Part shown: in pieces, positions 1 through 64,000 of the stretch
Numbering within the stretch: the first letter of the stretch is position 1
How the letters are laid out: each line of letters opens with the position of its first letter
Position numbers and translations under genes: made by a program
Assembly: GCA_002269645.1 (NCBI GenBank)
Contig: NIVC01001145.1
Location: 248,001 to 312,000, forward strand
Direction: 5' to 3'
DNA from: Macrostomum lignano
Taxonomy: Eukaryota
DNA length: 64,000 nt
Notes under the pieces: model-generated
Told to the model about the DNA's origin: nothing
What the model saw: the letters and a program-made list of their open reading frames with translations, nothing else
The model's database searches: none

Positions 1-173
1 AGAAACATGCTGTTCACCCGACAGTCAATGCTCTTTTACAAAACGACAACTGGGCCAAACAGAAATTAATTTATTATTGTGGCGATTGTTAAAACGCATA
101 TAAAAGCCCTGAGGAGTACGCTGGAATTTTAATTTCAACGGGCCCCAGAACCTAAAGGCCGCCATTATTTGGT

Positions 174-722
174 GTCTTGGGCGCCCCTGTCTCTTGGTGG
201 GCGCCCTGTCTCTTGGTGGGCGCCCCTGTCTCTTGGTGGGCGCCCTGTCTCTTGGTGGGCGCCCCTGTCTCTTGGTGGGCGCCCCTGTCTCTTGGTGGGC
301 GCCCCTGTCTCTTGGTGGGCGCCCTGTCTCTTGGTGGGCGCCCTGTCTCTTGGTGGGCGCCCCTGTCTCTTGGTGGGCGCCCCTATCTCTTAGGTGGGCG
401 CCCCTGTCTCTTAGGTTTGCGCCCCTGTCTCTTGGTGGGCGCCCCTATCTCTTAGGTGGGCGCCCCTGTCTCTTGGTGGGCGCCCTGTCTCTTGGTGGGC
501 GCCCCTGTCTCTTAGGTTTGCGCCCCTGTCTCTTGGTGGGCGCCCCTGTCTCTTAGGTGGGCGCCCCTATCTCTTAGGTGGGCGCCCCTGTCTCTTAGGT
601 TGGCGCCCCTGTCTCTTAGGTGGGCGCCCCTATCTCTTAGGTGGGCGCCCCTGTCTCTTAGGTTGGCGCCCCTGTCTCTCGGTGGGCGCCCCTGTCTCTC
701 GGTGGGCGCCCCTGTCTCTTAG
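174..722. repeat. 21-22 bp GC-rich minisatellite (ggtgggcgcccctgtctctt[a]) in a villin intron
   Basis: About 25 tandem copies visible; ends ~70 bp from the donor at 794. Confidence 0.95.
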
Positions 723-794
723 CCAGGGAAGCCAGGGAGTAGAGGGAGATGTAAGGATGCAGAGAAACCAAGCCGCCTCGCATACGAGTCTCAC

Positions 795-1172
795 CTGTCT
801 ACAGCGGGGGCTCCGCTTCCCCTTGACCTGATACAGCTTTGGCTCGTGGCTGTCTCTGTCCACGTGGCTCAACCCGGACTTGACGCCGCCCTCGTTGTAC
901 TTAATGCCCTTCTTGAAGTAGGCCAGAAAGGCCAAACTCTCGTTGCCTTCCACTTCACGATGCTGCACCGGGGCACCGCCGCACAGGTCGTCAAGTTCGA
1001 CAGTTTTGAATGCGGCCACTGTGGACTCATCCTGTGAGCAGCCGGATCCAAGCCAAAAGTGCACGTGCTGCTCTAGGCGGCCCTTGATCTCCAGGCAGCT
1101 GTAGACTATGTAGGCGTCACCCCTGTAGAAATTGCCCCACTGAGGCTTCGGCACGGCGACCACCTTCATTTC
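795..1172 (-). CDS. Villin/advillin/gelsolin-family protein, internal exon (gelsolin repeat G1 and start of G2); gene continues off the left edge
   Basis: EMKVVAVPKPQWGNFYRGDAYIV...HVHFWLG...SQDE...AAFKTVELDD...PVQHREVEGNES...FLAYFKKGIKYNEGGVKSG...KLYQVKGKR; acceptor ttcctcag at 1173, donor gtgaga at 794; 378 nt, phase 0/0. Confidence 0.93.
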
Positions 1173-1284
1173 CTGAGGAAGTTTGGTGAGCAAGGTGGTT
1201 TGAATCCTTGAATTGCGGTAAACTGTATTCATGAATGACCAACGGAGGCCTAAGATCAAAGGGGATTTAAATTAACGCGACCTA

Positions 1285-1520
1285 TTGAAGATCAAAGACG
1301 GCATGGTGTGGGTTGCGGCAAACTACTGAAAGATCAAAGGCGAGGCATGGTGAGGGTTGCGGCAAACTACTGAAAGATCAAAGGCGAGGCATGGTGTGGG
1401 TTGCGGCAAACTACTGAAAGATCAAAGGCGAGGCATGGTGAGGGTTGCGGCAAACTACTGAAAGATCAAAGGCGAGGCATGGTGAGGGTTGCGGCAAACT
1501 ACTGATAGATCAAAGGCGGT
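1285..1520. repeat. 44 bp tandem repeat, ~5 copies
   Basis: tgaaagatcaaaggcgaggcatggtgagggttgcggcaaactac recurs at 1327, 1371 and onward. Confidence 0.92.
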
Positions 1521-2079
1521 GTGGTGTGGATCGATAAAGGTCGTAAGTAGCTCGTATGAGTGAAAAGAAACTGCAAAAGTGTCCAGTAGGAAAGGATGCT
1601 AGCAAAGTGTTTGGATGAACCACGCCCATTTTAAAAGTTCACAGCAAATTTCCAGTTAAGCTCAATATCGTTTATTTAGTGCAAACACTACAGTGCATTA
1701 GAGAATGCACGAATGTACACCTAGCTGAGTACACATCTCACTACTGAAGCGCCCCGCCCAACTGCTCAAACTCAACACCGGGAATTAGGTGGGGCACAGA
1801 GTGGATGAGTCTATGAAATCCCGGTTACTAAGGCAGTTGCTGAGCAGATATGGATGCGGTGTGGAGGTCATGGAGCGCTGTCCGATCAATGAATGCGTCC
1901 CCGGTTTACTTAATGGGGAAATGAGCTTTTGTCATTAATGTTTTAGTTGCCACGCCGCGAAGGTGAGCAGGTGGGCGTTTTGGGATGGAAAAGATCGATA
2001 AACATCCGCGTTTAGTGTGTGATTTGATCTTGGAACATTTATCCAGATGAAATAATCAGTAACTGGGTGAGAGGGGAGG

Positions 2080-2938
<859 letters not shown>

Positions 2939-3904
2939 GTGGCAGAGTTTCCTAATTCTTTGTCCCAGGTCAAGAAAAGCAGAGTTCGGTGTCCAACATG
3001 CACAGCAAATTGGAAGCCCATGTGACAAACTGTGCGCTTCCGAGGGGCTTTTAGCAAAGCAACAAAGCGCAGTGCGCTGTGTGCGCCTCACGTCCTCAAA
3101 TAGCTGTTAAAATCTGTAAGGCTACCTGACCCCAAATGCGACAGGCACCTTTGCAGACTAAGGCTGGGCAAGGGAGGAGACGGCGTATTATCGATTGATT
3201 TTGGTTGAATCGATTTTTTAGTATTTTAGGGGTAGGGCGGAGAACCGGCCATACGAGAAACTAAGGCCAGGCAGGGGAGCTGAGCGAGAGTGAGAGTTGG
3301 AGAGACGAATTTAAGCGCATTTTTATGCGCACGCAAATTTTCTAATCGGCCGCCGCTGTCGCAGCTTGAGCTGTTTGGGGGGGGGGGTCTGGCCTGGCTA
3401 TGTGACTGAAGGCGAGGCACAATGGACCTATGGGCTAGAACAATAAGGGTGTGAGAGAGAACCTTTATGGCAATATATATATATATATATATGTTTTTCT
3501 TTTGTCAACCGTTCCTGTACCCTAACCTATAGATGAAGCTTGACTGAGTTTTGCCCTTGTTTTATTGCCTTTGGACAGACGTTTTTTTTGAAACGGCTAC
3601 TCATGATTTCTGCTTCTGTAGTAGATTGCTGCATTTCCACACAGCAATAAACTGTGCGAGGACGCGACCTCTGGCCGCATTAGCATGTTGTTTCACCTCG
3701 ATCGATTAGAATTCACTCCTGTCAGTAAAACCCGGCTCTGAGAAAGCAGATTTGAAATCGAGGAAAATAATAAAAGGATTCAAGATCAGGCTGAGGGAGT
3801 TGAAGTCGGAGAGTTTGAGATAGTGGGAGACAGGGATAGAGGAACCGGAGGAATGAGGATAGGAGAAACGGAGAGGGGTGAGAAATGGTGAGGAGAGATA
3901 AGAG

Positions 3905-4970
3905 CTGAGCTGGGGTGAGATGAGAGAAATAGAGAGGAGAGATAAGAGAAATCAGGGGAGAGATGAGAGAAATAGAGAGGAGAGATTAGAGAAATCGGGG
4001 GAGAGATGAGAGAAATCAGGGGAGAGATGAGAGAAATAGAAGGGAAGAGATGAGAGAAATTGGGGGAGAGATGAGAGAAATAGAAGGGGGGAGATGAGAG
4101 AAATTGGGGGTGAGATGAGAGAAATCGGGGGGAGAGATGAGAGAAATAGAAGGGGAGAGATGAGAGAAATTGGGGGAGAGATAAGAGAAATCGGGGGAAA
4201 GATGAGAGAAATAGAAGGGGAGAGATAAGAGAAATTGGGGGAGAGATGAGAGAAATTGGGGGAGAGATGAGAGAAATTGGGGGAGAGATGAGAGAAATTG
4301 GGAGAGAGATGAGAGAAATAGAAGGGGAGAGATGAGAGAAATTGGGGGAGAGATAAGAGAAATAGAAGGGAAGAGATGAGAGAAATTGGGGGAGATAAGA
4401 GAAATAGGGGGAGATAAGAGAAATAGAAGGGAAGAGATGAGAGAAATTGGGGGAGAGATAAGAGAAATCGGGGGAGAGATGAGAGAAATTGGGGGAGAGA
4501 TGAGAGAAATTGGGGGAGAGATGAGAGAAATTGGGGGAGAGATAAGAGAAATTGGGGGAGAGATGAGAGAAATTGGGGAGAGATGAGAGAAATTGGGGAG
4601 AGATGAGAGAAATTGGGGGAGAGATGAGAGAAATTGGGGGAAGATGAGAGAAATTGGGGGAGAGATGATAGAAATTGGGGGAGAGATGAGAGAAATTGGG
4701 AGAGAGATGAGAGAAATAGAAGGGGAGAGATGAGAGAAATTGGGGGAGAGATAAGAGAAATTGGGGGAGAGATGAGAGAAATAGAAGGGGAGAGATAAGA
4801 GAAATTGGGGGAGAGATGAGAGAAATTGGGGGAGAGATGAGAGAAATTGGGGAGAGATGAGAGAAATTGGGGGAGAGATGAGAGAAATTGGGGGAGAGAT
4901 GAGAGAAATAGATAGGAGAGATGAGAGAAATTGGGGGAGAGATGAGAGAAATTGGGGGAGAGATTAGAAT
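3905..4970. repeat. ~21 bp purine-rich minisatellite (gagagatgagagaaattgggg)
   Basis: Direct inspection. Confidence 0.93.
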
Positions 4971-5160
4971 AAGAGAAGAGACAGAGGAGTCTGGATAAAG
5001 GAAAGATTAAGTGAAAGAGTAAGTCATTGCCCCAAGAAACAAAAAAAATTAGACTGATAAAAAATAAGTCAGCACAATTTACTGATCATGCTGTTAATTT
5101 AGTGATACTTGCAGGAAAAAATCCCCACTATAATATTCATCAGAGTATACAAAAAATTAC

Positions 5161-5247
5161 CTCGATTCGCCACACAGCAAAGTAGGGCTTATTAAGTGGT
5201 ATCGATTTGAAGGCCAGATCAATGGCCCCCTGAGGCAGCTGCGACAT
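5161..5247 (-). CDS. Villin-family gene, ATG-containing exon (whole exon 5161-5264)
   Basis: Manual translation MSQLPQGAIDLAFKSIPLNKPYFAVWRIE; donor gtaatt at 5160 joins in phase 0 to EMKVVAVP, giving the family motif WRIExMxxVxVP; acceptor ttttctacattgcag at 5265. Too short for the ORF track. Confidence 0.88.
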
Positions 5248-6963
5248 TGTGACGAGGTGCTCCACTGCAATGTAGAAAATTGTTTTATTTTTTATTAAAT
5301 CAAATCACAATATGGAATATGGAGCAGAGCTTTGGCTAAGCTAATTTTAGAAAATTGCAATTAACAAGTGCAATATTGGAATTCTCTGAGTAATGTGCAG
5401 GATAGTTCATCAACTTCAAGTCAAGACATGCAATAAATGCTTGCTAAAATTGTGTGTATTTTTGCACAACAGAAATTAACACAAATAGGTGTATCAATAG
5501 GTGTATCAATGCAACTTAAGTTGGAATACCCCACTGATAGTCACTAATAGTTTTCAAAAAGACAATGGTTTTTGAAAACATTTTTTTCTGTTTTTAAAAC
5601 TTTTTCAAACAACCCAAGTCAAATCAATCTGAATAAAAATGATAGACAATAGTGCCAAGAGAGGCGAAAGTGCTTTACTATGCTTTAGCTATAGAGAATA
5701 CACAAAGATTTCAGCATCAGATTTACAGTAAATCTGGTGTTACTTTTATCTTTCCAGTTAGAGTAGATGCATTACATTTTAATCTAAAAAATCTAATGAA
5801 GTTTAAGTTTAACTTACTCTTTATTCAGTAGCCCTTTTAATGAAAGATAAATAAAAATATTTTTCATTCAAAGCTTTATGGAAAAAGAAAAGTAAGAAAA
5901 ATAGATTATTTTGTTTGTTTATTGTGCATTGCATTTTCTGACTCAGAATAAACCTGACTTAGAAATAGGCCCACAGATTAGCATAAGGAAAATGCATAAA
6001 CCAAGAAAGCAAAGAGTTCAACTACTTTTAGGTTTTAAAAAAGTTACCTTAACAAAATTATGTTTAAAAAACTAAATTAAGTGTATTTAATTTATTATAT
6101 CAACAGTATCTGTATCAGTAAAACTGCTGATGTGCAACTGCAAGCCTGTACATACATATTATATTTTAAGTTATAGTTATCCCATATACTAAAATATACA
6201 TCTACGATCGAATAATAAACACAAAAAAAGAAATTTTTGTTACCAACCTAATATATTTAGGTGATACACAGAGCGACACAATTTTTTTAAATTAAGGTAT
6301 CTGTACTCTCGTGCAGTTTCAAAACAGAAACTCGTGTTGCAAAGTTAGCGCTCTGAGAAATAAATGGAAAATCGTCACGAAGTTAAATTGTTGCCGTTGT
6401 ATTGTCAAGCTTATTCTTGTCGTTTATCACGAAACTATTTCGTGCATTGATTGGCTTGTTTAGGTGGCGGCAAAGAAGATAAGTAATATCTAGCAACTAA
6501 TTCTCTTCATTTTCTTTGCGAAAATCGCTAAATTTCAATGTTAGGTTCGTTGTTATCTTATTTGAGAGAATTTTTCATTTTGCAAAGCTCCGTCAAATGA
6601 AATATAAAAGTAATGTGTCGTGCGTAATATGCCTGCGACGCGTCTATCCCATAGGCAAAATGTTAATCGCTCAATAAATCATTTTAGGACAATTTTTTAA
6701 TAGCTCATCGGTCAAATGTGCATGATGCTAGACCCTGAGGCCACCGCGGCGCTCTGGTCAGCAATAAACAACAGTCCACAGAAACCAAAGCCGCAGGCCA
6801 GCAGCTGTCAGCGATGCGGCCGGAGGCACGATCCGGACGCCAAGGCAAGCTAGCTGGGTGCATGAAGTGCAAACCGCGGCAAGCTCAATCACTTGAGTCA
6901 ATGTTGCCGCTCGCAGCAAGGCTTTACAGATCAGGGCGGATGAGTCAGGTGCTCGTACATGTA

Positions 6964-8248
6964 CAGGGCTGATCTCAATATATAAGTTTCCGGATGTGCA
7001 TAGTCGAGAGGCGGCTGACAAAATCTGACACCATAGGTGTCAAGTACATCATATAAGTACAATGTTTGTAAAGTTTCAGACGCACTAGTCATATATAGCC
7101 AGTGAACTTAGAGTGAAGCACCCAAACCAAGCTAGCATACCCACCCTATCTATCAAATTCACAATGGAGCTCAATAGGAGTCATTTTAGAGCTTTAAAAG
7201 TGGTTTGTGGCAGCAAACAATTCTTGAGCGATTGCGAGGAGCTTTTGGGGATGAAGCACCTTCTAGATCGACCGTTTTTATGTTGACTGGTTTGCCTAAT
7301 TTCGATGCGGCAGGCAGAGTCTGGATGATGAGGAGCGCAGCGGTCGGTCTGTCTCCGCAACGGCCAAGTATAATGTTTGCTGCTGTCCGGGCCATGGTTG
7401 AGGCCACAGTGACTGTGGTCCAAATAGAGGCAGAGTTGGGCATCTCATCAGGATCCATCAGGACGATCCTGCATTCACAGCTCAACCTGAGCAAGATTTC
7501 TGCACGCTGGGTGCCTCATCAGCTGGCTCCGGAGAAGAAAGGAGGCTCGGGTGACCTGGTGCCGCACCATGCTCGACATTCAACGGAGGCAGCTCAAACT
7601 CGGTCTGGGATATCGTCAGTGGTGACGAGTCCTGGATCTATAGTTTCGACCCGGAGACTAAAGCAGCAGTCGGCCCAGTGGACTCCAGTTAGCGGCACCC
7701 CATCGTCCAAGCTTCGGCGAGAGCGCAGCGTGGCGAAGCAGATGGTGGCCGTTTGGCCATCTGGCCACGGTTCCACTCGTGCAGCAGCGCACAGTCACCG
7801 GTGACTGGTACGCCAACGTTTGCCTGCCAGAAGTGCTGAGTGGTCTCTCCAGGCGTCGCCCAAGAACTCGAGCTTGGGGCTCTCATCACAACAACGCCCC
7901 GGCCCACAAAGCTCGACAGGTGGCGGAGTTCCTGGCCGGAGAGCGCATTCAAGAGCTCGGTCATCCACCCTACAGCCCCGACCTGGCCCCCTGCGACTTT
8001 TTTGTTTCCACAAATCAAGCGCAGGATGCGTGGAATCCGCTATGGATCACTAAAGCTGCACTGGAGGCCTTCATCCGGCATGTGGAGGAGGTGCCTGCTT
8101 CAGATTGGTCCAGCTGCTTCAGCAAGTGATTTAGGCGCATGAAAATTTGCATCGAATCTGCTGAAGAGTACTTTGAAAAGATGTAAGTGTTTTTTCTCTC
8201 TAACTATTTCTGTCTGGGCACATCCGGAAACTTATTGCTCAGCCCTCG
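6964..8248 (+). mobile_element. Mariner (Tc1/mariner) DNA transposon, ~1.29 kb, non-functional copy
   Basis: Right TIR reverse complement CGAGGGCTGAGCAATAAGTTTCCGGATGTGC matches a degenerate left TIR (cagggctga...taagtttccggatgtgc); TA at 6962-6963 and 8249-8250. Confidence 0.9.
7164..8186 (+). pseudogene. Mariner transposase pseudogene
   Basis: Across frameshifts: MELNRSHFRA..., WVPHQL, IVSGDESWIYSFDPETKQQSAQW, HHNNAPAH (catalytic D changed to N), HPPYSPDLAPCDF, RMKICIESAEEYFEKM*. Confidence 0.92.
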
Positions 8249-9259
8249 TAAGGGCACTGATAAAATCCGAGCGGAGTTGACAGCTCCAACAGGTTACATG
8301 TAAATTTTGAAAAATTACCATGGAAATTATAGTTTTACCTCCTGGTGGGAGAAACCGGCAAAGGGGCTAATTTCCTGCATTCTGTCACGCATCAAATCCC
8401 AGCTGGCAAGCAATGCAGGATGCGCGCACCGTCTACAATTATTACCAAGGCTTATTGGTTTCTGAGCAAGGGTACTGAAGGGAAGAGAATTAGATAGTAC
8501 ATCTAGCTAAACCTAAATTAAGGTTCTTTCAAAGACACCCAACAGCTGAAGGCAGCAGCGACTTACGTGCATCGCGCCCCAATTGCTTTTGTCTTCACGC
8601 CTCAGGCTTTCCTATTGCAGCTTATCCTAGCTAATTCTAGCTACAAGCTCTCAAAGACAAAAGCTAAAGGAAGACTTTCTGCGGTAAACAAAGGAATAAG
8701 AACAACTGCTTGAATATTAAGAAGCGGTAAAGAAGTTATACTGTGCTAATCTGCTGCAGAAGGTTTCGCTGATCTACACTAAAGGTATTGCTACATGTAT
8801 TCTGTTTGGGATCTGGCAGCTATAAAAGCCAGGTAGTTTGCCCTTTAAAATAATTTGTGTTAAGACCATTATGCTTCGCACTCCGCTTGCCAGCTAGGTC
8901 ATGTGTTATTGTCAAATATTAATATGAAGCTTATGCTGTCACCCAAAACTGTTAGTGCTTTAGTCTTCGAGTAAATACATGTATTTATTCTATATTAATC
9001 CAAAGGCTTAATTAGTGCTGCTGGGCGACTTGGGGTATATTGTCCAAAAAGGAGTAAATCTAAGACTTTGTGCCAAGTTTTTACTTCTGAAACATTCTGA
9101 AACATGAAACATTCAAACAGAAGTTTTGCACATTATGTGTTATACGTAATAAATTCGTTTAGTTTTTTACAATTGACAAAATATGGACAAAAATTAACAA
9201 TTATTCATTAATTTAAGCCCACCATTGAAGTGAAAAAGAATTGCCACATGTCCCTATAG

Positions 9260-10245
9260 ATAGAGATAAAATTTCGTCAATGATAAGGTTCACGTTGGCA
9301 GGAATGCTGTTGCACTGTAATTGAGCTTGAACGTCAGCGATCGAGGCAATTTGATCTTGAGAGCCAGAAACTCGGCGGCCGCATTTTACAATCGCTCTTG
9401 CTCGCTCTGGTGCCTCTGCTCCGCTGTGGCATTCTCTGTTCGCGATCGCACTGCTACTGGTTGCAGTCTTTCAGGTAGTTGGTTGAACAGCATCTTTTTT
9501 CAGCCTCCGCTTGCTCAGAGTCTCGCTGCTCATCTTGCGCTTTCGTCGAGGATTCGAGTCCTGAGAAACAGTCACAAAGTCGCTGTCAAAAAAAAGTGCA
9601 GGGAACATAACCGTGACTCTTTAGTAGGACAATGTCTTCTCTTCCAAACCGTCGCAGCCATTTTTGCAAAAGAGTTTCCCTGTCTAAAGGAAATTCGTGG
9701 AATAAAATTTTCGCAGTGGGCTCGGCAGAAGTCTCGGTAGAAGTCTCGGTAGAAGTCTCGGTAGAAGTCTCGGTAGAAGTCTCGGTAGAAGTCTCGGTAG
9801 AAGTCTCGGTAGAAGTCTCGGTAGAAGTCTCGGTAGAAGTCTCGGTAGAAGTCTCGGCAGAAGTCTCGGTAGAAGTCTCGGTAGAAGTCTCGGTAGAAGT
9901 CTCGGTAGAAGTCTCGGTAGAAGTCTCGGTAGAAGTCTCGGTAGAAGTCTCGGTAGAAGTCTCGGTAGAAGTCTCGGCAGAAGTCTCGGTAGAAGTCTCG
10001 GTAGAAGTCTCGGTAGAAGTCTCGGTAGAAGTCTCGGCAGAAGTCTCGGTAGAAGTCTCGGTAGAAGTCTCGGTAGAAGTCTCGGTAGAAGTCTCGGTAG
10101 AAGTCTCGGTAGAAGTCTCGGTAGAAGTCTCGGTAGAAGTCTCGGTAGAAGTCTCGGTAGAAGTCTCGGTAGAAGTCTCGATAGAAGTCTCGATAGAAGT
10201 GTTGACGATATTATAGCAGGCCGTTTAGAAACCATACAAGGGATC
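9260..10245 (-). pseudogene. THAP-domain / P-element (THAP9-like) transposase N-terminal remnant
   Basis: Manual minus-strand translation across frameshifts: ACYN...(TSTE)n...LFHEFPLDRETLLQKWLRRFGRED / PTKESRLCSLHF / DSDF...RRLKKDAV, i.e. THAP zinc-finger motifs (FHxFP, W, LCSxHF, RLKxDAV). Confidence 0.72.
9722..10200. repeat. 12 bp tandem repeat (gaagtctcggta), ~40 copies
   Basis: Direct inspection. Confidence 0.98.
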
Positions 10246-10499
10246 TTATACAAAAAGATAGAGCCCCAAGCACACAAAATAACTGTTCCTGGCTAAAGAG
10301 AGCATAAAAACCCAAAGGCCATTGTCTGTGCATTTCTGCCCCCCCCCCCCGAAAAAAAAGATCTGGGAAGAGGGATGGATATGCACATAAATGAACATGG
10401 CGCGCAGTAGTGGGGGGAAGTGAGTCAAGTGACAATTTTAATGAGCGGTTCTCAGCCAACAAAGACAGCCCCAACCCTTAAGAAGTTGTAACAAAAGAT

Positions 10500-10684
10500 G
10501 CTATATAGAGAAGTCCTTGCCACACCCCAGCTAATGCTGGCACCCATTTTACAGCTGGGTGAACTGAAGCAGAGCAGAGTTAAATGTCTTGCTCAAAGAC
10601 ACAACTTGTTCCAGTGGGATCGGGAATCGAACCCCCGACCTTCAAGTCGTGAGTCCGAAGCTCCAACCACTAGGGTACAGCCCC
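10500..10684 (-). mobile_element. tRNA-derived SINE with CORE (MIR-like) domain; 3' boundary uncertain
   Basis: Minus strand has A box TAGTGGTTGG (10663-10672) and B box GGTTCGATTCCC (10622-10633), then tgtgtctttgagcaagacatttaactctgctctgcttcagttcacccagctgtaaaatgggt, which resembles the CORE consensus as I recall it (TGTGTGACCTTGGGCAAGTTACTTAACCTCTCTG..CAGTTTCCTCATCTGTAAAATGGG). Confidence 0.78.
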
Positions 10685-10821
10685 TGTCCAACTATACTAG
10701 AAGGAAATCATGAAAATGAGCATTGAAATTGTCGTATTTAGGGCTTGATCTCCCTTTGAAAGTGCCTGGACGTAAAAGAACTAAACCGCTAATATAGCCA
10801 CCTAGCCCTGGGTGTAGCTAC

Positions 10822-10981
10822 CTGGTATTTGCGCTTCAGCGAAATATTGTTTATTGAAATAGTTTATTAATGCTGAAGTATTGGTTGTCTCTGGGTTGTC
10901 TCGAGGTGGCCTGGCAGGTCTTTGTATCCCACCGCTGCCACCAGTGAAGTACTTCTCCTTCTCGGGTTCTCGAAGATGTTC
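10822..10981 (-). CDS. Candidate upstream exon of the villin-family gene (53 open codons, no ATG)
   Basis: Acceptor cattttcag at 10982; EHLREPEKEKYFTGG...YFAEAQIP; donor gtagct at 10821 (phase 1, weak) joins in frame to exon 5264 (G|TG GAG CAC CTC GTC ACA ATG). Confidence 0.5.
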
Positions 10982-11347
10982 CTGAAAATGGAACCCGCTG
11001 CTCCTGAAGAAGCTAGATAGCACCGCAGTACTACCTATCGATTTGCCTGAAAATGAACCTAAAACGTGCCGTTACTTGGTAGGGTTGCTGCCACCTTGGT
11101 GTGCGGACTCGACGCGTCGGCAGAGTTGTCTATCCGTCACCTGAAAGAAAATTAACAAAGTCGCTCGGAGCAAAGGCAAATCTAAAAATGTCTCGACAGT
11201 CGATCGCCTTAGTTGAATGCTGCTCGAACCTGTAACCTGTAAAACCTGAAATGAGAGAGGAGAGCTCGGAGGCAGAGGCTTCGCGAGTTAGCCACAGTGC
11301 TCCGCGAGACGACGCAGTCTGGAGAAAAATGGCTCGCAGATGCTCCG

Positions 11348-11710
11348 TATTTATAGCCGAGCGGACCCCCAAAAGTCACGTGAGTTTCATGCGGTGAGCG
11401 CGTGAAACTTCCTTATTTGGGCATTGGAATCATGCGGGCGACGCGTGATCCAAGGCCAACTTCCAAATAAGGCAACCCTGTCACGCAGCAGTGGCGTGAC
11501 TCAAGGTCAGCGGCCACGCACAGAGTGCGTGCACAGTCACGTGCTTAGTCTGTGCTAAAAATAGAAACGTGGGCGGATGAGTCATCCTGTTTACTCCCTC
11601 TAGGCAGCCCTTACACTCCGCGCAGGTGATGAGTCATCCTGCTACGCCTCCTCAGCGCGAGTGGGAAGACATTGAGTGTGGCTGCCCGCGCCCGCTCAGG
11701 CGATGAGTCA
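11348..11710 (-). promoter_or_regulatory. Pol II promoter/enhancer facing the villin-family gene
   Basis: TATAAATA (11348-11355, minus); CArG boxes 11411-11420 and 11463-11472; CCAAT 11423-11427; MEF2 site CTAAAAATAG 11555-11564; AP-1 TGA(C/G)TCA at 11497, 11578, 11630, 11704; CACGTG at 11377 and 11538. Confidence 0.7.
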
Positions 11711-12279
11711 TCGGGCAGTAAACACTTAGGCCAAGCACAGGGTAACTCTCTCACCAGATCAGGTGGACTGAGCCACTGTGCAGCGGATCACAGCGCCCTT
11801 AGGGAAAGCTAGTGAATGCTGCTGAATAGCCAGTTAGCAGCCAGTCACTACAATGCTAAAATTCCAGTGCAAATGAGACTAAATGCTCATTAACAGATTA
11901 AAACTCGAAAGTTCCACAGCACATCGCATAGGTATAGGCCAGTTTAAAAAAATTTTCAAGAGCATTGCACACCAGATAGTCTAGAAAATTGCACAGAGCA
12001 TTGAATTGCACTGAATTGCTGAGATGCCAAGACTCACGCCTCACGTCGGAATGGCTGTGATGCTGATATCTTAGGTTAAAAATTTGGCTTTCAGGCTTTG
12101 GGGTACTATTTTGCCAATTGATACCCGAAATGGGGTATTTTAAGGCTCAGCCCAACTCTCAGTCCTAGGATATACCGCTAGGATTTTCGAGATCCATTGG
12201 CTGTCGCGAGTAAGTGTTATTCGCTAGCTGGTTCGGAATCCAAAATCAATTCAGTTTTGACTTTGATTTTGTTTTGATG

Positions 12280-12760
12280 CAGCGCTCAACGATGGAGCAA
12301 CTCGTGAAGATTCAGCTGTTAGTCTTCTCAAGCGAGTACGTGACGTCAATTGAGTTTTTTCTCATGCTGCATCATTTGATGGATGTACTCGTGCCTCTTG
12401 AGGTGCTTTGCAAGCAGTTGCAGGTACGGGAATGTTCATCCACTGGATGCATTCCACTTAACCACTCTTACCGAGATGTACCTGTGCGATGGCGTCGTTG
12501 GAGGGAAAAGCTATCAACAGATTGTCTCGGAGTTTGCCAAGGGAGGCCTGGAGGAACGGAGCAGTCTCATTCGAGACGATGACGCGCTGAATGCTTTTGG
12601 TGCAGTCAGGGCTGCGGGAAGATGTTCTTCAGCTTGTCTCAAAGATCTGTCAGAGTCTACTAGACAGAACTGATACAAATAACACTGTTATTTGCGCTTC
12701 TAGAATTTTCAAGCCAGAAATCTGCCGTGACATGGTGCCAAAGAATCTGCCCGCATGTGG
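12280..12760 (+). pseudogene. Possible hAT-type transposase fragment
   Basis: IEFFLMLHHLMDVLVPLEVLCKQLQ resembles the hAT-family FxFxLxL...ILxxxxxLSxxLQ segment; broken frames; weak evidence. Confidence 0.38.
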
Positions 12761-12779
12761 TGATGAGCAGCTGAACCAA

Positions 12780-13635
12780 AGTAGGGTGGAGGAAGGCTGG
12801 GAGGGGATAGAAAAACTAAGTAACCAGAGAGGGGTGGGGGGAGGCAGGAAGGGGGGGGGTAGAAAAACTTGCCAAGAGTGAGTGGGGAAGGCAGGAAGGG
12901 GTAGAAAAACTTGCCAAGAGTGGGTGGGGAAGGGAAGAAGGGGGTAGAAAAACTAGCCAAGAGTGGGCTGGGGGGAAGCTGGGAGGGGATAGAAAATCCA
13001 ATAACCAGAGAGGGGTGGGGGGAAGGCAGGAAGGGGGTAGAAAAACTTGCCAAGAGTGGGCTGGGGGGAGGCTTGGAGGGGATAGAAAATCGAATAACCA
13101 GAGAGGGGTGGGGGGGAAGGCAGGAAGGGGGTAGAAAAACTAGCCAAGAGTGGGTGGGGAAGGCAGGAAGGGGGTAGAAAAACTTGCCAAGAGTGGGTGG
13201 GGAAGGGAAGAAGGGGGTAGAAAAACTAGCCAAGAGTGGGCTGGGGGGAAGCTGGGAGGGGATAGAAAATCCAATAACCAGAGAGGGGTGGGGGGAAAGC
13301 AGGAAGGGGGTAGAAAAACTTGCCAAGAGTGGGCTGGGGGGAGGCTTGGAGGGGATAGAAAATCGAATAACCAGAGAGGGGTGGGGGGAAGGCAGGAAGG
13401 GGGTAGAAAAACTAGCCAAGAGTGGGTGGGGAAGGCAGGAAGGGGGTAGAAAAACTTGCCAAGAGTGGGTGGGGAAGGCAGGACGGGGGTAGAAAAACTT
13501 GCCAAGAGTGGGGTGGGGGAGGCTGGGAGGGGGTAGAAAAACTTGCCAAGAGTGGGGTGGGGGGAGGCTGGGAGGGGTAGAAAAACTTGCCAAGAGTGGG
13601 GTGGGGAGAGGCTGGGAGGGGGGGGGGGTAGAAAA
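12780..13635. repeat. G/A-rich complex tandem array with a 273 bp higher-order duplication
   Basis: Core gggggtagaaaaact(a/t)gccaagagtggg; identical blocks at 12931 and 13204. Confidence 0.9.
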
Positions 13636-14654
13636 CCCCAATAAATCCCCTAGCCAATCAGACGTTCGGAGAGCCTAGTCCCACTAGTCCAGTCAAACTG
13701 ACTATTGTCCTACGCGAGGTGCTAGACTGTCAGCGCTAGGGAATAAACAGCTGTATGTTAAAAAAATAAACGAAACCTAAAGAAAAATACGACATAAACG
13801 GGAGAAGAACATGGGGTCCGCGAAATAGAGACTACGTGTAAAACATAGGCTCGATATCACTAACTTCAAAAGCTTGATAGTTCAGAAAGACAAAAAGATT
13901 CCAGCAGAAAGAGAACTAATAAAAACAACTACTACTACTAACTACTACTACTACTATAAACTACTACTTTCAGAGATTGTGAAGTAATTCGAGCTTGTAA
14001 ATTTCAGTTTTATTTAAAACGAGACTTTACTTGTCAAAATCCAACGTTCTAGATAAATATGTTACTTAGGAATTACTGATGTTAGTCACTTTTTCACAAT
14101 GTACAACTGAAAAGTCCGGAGCTAATCTTGCATAAGTTTAAGCGTACATGTACAAGCGTTGTTTACCAGACCAATACTGCGCAATCGCTGGTCGCTGGCA
14201 GTAGCAGAATGTATCAATGTGTAAGCGGCTGCTTAAAAATATACAAATGGCATGTAGAACTATTGAACCTTCAGCCGTGGTTGCTTCAATTACCAATGTA
14301 TCCAATATACACAGGCTCCAGGTCCATTATTAGTAGTGTGCACGTCCGAAAGAGAGAGGCAGAAGGGAGAGGCACAGGAATTTCATGCTAACCTTTATAA
14401 TTGATGAAACACATGTCTCCGAGCGCACAAATATTTTAGCGCTCGAGCAGTTCACCAATCAGTGCTTGTTAGCAGACATTTTTTGAATCGAGAGGCATTT
14501 GTTAAAATCAACTGATCTTTTCCTAATTTCTAAGCAAAAATATTCTATTTTGCGGAGAAATGCTTGGTAAGTTTTGTAGCGTTTCTTTCTTAATTGTGCA
14601 GATCAGCATCCATTCTCAAGGCTTCCTTCTTCTTTTGGCCGGTAGATCTAAACT

Positions 14655-14775
14655 CAATCTCACCCCTCTTATCTCACCACGCTTATCTCACCCCTCTTAT
14701 CTCAACCCTCTTATCTCAACCCTCTTATCTCACCCCTCTTATCTCACCCCTCTTATCTCACCCCTCTTATCTCAC
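14655..14775. repeat. 14 bp tandem repeat (ctcacccctcttat)
   Basis: Direct inspection. Confidence 0.9.
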
Positions 14776-15025
14776 TCCTGTGTCTCTCAGCTTACAGTGT
14801 ATCTCTTAAGTTAACATACGGACCCGTACATAAAAAATACTGTATTTACTAAATCTATGTACTCGTACTAACAATCCAAATATACTAAATCTCTAAGGTT
14901 TGTATGTTTGAATGAATGTCCATAACGCTCTAGAGATCGCAATTCTTGACCTATCCTATATACTAAAAAAGAAATACTTACTATTTTTGTAAATAGAAAA
15001 CAGTTTCAGTGCGCAAATATTCCTT

Positions 15026-15045
15026 AGACAGACAGAAAGACAGGC

Positions 15046-15138
<93 letters not shown>

Positions 15139-15160
15139 GGCAGACAGACAGACAGACAGA
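15026..15160. repeat. (GACA)n microsatellite
   Basis: Direct inspection. Confidence 0.97.
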
Positions 15161-15482
15161 AAAGCCAAACAGTAAAAGTAGCACTGCAGATTAAATCGCA
15201 AAATTTGATAGCCAAAATTGTTGCAGAATATGCGCTTGAATTGTAATAACTTTGCAGGCCTTCCGCCATAAAACATTCGGTTCGATAAATCTTGAAGTAA
15301 GAGCTTTCACTGTGCTTTGCTGTAGGCAGTGTGGGTACTGCGCACAGCAGGGTAGTGTACAGGTCACGTTTAGTTTTCACCTTACTTCACCCCTCACATT
15401 GCTGCGCAGCAAAATTATATTTTTACCTTGAATAATAGATAAAGATAAAAAATTACCCCTGATTTGCAGTGTAACTGTCCGC

Positions 15483-15940
15483 TGTCAGTCCTTCAGCTGT
15501 CAGTCCCAACAGCTCCCCTGATCCCCCAGCTGTCAGTCCCAACAGCTCCCCTGATCCCCCAGCTGTCAGTCCCAACAGCTCCCCTGATCCCCCAGCTGTC
15601 AGTCCCAACAGCTCCCCTGATCCCCCAGCTGTCAGTCCCAACAGCTCCCCTGATCCCCCAGCTGTCAGTCCCAACAGCTCCCCTGATCCCCCAGCTGTCA
15701 GTCCCAACAGCTCCCCTGATCCTTCAGCTGTCAGTCCCAACAGCTCCCCTGATCCTTCAGCTGTCAGTCCCAACAGCTCCCCTGATCCTTCAGCTGTCAG
15801 TCCCAACAGCTCCCCTGATCCTTCAGCTGTCAGTCCCAACAGCTCCCCTGATCCTTCAGCTGTCAGTCCCAACAGCTCCCCTGATCCCCCAGCTGTCAGT
15901 CCCAACAGCTCCCCTGATCCTTCAGCTGTCAGTCCCAACA
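15483..15940. repeat. 33 bp tandem repeat (cagctgtcagtcccaacagctcccctgatcc[cc/tt])
   Basis: ~14 copies. Confidence 0.96.
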
Positions 15941-16667
15941 CCGGGTGAAGTGTTCGAAAGGTTTACTAAAACAATTTCACAGTTTATTAATACGAATGCC
16001 ACTTGGAAAATAACAAGGAGTATATTTTCTAATATTCATATGCATATTCCTTAGTACATCTGTTATGAACACACTTGCAATGATACAGTTTCTCATACGG
16101 TACGGATCGGGCATGCAGATGGAGCATCAAGTTAATATCTCAGCACTATTATTTAACAAATCAATCGTTCCGTTGCAGACCTGGTGTGACACATCTGAAC
16201 AGCGTGAAAGTTAATCTTTCAAGTATGGGAAACCAATGAGAAAAAGCTAGCAGTCAAACAAATAATTGTTGATAGTTATAGCAAACCTCTTTAAATCCTC
16301 CCATTTTGACAATAATTTACATATGCCAGCATGTTAAAATTTCTCACTTCAACAAAACTAAGGGCGCTTGAAATTCAAATGAAAGAATATCGACTGGGGT
16401 TATGCAAGGTAAGACAAGGAAAAATATGTTTCAATTTTTAAAGACATTTTCTGACATTCGCAACAATGTGGATTAACAAAGACTACGGGTTGCCACCCTG
16501 CACTGCAGTTCAATATAATGTGCGATTTTCTTTACCTGCAAAAATAGCAAAACTGAACGATAAGGAAACCGAATAGAAAACAATAAACAAACAAACTAAA
16601 ATTGCAGGTGGTTGGTATCTATGTTTAAAAACAGATTTAGCAATACGTTAAACATAAGTGTTTGGTA

Positions 16668-17575
16668 GGCTAGACTAGCAATCCATTCTATTCCCATATC
16701 ATATATATCGGATAGACTAGCAATCCAATCTATTCCCATATCATGTATATTAGCTAGACTAGCAATCCATTCTATTCCCATATCATGTATATTGGCTAGA
16801 CTAGCAATCCAATCTATTCCCATATCATGTATATTAGCTAGACTAGCAATCCATTCTATTCCCATATCATGTATATTAGCTAGACTAGCAATCCAATCTA
16901 TTCCCATATCATATATATCGGATAGACTAGCAATCCATTCTATTCCCATATCATGTATATTAGCTAGACTAGCAATCCATTCTATTCCCATATCATGTAT
17001 ATTGGCTAGACTAGCAATCCAATCTATTCCGATATCATGTATATTAGCTAGACTAGCAATCCATTCTATTCCCATATCATATATATCGGATAGACTAGCA
17101 ATCCATTCTATTCCCATATCATGTATATTAGCTAGACTAGCAATCCATTCTATTCCCATATCATGTATATTGGCTAGACTAGCAATCCATTCTATTCCCA
17201 TATCATGTATATTGGCTAGACTAGCAATCCATTCTATTCCCATATCATGTATATTAGCTAGACTAGCAATCCATTCTATTCCCATATCATATATATCGGA
17301 TAGACTAGCAATCCATTCTATTCCCATATCATGTATATTAGCTAGACTAGCAATCCATTCTATTCCCATATCATGTATATTAGCTAGACTAGCAATCCAT
17401 TCTATTCCCATATCATGTATATTGGCTAGACTAGCAATCCATTCTATTCCCATATCATGTATATTGGCTAGACTAGCAATCCATTCTATTCCCATATCAT
17501 GTATATTAGCTAGACTAGCAATCCAATCTATTCCGATATCATGTATATTGGCTAGACTAGCAATCCATTCTATTC
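16668..17575. repeat. 42 bp tandem repeat (gctagactagcaatccattctattcccatatcatgtatatt..)
   Basis: ~21 copies; shares its core with the array at 26165-27030. Confidence 0.96.
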
Positions 17576-17743
17576 TCACCTAAACAGCCCACAAGAAACA
17601 TCGATTTTTCTGAAAGTGACTTTTAAACCATAAAATTACCAACTGTTGAAATCGTAAAGCAGGTATTTCAAATTTGAGGTTCGACAAAGGTCTTGGATAA
17701 CGTTCCAGTTCTTCAGAAAAGTACAAAACGCAGAGTAGTCTGT

Positions 17744-17818
17744 CTAAAAGAAACCGATCTTGGCGTGCCGGTGCAGGTTCTCTGGCTCGGACGAGCTGTG
17801 CCGCAGGTGCGCGGCCTC
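17744..17818 (-). CDS. KSR/Raf-family pseudokinase, terminal exon
   Basis: Acceptor gaactgcag; EAAHLRHSSSEPENLHRHAKIGFF*; RHSSSEP resembles the Raf C-terminal 14-3-3 motif RSASEPSLHR. Confidence 0.85.
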   Translation of the reverse strand, partial: EAAHLRHSSSEPENLHRHAKIGFF

Positions 17819-17895
17819 CTGCAGTTCAGAGGGGTGAAAAAAACGTATAAAAAGTCTTTAATATAAGCCACAACCGGTCCAACTGATAAACTCAC

Positions 17896-17976
17896 CCGAT
17901 GGTTGAGTGCCAAATTAATCTGACCGAATTCCGGTCGATAAAGTGGATCGTGACTCCAGCAGTCAGTAATGAGACT
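17896..17976 (-). CDS. KSR/Raf-family pseudokinase exon (subdomain XI)
   Basis: SLITDCWSHDPLYRPEFGQINLALNHR; cag/gtgagt boundaries; phase 0/0. Confidence 0.9.
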
Positions 17977-18068
17977 CTGAGTAATTGGAATTTTATTGAA
18001 TGATTTCGTTCAAATCAATAAGTAATTAATAGATTATCTTTTTAATCATAGCCAAGCAAAAATCATAC

Positions 18069-18198
18069 CTTGATGCTTTCCGAGGCTCTGAGGTCGTGCA
18101 TCGGGTCTCTCTCACCGCGGCAGATGTGCTCCATGTAGCGTAGCCTGTCGCATTTGCCAAACGGGTAGCGACCGCAGCACACCTCAAACATAATGATG
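18069..18198 (-). CDS. KSR/Raf-family pseudokinase exon (subdomains IX-X)
   Basis: IIMFEVCCGRYPFGKCDRLRYMEHICRG...SIK; ccccag/gtatga boundaries; phase 2/0. Confidence 0.88.
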
Positions 18199-18239
18199 CT
18201 GGGGGGTTGGCGTGAGTCTTAGAAGTAGCGATTGTGCTC

Positions 18240-19070
18240 AACCCGAAGCTTCACCAATTGGCAAAGCTTCAACATCCGGACACTCCACCAACGCGAAGCT
18301 TCACCAATTGGCAAAGCTTCAACATCCGGACACTCCACCAACGCGAAGCTTCACCAATTGGCAAAGCTTCAACATGCGGACACTCCACCAACGCGAAGCT
18401 TCACCAATTGGCAAAGATCAACATCCGGACACTCCACCAACGCGAAGCTTCACCAATTGGCAAAGCTTCAACATCCGGGCACTCCACCAACGCGAACCTT
18501 CACCAATTGGCAAAGCTTCAACATCCGGACACTCCACCAACGCGAAGCTTCACCAATTGGCAAAGCTTCAACATCCGGACACTCCACCAACGTGAAGCTT
18601 CACCAATTGGCAAAGATCAACATCCGGACACTCCACCAACGTGAAGCTTCACCAATTGGCAAAGATCAACATCCGGACACTCCACCAACGTGAAGCTTCA
18701 CCAATTGGCAAAGATCAACATCCGGACACTCCACCAACGTGAAGCTTCACCAATTGGCAAAGCTTCAACATCCGGACACTCCACAAACGCGAAGCTTCAA
18801 CATCCGGACACTTCCATCAAACTGAAGCTTCACCAATTGGCAAAGATCAACATCCGGACACTCCACCAACGTGAAGCTTCACCAATTGGCAAAGCTTCAA
18901 CATCCGGACACTCCACCAACGTGAAGCTTTACCAATTGGCAAAGCTTCAACATCCGGACACTCCACCAACGCGAAGCTTCACCAATTGGCAAAGCTTCAA
19001 CATCCGGACACTCCACCAACGCGAAGCTTCACCAATTGGCAAAGCTTCAACATCCGGAAACTTCACCAAT
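18240..19070. repeat. 50 bp tandem repeat filling a pseudokinase intron
   Basis: gaagcttcaccaattggcaaagcttcaacatccggacactccaccaacgc at 18245, 18295 and onward. Confidence 0.96.
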
Positions 19071-19113
19071 CCCCTAAATCGTTCGAACAACCAGTAAAGT
19101 CCATGAGGCTCAC

Positions 19114-19245
19114 CTAAATGCAAAAATATCCGTAGCCACGGTGAACGCAGAGTCGGGCACAAATGTTGTCTTCCCGGTGAGCAGAGCCAAGATCTCGGGT
19201 GGAGTGTACCAGACCAGCGACTCGGGCACTATCAAATAGCCGGGT
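19114..19245 (-). CDS. KSR/Raf-family pseudokinase exon (subdomains VIII-IX)
   Basis: PGYLIVPESLVWYTPPEILALL...FTVATDIFAF; ggcag/gtgagc boundaries; phase 2/2, in frame with both neighbours. Confidence 0.88.
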   Translation of the reverse strand, partial: TRLFDSARVAGLVHSTRDLGSAHREDNICARLCVHRGYGYFCI

Positions 19246-19907
19246 CTGCCAGGGGTCAGATGAAGAATGTCGCGTATCAAAAACTATAGATGTAATTTTA
19301 AGCTACCAATGCCAACAGTCATCATAGAGTTAATGCTATCTATGCACTTTTGAATATTTTAAGTACGAAATATCCTCTAAAAGTTCAATCTACCGCACCA
19401 TATTGTGGCGTGTCTAAACACTGTTTGCCCTGAGTATCCAGACCAGGCAGCGCTAACCTTGCCTGAGATAGTGCTGGCTAACTATTGAAAACTTTGCTTT
19501 AAACTTGGTAGTTCATTTTCAAGAGTGCGGAGTTGCCAGAAGCAACTTGCGTCACAAAAATATCCAGTCGGTCTTAAACAGAAGCGTTATCAGGACGCAG
19601 CTCAGCTTTGCATGGCTGAGGTGTAGAAAGTAGGCTCGCGACCTGGCTGAAAGCAGTTACCTTGAGAGAAATGAAGATAAAAAGACAGCAGCGAGAAACA
19701 GAGAGCAAGGTTAAAAACTACGATAGCAGGAGCGAACACAGCCGAATATCCGAATCTCTGTGGCTCTTTCTCGCTCGGTTCGAGTTCAATCAAACCAATT
19801 TCACCAAGCGCACTCGCTCCGCAGGTGGCCACTGCACTCGACTCGGAAGCAGCAGCTGCAGTTGGCATCAGCCGCGCAGAGTCTCCCGCGGCTGCTCATC
19901 CGGCACG

Positions 19908-21122
19908 ATGACAGCAACTGCGGCGCCGGCGACAGGACCAGACGCTTCGTCTGCAGCGTCAACTGAGCCGGCTTCGACTAGCGGCGAGGCTCCTTTTCAA
20001 CAGAGCAACGTCGGTTACTGCAAGCAGTGCTCAGATGCCCTCATCGACTTTTCCAGCAACGGCTATCATCCCCTGTCAACGGCAGGAGCGGACGATTCCG
20101 ACGAGGGCAAGCCGAGCGCTACGCTGATCTCTATGCCGACGTCGAGTCGGTGTCAGGCCAGCAACGGGTGCGAAGACGACGTCGTTGAGGAGAGCGCGCT
20201 GGAAGAGTTGGCCACGAAACCGCCGTCAGACTTCTGGCGGGCCTTCCTGGCGTTGCTGTTCATGTTCACCGGCATGACAATGACCGCCGTCAGCCTCATC
20301 TTCGTGCACGAACGCGTGCCGTCGTCTCCGCCTCTTCCGGACGTTCTGCTAACCCGCGTCACCCACATTCCCTGGGCGTTAGACGTCTGCGAATACCTGC
20401 TGATAGTGACTCTGGCAGCAACCTACATCACGGCGTTTCTGCATCGCCACAGGTGGGTTGTGCTGCGCAGAATTTTCTTCATGATTGGCATGCTGTTTTC
20501 TTACCGTTCGGTGACCATCTTCGTCACTGCGCTGCCGAACCCCAGTCCAACCTACTATTGCGAGCCGAAACAGAGCGGCAGCCTGGGATTCGAGCAGATC
20601 TTCGCCAGACTGCTCCGATTAGGAAGCGGCGGCGGCTTCAGCATCAATGGGAATCACGTTTACTGCGGCGACTACATCTTCTCAGGCCACACGGCCATAC
20701 TCACTCTGGGCTATCTGGTTATTCGAGAGTACACTTCCCCCAGGCTGACGGTGCTGCACTGGACCAGCTGGATTGTCTCCCTAACCGGGGTCGGGTTCCT
20801 GGTACTGTCGCACGGTCACTACACAATAGACATTGTGCTGGGCTACTGGATTACCACCCGTCTGTGGTGGATGTACCACACAGCGGCAAACTTTGCCGGT
20901 CAGCGAACGCACGGCTACTTCAGACAAGCCTGCTGGTGGAGAGCATTCTTGTTCTTCGAGGCTGACAGGCGGTACAGCTACGGCCCGCTGCCGTACGAGT
21001 TCGATCTGCCCTGGCCAACCCGGATTCGAGCGGCTGCGGCAGCGGCGCACCAGCTGGCCAGATGCAGGCACTCGGCTGCTGAGCTGGCTGCTCAAACCTG
21101 TCACAAACTGGGACTGCTGTGA
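19908..21122 (+). CDS. SGMS: Sphingomyelin synthase (SMS1/2-type), intronless; frame is also open upstream to 19662
   Basis: All four SMS motifs: PPLPD, RRIFFMIGMLFSYRSVTIFVTALP, CGDYIFSGHT, HGHYTIDIVLGYW; multiple hydrophobic transmembrane segments; no SAM domain visible. Confidence 0.95.
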   Translation: MTATAAPATGPDASSAASTEPASTSGEAPFQQSNVGYCKQCSDALIDFSSNGYHPLSTAGADDSDEGKPSATLISMPTSSRCQASNGCEDDVVEESALEELATKPPSDFWRAFLALLFMFTGMTMTAVSLIFVHERVPSSPPLPDVLLTRVTHIPWALDVCEYLLIVTLAATYITAFLHRHRWVVLRRIFFMIGMLFSYRSVTIFVTALPNPSPTYYCEPKQSGSLGFEQIFARLLRLGSGGGFSINGNHVYCGDYIFSGHTAILTLGYLVIREYTSPRLTVLHWTSWIVSLTGVGFLVLSHGHYTIDIVLGYWITTRLWWMYHTAANFAGQRTHGYFRQACWWRAFLFFEADRRYSYGPLPYEFDLPWPTRIRAAAAAAHQLARCRHSAAELAAQTCHKLGLL

Positions 21123-21438
21123 TGCACCAGCGAAGTGGGTCAATCAACAACTCAACCCGCTGTTCAAGTTTTTTTAATTGAAAATTGCGGTTCCAACAAG
21201 TCTCCAACAAGGTCAGTATCTAGTTAAGTTTGCACTACTGGGAAAAATTTGTACATGCTTTCTTCCCCCTTTCTTCTTCTTTTAGTGCTTTTATTCGGAT
21301 CTACCTTATAAATTAACGGCAATTTTTCGGCTACGCTCGTATTATACTTTTGATTTTAAATCATTACAATGAGTACAAGTATTGTATGTGCGCGCTTGTT
21401 ACTTATAATACTAATGAAAATGTGCGTTTGAACATGCC

Positions 21439-22005
21439 AAACACCCCCACTCCCCACACCTCTCATATTATAGCCCCTTCGCTGCGATAAAACACCCCCA
21501 CTCCCCACACCCCTAACATTTTAGCCCCTTCGCTGCGATAAAACACCCCCACTCCCCACACCTCTCACATTATAGCCCCTTCGCTGCGATAAAACACCCC
21601 CACCCCCCACACCCCTCACATTGTAGCCCCTTCGCTGCGATAAAACACCCCCACTCCCCACACCTCTCACATTATAGCCCCTTCGCTGCGATAAAACACC
21701 CCCACCCCCACACCCCTCACATTGTAGCCCTTCGCTGCGATAAAACACCCCACTCCACACACCCCTCACATTACAGCCACTTCGCTGCGATAAAACACCC
21801 CACTCCCCACACCCCTCACATAATAGCCACTTCGCTGCGATAAACCACCCCACTCCCCACACCCCTCACACCATAGCCAGTTTGCTGCGATAAAACATCC
21901 CCACTCCCACACCCCTCACATCATAACCCCTTCGCTGCGATAAAACACCCCACTCCCCACACCCCTCACATTACAGCCCCATCGTTGCAATACAACACCC
22001 TCACT
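21439..22005. repeat. 51 bp tandem repeat
   Basis: aaacacccccactccccacacccctcacattatagccccttcgctgcgata, ~11 copies. Confidence 0.94.
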
Positions 22006-23044
22006 CTTAACATCAAGGAAATTCTATAAAAACTGATAAATTAGCAATTAACTCCTTATCCGGTAGGTGATCTTTCATTCGATCACAATTACGTATATGT
22101 TAGTACAATATTTTCATCATGTATCATTATTTTCCTTCGTTTTATTCCAAAATTTTTTGCTAACCCAGCTTTAAACAGAAAACTTGGCTATCAAAGCCAG
22201 TACGAATCAACCATTTTAATCAAACAATATCAACATATTTAAAACTAGCATTGGACTGACGTCGCAAACGCTGTCAAAAAGTGAAAATGCGGAAAAGAGC
22301 GGTCAACAGCTGATGTCAAGATGAGAGAAACTTTTTTCTGCTAATTCCATTCCCAATTGCTTCATTATACTTTCTTGCTTGTTATGCAGAAGATAATCTC
22401 TTAATTCATTTCATTTTTAATGAGTTCCAAAGTATTCTCTTATCGTTTGAAATTGCTTTGCTATGACATTGTATTCGTAAATAAACAAACACTGGACTAA
22501 ATGGATCAATAAAATATTGATTTTTCTTTCATGCTAGTATTTCTATCATGCTACTTATACTAAGTAGACTGTAGCGAACTTCAGAGTAAATCACGGCGAA
22601 ATTGAGTAGCTCAAGTTTCTAGGGCTAGGCAAAGTTTGAACTCTTTGGGTAAATTTTATTGGATCGACGAAATGACCCCTGCGAGCACCATGGCGTGCCT
22701 GGAGACGAGATTGAGTCAGCCCATGCCAGCTTTTTCGGATCAGTGTCTTCCGTTCAAGGAAGGAAGAAAGCATACAGCCACATAAGGCAAAGTAGGTACT
22801 CTAGGCAACTTTATTGCGTCGGCAATAAATGAGCGATTTATGATTTATGAGTTTAGTCAAGACTCAGGACTGACATGCTAGCAGAGAGACAGCTGCACAC
22901 AATGAGACAGAGAGATGTTGGGAAAGACAGAAGCAGGAGAAGAGGAAATTGATTACGTGAAGTTGGACAGACACTTGCATGTAGGCAGAAAGAAGCAAAG
23001 ACAGTGCACGTCGTGATGTGAATAGGCACTTTTGAAAGACACTA

Positions 23045-23316
<272 letters not shown>

Positions 23317-23879
23317 GCACAAAGTCAGGCCTCTGAAGCAGTCAGGCAGGCAGTCGCAGAAGCAAATGGCGGCTTCAGTCAGCCTGAGCTGAGTTCGGCA
23401 ACCCAAGAGCTCAGGCGCCGAGTTCTGTCCCTATAAGCCGAGCTCTGAGCCTACAATGCAGCGCTAAAAATAGGCATAGAAATGTCGTTTCATTTCCCAA
23501 CGAAAGATAAAAATGCAAATTCGATTTTGTTCAAACCATTTTTAGAATATCGGCCACTGCTCGTACGTAAAACTGCGGACAGAATTTCTAGTTCCGCGTC
23601 AGCCCTGTAAAGTGGCTGCAATGTTTTAGCAGAAATATTTAACGGCAGCTCATTTGCATCTCTTGTGTGCTGCTTGAGTTATGAGCTACGATGCAAAAAA
23701 TAGAGACTGCAGATATTGCCATACAGATAATTTATGAGCTTAGCATAATTATGCCGCTCTAATGCTCGCTTGTGATAGGTCTGGTTATTCAACTGTACTG
23801 TTTGGTTCATGGGCTAGACTAGCAGTCCATTCTATTCCTTTGTCTATGCATTAGTTAATATAAAATTATTAATACTTGG

Positions 23880-24630
23880 AGTGTCGGAGATGTGAAGTGT
23901 CGGAGATATGAAGTGTAGGAGATGTGAAGTGTAGGAGATGTGAAGTGTAGGAGATGTGAAGTGTCGGAGATGTAAAGTGTCGGAGATGTGAAGTGTCGGA
24001 GATGTGAAGTGTCGGAGATATGAAGTGTCGGAGATGTGAAGTGTCGGAGATGTAAAGTGTCGGAGATGTGAAGTGTCGGAGATGTGAAGTGTCGGAGATA
24101 TGAAGTGTCGGAGATGTAAAGTGTCGGAGATGTGAAGTGTCGGAGATATGAAGTGTAGGAGATGTGAAGTGTAGGAGATATGAAGTGTCGGAGATGTGAA
24201 GTGTCGGAGATGTAAAGTGTCGGAGATGTGAAGTGTCGGAGATGTGAAGTGTCGGAGATGTGAAGTGTCGGAGATGTAAAGTGTCGGAGATGTGAAGTGT
24301 CGGAGATATGAAGTGTCGGAGATGTGAAGTGTCGGAGATGTGAAGTGTCGGAGATGTAAAGTGTCGGAGATATGAAGTGTCGGAGATGTGAAGTGTCGGA
24401 GATATGAAGTGTCGGAGATGTGAAGTGTCGGAGATGTGAAGTGTCGGAGATATGAAGTGTCGGAGATGTAAAGTGTCGGAGATATGAAGTGTCGGAGATG
24501 TGAAGTGTCGGAGATGTGAAGTGTCGGAGATGTAAAGTGTAGGAGATGTGAAGTGTCGGAGATGTGAAGTGTCGGAGATGTAAAGTGTCGGAGATGAGAA
24601 GTTTCGGAGATATGAAGTGTGGAGATATGA
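23880..24630. repeat. 16 bp tandem repeat (gtgtcggagatgtgaa)
   Basis: Direct inspection. Confidence 0.96.
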
Positions 24631-24713
24631 AACTCACTCCATCAAACTACATCAGCGATTGCATTGGCTAGACTAGCAATCCATCATCTCGGCCAGATAT
24701 TCCGGACACTGAC

Positions 24714-25112
24714 CTGTCCTCTTCCTCTTCTGTAATCACAGAATAATCCTGCAGCGACAGTTTGGCCCTGGGCTCCAGAAACACGTTGCTGGAGTTGAAC
24801 CGGCGAATCACGATGCTCTTGGCGTGCAGGTAGCCGGCCGCCTGCGCCAGGTCGCGAATGATTGACAGGCGCCTGCTGGCACCCAGTTTCTCTTTGCGCA
24901 CGTGGACAGTCTCGTGAAGGGTGACGCCTTTGCGCAGGCAGGTGACCACGGCGAATCGCGAAGTCGGCGGGTCCATGGATACGCCCATGAATAGAAAAAT
25001 GTTCTCGTGTCTGATGAGGCTGAGCTTGGCGATCTCCTCCCAGAATTTGCTGCGCTCCTCGGAGTCCAGGCTCTCGTAGGCGTGGATTGTCACCTCCCCG
25101 TGCCAGTGGCCC
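24714..25112 (-). CDS. KSR/Raf-family pseudokinase exon (subdomains I-VII)
   Basis: GHWHGEVTIH...EIAKLSLIRHENIFLFMG...YLHAKSIVIRRFNSSNVFLEP...LQDYS; ccgcag/gtcagt boundaries; phase 2/2; resembles KSR GRWHGEVAIR and RHENVVLFMG. Confidence 0.93.
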
Positions 25113-25129
25113 CTGCGGTGGTTTGGGGG

Positions 25130-25363
<234 letters not shown>

Positions 25364-25614
25364 GTGATAACTTTGTTAAGCGAGGCAGAAGTGTGGAATT
25401 GCAGGAGTGAGTAAAAGGTGCTCGCTTGAGAGCTAGGCTGTTGACATTTATTATTTAGCACTGAGGTGGTGGGTGCAGACAGATTCAAACGCGCGCATGG
25501 GGTGGGTGGAATAAAATACAATCTCTAAGCCGATCAATAACAACTCCACTGCTAGTGAGTCAACACTACAGTGCATGCAACCTATAGCAAAGTTCATCGT
25601 GTCACTATGTCACA

Positions 25615-25895
<281 letters not shown>

Positions 25896-25977
25896 GTGGG
25901 CGCCTGTAGCTCGTAAATGCATTCTTTCTAATGCGAATGCATTGTTGAAAAGAACTCCCGTCCTCTCATTCACTCAC

Positions 25978-26070
25978 CTGTAGACTTTCCGTCTTCTGCC
26001 ACGCAGAACGCACTCCCGAAATTCGATGTCCTCATGTGGAATGTTGAACTCGAACTCCTTGACTTCGAAG
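25978..26070 (-). CDS. KSR/Raf-family pseudokinase exon (start of the kinase-like domain)
   Basis: FEVKEFEFNIPHEDIEFRECVLRGRRRKVYR; ttttgcag/gtgagt boundaries; resembles KSR [25 protein letters not shown]. Confidence 0.9.
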
Positions 26071-26164
26071 CTGCAAAAATTATCGGTTAAAACATGAACT
26101 TCGGAAATCTGCGGTTCTATCCTTTCCTACATGGATATTTGATCCCCTTGATTACCCCCTTGAT

Positions 26165-27030
26165 TCCTTGATCCATGTAGGCTAGATTAGCAATCCATTC
26201 TATTCCTTGATCCATGTAGGCTAGATTAGCAATCCATTCTATTCCTTGATCCATGTAGGCTAGATTAGCAATCCATTCTATTCCTTGATCCATGTAGGCT
26301 AGATTAGCAATCCATTCTATTCCTTGATCCATGTTGGCTAGATTAGCAATCCATTCTATTCCTTGATCCATGTAGGCTAGATTAGCAATCCATTCTATTT
26401 CTTGATCCATGCATAGATTAGCAATCCATTCTATTCCTTGATCCATGTAGGCTAGATTAGCCATCCATTCTATTCCTTAATTCATGTAGGATAGATTAGC
26501 AATCCATTCTATTCCTTGAGCCGTGTAGGCTAGATTAGCAATCCATTCTATTCCTTGATTCGTATATGGAAGGCTAGATTAGCATTCTATTCCTTCAGCC
26601 GTGTAGGCTAGATTAGCAATCCATTCTATTCCTTAATTCATGTAGGATAGATTAGCAATCCATTCTATTCCTTAATTCATGTAGGATAGATTAGCAATCC
26701 ATTCTATTCCTTGAGCCGTGTAGGCTAGATTAGCAATCCATTCTATTCCTTGATTCGTGTAGGATAGATTAGCAATCCATTCTATTCCTTGATTCATGTA
26801 GGCTAGATTAGCAATCCATTCTATTTCTTGATCCATGTAGGCTAGATTAGCAATCCATTCTATTCCTTGATTCATGTAGGCTAGATTAGCAATCCATTCT
26901 ATTTCTTGATCCATGTAGGCTAGATTAGCAATCCATTCTATTCCTTGATTCGTGTAGGATAGATTAGCAATCCATTCTATTCCTTGAGCCGTGTAGGCTA
27001 GATTAGCAATCCATTCTATTTCTTGATGAA
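26165..27030. repeat. 39 bp tandem repeat (gtaggctagattagcaatccattctattccttgatccat)
   Basis: ~21 copies. Confidence 0.95.
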
Positions 27031-27679
27031 TGCATAGATTTGCTTATTAATCGAATAGTTTCAATAGAGCCTTAGATGTGAGTAATAAATTACTAGGTGC
27101 CAACACCCGTGAATCACGCACCCAACCGAAACCCACTGTATAAACGAAGTGCCTGTTATTTTGAAAAACAGTCTGCGGTTTTAAAAAGCATACTTAGGGA
27201 AAAACTGAGCTGCACTTTATGTCTCAGAAAAACAAGTCTCCAGTCGCAACCCAGTCCCCCCCCCCAACTATCTGGCTGCCCGACCTCCAGGGCAGTAGGT
27301 GGCGTGGTCGAGCTATATTCCCAGCCAAATAAGTGTTTCAGCATTGAATAAAAAAATAGACACTAATAGTATTACAGACTTTTATAGCTATAAGGAAAGC
27401 CCAGAGCTATGACGCAAGTTGATCGGGAGAAATATAAAGAAGCTTAAAGAACTTTCAGCTGCTCGACTAAACCCACACTCGGATCTGTCGCCTCCCTTTC
27501 TCTCTCCCCCCATTCTGTTCGTCTTTCAAGTGTACACGGAAGACAGTGCGGCAAACCCTCCCTATACTCTCTCTTCAATACAAAAACTGGAACCACACAA
27601 AAATAGTGGTGTAAAAACTCATAGAGGTGAATTTGGTGAATTTTGGGCATCCAATCGCCCCATGCAGATCCTTACTTGC

Positions 27680-28455
27680 TGGGTCCGTAGTTGCTGGGCC
27701 AGCCTCCCAGATCCTCAGTTGCTGAGCCAGCCTCCCAGATCCCCAGTTGCTGTCCCGGCTTCCCAGATCCCCAGTTGCTGTCCCAGCCTCCCAGATCCTC
27801 AGTTGCTGGGCCAGCCTCCCAGATCCCCAGTTGCTGTCCCGGCTTCCCTGATCCCCAGTTGCTGGGCCAGCCTCCCAGATCCTCAATTGTTGGGCCAGCC
27901 TCCCAGATCCTCAGTTGCTGGGCCAGCCTCCCAGATCCTCAATTGTTGGGCCAGCCTCCCAGATCCTCAGTTGCTGGGCCAGCCTCCCAGATCCTCAATT
28001 GTTGGGCCAGCCTCCCAGATCCCCAGTTGCTGGGCCAGCCTCCCAGATCCTCAGTTGCTGGGCCAGCCTCCCAGATCTTCAGTTGCTGGGTCAGCCTCCC
28101 AGATCCTCAGTTGCTGGGCCAGCCTCCCAGATCCTCAGTTGCTGGGCCAGCCTCCCAGATCCTCAGTTGCTGGGCCAGCCTCCCAGATCCTCAGTTGCTG
28201 GGCCAGCCTCCCAGATCCTCAATTGTTGGGCCAGCCTCCCAGATCCTCAGTTTCTGGGCCAGCCTCCCAGATCCTCAGTTGCTGGGCCAGCCTCCCAGAT
28301 CCTCAATTGTTGGGCCAGCCTCCCAGATCCTCAATTGTTGGGCCAGCCTCCCAGATCTTCAGTTGCTGGGCCAGCCTACCAGATCCTCAATTGTTGGGCC
28401 AGCCTCAGATTTTTAATTGCTGGGCCAGCCTCCCACATCCTCAGTTGCTGGGCCG
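27680..28455. repeat. 28 bp tandem repeat (ttgctgggccagcctcccagatcctcag)
   Basis: Direct inspection. Confidence 0.96.
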
Positions 28456-28475
28456 GCCCCCAGCACCGCACTCAC

Positions 28476-28551
28476 CTGCCGCGACTGTTTCTCATCACGC
28501 TGTCAATCACGTGAAAGCAGTTCACTCCAGTCAGCATGTATTCATCCTCTT
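28476..28551 (-). CDS. Pseudokinase gene, linker exon
   Basis: EEDEYMLTGVNCFHVIDSVMRNSRG; ttttctttcgcag/gtgagt boundaries; phase 1/2 fits both neighbours. Confidence 0.8.
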
Positions 28552-28639
28552 CTGCGAAAGAAAATAAACAGAATGTAATCTTAGACTGAGTAATTTAGGT
28601 GCTGGACACTGCAGCAAGTCGGGGGTTCGAGTCCCTCAC

Positions 28640-29884
28640 CCAGCGCAAAGTGCAGCCTCCTGCCACTGGGCGGCCATGTGGAGCACAGCAGGTCCTTCTG
28701 CTGCCTGGCCGTCTGCGACTGCAGGCTCTTGCTCTTGGCCGGCGGCGGCACCAGCGTGCTCTGCTGCTCGGGAGCAGCTCGCAGCCGGTTGGAAATGTGG
28801 CGCGGATTGCGGCGCTGCAGCAGGTCGTAGTCGACTTGAACGTCCCATTGAACTGTCGGGTGCTGCAGATGCAGATGCTGTTGTTGCTGCTGCGGCTGCT
28901 GTTGCTGCACTGGGTGTTGCTGATAGTATTGAAGTTGTTGACAATGAAAATTCGGTTGTTGCTGCTGTTGCTGCTGTTGCAGCTGTTGCTGCTGCTGTTG
29001 CTGCTGCGGTCGGCTACCTCCGTCTGACAGGCAGTCCTCAACGCCGCCTCTGCAGCTGCTGCCAGACACGAAGAAGTCGCCATTGGTTGAAGCGGTGGAC
29101 ACTGAGCAGGCAGATGAGGGGCTGAGGCTGGTGTAGAAGTGCAGCAGGTAGTCGCTGTCAATGCTGCTGTTCATGCTCATCACGTTGCGAGCGTGCAGAA
29201 GATCCGAGCTGCTGCACTCCTGCGGGTACTGCGGGCAGGCGATGTTCAAATAGTACGCATTGTCGCCTCCACAGTCGGACGCGGCGGCTGACATTGACGC
29301 GGCGTCGAAGGCGTCCCCAGCTGTTGAGGCTCCGTCCAAATCGCTGCCCGTGCTGGCGGATGGCATGCCGCTGCCGCCTCCTGCACCGCCGCCTCCACCG
29401 TTGCTGGTCTTGGACTCGTGCAGCCACTTGGAGAAGAAGCCCTTCAAATTGGCGAAGATGTTCGCCGAAGATGGCGACGACGGGGTGGTGGAGACCGCGG
29501 CAACCGCGGCCGCCTCCAGAGCCGATTTGCGCAGCTCCCGTCGGAGTCTCGACGTTGCGGAGGAGCCGCCTGACGATTTGCGACTTTTCGACGCACCGCG
29601 CGACGACGAAGCTGTTGAAGCCGAGGAGGACACCGAGGACCGGACGGCGCCGCCAACGGCCCCAACGGCGGTGGTGGCGGCTGAAGCGGCTGGATAAAAC
29701 GGGGTGGTCTTCACTGCGTTGCTGTGCACTATGCAGTATTCGGACTCGTCAAATTCAGGGGGCAAATCAACGGCATTTTGGCGCACGGCTGGGTGGCTGC
29801 GGCCCGAATGCGCGCGGCTGCGCACACCGGCAAGCGGCAGGCTCGACGGTGGCGGCGGCGGGGACGACACTGCGCGAGGCTTCA
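28640..29884 (-). CDS. Pseudokinase gene, large low-complexity exon (Ser/Ala/Gly-rich, polyQ)
   Basis: 1245 nt open frame; acceptor ctccgcag, donor G|gtgagg (phase 1) in frame with the next exon. Confidence 0.8.
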
Positions 29885-29974
29885 CTGCGGAGCTGGCGTT
29901 TGGGGATTTGTGAATCTGTTATTCTATTGCGATAGGAAAAGTTGTGCTGATTTATTTAGTGAGCAATTTCTCAT

Positions 29975-32373
29975 CTGACAGACCTATTGAGCTACTGACA
30001 GAATACTTCTAACAGACCTATTGAGCTACTGACAGAATACTTCTGACAGACTCATTGAGCTACTGACAGAATCTTTCTGACAGACTCATTGAGCTACTGA
30101 CAGAATACTTCTAACAGACCTATTGAGCTACTGACAGAATACTTCTAACAGACTCATTGAGCTACTGACAGAATCTTTCTGACAGACTCATTGAGCTACT
30201 GACAGAATCTTTCTGACAGACTCATTGAGCTACTGACAGAATCTTTCTGACAGGCTTATTGAGCTACTGACAGAATCTTTCTGACAGACTCACTGAACTA
30301 CTGACATACCCCTTCTGACAGACCTATTGAGCTACTGACAGACCTATTGAGCTACTGACAGACCTATTGAGCTACTGACAGACCTATTGAGCTTCTGACA
30401 GACCTATTGAACTTCTGACATACCTATTGAGCTACTGACATACCCCCTTCTGACAGACCTAATGAGCTACTGACAGACCTATTGAGCTACTGACAGACCT
30501 ATTGAGCTTCTGACAGACCTATTGAGCTTCTGACATACCTATTGAGCTACTGACATACCCCCTTCTGACAGACCTAATGAGCTACTGACAGACCAATTTA
30601 GCTACTGACAGACCTATTGAGCTTCTGACAGACCTATTGAGCTTCTGACATACGTATTGAGCTACTGACATACCCCCCTTCTGACAGACCTATTGAGCTA
30701 CTGACAGACCTATTGAGCTACTGACAGACCTATTGAGCTACTGACAGACCTATTGAGCTACTGACAGACCTATTGAGCTACTGACAGACCTATTGAGCTA
30801 CTGACAGACCTATTGAGCTACTGACAGACCTATTGAGCTACTGACATACCCCCTTCTGACAGACCTATTGAGCTACTGACATACCCCCCTTCTGACATAC
30901 CTATTGAGCTACTGACATACCCCCCTTCTGACAGACCTATTGAGCTACTGACAGACCAATTTAGCTACTGACAGACCTATTGAGCTTCTGACAGACCTAT
31001 TGAGCTTCTGACATACCTATTGAGCTACTGACATACCCCCTTCTGACATACCTATTGAGCTACTGACATACCCCCCTTCTGACAGACCTATTGAGCTACT
31101 GACAGACCTATTGAGCTACTGACAGACCTATTGAGCTACTGACAGACCTATTGAGCTACTGACAGACCTATTGAGCTACTGACAGACCTATTGAGCTACT
31201 GACAGACCTATTGAGCTACTGACAGACCTATTGAGCTACTGACAGACCTATTGAGCTACTGACAGACCTATTGAGCTACTGACAGACCTATTGAGCTACT
31301 GACAGACCTATTGAGCTACTGACAGACCTATTGAGCTACTGACAGACCTATTGAGCTACTGACAGACCTATTGAGCTACTGACAGACCTATTGAGCTACT
31401 GACAGACCTATTGAGCTACTGACAGACCTATTGAGCTACTGACAGACCTATTGAGCTACTGACAGACCTATTGAGCTACTGACAGACCTATTGAGCTACT
31501 GACAGACCTATTGAGCTACTGACAGACCTATTGAGCTACTGACAGACCTATTGAGCTACTGACAGACCTATTGAGCTACTGACAGACCTATTGAGCTACT
31601 GACAGACCTATTGAGCTACTGACAGACCTATTGAGCTACTGACATACCCCTTCTGACAGACTCATTGAGCTACTGACATACCCCTTCTGACAGACTCATT
31701 GAGCTACTGACAGAATCCTTCTCACAGACTCACTGAGCTACTGACATACCTCTTCTGACAGACCCAATGAGCTACTGACAGACCTATGGAGCTACTGACA
31801 GACCTATTGAGCTACTGACAGACCTATTGAGCTACTGACAGACCTATTGAGCTACTGACATACCCCTTCTGACAGACTCATTGAGCTACTGACATACCCC
31901 TTCTGACAGACTCATTGAGCTACTGACAGAATCCTTCTCACAGACTCACTGAGCTACTGACATACCTCTTCTGACAGACCCAATGAGCTACTGACAGACC
32001 AATTTAGCTACTGACAGACCTATTGAGCTTCTGACAGACCTATTGAGCTTCTGACATACCTATTGAGCTACTGACATACCCCCCTTCTGACAGACCTATT
32101 GAGCTACTGACAGACCTATTGAGCTACTGACAGACCTATTGAGCTACTGACAGACCTATTGAGCTACTGACAGACCTATTGAGCTACTGACAGACCTATT
32201 GAGCTACTGACAGACCTATTGAGCTACTGACAGACCTATTGAGCTACTGACAGACTTATTGAGCTACTGACAGACCTATTGAGCTACTGACAGACCTATT
32301 GAGCTACTGACAGACCTATTGAGCTACTGACAGACCTATTGAGCTACTGACAGACCTATTGAGCTACTGACAG
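29975..32373. repeat. ~2.4 kb array of a 20 bp unit (gacagacctattgagctact) with 30-34 bp variants
   Basis: Direct inspection. Confidence 0.97.
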
Positions 32374-32545
32374 CTTCCCTGATAGACAACGAGCTGCACT
32401 CACCAAACGGAATCTTGCCTTGCACTCAGCTTTGGAACCGGTTTGTAAGACATTCCACCGTCAGTTTTATTGAAGCAGTCGATAAATTAATAATTAATAT
32501 TCAAATAATGCTCTACAGTCGGCCCCGAGCCCAAACTGTTCTCAC

Positions 32546-32629
32546 TCTCTCCCTCCGTCTGTCTCCGTGGCGGCTCTACCACCCCTTGAACTCGGTTAGT
32601 GCTGGCATCCCAGATTGGGATCAAAACTG
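32546..32629 (-). CDS. Candidate upstream exon of the pseudokinase gene
   Basis: VLIPIWDASTNRVQGVVEPPRRQTEGE; ccccttatag/gtgaga boundaries; phase 1/1 compatible with exon 29884; no family motif. Confidence 0.42.
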
Positions 32630-33199
32630 CTATAAGGGGAAGCACCTTAGGGACTGAGAAGTAAAGCAGTAAACAAAGTATTGAGCACTGCCGCTTCTTA
32701 GTCTCAAATTCAGTACAGCTTTGGAAGTTGACAGAAATAACAAATAAAAAATAGCTGCCAGACTGACTTGCTCGGCTTGGCAACTGAGCAGTTATTTTTC
32801 AACACCGCTTCCAGCCCGAAATCCCAACCGTAGCCTGCCATTGGCTTACAATGGGAGCAAATTTTTGCGGACAGAGCAGAGGGAGTGGGTCTAAGTTAGC
32901 TTGGATTCGACAAGGGCCCATTGTGTGATTTCGGTATAGCGAAAAATGTCAAGGGACAGAACTAGTCAAATTCAGCACACAGTGTGCGGAGAGAGAGGGG
33001 GGAGCTAGAATAAATCAATCGATAAATTCTATTTCCGTGCAAAGCCAGTAAAAGAAAATTTAAAATCCACAGGGTAAAAGCATAGAGCCTCTGTGAGATT
33101 AGAGGCTAAAATTAGAATTTCAGCTAGAATTAGAATTGCCTTATCTTATGCACTAAACATTGTACTAGTGTAAATCAGTGTAGCTGCATTGGGCATGAC

Positions 33200-33960
33200 A
33201 CACACTGAGCTGCACTCATGAGAAATGAGTTGGTCTCTGAGAACACACACACTGAGCTGCACTCATGAGAAATGAGTTGGTCTCTGAGAACACACACACT
33301 GAGCTGCACTCATGAGAAATGAGTTGGTCTCTGAGAACACACACACTGAGTGCACTCATGAGAAATGAGTTGGTCTCTGAGAACACACACACTGAGCTGC
33401 ACTCATAAGAAATGAGTTGGTCTCTGAGAACACACACACTGAGCTGCACTCATAAGAAATGAGTTGGTCTGTGAGAACACACACACTGAGCTGCACTCAT
33501 GAGAAATGAGTTGGTCTCTGAGAACACACACTGAGCTGCACTCATGAGAAATGAGTTGGTCTCTGAGAACACACACACTGAGTGCACTCATGAGAAATGA
33601 GTTGGTCTCTGAGAACACACACTGAGCTGCACTCATGAGAAATGAGTTGGTCTCTGAGAAAACACACACACTGAGCTGCACTCATAAGAAATGAGTTGGT
33701 CTGTGAGAACACACACACTGAGCTGCACTCATGAGAAATGAGTTGGTCTCTGAGAACACACTGAGCTGCACTCATGAGGAATGAGTTGGTCTCTGAGAAC
33801 ACACACACTGAGCTGCACTCATGAGGAATGAGTTGGTCTCTGAGAACACACACTGAGCTGCACTCATGAGGAATGAGTTGGTCTCTGAGAACACACTGAG
33901 CTGCACTCATGAGAAATGAGTGGGTCTCTGAGAACACACACACTGAGCTGCACTCATGAG
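33200..33960. repeat. 45-47 bp tandem repeat (cacacactgagctgcactcatgagaaatgagttggtctctgagaa)
   Basis: Direct inspection. Confidence 0.95.
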
Positions 33961-34699
33961 GAACCTCGGACACACTGGGCTCTTCCCTGTCAATCTCGAA
34001 GTTATATTTGATACGCAAATACAGATTTCCTACACTTTGACAAACTCTCTGACATAATCTGCAACTTTGATGCCTTCAAAACAGCATAGATCTTAAACTT
34101 AAATTCTTCCAACAAGAGTTAAACCCAGTGTAAGCCTATAAAAAGCACTTTTAGCTCGTAGTTAACCAAATCCTCGCCCACTCTTCATTTTGGAGCCCTA
34201 GCTGAGTCCTCTGGCAACACACCCCCCTGCATGGCCCTCTTGCAGTTATTGCCCCAGCTGTGGGGATCTGCTTGCCCTAGTCAAACTTTAGGAGAGAATG
34301 CAGCTAGCTATATATAAGTTCCACAGGCTTACCTATATCGCAGCCAGTACTCAGCAACATTCTTCGCAGTTTCTGTCAGTGGTGGGCATGCGCCCGCACC
34401 GTTTCAACTTTCTCTAACTGTATGACGGCCGCATTTTGCAAGCGGTGCTATTCAGAGACGTTACTGAGAAACTATGGGGCCTGTGTGGGAGAGAAGTAGA
34501 GAGAGGAGTGGCACTGGTGCAAGTGCACACGGAATTAGAAGCGAATTCCTGGGCCTCTCTATTCAACCCAGTGCAAACAGCAGACTTAAGGACTGCGCTT
34601 GACGGACTCTCTCACCGACCGCTTTCTCCTCAATTTACCCTCTGCCCCCTCCGCCTGCCCTCTCCCTGCTTGTCTTCCTTGTTTTAACTATTCACCTCT

Positions 34700-35040
34700 C
34701 TCCCTCCCTTCCCCCTAGACCCCTCTCTCCCTCACTTCCCTCTAGACCCCTCTCTCCCTCCCTTCCCTCTAGACCCCTCTCTCCCTCCCTTCCCTCTAGA
34801 CCCCTCTCTCCCTCCCTTCCCTCTAGACCCCTCTCTCCCTCACTTCCCTCTAGACCCCTCTCTCCCTCCCTTCCCTCTAGACCCCTCTCTCCCTCCCTTC
34901 CCTCTAGACCCCTCTCTCCCTCCCTTCCCTCTAGACCCCTCTCTCCCTCCCTTCCCTCTAGACCCCTCTCTCCCTCCCTTCCCTAGCTCTAGACCCCTCT
35001 CTCCCTCCCTTCCCCCTAGACTCCTCTCTCCTCCCTTCAT
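34700..35040. repeat. 27 bp pyrimidine-rich tandem repeat (ccctctctccctcccttccctctagac)
   Basis: Direct inspection. Confidence 0.93.
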
Positions 35041-35799
35041 TCACCCTAGATCCCTCTCTAGCTCCTTCTTTCCCTCTTATTCGCAGTCTCCAGACAGTCT
35101 CCCTGGCCATGATTTTCAATGAATACGCAATATATCTGTTAGCAAATATAGTATTTGGCCTCTGCTAACAAGACAGAATAGATTCTAAACAGACAATACA
35201 ATTGTAGGCAAACGCTCCAGCATGAACTGGTACTAACTGTGTTCACACAGCGAGCATGCATGGCTAAATGCTAATGCATTGTCTCTGCAGTTATTTTCTA
35301 AACTAATCATACAAATCATATTTCCCAGGTCGTTATCAGTCTATATTTAGCTGCAGGCGAGTCGCATAACTAAAAAAACTAAATAGACTGATCTGCAATT
35401 TTCTTATCGCAATATCTAGCTCTTAAGTCGCCCCGTCCCATTAACAAGTACTATTAGAAACAATCGAATAACAACTGTTAAGTTTTCTATCTTGCTACTA
35501 ATTAGTAGTAACCACAGATACTAGAATACTAGATACTCAAGACATCTAAATATACTAATTAGATACTATTATGGATACTATAACCAGTTAAACTAGATTT
35601 TAAAATTTAAAAATAGTACAACGTCTACTCTTTTCTTGCGTAGTTTGCGTAGTGGACAGCTAAAATTATTAATTATTAATTTAATGTGACAGCTAAATTT
35701 GCTTTTCTTCCTCGGGGTTTGTCACCTCAGGAGCATCTGGGTTTAAGAATGAACAAGCATTTAACTCAATGTACACAAAAGTGACCGCAAGACGGACGA

Positions 35800-36185
35800 A
35801 ACTCAGCCTAGGGGACAGGCCCAGTCAGGCCAGCCAATGAGAGAGCAGTAAGGAGAGAGATCAAAGTCAGACGGAAGAAACTCAGCCTAGGGGAAGGCCT
35901 AATCTGGCCAGCCAATGAGAGAGCAGTAAGGAGAGAGGTCAAAGTCAGACGGAAGAAACTCAGCCTAGGGGAAGGCCTAATCTGGCCAGCCAATGAGAGA
36001 GCAGTAAGGAGAGAGGTCAAAGTCAGACGGAAGAAACTCAGCCTAGGGGAAGGCCTAATCTGGCCAGCCAATGAGAGAGCAGTAAGGAGAGAGGTCAAAG
36101 TCAGACGGAAGAAACTCAGCATAGGGGGCAGGCCTAATCTGGCCAGCCAATGAGAGAGCAGTAAGGAGAGAGGTCAAAGTCAGAC
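35800..36185. repeat. 78 bp tandem repeat, ~5 copies
   Basis: aaactcagcctaggggaaggcctaatctggccagccaatgagagagcagtaagg... repeated. Confidence 0.95.
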
Positions 36186-37047
36186 ACAAGCGGGCAAGAG
36201 GAAAGCCAAATTGTTTATCGGTCTGGCTGGGGGTTGGGATGCCACCTCTTTCTCTCTTGCTCGGTATGCACACGCACTAGAAGTTTAAATAATTTATCGA
36301 TTCTGAGGCAGTCTGGAGTTGGTAAAACAGATGAAGACATTAATTTAATGGGTCTGCTATTAGAAAGCCAGACTCCTTGATTGCAGCTTCAAAACTTTAA
36401 ATATCCATGTAAAATGTAATAAATATCTAAGTTTACTATTATAAAAACAAAAACGCTAATTTTGCTACTGAAAAGAGTAGATAAGCGCAGACTTTGCGAC
36501 TGAAATATTTAGTTATTCGGTAGTATCTGTGGTTAGAAAATCCAAGTTCCACTCCCAGTGGAACTTCTCAGTTAAACAAAAAACAATCAATTCCAAAAAA
36601 TTACAAGCAGTTTTTTACGACACAAACTTGTCTCTAAAAAAATCAGGTTTCCCGAATAAATAATCACAGCTTTATTATTTTATTCATACCGATTTATACA
36701 AAAAACTATTGCTGTCGATAAGTCAAAAGAACTGGACGCTGTACTGTGTAAAATTGTTGTATAGATGGCATCAAATCAATGCACAGACGGTACAATGCAA
36801 TTTTCACACTACATAGAGCATTTACAGGATTATTATAGTGTTGTTTTTCAAAAATCAAAATCATCAATACCAATTCAAAGTATACAAAAAGAATATTTGA
36901 CTCGCACAACATCGACTATAATTCCACAACCATTGATAATCAAACAATAATAAATAATAACTTCATAGTTGCTTGAGTATTTGATTTGCTAACACTGCGA
37001 AAAGGCAAACGATATCGAATATTATCAGGGAAGGGTTAGCAGATTTT

Positions 37048-37502
37048 TCAGGAGAGGGGGTGGCAGCTAAGCTCACACACGGATATGTCAGGAGAGGGGG
37101 TGGCAGCTCACACACGGATATGTCAGGAGAGGGGGTGGCAGCTCACACACGGATATGTCAGGAGAGGGGGTGGCAGCTCACACACGGATATGTCAGGAGA
37201 GGGGGTGGCAGCTGAGCTCACACACGGATTTGTCAGGAGAGGGGGTGGCAGCTGAGCTCACACACGGATTTGTCAGGAGAGGGGGTGGCAGCTGAGCTCA
37301 CACACGGATTTGTCAGGAGAGGGGGGTGGCAGCTGAGCTCACACACGGATTTGTCAGGAGAGGGGGGTGGCAGCTGAGCTCACACACGGATTTGTCAGGA
37401 GAGGAGGTGGCAGCTGAGCTCACACACGGATTTGTCAGGATAGGGTGGCAACTCACACACGGACATGTCAGGAGAGGGGTGGCAGCTCACACACGGATAT
37501 GT
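37048..37502. repeat. 35-41 bp tandem repeat (gtcaggagagggggtggcagct[gagct]cacacacgga)
   Basis: Direct inspection. Confidence 0.93.
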
Positions 37503-38139
37503 CATGCTTGATATTTGTTCGTTAAACCCGTGCAATACAGTCAACAGGTGTGAATGAAAAATAGTTAATTGACAAGGAGAACAAGAGCAACTAAAAGGTA
37601 GCCCTAAATAAAAAAAGCAAACCAGTCAGAAAAAATGTCCATAATAAATGCCACAATAACAACAACAGCGTGGAAGCAGGCTGGAATTACCGAGTTAAAA
37701 AAGAAACACCAATACATATACGTAATTAAATTTGTTATAAAATATGCAATGAATATTGATTATTGCTAATTTAGGAGACAAAAAGCCTCGTTGAAGACGA
37801 ACACGAAGGGGGAAATAACACACCCAATGCTAATTATCACCTGCATGATGTAATATAATAGTTTCTATACACACAAAATTAAATAAAATCGTCAAGCATA
37901 TAAACAAAAAGTAGCTTGGAAGCGACTAAAAAAGCGATTATTATCAATAATAACTGGGCTAGAGAGCGAATGAGTAACTGACTAGGGGGTTGATGGGATG
38001 CTGGGCAATTTTGAGCTGGTCCACTGTTGCTGTGAATAAATACGTGGGCACAATTACTAAAAGTGCACTTTGATGTACTTTATTAAGTTTACTATGACTT
38101 TAATTAGCAAAGATTAGAAATGATAGACTTGAGAGAAAT

Positions 38140-38545
38140 GAGAGGGGAATGAGTGGGGAATGAGAAGGGAATGAGTGGGGAATGAGTGGGGAATGAGTGG
38201 GGAATGAGTGGGGAATGAGTGGGGAATGAGTGGGGAATGAGTGGGGAATGAGTGGGGAATGAGTGGGGAATGAGTGGGGAATGAGAGGGGAGTGAGAGGG
38301 GAATGAGTGGGGAATGAGTGGGGAATGAGAGGGGAGTGAGAGGGGAATGAGTGGGGAATGAGTGGGGAATGAGTGGGGAATGAGTGGGGAATGAGTGGGG
38401 AATGAGTGGGGAATGAGTGGGGAATGAGTGGGGAATGAGTGGGGAATGAGAGGGGAATGAGAGGGGAATGGGATGAGAATGAGTGGGGAATGAGAGGGGA
38501 ATGAGTGGGAAATGAGAAGGGAATGAGAGGGGAATGAGAGGGAAA
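38140..38545. repeat. 11 bp tandem repeat (gagtggggaat)
   Basis: Direct inspection. Confidence 0.95.
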
Positions 38546-38639
38546 TGACAGGTGTTACTCGTATCTATCCAGCTGACACAGCTGATAGCCAAAGTCAGGC
38601 CATCAAAGTCAGTCAGTGCTAAAACCGGCTTATCATCAA

Positions 38640-39092
38640 TCACTGGTCCAACACTACAGCAGCATTGACGTTAGCAAAAGCGTTTGCTGTAGTCGCAGAG
38701 TCTTTGGCAAAAACGGCGGCCTCGAGGCTGTGCAGAAACCAATCGTCGTCATCGTTATCATCTAATTCGTAATTGAAATTCCTTGCATTCTCAGTGTATA
38801 AGTTTACAGCGAAATCGTTGGAAATTATTGCGCTATTGTTGGGGGGAGCTGGCGGAGATTTGGGCTTCGATGCTGACGATGGCACCGGTGGCGCTGTTGA
38901 AGGAGCGGGCGAAACAGGCGGTGGCACTTGCGCCGGAGTTTCGCAAGCGGCCGCTATGGACGAGGCGACTGATTCGGCTGGCTGCAGCTTGGACTGTCCA
39001 CGGCCTGATTGGGACCGCTGGCGACGGTGACGGAGGTAGCCAAGGAGGCCTGGCGTTGGCGCAAGAGGGATCGGCGAGAATTGAAGAGCAGG
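38640..39092 (-). CDS. Terminal exon of an unidentified gene (Pro/Ser-rich, acidic C-terminus)
   Basis: 151-codon open frame PALQFSPIPLAPTPG...NYELDDNDDDDWFLHSLEAAVF...VLDQ* starting in phase 0 after acceptor cccccattatcag. Confidence 0.55.
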   Translation of the reverse strand, partial: PALQFSPIPLAPTPGLLGYLRHRRQRSQSGRGQSKLQPAESVASSIAAACETPAQVPPPVSPAPSTAPPVPSSASKPKSPPAPPNNSAIISNDFAVNLYTENARNFNYELDDNDDDDWFLHSLEAAVFAKDSATTANAFANVNAAVVLDQ

Positions 39093-39450
39093 CTGATAAT
39101 GGGGGTTTGGGGTGCCTAGCCAGGCTGATAATGGGGGTTTGGGGTGCCTAGCCAGGCTGATAATGGGGGTTTGGGGTGCCTAGCCAGGCTGATAATGGGG
39201 GTTTGGGGTGCCTAGCCAGGCTGATAATGGGGGTTTGGGGTGCCTAGCCAGGCTGATAATGGGGGTTTGGGGTGCCTAGCCAGGCTGATAATGAGTGGTT
39301 GGGGTGCCTAGCCAGGCTGATAATGAGTGGTTGGGGTGCCTCGCCAGGCTGATAATGGGGGTTGGGGTGCCTCACCAGGCTGATAATGGGGGGGTTGGGA
39401 GTGTCTCGCCAGGCTGATAATGGGGGTTGGGGTGCCTCGCCAGGCTGATA
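39090..39450. repeat. 32 bp tandem repeat (caggctgataatgggggtttggggtgcctagc)
   Basis: Direct inspection; decays rightwards. Confidence 0.92.
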
Positions 39451-42400
39451 ATGGGTGGGAGTGACTGGTAATATGGGAGTGAGGTTGGCCAGTCAGGCTG
39501 ATAATGGGGGAGAGGGTTTGGCTAGCCAGGCTGATTGTTGGCTGATAATGGGGGTTGAGTTGGCCATTGGCCAGCCAGGCTGATAATGGGGAAGGGAGTT
39601 TAAGTAGCCAGTTAAGCTGACAAAAGGACACTTAAAGAGGTAGCCAAGCTGATAATAGGGCCTAGAAGTCATTAAGGCTAAGATAGAAACATTAATGATT
39701 ATATTATAATAAGCAAAATATTAAAAAAAACATACCAGAAAGGCATGCAATACCAACAATTCCAGAACCAATTGTGACCCAGATCCAAATACTGATGTAG
39801 CCAGCTGAGCTATGTAGCAAACTATTATTATTATTGTAATGCATTAGAAATTTGATATTATTTATAGTGCAATTGCTTTGTATTGCTAATATTTTCATGT
39901 GCTGCTTGCTCTTCTTGATTGCTTATAGAACTTTGTTCTTAATTGATGAATATGAAATCAGATAGTGCAAGCTCAATAAAGTAAGCCATGCAATTTTTCA
40001 TTATTATAGTATATTACTTTAGCCTGAAAAATAAGGTGGTAGATACTAATGCTTATTAAAAATTGGATAGAACAATATTATTTTATGCATTTTATACTCT
40101 AGTCAAAGTCAACTAGTTTTAATCAATATATATCAAATTTCAATTTTGGCTTTCTTAGATATATTTATTATTATGCAATAAGCTTAATATTGCATATATT
40201 TACAAAGACAATAATAGGCCCATATCTTCAACTTTATAATTATACAATTTAGCCAAATTCAAAGAAATTTTATCATTTAATTACTAGGCCTATGTAATGT
40301 TCTAACGCCTAGATTATGCCTCACATAATCAATTTTTAAAGGACATAAAAATTTTAGCTATGAAGACAAATAGCAAAATCATATATTCCATATAATAGAT
40401 TTTTTATAATAATGTAGTATGTAGTATGTAGTATACATAGGGTATATTATGACATTGATTGCTATTCACTTCATTTTAAAAACATGTAAAATATTTTATA
40501 ATCATTGAGTTGAGATACTTTTAGTTTTAGGTATATCAAACTAGAAAAGCATACCTAACTTAATTTTGATTTTCAGTCACAATATTGTGTTATACTGTAC
40601 TTATACTTATAGATGTTGCTTTTGTACAATATTACAATATAATAATAAATACTATAGACGTTACTAAGGAATGAAAAAATGTTTATTTAAAGTAAGTGAA
40701 AGGTAAATGGAACATGATAATTGAATTTGTTTGTAATGAGCTATAATATCAAGAATAGAAATGTTAATCAAGATATCAACATCAAGCAATGCCTAAAAAC
40801 AATGAGGATTAAGGTGCTAATAAATTAAAAGGTAATTATATGTGAAATGTTTTAGCCAACAGTAACGAATTGCTATTATTACCCAGCTTTACCCTACAAC
40901 AAATCAGGCTCAATTATTTTCTAAACTAGTGTGATTATTTCCGTCTCGATTCACAGAATTCACAAGAATTAAAAATTCGCCACGATAAAAGCGGTGTTTA
41001 CTCGTTGAATGTAAAACAAATAATAGCTCGTAAGCGTTTTCAGAAATCGCTGCCAGTGGCTGAATTATAACTCTATAGATAAGTGATTACTATAATGCCG
41101 TTTTTGGCGTAGGATTCTCTTTACAAGGAGTTAACTGTCTGATGAGTGACTTCGTCGAGATTCGTTCTTGAGAATCATCTACTTTTTTAATACTTAGTTA
41201 AAGTAAATCGCCCTCACCTCCTAGTCTAAACGTCTTATGACGTCTACGGCAATTTTTCCAGCATATACTGACTTCTCGTCGCCGTTTTCGTTTTCACTTT
41301 TGATTGGCTAATTAGCCAATGACTTGAAAACTACTTGTTGTCTCACTAATCCAAGTAAAACGCGGTTCGACTACAGTATTTTAGTCCCCGGGGGAGTAAC
41401 ATTTCAACCTTATATTACTGTATGCAAGCTTTGTAAAGCTTTTTTCTCTACTCTGAAATAAATTACTCAAAAATATCAACAATAGCAGGTTTACTGATAG
41501 TAGCGGGGGCGTATAAAGAATTTTTTATAGGGGGATATCCAGCACATCTTGGTGAGGGCAGCGGCGCCGTCACCAGGGAGGGACAGGGGGACATGTCCGG
41601 TCCCAATCTCCCCCACCCCACCTATGTGACCAGTTGCTAAAATAAAAAATTTTGCTTTAGGGCGCAAAGATATAGCGCCTTGGGCGCCAAAAATAAATGC
41701 TTGCGGCGCCAAAATGAGTGCTTGCTTGCAGGAATCAAAATGTACTTGCAGGAATTTAGTAATGTACATGTAAAATTCTTGGCTTTTGTCCCCCATCCCA
41801 CCAATCAGACGCTGCATTAAGGTCAATCCTGCCGCATAGCTCAAAGATTTTTTCTGAAGACTTGCCGGCCTGTCATAACAGGAACGCATGAGAGAGAGGA
41901 CTGTATACACGGTGTAAATGTCGTGTATTTACGCTGAATTTATGCGGCCACTAATCATTTGGACATGCATGGCTTCTATAGTTTTAATTAATACAAAAAG
42001 AGCTAACCAAAGTGATTTAGTTATTGCCTAATATAATGCACAAAATACCTGTCATTGGCGTCAAGACTAATTCATGCTCTTTCCGTAAACACAATCGCTG
42101 AACACACCTTAATTGCACGCATTTATGCCGTTGTCACATTGCAGTCGCAAAAGTGTTCCAATATATGTGACAATTTTAAGTGAAGAATTTTTGTTAAAAT
42201 TGCATTGCGCCTGTCTCTAATAGGCTGCACACAGCACCACGTCAAGGTATACAGCAGCACTCTGTTCCGTTGCAGCGTGCCTACATGTATTTAGTCTTCA
42301 GCCTCTCAGCTACTGCCAAACCTCTACCCCTCAGTTTAGCTATATACTTCGTTAGTATTAGAAAAGTCGAGCAGTTTAACCGACTATTTTAGAGAGTTTC

Positions 42401-43180
42401 TCCGCAAAATCTTCTACTTACATGTAATATAATTTTCTAATACTTTCAGATAGGCTCACTTCCCGTGCTTATATTACTATTTTGTAGGTCTGAACATTTA
42501 TTCAGATACCTGTATTTAATACTCTGCACTGTATTCTCCCCGATTCTGTACTGTATATCAGTGGCTATTAGGCTTCACCTGGTTTAACGACCGGTATCTA
42601 TACCTAGCCATATCTTCAAGCCTGGTGCTGCAGAGAATGTTTGGTAAGAAGAATATTTTTACACTTTTCTCTTTTTATGACTATACGATCGTCATTAGTT
42701 ATAGGGCCACATAAAGAAAAGAAAACAGAGGTGAGATGAGATAAGATAAGATTAGAGGCGAGAAAAGAGAGAAGATAGAAGAGAGGAGAGAAGAGAGCTA
42801 GGAGAAGAGACAAAACCCTGAGTGGGTCCGGTTTGCTATCGTGAAGCTTCAAAGGACCCGAGTTCTTGGAGTTTGCCAACCCTTGCTGAACTGTACTTGT
42901 CCTAAAAGTCTCTCCTCATTCCCCGAGAATTTCTGTCAGTTTTGTGTACTTAATATTTTGTCCTATGGATTAATGCTGATCTATCTAAACGAAGGAACTC
43001 TCAAGTTCGGTAAACGTGTGCGTTTACAATCCAGACATCGAAGGCATGCTATACAGTACTTCTAGCCTTCTTATAAATGCAATTTTTCAAGCCATCTTGT
43101 TTGAACAATAAGCTATGGTTACAAATGCTGTTCATTTTCCCAAATGAAAGGAAAAGTAAGATCAAGCTAACTGCTTTCAG

Positions 43181-43315
43181 GGCGAAGGACAAGCAACAGC
43201 AGCACTGGCAGCGTCGGCGGCGGCGGCAGCAACTCGGATCTGTCGAGCAAAAAGTGCTCCAACTGTGATCTGCTTGAGAAGCAGAGCCAGCGACTTCAAC
43301 AGACTATTCGCGCGT
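43181..43315 (+). CDS. Shootin-1-like gene, exon (5' end of gene not located)
   Basis: ctgctttcag/gtaagt boundaries; RRTSNSS...KKCSNCDLLEKQSQRLQQTIRA. Confidence 0.68.
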
Positions 43316-43399
43316 GTAAGTTCAATTAGCTGATTTTCGGTGCTAGAGCAATTGGGTCCATATGAAATTTTGCTAGACAGTAACTTCTGACCCGAATTT

Positions 43400-43822
43400 G
43401 CTAGCCGGATGTGTCTGCTAACCGGATGTGTCTGCTAACCGGATGTGTCTGCTAACCGGATGTGTCTGCTAACCGGATGTGTCTGCTAACCGGATGTGTC
43501 TGCTAACCGGATGTGTCTGCTAACCGGATGTATTTCCAGTCGGATGTGTTTCCAGTCGGATGTGTTTCCAGTCGGATGTGTTTCCAGTCGGATGTGTTTC
43601 CAGTCGGATGTGTCTGCTAACCGGATGTGTTTCCAGTCGGATATGTTTCCCGTCAGATGTTTTTCCAGTCGGATGTGTTTCCAGTCGGATGTGTTTCCAG
43701 TCGGATGTGTTTCCAGTTGGATGTTTTTCCAGTTGGATGTGTTTCCAGTCGGATGTTTTTCCAGTCGAATGTGTCTGCTAACCGGATGTGTTTCCAGCCG
43801 GATGTGTTTCCAGTTGGGTGTG
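43400..43822. repeat. 17 bp and 16 bp tandem repeats (ccggatgtgtctgctaa / cagtcggatgtgtttc) filling an intron
   Basis: Direct inspection. Confidence 0.93.
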
Positions 43823-43891
43823 CTTGCTAGCAATCTGGGGTTTAGACTACAAGTTAATTTAAGTATTGGACACAAAAACACGACACTTCAG

Positions 43892-43935
43892 CGTTTGAAA
43901 AGTCTAGCGAGGACTCGAGAGCCAATAAAGATGAG
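43892..43935 (+). CDS. Shootin-1-like gene, small exon
   Basis: cacttcag acceptor; (S)FEKSSEDSRANKDE; donor gtgagt; in frame with the next exon. Confidence 0.65.
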
Positions 43936-44044
43936 GTGAGTTCTCACATTTAATTTTTGTTTTTTCGCCATGAATTCGGAGATTTCCAAAAGTTTAATAT
44001 TTTAATGCTACAATGATTTCATTTGACTACCACACACACTTTAG

Positions 44045-44105
44045 ATTGAAAAGCTGAAGGCGGAACTGAGAGCTACTCAGGATGAGCTGCATCTTATAAA
44101 GCTGG
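44045..44105 (+). CDS. Shootin-1-like gene, coiled-coil exon
   Basis: IEKLKAELRATQDELHLIKL; ctttag/gtgagc boundaries; phase 0/1 joins E-RQQLMEHAERLEKQ. Confidence 0.8.
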
Positions 44106-44854
44106 GTGAGCGCAGTACCGCATTTACTTCTATAGTACATGCACTTCGGACCACTGTGAACTATGGACTTCACTAAATACGATGTATAATCATGCTGCAA
44201 AGTTGAATAACCTAATGTTAAAAATGTCACTGAGAATGCAGTCTGCAACGCGAGTTCACTAATAGTTTACTGAGTTCACTGCGAGCATACAGTCAATTCG
44301 TCAGAAAAGTTACTGGCGACACACTGCGAAGGCGGCTTCGATACATCTTTTTGTGACATGAGTGACTCCTTGAGTGTATATAAGCCACGCAGTTTTGGTA
44401 CAACTCGGGGTTGGGCTAAACATGCGTCTTTAGCGACGCTAGACATGGTAGCTCCAGTACAAGTAGCTCATTATTCATTAGAAATCCACCGGAGTTTTAA
44501 CTGGGTAGCCCGGGGGGGGGGGTGATGTGTCTGACTCTCCGTCGTCTGAACATTAATTTGGGGCTCGTGCACGGATATCGACCTGAACTGTGGCCTTTTC
44601 GTACGATTTACGTCTGCAAATTGTGCCTGAAGATGAGAAAGTGAGGGGCCGCTGTCCCCGCGTGAACGTGTGCCTGCTTGTGTATCTGTGTTTGAGTTTC
44701 CATGCTCATCAGGAGTCAGTGCGGAATGGGCATTACTACTTGACTCCTCGCTGACTGCAGTCTGTTGTAGCCTTGATTTTAAGCAATGCTCAAAAAACCC
44801 TCTGTGGAGGTAATAAGTAAGCGCATCATTTTTACATTACGTTTGAATTCACAG

Positions 44855-46068
44855 AGCGACAGCAGCTGATGGAGCACGCTGAGAGGCTGGAGAAGCAGCT
44901 GGAATGGAGCCTCATCTATCATCAAGCAGCAGAGAGCGCCTGCGCCGATCTCGCCATTGAAGCCCGTCGGGTGAAAACTCGAAGTTGCGCCGTTTTAGGC
45001 CACCTCATGCTGCAGGGCGTTAGCGAGAGCGCCGATGACGATGGAGGCAGCGTCGTTGGCAGAACCGGCGGAGAAAGACGCAATCTCACAGACAGTTTCT
45101 GCTGTTCCAGCGTTGTTGACGCCATCGAAGAGCTAATCCAGGACACCGAGTCTTCGTCGTCTGACTCGGAAGATTGGTCAATGGACCAGGCAGCTGGTAG
45201 TGAGCAGTTGGCGCAGGATGACGCACAGGATGCGCTGCGGAAGGCCAGGCAAGATCTGGAGCTCCGCAGACCGGAGAGGTTGCAAGCACTGCGACGATTG
45301 ACCATGCTGATGCAGGAGCACGACGCGGATTTTAAAGTGGCTCGAAAGGAGCAGCCTGAATATTCGCGAAAAGCTATTGAGCTGTCTCAAGAACAGGAAA
45401 AACAGTTCGGACATCCTGTTGAGCCATTAGAGCAGAAGCAGCAGGCGAAAGAACAAAATGAACAACTTCGAGAAGCTATTGAGCCAAGTCGACAGCTGAT
45501 TGGACAAGCTCGAAATCTTAAAAAGTCTCGAGAACTCATCAGGCAACCCGGAGAGCTCATTGATCAACCTGGAGAACGAAATGATCAACCAAGAGAACAG
45601 GATGAGCAACCTCGAGAACAGGATGAGCAACCTCGAGAACAGGATGAGCAACCTCGAGAACAGGATGAGCAACCTCGAGAACAGGATGAGCAACCTCGAG
45701 AACAGGATGAGCAACCTCGAGAACAGGATGAGCAACCTCGAGAACAGGATGAGCAACCTCGAGAACAGGATGAGCAACCTGGAGAACAGGATGAGCAACC
45801 TCAAGATCAGGTTGGGAAATCTCAAGAACAGGATGAGAACCTTCGAGAACAGGTTGAGAAACCTCGAGAAACGGATATTCGGCGTCCAGAACAAGATCAA
45901 CAACCCCAGGAACAGGGTGAGAAACCCTATCAACAAGACGAACAGCACAACGAACAGGATGAGCAAACTCATAAATCTCAAGAGAACGAACAGATTATTG
46001 AACCGCAAGAACCGACAAAACGTGCCCAAGAAGAACACGAAAAAGAGGAGCCAAACCTTCTGGACTTG
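44855..46068 (+). CDS. Shootin-1-like gene, large exon with coiled coil and (REQDEQP)n repeat
   Basis: ttcacag acceptor; long open frame; probable donor TTG|gtaaaa at 46069. Confidence 0.8.
45590..45800 (+). repeat. 21 bp coding tandem repeat (caacctcgagaacaggatgag)
   Basis: ~10 near-perfect copies plus degenerate flanks. Confidence 0.95.
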
Positions 46069-46164
46069 GTAAAAGTGTTGCAGCCTTTTCAGTACATGCA
46101 TATTGTGTCCATCAGCGTTCGTATACAATCAATAACCCACGAAAGTCATCGTTTTTTTCTTCAG

Positions 46165-46345
46165 AAAGTAAACAAGCCCGCAGGCCTAGTAGAAGCCATG
46201 CTAGAACGGGTGAGGCAGTCCCTGACGCAGCAGCAGCAAAACCAGCAACAGTCAGATGGCACTGAAACTGAAATATCAAGAAACTGCGATTGCTGCAAAA
46301 GCCTATTGAACTCTTTGCTTTCGGATCTGTTGCAATTAAGGAGTT
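46165..46345 (+). CDS. Shootin-1-like gene, exon
   Basis: tttttttcttcag acceptor; KVNKPAGLVEAMLERVRQSL...LLQLRS; T|gtaagt donor (phase 1). Confidence 0.75.
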
Positions 46346-46616
46346 GTAAGTTAATCGGCTGATTAAGAATCAGTTTCCAATCTGATTTATGAATTTAATG
46401 TATGCAGGAAAGATCTATAAAATTAGCTGCAGTTTGCTGTCATGAGGCTTGATTTTTTTATTTACACCTCATAAATAATAGTGGCCGTCATGGTGTAATG
46501 CACCGTCGGCAACTCCAGCATCCGTACCGAGTTTTATTGTCCACAGCGCACATGAGATCCCTTCAGTAACGTACTTTGTTGTTTGTAACATCCGTTACAA
46601 TTCGTACTTTTCACAG

Positions 46617-46796
46617 ACATCTGCCGACATCGACAACAACTACTGGAGCTTCAGGAGCAAATTCAAGCTCTGAAAACGCGACCTCCGCCGCCTCCGCCAC
46701 CACCGCCGCCACCGCCACCACCGCCGCCGCCGCCAGCGCCTGTGCTTCGGCGACCAATAAACTCTATCAAGAGAATGGCAGGAGCTCAGCAGACAG
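46617..46796 (+). CDS. Shootin-1-like gene, polyproline exon
   Basis: ttttcacag acceptor; (Y)ICRHRQQLLELQEQIQALKTR-polyP(~18)-APVLRRPINSIKRM; G|gtattt donor; not in the ORF track. Confidence 0.85.
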
Positions 46797-47102
46797 GTAT
46801 TTTCGAAAATTGTACAGTTTGAAGTCAGTTAAGTCGAATTTCACTGTGTAACAAAAGCACTGGATAAAAATCTGACAACAATACCCGAATCCATGACATC
46901 TGACACCTGAATATCTTGACATCTTTAACTCCATCAGAGGGGGGGTTGTTTCAAGGGGTTCCAACTTAAGAAGCTCGAAGTTAGGACAGGCAATTCTGGC
47001 TATGGGAGTTCTATCCCCCTTCTTCTCCAAAGGAGGAGTTGGCCTCGTCTGTATGGCCTTAATGTCGTAAGACCAAACTTAGCTTTATAAAACACCCCTC
47101 AG

Positions 47103-47431
47103 CCGGCGGTAACCCGACGAACTTTGACACGGCTCTCGTCGACAGTTTGAAATCGGAGCTGAAGGCTGCGCTGAAAGGCCGCGGTCGGATCCTCCGACCA
47201 GTGCAGGACGCCAACCCGACAGGGGAGAAGAAGGAGCCAGAGGGCATGCAGTTCGCGCTGCGACACCGAGGCAGCAGCGGTGGCAGCGGCCGCGGCGGAA
47301 GTCACGATGCCGGATCCGGCGTGACGGATCCGCAGCTGCAGAAGCGACTGGAGAGAATTAGAAGGCGACTGTCCACTTACATGCCGGCAGTTGGCGAGCT
47401 CAAGGAGGTGGATGAACCCCAACAGTTCTAA
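47103..47431 (+). CDS. Shootin-1-like gene, terminal exon
   Basis: cccctcag acceptor; SLKSELKAALKGRGRILRPV and DPQLQKRLERIRRR resemble shootin-1 C-terminal motifs (MERIKKGVHLRPV, ELERILRRR); family call from remembered motifs. Confidence 0.78.
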
Positions 47432-49707
47432 TCAGTCAAATATGGCTCTACATAGGACTTTTTAATTTCTTATTTTTACCTAATTGTTGCTTATCTTTTC
47501 ACGAAATTATTCTTCAACTTGAAATTCTGTGATTCTACTTATACCGAAAGCCTGGTTATATTCTACTGTTCGATTATTTTGTATTCATACAATACTTTTC
47601 AGCTTAATTTTATTGCAACAATAACTTGCATACCATTTTACTTGAACTTTTTCTAAAACTAATTCGTTGGTAAGCGGAGCGCTACTATTACAATCATACA
47701 ACCGGAGATTCCAATAGTTAATCAGCTAGATGTAAATTTAAAATTAACCAAGATATACGATCGACCCACCTTGTTAATTCGAACTAAAAAAGGTTTCTAA
47801 AATCCATTACAATAGCGGAATTTACGGTGTAGAAGCAGACGACACTTTATGCTTTGATAAAGTTGTAAGGATATTTCCCTATTTCCTCAAAGAACTGTCT
47901 CTAACTGATTTGCTTTGAATTCTTTTTCAATTTTTCCCTGATATATCGGACAAAAAAGCAGACGGGGATTTGTGTTATTCGCTGATTGCCAGAGGTCTAC
48001 CAAATTTGCAGGTGACTTACCCAGATGGGGCAGTAGTAATTATAAATATTAACTTCAAAGTAACTTTCAATTTACGGCACCGATGGTGTCAATAATGGCA
48101 CCAGACACAGGTACATGTACTAAGGAACAATAGTGTTGTTTAGTAGTCCTTGACATAAAAATGCCACGACAGGCAGACATCTACATGTAGCTAATTAATC
48201 GCCGTACGCTAATTCTACTGTTATGCGTCGCCAGGTTCGATGATCCTTCTATTCAGCAGCTCAGGGCGTCTACCTTGCTTTACTCAAGGTTACGAGTTTC
48301 GCTTTCGTGCACGCAAGAGGCTGTTGCTGTACATGTAGCAATAAAAAACAAATATAAACCTTTTCCAAGATTGTCAAGACATGTATGTAGAAGTTACATG
48401 TACCGTTGTATCAGGTCCTTGACCTTTTCCTATAGGTTTGACGCAAGATTTAAGCATTTCTAGCAGGCTAAACCGACTTCGCTAGTGAGCGTCAACAGAC
48501 TTTTACCCGGCCCCGGTTCGCCAGCGTGTTAATTATAGTATAGTCAGCATGGTCAACAAATTTGCAATTTGTAAAATAATTCTAGGTTAGTTTAAAATAT
48601 CGCGTTCACATTTTGCGGTAGTGAACAAACAAATCATGTGACAATATTTGCTGTAGAGAATTTTATTGCTATAAAAATAAACCATTCATGATTTTATTTA
48701 ATTTAAAAATTTTTTTTGCAGTTTTAATCAATAAAGTTAGATTTCACATAATACTTTTGAATTTACAGCTTTCGAATAAAATCAAATCCTAATCTCGAGT
48801 CTCTCGACGCATTGAGGCTTTTCATATTACCAATTCCAGAATCAGAATCGGTTCGGATCTTCCAAGAAAAACAGCAGTATAACTATTTAATTCTGTTGAA
48901 TGTTTGACTGCCTCAACAACCTCACTTAGCACAATTTTTCACTCTCTTTTTTTTGCGATTGTCATTCAATAATAAAAACTTTATAGCACGTATCTCCCTC
49001 TAGTTATGGAGACAAAAAGTTATACTTCACAAATTGGTTCTGGTTCTGGAACCAGAACGAGCAATATCAAAAGGCCCATTGACGACGAAAAATATGTTTC
49101 TATGTCATCATTACTCATCAATCATCAGATTTAGATCACAGGGACAGGTCTACTAAAGGTCGAGGCTACATGAATTCAGAACTGTCTTTTGCTGATGCTA
49201 ATATGTCTAAATTGTTTTGTCTATAATTTGATTTCATACATTTTACTAATCTAAAGTAGACTTCATGAAGTATATTAGGTGAATTCACCTAATATACTTT
49301 TTAGACAATTGTCAAGTTTCATTCATTAAATTATTTTGACTCCAGGAAATTAATCGGTTGACGGTCGTTTCGTCTGCCGCCAGTTCGTCTGCCACCCTTT
49401 CGTCTGCAAGAATACGATACAGTCGTTTCGTCTGCCAACGAATAGTAAAGTTTTAATAAGTGTAAATATGTCAGTTGTTGTCATTAATTTGAGATTTGAG
49501 ATATTTAAGATAACAGTGATTAAGATATCGGATCATTTCTTAGTAGTAATGACTTAAACGAGTAATTTCTGAATATTTTTGTTTATATATATTTAACTAC
49601 GCAATTGAACGAATTCAATGCATTTTCGTCATGAAATGGCAGACGCCATACTATCTCTTAACCGTCTCAAAGCTTCAAAGCTTAAAAGCAATCAGTCGAG
49701 TTGGAAT

Positions 49708-50547
49708 TGTGACGTTGTCAGTTTAAGGTGGTCCCGAAAAGGGCCGTTGGACTGCTGTTCTCCATAGTCATTCAACCCTTCAGTTTCACCGTTTCAACTA
49801 AACTTTTCCATTCGTTTATTGCGACGTTTACTTGTAGTAGTGCCCAACGATTTTGTGGCAATTTATAATTCATTGTATATTTTGCTATCCTCTCTCGCAA
49901 CCGTATAAAATTGGCACGATCGATAATTTTAAGTTCTCTCGCCAGCCAATGAAATCACTCGTGCTCGCGCTACCCCCCTCTGCGCTCTTTTATTAAACCC
50001 CCCGCCTGGCGGCGGGCACTCCTCACCCTTGTTTCCTCCGTCCTTATCTGTGCCTCTCTCTCTCCCTCCCTGTCTGTCCTTGGCCTTGTGTGTGTTTTGC
50101 GTTCCTGCCTGGCTGCCTCGAGCCTCCTTATTTCTCACCACGGCCCCTCTGCCTGGGCCAGCCTGCTCACACACTTACTTGACTGTTTCACGCCACGACC
50201 GACGCCAACTCGCCACTACGTTTCACTGCCTTCACGGTGCTCATAGCCACTGCTCACGTCACGTCGCCATTGTGTCATTCGCCTGCCACTTGACTTCACA
50301 TCCAAATTATATTCAACCCATTGCTGCAGCCGCCAGTGCCCAGAAAGCTATAGCCTGTTTATTGCCAGTAACAACCAAACTTAATACTGATATTAATAAT
50401 AAAGACAACTACGGCAGTTCCTGCCTTTATCGCCAAGTGCTCCGCTACAAAATCCGCTTTACAAGAATTGACTTCAACTTATTTTGGGACTAAAACGGCC
50501 CTTTTAAGGGTCACCGCATAGCTGGCCGCTACGCCAATAACGTGACA
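49708..50547 (+). repeat. 5' LTR
   Basis: tgtgacgttg...ataacgtgaca; AATAAA near 50399. Confidence 0.95.
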
Positions 50548-50553
50548 TAATTT

Positions 50554-50570
50554 TGGAGGTCCCACCGAGA
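50554..50570 (+). other. Primer-binding site complementary to the tRNA-Gln 3' end
   Basis: TGGAGGTCCCACCGAGA is the reverse complement of ...TCTCGGTGGGACCT-CCA (metazoan tRNA-Gln); 6 nt after the LTR. Confidence 0.85.
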
Positions 50571-50830
50571 CTCCTACTCAGCACTGCCGGCTCGCAACTA
50601 AGTCAGCACCACCGAGACTCCTACTCAGCACTGCCGGCTCGCAACTAAGTCAGCACCACCGAGACTCCTACTCAGCACTGCCGGCTCGCAACTAAGTCAG
50701 CACCACCGAGACCAAACTCAGCACTGCCGGCTCGCAACTAAGTCAGCACCACCGAGACTCCTACTCAGCACTGCCGGCTCGCAACTAAGTCAGCACCACC
50801 GAGACGCCTACTCAGCACTGCCAGCTCGTA
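50563..50830 (+). repeat. 47 bp tandem repeat beginning within the PBS
   Basis: caccgagactcctactcagcactgccggctcgcaactaagtcagcac at 50563, 50610 and onward; ~5.5 copies. Confidence 0.93.
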
Positions 50831-53173
50831 ATCAGCGCCATCAAGACTTCGTCTCAGTCCTGCCAGTTTGCAACCAAGGACCAGCCACCAGCGAGACTTC
50901 TGCTCAGCTCTGCCGGCTCGTGACTGAGCACCTGCCTGCCTGTGCTACGCCTGAGGTTCGGTCCGCAAGGCTGCGAGAGCCTGTGCCACGCCTGAGGTTC
51001 GGTCCGCAAGGCTGCAAGAGCCTGTGCCACGTCAGGCCCAGGGGTCCTGACTGCCCGGCTGGTCTTCGCTCGTCGCCGCGAGTCGTCGCTGGTCGTCGCC
51101 CTGAGCAACGCGCGCTGTCAACTGCGTTGAGCTCGAGCTTACGCTCTGCCAAGATAGCTCCGCTGCGTGTGCCAAGCCACGCCAGGTTACGCTGTGCGCT
51201 GATTGTTTGTAGGGACTATTGCCTGACAGTTAGTCTGGGTGGTTTGCGTGATAGGACTTTCCCCTATTATAGGCTTTTTGTGGTTTGCCCCTGTCCGGCA
51301 CGTATTTTTGTTAGTAGGACGCAATCTCTCTCGTCTCTCTCGCGTCATCAACCTCAATTCGTTCTCTCTGGAACCTTACTCTCACTCGTGGTTGCTCCGT
51401 TCGCCTCACTCGGGCTCCTGCCTGAGCTTCATCTCGCACAATGTCCGGCAACGGGGAAGACTTCGGCATGGCGCCTCCCGAGCCTGTGGCGGACCCAGTC
51501 GCCGCACAGGCAGTTAATCCACCAGCCCCAGCCACTGAACCCAGACCCAGCTATGGGCGCCCCATCTGCCCACCCGTTAGGTACCGGGCGTGCCAGGTGT
51601 CCGGCCTGCTCCAGCTGTAGGGTGGCAAGCATTAGTTTGTTCACGCCCTGGGCAAGGCGTTAAACTACCTCCTGTGGCCCCTGTTGGCCACGGGTCCCTG
51701 TGGCCCCGCTGTTCTCCGCCTTCCGCGCCGGTTCTCTCCTTCCTGCCTGTTGGGCGCTTCCGCGCTGGTCCTCTCCCCCTGTCTGTTGGGCGCTTCCGCG
51801 CCGGTTCCCTCCCTTCTGCCTGTTTGGCGCGCTGCGCCGTTCTCCGCCTGGCGCGCTGCGCCGTTTCCTGCCTTGGCGCCCCTGCGCGTCTCTGCCTGGC
51901 GCGCTGCGCCGTTCTCTGCCTTGGCGCGTGGCGCCGTTCCCTGCCGTAGCGCCCTGTCGCCGTTTCCTGCCTTGGCGCGTGGCGCCGTTCTCTGCCTTGG
52001 CGCGTGGCGCCATTCCCTGCCGTGGCGCGCTGCGCCGTTTCCTGCCTTGGCGCGTGGCGCCGTTCCTTTGCCTGGCGCGCTGCGCCGTCTCCTGCCTTGG
52101 CGCGCTGCGCCTTTCTCCGCCTGGCGCGCTGCGCCGTTTCCTGCCTTGGCGCCCCTGCGCGTCTCCGCCTGGCGCGCTGCGCCGTTTTCTGCCTTGGCGC
52201 TCCGCGCCGTCCTGTCTCCGCCTTGGGCGCTCCCTCGCCGGTTTCTCCCTCCCGCCTGTTTGGCGCGCCGCGCCGTGTCCCGCCGCCCTTGGCGCTTGTC
52301 GTCGTTTGCCCGCAGTTGTTCGGGCTGTGCCTCCGTTCTGTGCCTCTGTTCCGTGCCTCTGCTCTGTGTCCTTTTGCCTCATCCGTCTTGTCACCTTTGT
52401 TCTGTGCTCCTTGCCTCATCTGTCTTGTCACCTCTGTTCGTCCTGTCGTTTTTTTTGTGCGTTCGCGTGCCCCGCGCGCTCTGCTCTGCGCTACTTTTGT
52501 AACCAATGTTATTCTCACTGCCATACCTACGTTGACTTTGATTTTCACCATTCATCTACCTGTATTCATTATTTACTGCAGTCTGTTCCTTTGTTTTCGT
52601 ATTCCCCTTCAGTCTCTTCACTTCTTTTTGCGAGCGTGTGAAACATCCCATTTTGTTGCGGTGCCGGACCTCGAAAGCCGGGCGCCATAGGCGTTTTTCA
52701 ACGCTCTTTCTTTTCTCTGTGCCTGTTTTTTTCTTTGCGCCTCTGTGCGCGTGTCTGGGCGGCGCCTGCGTCCCATTGGGGGCGAGCCCATGCGGTCCAC
52801 CGGGACCGGCCCAGCGGTTGAGCCGTTTGTCGGCTGGCTGCACCCTGCAGCGGATGCATTCTGCATCGTTTACACACCTTCACTCCACTGCTTCCCTCGT
52901 GTGCTAGCTCTCCTGTCATTTTCATTGACCCATCTACGTACTACTTATTATCTCACTTTCAGTAATTAACAATTCCTTAATATTAAATTAGTTTGTTTTA
53001 ACTTTACATGCCTTCCTCACTTAAATTCAGTAGTTTTCAACAGACATTTGAATAATGACCCGTCCTACTACAATTTCTGTATGCGTTAAATTCACTCGCT
53101 AAAGTTCAGCTGTGTTTTTCTTGCCGTCACCCCGCGTGTTGGTTTTCTTTTTGCGCGACCCTATCCTTTTTTC

Positions 53174-53187
53174 GGAAGGGAGGCGAG
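53174..53187 (+). other. Polypurine tract
   Basis: ggaagggaggcgag abutting the 3' LTR. Confidence 0.85.
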
Positions 53188-54027
53188 TGTGACGTTGTCA
53201 GTTTAAGGTGGTCCCGAAAAGGGCCGTTGGACTGCTGTTCTCCATAGTCATTCAACCCTTCAGTTTCACCGTTTCAACTAAACTTTTCCATTCGTTTATT
53301 GCGACGTTTACTTGTAGTAGTGCCCAACGATTTTGTGGCAATTTATAATTCATTGTATATTTTGCTATCCTCTCTCGCAACCGTATAAAATTGGCACGAT
53401 CGATAATTTTAAGTTCTCTCGCCAGCCAATGAAATCACTCGTGCTCGCGCTACCCCCCTCTGCGCTCTTTTATTAAACCCCCCGCCTGGCGGCGGGCACT
53501 CCTCACCCTTGTTTCCTCCGTCCTTATCTGTGCCTCTCTCTCTCCCTCCCTGTCTGTCCTTGGCCTTGTGTGTGTTTTGCGTTCCTGCCTGGCTGCCTCG
53601 AGCCTCCTTATTTCTCACCACGGCCCCTCTGCCTGGGCCAGCCTGCTCACACACTTACTTGACTGTTTCACGCCACGACCTACGCCAACTCGCCACTACG
53701 TTTCACTGCCTTCACGGTGCTCATAGCCACTGCTCACGTCACGTCGCCATTGTGTCATTCGCCTGCCACTTGACTTCACATCCAAATTATATTCAACCCA
53801 TTGCTGCAGCCGCCAGTGCCCAGAAAGCTATAGCCTGTTTATTGCCAGTAACAACCAAACTTAATACTGATATTAATAATAAAGACAACTACGGCAGTTC
53901 CTGCCTTTATCGCCAAGTGCTCCGCTACAAAATCCGCTTTACAAGAATTGACTTCAACTTTTTTTGGGACTAAAACGGCCCTTTTAAGGGTCACCGCATA
54001 GCTGGCCGCTACGCCAATAACGTGACA
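53188..54027 (+). repeat. 3' LTR
   Basis: Copy of 49708-50547 at offset 3480; only two differences noticed by eye (50201/53681 and 50481/53961). Confidence 0.95.
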
Positions 54028-54475
54028 GGAATTATTTTACTTATTATAAGTAAGTTACACGCGCACAAATTATAAATCCCATTCATAGCTCACTACGTAG
54101 ATTCAATTAAAGCTTATATACGAATAATTGTATTTCTTGGAAACATTGCGATAAGCAAAATAAAAAATGCAAAGACTACATCTAATTCTAAATCTGAAAA
54201 TTACTAGTAAATTATAAGTATTAAAAATAAACTATAAATTAATTTCAGCCATTTATAAAACTTATTTTGCTACTTATTTTAAAAAGTCGTTTCGTCTGCC
54301 GGCAGACGAAAAGGCGGCAGACGAAATGACCGCGCACCAATTAATCTATGAACCATTTTAAGTAACAATAACTACTTTTAAAAGACTTAAGCCTGAGTAA
54401 GCACTATTTCTATGTTTCAATTAAAACTATTGTATTTGATAGGGCCTACCAACATTAACAAGCTGCAGTAGGCCT

Positions 54476-55440
54476 GGCATTCCTTCCGTTTACGATCATT
54501 TTTCCACCCACATTTCGGTTCACGATCCCCATGTAATTTTTCATATAAATGATCATAGCTTGCTTGAAATAAACAAAAATTGTTAAACTGAGCTTATTCG
54601 TTACATTAAAAAAACTGAACGGAATAGCCGACAAATGGTTTCTTTCATGGCATGGCGATGACGAGGATCCTATATATCCACTTCGGTTTACGATCATTTA
54701 AACGGAAGCAATACATGTAAATGATCGTGAACCGAAGCTAGCGTATGTGTGTAAGGGGGTTTTGGTGTTTTACAAGCTCTATCTAAAATCGATCACTATC
54801 TCAATACATGGCTAGCTTTGGTTCACGATCATTTACATGTATTTCTTCCATTTAAATGATTGTGAACCAAAGCTAAGGGGGGTGTCGAAGACATATGTAG
54901 TCATATATTTATTTGTTGGCTTGTTGGCAATTGAAATGTCATCTTGAGTTAACGTGCGCTCCCAAGTAACTTGATGCTTTATTATTCTCTGCACGCTGCC
55001 ACCCCCTCAGCTTCAGTTTACGATCATTTAGATGTAAGCAATATGTGTAAATGATCGTGAACTGAAGCTAGCCATGTATTGAGATAGTGATCAATTTCAG
55101 ATAGAGCTTGTAAAACACCAAAACCCCCTTACACACATACGCTAGCTTCGGTTCACGATCATTTACATGTATCTCTTCCATTTAAATGATTGTAAACCAA
55201 AGTGGATATATAGGATCATCTTTGGATTCTTGGAACTGTGAAATGGATCACTATAACCCCTTTACCTTCTTTTTTCATTTGAACATGCAGCTAGTGTTAT
55301 GATAGATAAATAAAAAGGATTGGAGTGCTTGTCTACTGATTTTTTTGCATTTTGATGAAATAGACAACAATTTTGTATCTTCCCTATCTCTCCAATGGGG
55401 ATCGTCACTAATTTCAATGATCGTAAACCGAAGAAATGCC
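54476..55440. mobile_element. 965 bp foldback MITE, GG...CC termini, 8 bp TSD
   Basis: TIR ggcattccttccgtttacgatcatt / aatgatcgtaaaccgaagaaatgcc; TSD GTAGGCCT at 54468-54475 and 55441-55448; internal ~215 bp inverted arms. Confidence 0.88.
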
Positions 55441-55974
55441 GTAGGCCTAGTCTATGCCCAAATATTGCTAAAATGTTAACAAGTCAGCAAATCTTAACAG
55501 AACAAGTTGTCAGATGTTCAACAAAAAAGCATTATATGCTATAATAGGGAATCCAATATAGAATAGGGGCCTATTCCTAAATGGCTTCACTGGGTACAGT
55601 TGATACTATATAAATTCTTCTTATCTAAGTTATATTTTAAATAGGGCTTATGAAGTCCTATCCTATGCATGGCATGCAGCTTAGTGTTGCAAATAGCTTA
55701 GCATATTTTTATAAATGTCTAACATATATTTACTAGATTTTTTGCTAGAGGCAAAGTGCATAATGGCACCTTATATTCAATTTGAAGGGACAATTTTAAG
55801 GCTTATTGTGCAATTTCTCTTTTTTAAGGTAGGCCTAGTATAAATAAGGCTTAAAAAGATAAATAGATTAGAATACATCTAAATTGCAACCACTTTTTTC
55901 AATTTCAAAGTGTGGTTTAAAATTTCGGGGTATATTTATTTATTCTATGCATAATAAACTAAGCTTGGGTATAA

Positions 55975-56245
55975 CCTAGGGATTTACTTGGCCATTTCTA
56001 TTGGCAACACACATATGTAAATTGCTATTGGATAGAATAGTAGGGCAATCTTCAAGTTTCGTTTGTTTAATTATTTCCGGAATTATTTCGCCCTCTATTC
56101 AAGGGTGGTGGGGGGTGGGTGTTGAAATTAAACGAACGAAACTTGAAGATAACCAATAGTAGACATGTGACTATTCTTAGCCAATAGCAACTTCCAACTT
56201 AAAAGTATATGTTGCTAAAAGAAATGGCAAAGTAATTCCTAAGGT
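55975..56245. mobile_element. Palindromic MITE-like element
   Basis: Outer arms (ttacttggccatttctattggcaac / gttgctaaaagaaatggcaaagtaa) and inner arms (tcttcaagtttcgtttgtttaatt / aattaaacgaacgaaacttgaaga). Confidence 0.6.
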
Positions 56246-56268
56246 TGCAAATGTATATTCAAAGGTAA

Positions 56269-56877
56269 CAATCCACTTTGGTAATAGCCACTCTGGTAAT
56301 AAATGATGACCAATTTGGTAACAGCCATTTTGGTAATAGCCACTTTGGTAACAAGTGGAAATAACAGTATGTATTGATCAATATGCTCAAAAGTATTTGC
56401 AGACAAACTTTAAAGAAAGATAAAAATAATTGAGATATGTTTTTGTACCATTCAAGATTTGGATTAATGCAGAAAACTATGTATATTTTTAATCAACATG
56501 TATTTTAATTTTAATTTCCAGGTGCACCAGATGCATGCAAGCTGGGACATCCTATTGACCAAATATTTTGTATGGTCTACATTAGAATCTCTAAGTTAGC
56601 ACCTTGATATTATAGAATCTACTTTTTTCTTCATTAATTACTTGGGCCCTACTTCAAATTTTCAATTCTCACTGCATAATGTTCTCATGAAAACTAACAT
56701 ACATTTTTAAATAAATTCCAATTCAGTTTAACAAGAAAATTAGGCCATACTTGGGAATTTAATATTTGAAATATTTATTATTAATCCAGTAGTTCTTAAA
56801 GTTTCTACTATTTAGATATAGTGTTGGTAGTTGTAAATCTTCTTTGTTACCAAAGTGGATATTACCGAAGTGGATTG
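56269..56877. mobile_element. MITE-like element with repetitive termini
   Basis: caatccactttggtaatagccactctggtaa at left vs ttaccaaagtggatattaccgaagtggattg at right (inverted); TSD not clear. Confidence 0.6.
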
Positions 56878-57289
56878 TATTCTATAAAAAACCTAGATAT
56901 TTAGTATTTACCCTTAGCTATATAGGTAGACCCTTAGAGCAATTAACAAAGCTTGCTAAATATGTATGTGGAAAAAGTATGTTTTATAGAGTAGAAAGGG
57001 TGTACTTTGGAAAAGGGAAAAAAGTTTTTAACCAGGCTAGAATAATATGTCTTTCCTTCTCATACATGCCCAACACCTCTCCAACCCATCCAAACTAGAC
57101 AGGTGAAATGGCCACCAGCCAAGGTAAGTTGCAAAATTGAAAATGTGAAAAAGGAAAAATTGGAGGAAGAAAGAAAGGAGAGGAAGAGAAAAGGAAAAGA
57201 AAGAAAGGAGAAAAGAGAGGGGAAAGAGGAGAGAGAAAGAGAAGGAGAAGAAAAGAGAAAAAGGCAAGAAAAGTCATATACAAAGTGAA

Positions 57290-57542
57290 GATTAAGTTGC
57301 AATCAAGGGAACTAAGTCGCAATCAGGGGAACTAAGTTGCAATTGGGAGGAACTAAGTCGCAATCAAGAGGAACTAAGTTGCAATTAGGAGGAACTAAGT
57401 CGCAATCAAGAGGAACTAAGTCGCAATCAAGAGGAACTAAGTTGCAATTAGGAGGAACTAAGTCGCAATCAAGAGGAACTAAGTCGCAATTGGGAGGAAC
57501 TAAGTCGCAATCAAGAGGAACTAAGTTGCAATTGGGAGGAAC
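57290..57542. repeat. 21 bp tandem repeat (gaactaagtcgcaatcaagag)
   Basis: Direct inspection. Confidence 0.93.
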
Positions 57543-58493
57543 TATGTTGCACTAAACAAGTGAAGTTTTGAGGTTGGGCATGTATGTTCCTTCTAGCCAT
57601 TAGACATGCATATCCTACCAAGGGTAAATTAGCCAATAAGGGCTTAGCCTACACTAATAAGAAAGTTAAGTGATACACTTTTATCCAAACAATGTATGGA
57701 ATACCTAAGGGACAAAGGGCTCATTATATAAAGCCATTGTAAGATAAGATCATTCTTAGCTCCTATCTCTACAGTGTAAAAGTTCCAATGTACAATCAAA
57801 CTTATGCTACAACAGCTTTATAGTACGAACCCAAATTGCATGTTAAATTAAATACTATAAAATATATCTATGTTGTGTAGGGCTTGAATCTATTACTTGT
57901 ATTTCTTTTTTGACATTAATAATTATCAATCTTAATATAAATCACTATCTAAATTATTGAGTCATATAATATATTTTAGATTTATATAGATAAAGTTATA
58001 ATTCTTTAAATTAGTTTATCTTACATTTCCTTGGTTTAAACCTAGCATGAAATCTTTGTTATAAATGAGAGTTTTTAACAAAATTGCAACAATTTTTGTG
58101 TATTTTCTGAACTTGAATGAATTTGACAATCTTAAATTGAATTAGTTATATTGTTGTCTCTTAGTGCATCATAAATGTAGCACTTTTTTCTGTGCATCAC
58201 AATGTCCTACAATGTTTTTGTGAATGCAAATATCATTGCATTCCGTAATGGTAGAGATTGAACAAATATTCAGAATTGAATTGAATCAACCAAATATTCA
58301 GTTCAAATTGGAATCAGAAAGCTGACTAATCTAAATATCAAATAGTTGCTTTGATGTGAAGCAAAGATTTGGAGCAAGTCAAGAGTTGAGTATTGGTGTT
58401 GTGGCTCATAAATGAAGGGAAGGAATTAGGGATAAATATGAATAGATTAACTATCACTTCGGCAACAACTAACCTCTCCAATATAATTTTCAG

Positions 58494-59027
58494 GGTGTAG
58501 CCCTCGCCAAGCTTAGGCGCCTGTTTGGCAGCCGTCAATGCAAACTGCTTCTAGTAGGACTAGACAATGCTGGCAAAACCACTGTACTCTACCAGCTAGT
58601 GCTGGGCGAAACTGTCCATACTGCTCCAACTATAGGATCCAATGTTGAAGAGTTGCAATGGCGTGGACTGAAATTTTTATTGTGGGATCTTGGCGGACAG
58701 AGTTCAGTGCGGTCTACCTGGGAGTCATATTACTCTGGCACAGATTTTGTCATACTGGTTGTTGATTCCTCAGACCGGAAGCGTCTTGAACTGATTAAAT
58801 CCGAGCTGTACAGTATGCTGTCATCCGATCAGCTGCGCAAGGCATCCCTATTGGTTCTAGCTAATAAGCAGGATGTTGCTGACAGGTTAACTGCAGCCGA
58901 GATTAGTCGAGCACTAGACCTCACCTGTCTGCGCTGCAGGCCTTGGCATATTCAAGCTTGCTGCGCCTTGAGCGGAGAAGGTCTCACAGCGGCTATGGAA
59001 TGGTTGGTTTGTCAGGCAAAGGTTTAA
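58494..59027 (+). CDS. ARL5: ADP-ribosylation factor-like GTPase 5; residues 2 to end in one exon, Met1 not adjacent in the genome
   Basis: GVALAKLRRLFG...GLDNAGKTT...PTIGSNVEE...WDLGGQ...ANKQD...WHIQACCALSGEGL; PTIGSNVEE and HIQACCAL are ARL5-type; acceptor ataattttcag at 58493; AATAAA at 59039 and 59047. Confidence 0.93.
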   Translation, partial: GVALAKLRRLFGSRQCKLLLVGLDNAGKTTVLYQLVLGETVHTAPTIGSNVEELQWRGLKFLLWDLGGQSSVRSTWESYYSGTDFVILVVDSSDRKRLELIKSELYSMLSSDQLRKASLLVLANKQDVADRLTAAEISRALDLTCLRCRPWHIQACCALSGEGLTAAMEWLVCQAKV

Positions 59028-59109
59028 CAAAAAAAAACAATAAAGAAATAAATTTTCCTTGTTAAAGGATTGTGTAAAATTTCGTACTTTGAGAAACAGG
59101 AATCTGGAT

Positions 59110-59765
59110 TTTGAAATCCCAGGATCCCGATCCTCAAATCCTAAAATTCCGACCCTGAAATCCTAAATACCGATCCCGAAATCCTAAATACCGATCCTGA
59201 AATCCTAAATACCGATCCCGAAATCCTAAATACCGATCCCGAAATCCTAAATACCGATCCTGAAATCCTAAATACCGATCCCGAAATCCTAAATACCGAT
59301 CCCGAAATCCTAAATACCGATCCCGAAATCCTAAATACCGATCCTGAAATCCTAAGATCCCGATCCTTAAATCCCCGGATCCCGATCCTGAAATCCTAAA
59401 TACCGATCCTGAAATCCTAAGATCCCGATCCTTAAATCCCCGGATCCCGATCCTGAAATCCCCGGATCCCAATCCTAAAAATCCTAAGACCCCGATCCTG
59501 AAATCCTAAGATCCCAATCCTGAAATCCTAAGATCCCGATCCTGAAATCCCGGGATCCCAATCCTGAAATCCCCGGATCCCAATCCTGAAATCCCCGGAT
59601 CCCGATCCTGAAATCCCGCGATCCCAATCCTGAAATCCTGGGATCCCGATCCTGAAATCCCGCGATCCCAATCCTGAAATCCTGGGATCCCAGGATTCCT
59701 GTGTCTAAAGTCCGCGATCCTGAAATCCAAAGATCCCAATCCTGAAATCCCGGGGGATCCTGAAA
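59110..59765. repeat. 21 bp tandem repeat (ccgatcctgaaatcctaaata) and variants
   Basis: Direct inspection. Confidence 0.93.
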
Positions 59766-60081
59766 TCATACGAGCGTAATTTCAAATGAAATAAGTAGGG
59801 CTAAAAATTTTCTTAACTAATCTAGTTCTTAACTAAGAACTAATCTACACTTCCCGACTGGATGCCTGCATAAATTTGAATATGGCTGCATAAATGGCAC
59901 ACATGCAGACCAGTTTAGCAGCAATAATTCTCAGGTGTGGGCAAATGCTTAGCGAAATTTAAGCTTCGTATTTCTACTATCGAGTCTTTTAAGTACTTGC
60001 AGTTGCAATAGCAAATTTTGGTGATAGTATGGTATTGTATAATTAGAAATGATTTAGCACTCACAGTGGTGTAAATGGTAT

Positions 60082-60363
60082 ATATTCCCCATTTATTTTG
60101 TTGTCTAGCGGGCAAAGGCAAGAGGTGTCTCGTTTATTGACCGAGGCGAAGCCGAGGTCAATGATCGAGACACCGAGTGCTTTTGGCCCTAGACAGCTAA
60201 ATGAGTGGGGAATATGATATGTATCCCCCGTTCGTTGTCTATGGTTGTTGTCTCGAATTTATCAGCCCGCGGGGCAGCGGGAAATAAATGATTTATTCAC
60301 CTAGGGAAATAAATGAAAACATGCGTCACATAGACACTCGCCCGGGGCAAAAGGGGGATACAT
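60082..60363. mobile_element. Double-hairpin non-autonomous element (unclassified)
   Basis: ~134 bp hairpin atattcccca...gaccgaggcgaagccgaggtc...tggggaatat followed by a second inverted pair atgtatccccc / gggggatacat. Confidence 0.6.
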
Positions 60364-60689
60364 AAGCGTTTATAATTTTGCGACCATGACATTTTTTATT
60401 TAGCCTTCCCCAAATGCATTCTATGCTATCTTTGAACTTATTTTTGTCCGTTTTATTTTATCATTTATTTAGCGCCCCTAAGGTTAACACACAGGCCAAA
60501 GATGCTTCTATTTTTTATGACGTAATATATCGGTTATTATTTTACTAAACTATAAAATGCAATTGAAGCTTGCAAATGCCAATTAGTAAATGTAATTATA
60601 AGAATGCGCCGATTTTGGTGGCAGTTTGTCTTAATATCGTCTTAGATTGGTCTTCTTTATTTATTGAAACATTACTTAACTCGTTGCAG

Positions 60690-61479
60690 CTAGAGTGACC
60701 CCTTTCTAGATAGAGCGACCACATTCGAGATGGAGTGACCCCATTGCAGCTGAATTGACTCCTTTCTAGATAGAATGACTCGATTGCGGCTGGAGTGAAC
60801 CCCATTGCAGCTAGAGTGACCCCATTGCAGCTAGAGTGACCCCATTGCAGCTAGAGTGACCCCATTGCAGCTAGAGTGACCCCATTGCAGCTAGAGTGAC
60901 CCCATTGCAGCTAGAGTGACCCCATTGCAGCTAGAGTGACCCCATTGCAGCTAGAGTGAACCCCATTGCAGCTAGAGTGACCCCATTGAAGCTAGAGTGA
61001 ACATTGCAGCTAGAATGACCCCATTGCAGCTAGAGTGACCCCATTGCAGCTAGAGTGACCCCATTGAAGCTAGAGTGAACCCCATTGCAGCTAGAGTGAC
61101 CCCATTGAAGCTAGAGTGAACATTGCAGCTAGAATGACCCCATTGCAGCTAGAGTGACCCCATTGCAGCTAGAGTGAACCCCATTGTAGCTAGAGTGACC
61201 CCATTGAAGCTAGAGTGAACCCCATTGCAGCTAGAGTGACCCCATTGAAGCTAGAGTGAACCCCATTGCAGCTAGAGTGACCCCATTGCAGCTAGAGTGA
61301 CCCCATTGCAGCTAGTGACCCCATTGCAGCTAGAGTGACCCCATTGCAGCTAGAGTGACCCCATTGCAGCTAGAGTGACCCCATTGCAGCTAGTGACCCC
61401 ATTGCAGCTAGAGTGACCCCATTGCAGCTAGAGTGACCCCATTGCAGATAGAGTGACCCCATTCTAAATAGAGTGACCC
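60690..61479. repeat. 20 bp satellite (ccccattgcagctagagtga), left part
   Basis: Direct inspection. Confidence 0.96.
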
Positions 61480-61482
61480 TAT

Positions 61483-62585
61483 CTCGATGAAAACGGTACC
61501 TGGGACAAGAAGCGGCCCGGAGTCACTTGCGTCACCCCAAAGTCGTTCTAGACGCGTTGCAGATGACACAGGTTAAATAGGAAAGAAGTGATTCTAAACA
61601 CCTCTAAAGCGACGAGATGTCACGGTAAACAGTCGCCAAAAAGTCGTCAAAGAGTCGCCCCAGAATCACTTTGAAGCGTTGTATTGTCTGCCCCTGAAAC
61701 GATTCTGGGGCGACTGTATAACGATTCTGGAGCCGAAGAGTCGTATTTGAGGCGTTGAGTTGTGTTTGAAGCGCATTTGCGTCGCTTGATGAATCAGAGT
61801 CACATTTCCGGCGTGTTAGCGGCGTTCTGGAATCGCTAAAAAGTCGCAAAAGAAGCGCTTTAGCGTCACTGCAGAATCGTTAGTGCAGCACTTCTGAGGC
61901 GCTCTGGACGCGTTACAGAGTCGTTACTACCGGCCTTAAACAGACTGCTGGATCGTTACTTCTGGGCAAATAGAAAACGCATGCTTATCGACTCAGAAGT
62001 GATGCACTAACGATTTTAAAATGACGCTAAAACGCTTCTTCTGCGACTTTTTTGACGACTTGTAATCGTATGTGTCCATTACTCTGCCGCGTTCAGTGGC
62101 TTGCCTATTTATGCCGCCGCGTCGTTTGCTGCTCCCCCCTTTAATGCTTCGTTGCACTGTTGCCGCCTCGCTGCTCGCCTCTTGGCCTGTCCATCCTCAT
62201 GGTTTAGAGTCGTTAGAATCACTTCTTTCCTGTTTAACCTGTCATCGGGAACGCGTCTGAAGCGACTCTGAGGCAACGCAAGTGACTCCGGGACGCTTCT
62301 TGGCTTAGGTGCCGTTTTCATCGGGCAATAAACACTCAGTTTTAGCCTACTGAGTTAGCGGAAAGTTAAGTGCCAGCACAAATATTCTTGGAAGACTTTT
62401 TCGCGACTATTTTACGCTTCTACAACTCACGTGACGCGCTTGTGATGCAACAATCACCTCTCCGTCGGATTTGACGCGTTTGAGTCGTTAAAAAGTCACA
62501 AGAGTCGCCCCAGACGCGCTAGAGTCTAGAGAGTTGTTTGCAACGACTTTTTAGCGACTCTTGTCACGGTATCGTTTTAAACGGG
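61483..62585. mobile_element. 1.1 kb non-autonomous TIR element (CMC/EnSpm-like), 3 bp TSD, inserted in the satellite
   Basis: Ends ctcgatgaaaacggtacc / ggtatcgttttaaacggg; TAT duplicated at 61480-61482 and 62586-62588; many short gtcgc/gcgac/gactc motifs inside. Confidence 0.75.
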
Positions 62586-62588
62586 TAT

Positions 62589-63665
62589 TCTAGATAGAGT
62601 GACTGTTGCAGCTGAAGTGACCCCATTGCAGCTGAAGTGACCCCATTGCAGCTGAAGTGACCCCATTGCAGCAGAGTGACTATTGCAGCTGATGTGACCC
62701 CATTGCAGCAGAGTGACTGTTGCAGCTGAAGTGACCCCATTGCAGCTGAGTGACTATTGCAGCTGATGTGACCCCATTGCAGCAGAGTGACTGTTGCAGC
62801 TGAAGTGACCCCATTGCAGCTGAAGTGACCCCATTGCAGCAGAGTGACTATTGCAGCTGATGTGACCCCATTGCAGCAGAGTGACTATTGCAGCTGATGT
62901 GACCCCATTGCAGCAGAGTGACTGTTGCAGCTGAAGTGACCCCATTGCAGCAGAGTGACTATTGCAGCTGATGTGACCCCATTGCAGCAGAGTGACTGTT
63001 GCAGCTGAAGTGACCCCATTGCAGCAGAGTGACTATTGCAGCTGATGTGACCCCATTGCAGCAGAGTGACTGTTGCAGCTGAAGTGACCCCATTGCAGCT
63101 GAAGTGACCCCATTGCAGCAGAGTGACTATTGCAGCTGATGTGACCCCATTGCAGCAGAGTGACTATTGCAGCTGATGTGACCCCATTGCAGCAGAGTGA
63201 CTGTTGCAGCTGAAGTGACCCCATTGCAGCAGAGTGACTATTGCAGCTGATGTGACCCCATTGCAGCAGAGTGACTGTTGCAGCTGAAGTGACCCCATTG
63301 CAGCAGAGTGACTGTTGCAGCTGAAGTGACCCCATTGCAGCAGAGTGACTATTGCAGCTGATGTGACCCCATTGCAGCAGAGTGACCCCATTCTAGATAG
63401 TGACCTAATTGCAGCTGGAATGACCCCATTGCAGCTAGAGTGAACCCCATTCTAGATAGAGTGACCTAATTGCAGCTGGAATGACCCCATTGCAGCTAGA
63501 GTGAACCCCATTCTAGATAGAGTGACCCCATGTCCCCATTACAGCATATGTGAACCCATTACAGCATATGTGAACCCATTACAGCTAGAGTGACCCCATT
63601 ACAGCTAGAGTGAGCGCCATTCTAGATAGAGTGACCCTATTGCGGCTGGAGTGACCCCATTGTAA
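62589..63665. repeat. Same satellite family, right part, with diverged 20-42 bp units
   Basis: gtgaccccattgcagc core shared with 60690-61479. Confidence 0.95.
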
Positions 63666-64000
63666 ATAGAACCCAATCATGAATGCTATAAATGCAATGA
63701 AAACAGTCTGCCCATCTGCATTTCCAGTTCGCCTGCAGAACAGAACCCTGAGATTACGTAACCCTCACTTCAGTCCCAGGCATGAAGCGAGCCAACCCAC
63801 AGTTCGCAACTCCTTCTCTGGGTTCATCCGAGGTCAGCACTGACCCCTGCCTGCTAGATCGAAAGCGTCTGAGGCCCACCGCTGCGGCCTCTGCAGCTCC
63901 AAACAGATTGAAGTCTATGACTAAACAGTTGAGCAGTAGTAGTCTCGTAATTCGCAAGGATGCTGCACTGCAGCGGAAGCAGCTGCATCCTATGCAGCAA

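What the first reader, a model, noticed from the sequence alone, without database searches (positions are those of the whole stretch)
58470..59052. ARL5 begins at Gly2 exactly at a splice acceptor with no genomic Met: candidate for translation initiation from the spliced-leader AUG
Seen in the sequence: an in-frame stop at 58470-58472, no ATG after it, the acceptor ...ataattttcag, then GGT GTA GCC (G-V-A-L-A-K-L) aligning to ARF-family residue 2 onward, with the rest of the CDS in one exon. Established: ARF/ARL proteins need Met1-Gly2 for N-myristoylation, and flatworm SL exons end in AUG that can act as initiator. Inference: trans-splicing supplies Met1, making ARL5 synthesis and lipidation depend on SL addition at this exact AG. 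Together with 10981 (and possibly 43181 and 39092), SL-donated starts may be frequent here. The alternative is a cis exon ending ATG|gt, e.g. ATG|gtagag at 58248-58256.
Basis: partly seen in the sequence, partly recalled or inferred. Interest (0 to 1): 0.8.

Follow-up and report, generated by a model that had tools for sequence, protein, structure and literature searches.

The report
ARL5 gene started by spliced leader
This flatworm (Macrostomum lignano) ARL5 GTPase gene has no start codon of its own and almost certainly borrows the AUG at the end of the trans-spliced leader RNA, a mechanism described in flatworms since 2006, so it is a clean example, not a new kind of thing.

Summary
There is an in-frame TAA at 58470-72 and no ATG after it. 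The acceptor ...ataattttcAG ends at 58493. GGT at 58494 opens one uninterrupted 177-codon ORF ending at TAA 59025-27. ORF residue 1 aligns to Gly2 of ARL5 proteins.

The window is Macrostomum lignano scaffold NIVC01001145.1. GenBank already annotates this CDS as a 5'-partial protein starting at exactly 58494.

Four lines support trans-splicing as the source of Met1:
- The published M. lignano spliced leader ends in ...TTGCATG.
- The annotation pipeline sets mRNA 5' ends from SL-containing reads.
- Two homeologous copies and an old paralogue (71% aa) all have AG|GGN, an in-frame stop 2-8 codons upstream and no ATG.
- The first internal in-frame ATG is codon 109, past the P-loop.

Tapeworm and fluke ARL5 orthologues keep a genomic ATG next to Gly2.

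I could not see SL-joined reads, so the junction is inferred. The cis-exon rival (ATG|gtagag, 58248-56) has a poor donor and is absent from all five gene models. It does sit in an oddly invariant 148-nt block.

SL-AUG initiation is established in flatworms (Cheng et al. 2006), so interest is modest.

The parts
58176..58324 (+). Invariant 148-149-nt upstream block. Possibly a promoter or outron element.
   Evidence: There is no difference between the window, L001 and L004 here, while the rest of the shared upstream region is about 6.4% diverged between window and L004. It is single-copy, has no Rfam match and has no counterpart upstream of the paralogue. Its function is inferred only.
58468..58472 (+). 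CTAAC, a branch-point-like motif 22 nt upstream of the acceptor. Its TAA (58470-72) is the in-frame stop that closes the reading frame upstream.
   Evidence: Read directly from the sequence. The branch-point role is inferred from the consensus, not tested.
58473..58493 (+). Pyrimidine/AT-rich tract and 3' splice acceptor ...ataattttcAG (AG at 58492-58493). Proposed SL trans-splice acceptor.
   Evidence: TTTCAG fits the [T/C]TNCAG motif enriched at M. lignano trans-splice acceptors (PMC8629364). The GenBank CDS, and therefore the transcript model, begins at the next base.
58494..59027 (+). Single-exon ARL5 coding sequence from Gly2 to Val178 plus TAA. It lacks codon 1.
   Evidence: Translation. 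Pfam Arf 1.2e-62. Best database hits are ARL5A/B/C at 53-61% identity. Best solved structures are human ARL5B and ARL5A at E~1e-66, against 6e-55 for ARF1. There are only 4 differences in 534 nt against L004, compared with 6.4% in the flank.
59039..59052 (+). Two overlapping-range AATAAA poly(A) signals (59039-44 and 59047-52), 12-25 nt after the stop codon. This implies a very short 3' UTR.
   Evidence: Read from the sequence. Use as the poly(A) signal is inferred.

Best explanation
This is one of three near-identical copies of a Macrostomum lignano ARL5 gene whose genomic DNA encodes residues 2-178 only.

Proposed mechanism:
1. The pre-mRNA is transcribed from a promoter somewhere in the roughly 0.9 kb upstream that the copies share (inferred).
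2. The 5' outron is removed, and the 35-nt spliced leader (...UUGCAUG) is trans-spliced onto the acceptor AG at 58492-93 (inferred from the public transcript model and the sequence).
3. The SL's 3'-terminal AUG then sits directly in frame before GGU. It is the only AUG that can open the ARL5 reading frame (shown from sequence).
4. Translation gives MGVALAKL.... Methionine aminopeptidase and N-myristoyltransferase can then expose and acylate Gly2, as in other ARL5 proteins (inferred from family knowledge).

Un-trans-spliced transcripts cannot make ARL5.

The arrangement predates the duplication that produced the two M. lignano ARL5 paralogues. It is probably derived, because the tapeworm and fluke orthologues examined keep a genomic ATG.
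For: - The sequence facts are.
- Organism and record: NIVC01001145.1:248001-312000, GCA_002269645.1.
- The SL ends in ATG (PMC8629364; PMC10468722).
- The GenBank CDS starts at 58494 as 5'-partial. The same is true in L001 and in both copies of the paralogue, and in L004 it starts 3 nt later. With an in-frame stop 2-8 codons upstream, a 5'-partial ORF requires the transcript to begin at the acceptor.
- TBONE sets such 5' ends from SL-containing reads (PMC5730564).
- The paralogue (71% aa, 67% nt) has cttgcAG|GGG CTG..., a TAA 8 codons upstream, no ATG and no other upstream similarity.
- Internal in-frame ATGs occur only at codons 109 and 169.
- The CDS is under constraint: 0.75% against 6.4% divergence.
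- Gly2, a small residue at position 6 and a basic residue at position 7 are conserved.
- Virtually all Arl5 proteins have Gly2, and most are predicted to be myristoylated (PMC8358228).
- SL AUG as an in-vivo initiator in flatworms is reported by Cheng et al. 2006, as cited in PMC12582326, PMC9851317, PMC5832876, PMC3510090 and PMC7653826.
Against: - No SL-joined read or cDNA for this gene could be inspected.
- No transcript-derived protein starting MGVALAK is in the 15-billion-protein collection.
- The supplements I could search did not list the gene.
- The '5'-partial' flag alone is not proof. A neighbouring CSRNP-like model (L004:8508) is also 5'-partial after an acceptor, yet there the SL AUG would be out of frame, and its homeologue has a genomic ATG.
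- An ATG|GT at 58248-52 lies in a block that is unusually invariant between homeologues.
- N-myristoylation of this protein is untested.
Confidence: 0.85

Rival explanations
1. A cis-spliced 5' exon ending in ATG supplies Met1. The candidate is ...ccgtaATG|gtagag at 58248-58256, with a 243-nt intron to the same acceptor. This could act alone or as an alternative to SL addition at a shared acceptor.
For: - ATG|GT is present 246 nt upstream in all three homeologous copies.
- It lies inside the 148-nt block that shows no substitutions between copies.
- Sharing of acceptors between cis- and trans-splicing is reported for parasitic flatworms (PMC12582326).
Against: - GTAGAG does not fit the M. lignano donor consensus GT[G/A]AG (PMC8629364).
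- One ATGGT per kb is expected by chance.
- Three further ATGs (58202, 58212, 58224) lie just upstream and would act as upstream AUGs unless transcription starts within about 20 nt of the candidate.
- The paralogue has no ATG|GT closer than 2.3 kb, and none with a consensus donor.
- None of the five RNA-seq-guided gene models contains such an exon. All are 5'-partial at the acceptor.
Confidence: 0.08
2. The locus is a start-less pseudogene or non-translated copy, and the missing ATG is simply a defect.
For: There is no genomic start codon. The CDS is intronless while orthologues have introns, as in retrocopies. The genome is highly duplicated (PMC5730564).
Against: - The ORF is intact in all three copies, with 4/534 differences against about 6.4% in flanking DNA.
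- An old paralogue keeps the same start-less structure and all G-motifs.
- There is no SL remnant and no flanking poly(A) tract of the kind expected in a retrocopy of a trans-spliced mRNA.
- These are the only ARL5-like M. lignano proteins among the top database hits.
Confidence: 0.03
3. Translation starts at a non-AUG codon in the genomic sequence upstream of Gly, or an assembly error hides the ATG.
For: None specific. The paralogue has near-cognate codons (ATC, ACG, TTG) between its stop and the Gly codon.
Against: - In this gene the seven codons between the TAA and GGT include no near-cognate start.
- Any such start would bury Gly2 and abolish N-myristoylation.
- Three independently assembled scaffolds agree on the acceptor AG, the in-frame stop and the absence of an ATG, although L004 differs at a few bases just upstream of the junction.
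Confidence: 0.02

Closest known systems
Flatworm mRNAs that use the spliced leader's 3'-terminal AUG as initiator methionine (Cheng, Cohen, Ndegwa & Davis 2006, J Biol Chem 281:733; Schistosoma and Echinococcus examples)
   Same: The SL exon ends in AUG. The acceptor is placed so that this AUG is in frame with, and required for, the conserved N-terminus of the protein. There is no usable genomic AUG. [quoted passage not shown]
   Different: Here it is in the free-living basal flatworm M. lignano, where I found no gene-level description. The second codon is the myristoylation-acceptor Gly, so lipidation also depends on the SL. The state is shared by two paralogues. Use of the SL AUG is inferred here, not shown experimentally.
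ARL5 (ARL5A/ARL5B/ARL5C) subfamily of ARF-family GTPases, trans-Golgi/endosome-to-Golgi traffic
   Same: 53-61% identity over the full length to metazoan ARL5. The best PDB matches are human ARL5B (1yzg) and ARL5A (1z6y, 1zj6). The GLDNAGKT, DxGGQ and NKQD motifs and Gly2 are conserved.
   Different: Codon 1 is missing from the genomic coding sequence. The CDS is intronless, unlike the Taenia and Dicrocoelium orthologues. Function in M. lignano is untested.
slORFs: ORFs created by start codons within spliced leaders in nematodes, ascidians and euglenozoans (slORFfinder, PMC9851317)
   Same: A start codon donated by the SL defines the ORF on the mature mRNA, and it is invisible in genome annotation.
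   Different: Those are mostly non-canonical NUG starts and new or alternative ORFs. Here a canonical AUG completes an ancient, conserved protein.

Membership tests
SL-AUG-initiated flatworm mRNA | The organism has an SL RNA whose exon ends in AUG followed by a GU donor | tested here: met
   Published M. lignano SL CGGTCTCTTACTGCGAAGACTCAATTTATTGCATG with a GTAAG donor (PMC8629364). PMC10468722 concurs. This comes from the literature. No SL gene lies in this window.
SL-AUG-initiated flatworm mRNA | [quoted passage not shown] | tested here: met
   AG at 58492-93 is followed directly by GGT, codon 2 of ARL5. The acceptor fits [T/C]TNCAG.
SL-AUG-initiated flatworm mRNA | No genomic AUG can yield the conserved N-terminus | tested here: met
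   TAA lies 8 codons upstream, there is no ATG or near-cognate codon between, and the first internal ATG is codon 109.
SL-AUG-initiated flatworm mRNA | Mature mRNA carries the SL joined at that acceptor (SL reads, cDNA or 5' RACE) | not testable with these tools
   Indirect only. The GenBank 5'-partial CDS begins at 58494 in a pipeline that sets 5' ends from SL reads. No transcript-derived protein is in the collection.
SL-AUG-initiated flatworm mRNA | The protein is actually initiated at the SL AUG | not testable with these tools
   Needs N-terminal proteomics, ribosome profiling or a reporter.
ARL5 subfamily (ARF family GTPases) | Arf-family GTPase domain with intact nucleotide-binding motifs | tested here: met
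   Pfam PF00025 at 1.2e-62, covering model positions 5-171 of 174. GLDNAGKT, WDLGGQ and NKQD are invariant in the alignment.
ARL5 subfamily (ARF family GTPases) | Closer to ARL5 than to ARF1, ARL1 or other paralogues | tested here: met
   The named top hits are ARL5A/B/C. PDB: ARL5B and ARL5A at about 1e-66, ARF1 at 6e-55, ARL1 at 2e-51. No phylogeny was built.
ARL5 subfamily (ARF family GTPases) | Gly2 with an N-myristoylation-compatible N-terminus | tested here: inconclusive
   Gly aligns to Gly2, with Ala6 and Lys7 (paralogue Ala6 and Arg7). Virtually all Arl5 proteins have Gly2 (PMC8358228). I judged NMT motif compatibility by eye and ran no predictor. Lipidation is untested.

The most novel reading that the evidence does not exclude
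Loss of the genomic start codon makes trans-splicing an obligatory, and possibly regulated, gate for ARL5 synthesis and lipidation in Macrostomum. The invariant 148-nt upstream block may be part of a switch between a productive outcome (SL, or a cis exon ending in ATG) and an unproductive one at the shared acceptor. If Gly2-after-acceptor turned out to be systematic for N-myristoylated proteins in this species, it would point to selection for SL-donated starts rather than neutral drift.
Probability: 0.1. Interest if true: 0.55.

Novelty: new member of a known kind. Interest (0 to 1): 0.3.

Why it matters
The case is a clear, easily tested example of a conserved protein that cannot be made from its gene without trans-splicing, in a flatworm where transgenesis is available.

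It has practical consequences for annotation. GenBank lists this ARL5 and its paralogue as '5'-partial' proteins lacking Met1, although they are most likely complete. Orthology or completeness pipelines may therefore mis-score them.

It also shows that N-terminal lipidation can depend on an RNA-processing step.

It does not change what is known about the mechanism, which has been established in flatworms since 2006.

Tried and rejected
1. I looked for transcript-derived proteins (Logan or other RNA assemblies) starting MGVALAK. The exact sequence is not in the collection, and the 90% cluster holds only three NCBI genome-derived members.
2. I searched the supplements of PMC5730564, PMC5816591 and PMC5173321 for Mlig003408, Mlig024902, Mlig002685 and ARL5, and found nothing. 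PMC8629364 has no held supplements.
3. Cheng et al. 2006 and Wasik et al. 2015 are not held, so the former is cited through papers that cite it.
4. I searched the window for an SL gene or SL remnant using the 16-mer of the SL 3' end with up to 2 mismatches, and found none. The ORF is therefore not a retrocopy that retains the SL.
5. I searched for shared upstream motifs between the paralogues and found only chance-level short matches.
6. An Rfam scan of 57000-59200 gave no match.
7. I considered using the '5'-partial' flag as proof of SL-AUG use and rejected it as insufficient on its own because of the L004:8508 counter-example.
8. I ran no further search on a census of other M. lignano ARF-family starts, because the top-120 output would be swamped by near-identical ARFs from other species.
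9. I found no paper in the held library linking SL-AUG use with myristoylation.

Full report
**Observation**

- An in-frame TAA lies at 58470-58472.
- The next 21 nt (cctctccaatataattttcag) hold no ATG in any frame and no near-cognate start codon in frame.
- The AG at 58492-58493 is followed by GGT GTA GCC CTC GCC AAG CTT.
- A single ORF of 177 codons runs to TAA at 59025-59027.
- Two AATAAA signals follow within 25 nt of the stop.

**Identity of the protein**

- Pfam Arf matches at 1.2e-62.
- The best database matches are ARL5A/B/C from many animals at 53-61% identity over the full length.
- The best solved structures are human ARL5B (1yzg) and ARL5A (1z6y, 1zj6) at E~1e-66, against 6e-55 for ARF1.
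- In a multiple alignment, and in the PDB matches, ORF residue 1 corresponds without gaps to Gly2.

**Where the window comes from**

The exact 177-aa product is in the public collection. It is encoded on Macrostomum lignano scaffold NIVC01001145.1 (assembly GCA_002269645.1, Mlig_3_7), and the window is bases 248001-312000 of that scaffold.

GenBank annotates the CDS from exactly 58494 as a 5'-partial protein.

Two near-identical copies exist on other scaffolds:
- L001: PAA92468, Mlig003408g1.
- L004: PAA62734, Mlig024902g1, whose CDS is annotated from Val3.

A paralogue at 71% amino-acid identity exists in two copies (L002 and L003, Mlig002685g2).

**Is trans-splicing able to supply Met1?**

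The published M. lignano spliced leader is CGGTCTCTTACTGCGAAGACTCAATTTATTGCATG, followed by a GTAAG donor. The motif enriched at its acceptors is [T/C]TNCAG (PMC8629364). Both TTTCAG here and TTGCAG in the paralogue fit that motif. PMC10468722 explicitly calls the terminal ATG a translation start codon. Joining the SL at 58493|58494 gives ...UUGCAUG GGU GUA..., that is M-G-V-A-L-A-K.

That a flatworm SL AUG can serve as initiator in vivo is attributed to Cheng et al. 2006 by five papers I read. [quoted passage not shown] For 4 of the 8 such cDNAs tabulated in detail, that ATG is required to match the conserved N-terminus.

**Evidence that it is used here**

I could not see reads, so this part is indirect.

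1. The Mlig_3_7 annotation is RNA-seq-guided. Its TBONE step cuts transcripts at peaks of SL-containing reads, and ORFs were then called with TransDecoder (PMC5730564). An in-frame stop lies 2-8 codons upstream in every copy. A 5'-partial ORF starting at the Gly codon can therefore only be called if the transcript model begins at the acceptor. That is the case in four models, and within 3 nt in the fifth. No model has an upstream cis exon.
2. The paralogue shares nothing with this gene upstream of the CDS. Yet it has cttgcAG|GGG CTG ATA..., a TAA 8 codons upstream and no ATG. The acceptor-before-Gly2 structure has therefore been kept since an old duplication (67% nt identity in the CDS).
3. 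The gene is constrained. There are 4 differences in 534 coding nt between the window and L004, against about 57 in 895 nt upstream. The ORF is intact everywhere.
4. The first internal in-frame ATG is codon 109, beyond the P-loop and switch regions. No genomic AUG can give a working GTPase.

**Comparison with other flatworms**

In Taenia crassiceps and Dicrocoelium dendriticum, ARL5 has a genomic ATG contiguous with the Gly codon (cttcATGGGC and gaccATGGGT), and the genes contain introns. The start-less, intronless state in M. lignano is therefore probably derived.

**N-myristoylation**

Virtually all Arl5 proteins have Gly2, and most are predicted to be N-myristoylated (PMC8358228). Here Gly2, Ala6 and Lys7 (paralogue Ala6 and Arg7) look compatible with the usual N-myristoyltransferase preferences. 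That judgement rests on my own knowledge of the motif, not on a predictor. The logic that lipidation depends on the SL-donated Met follows from this, but lipidation was not tested.

**Rivals**

Cis exon. It lies in a 148-nt stretch (58176-58324) with no difference among the copies, which is unexpected given 6.4% divergence around it. My estimate is about 0.004 for a gap that long among 57 intervals.

Several points weigh against the cis exon:
- GTAGAG departs from the GT[G/A]AG donor consensus.
- Three ATGs lie within 50 nt upstream.
- One ATGGT per kb is expected by chance.
- The paralogue has none within 2.3 kb.
- No gene model uses it.

I read the block as a likely promoter or outron element and keep the cis exon at about 8%.

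Other rivals. A pseudogene is contradicted by the constraint on the CDS and by conservation in the paralogue. A retrocopy of a trans-spliced mRNA would be expected to carry SL sequence, and none is present. Non-AUG initiation is unlikely here because there is no near-cognate codon and any such start would bury Gly2. Assembly error is unlikely because three independently assembled scaffolds agree on the acceptor, the in-frame stop and the absence of an ATG.

**A caution**

The '5'-partial' flag alone does not prove SL-AUG use. The CSRNP-like model at L004:8508 is also 5'-partial just after an acceptor, but there the SL AUG would be out of frame. Its homeologue, starting at window 63782, has a genomic ATG. 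In the ARL5 case the decisive point is the alignment of the first codon to Gly2.

**Verdict**

The mechanism is already known for flatworms, the SL of this species is known to end in ATG, and the CDS boundary is already in GenBank. This is therefore a new, tidy member of a known kind. The small added points are that N-terminal lipidation is coupled to trans-splicing, that two paralogues share the state, and that parasitic-flatworm orthologues do not.

Noticed in passing
window 58176-58324: A 148-nt block is identical in all three homeologous copies, although the surrounding non-coding DNA differs by about 6.4% between window and L004. It is single-copy, has no Rfam match, and is not shared with the paralogue. 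It contains a 28-nt imperfect tandem duplication (58263-58316). It may be a promoter or outron element of ARL5.
   Followed up: partly
window 49356-54338: About 5 kb is absent from the homeologous scaffold (L001). It has an internal 100% direct repeat (49708-50007 = 53188-53487) and twin 154-aa ORFs (50029-50493 and 53509-53973) flanking GC-rich tandem-repeat DNA. It looks like a recent LTR-like insertion or a segmental duplication.
   Followed up: partly
L002/L003 5001-5534, L006, L007: Both M. lignano ARL5 paralogues have intronless coding sequences. The Taenia crassiceps orthologue spans 3.3 kb and the Dicrocoelium orthologue spans 26 kb, both with introns and a genomic ATG next to Gly2.
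   Followed up: partly
L004 8508 and window 63782: The CSRNP_N-domain gene downstream of ARL5 is annotated 5'-partial in L004, starting 2 nt after the acceptor catttccag, where the SL AUG would be out of frame. The window's copy starts at a genomic ATG at 63782. This shows that '5'-partial' models in this annotation are not all SL-AUG cases.
   Followed up: partly
window 59112-59750, 60684-61479, 62596-63661: Long tandem arrays lie immediately downstream of ARL5, with periods of 22, 20 and 37/20 nt. The first begins about 60 nt after the poly(A) signals. They are shared with the homeologous loci, with different copy numbers.
   Followed up: no
By eye, the frame that reads most like coding sequence (…SKKCSNCDLLEKQSQRLQQTIRAC) is not the frame set by an SL AUG joined there. 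It may be an ordinary cis acceptor or lie in a 5' UTR. I did not check it further.
   Followed up: no
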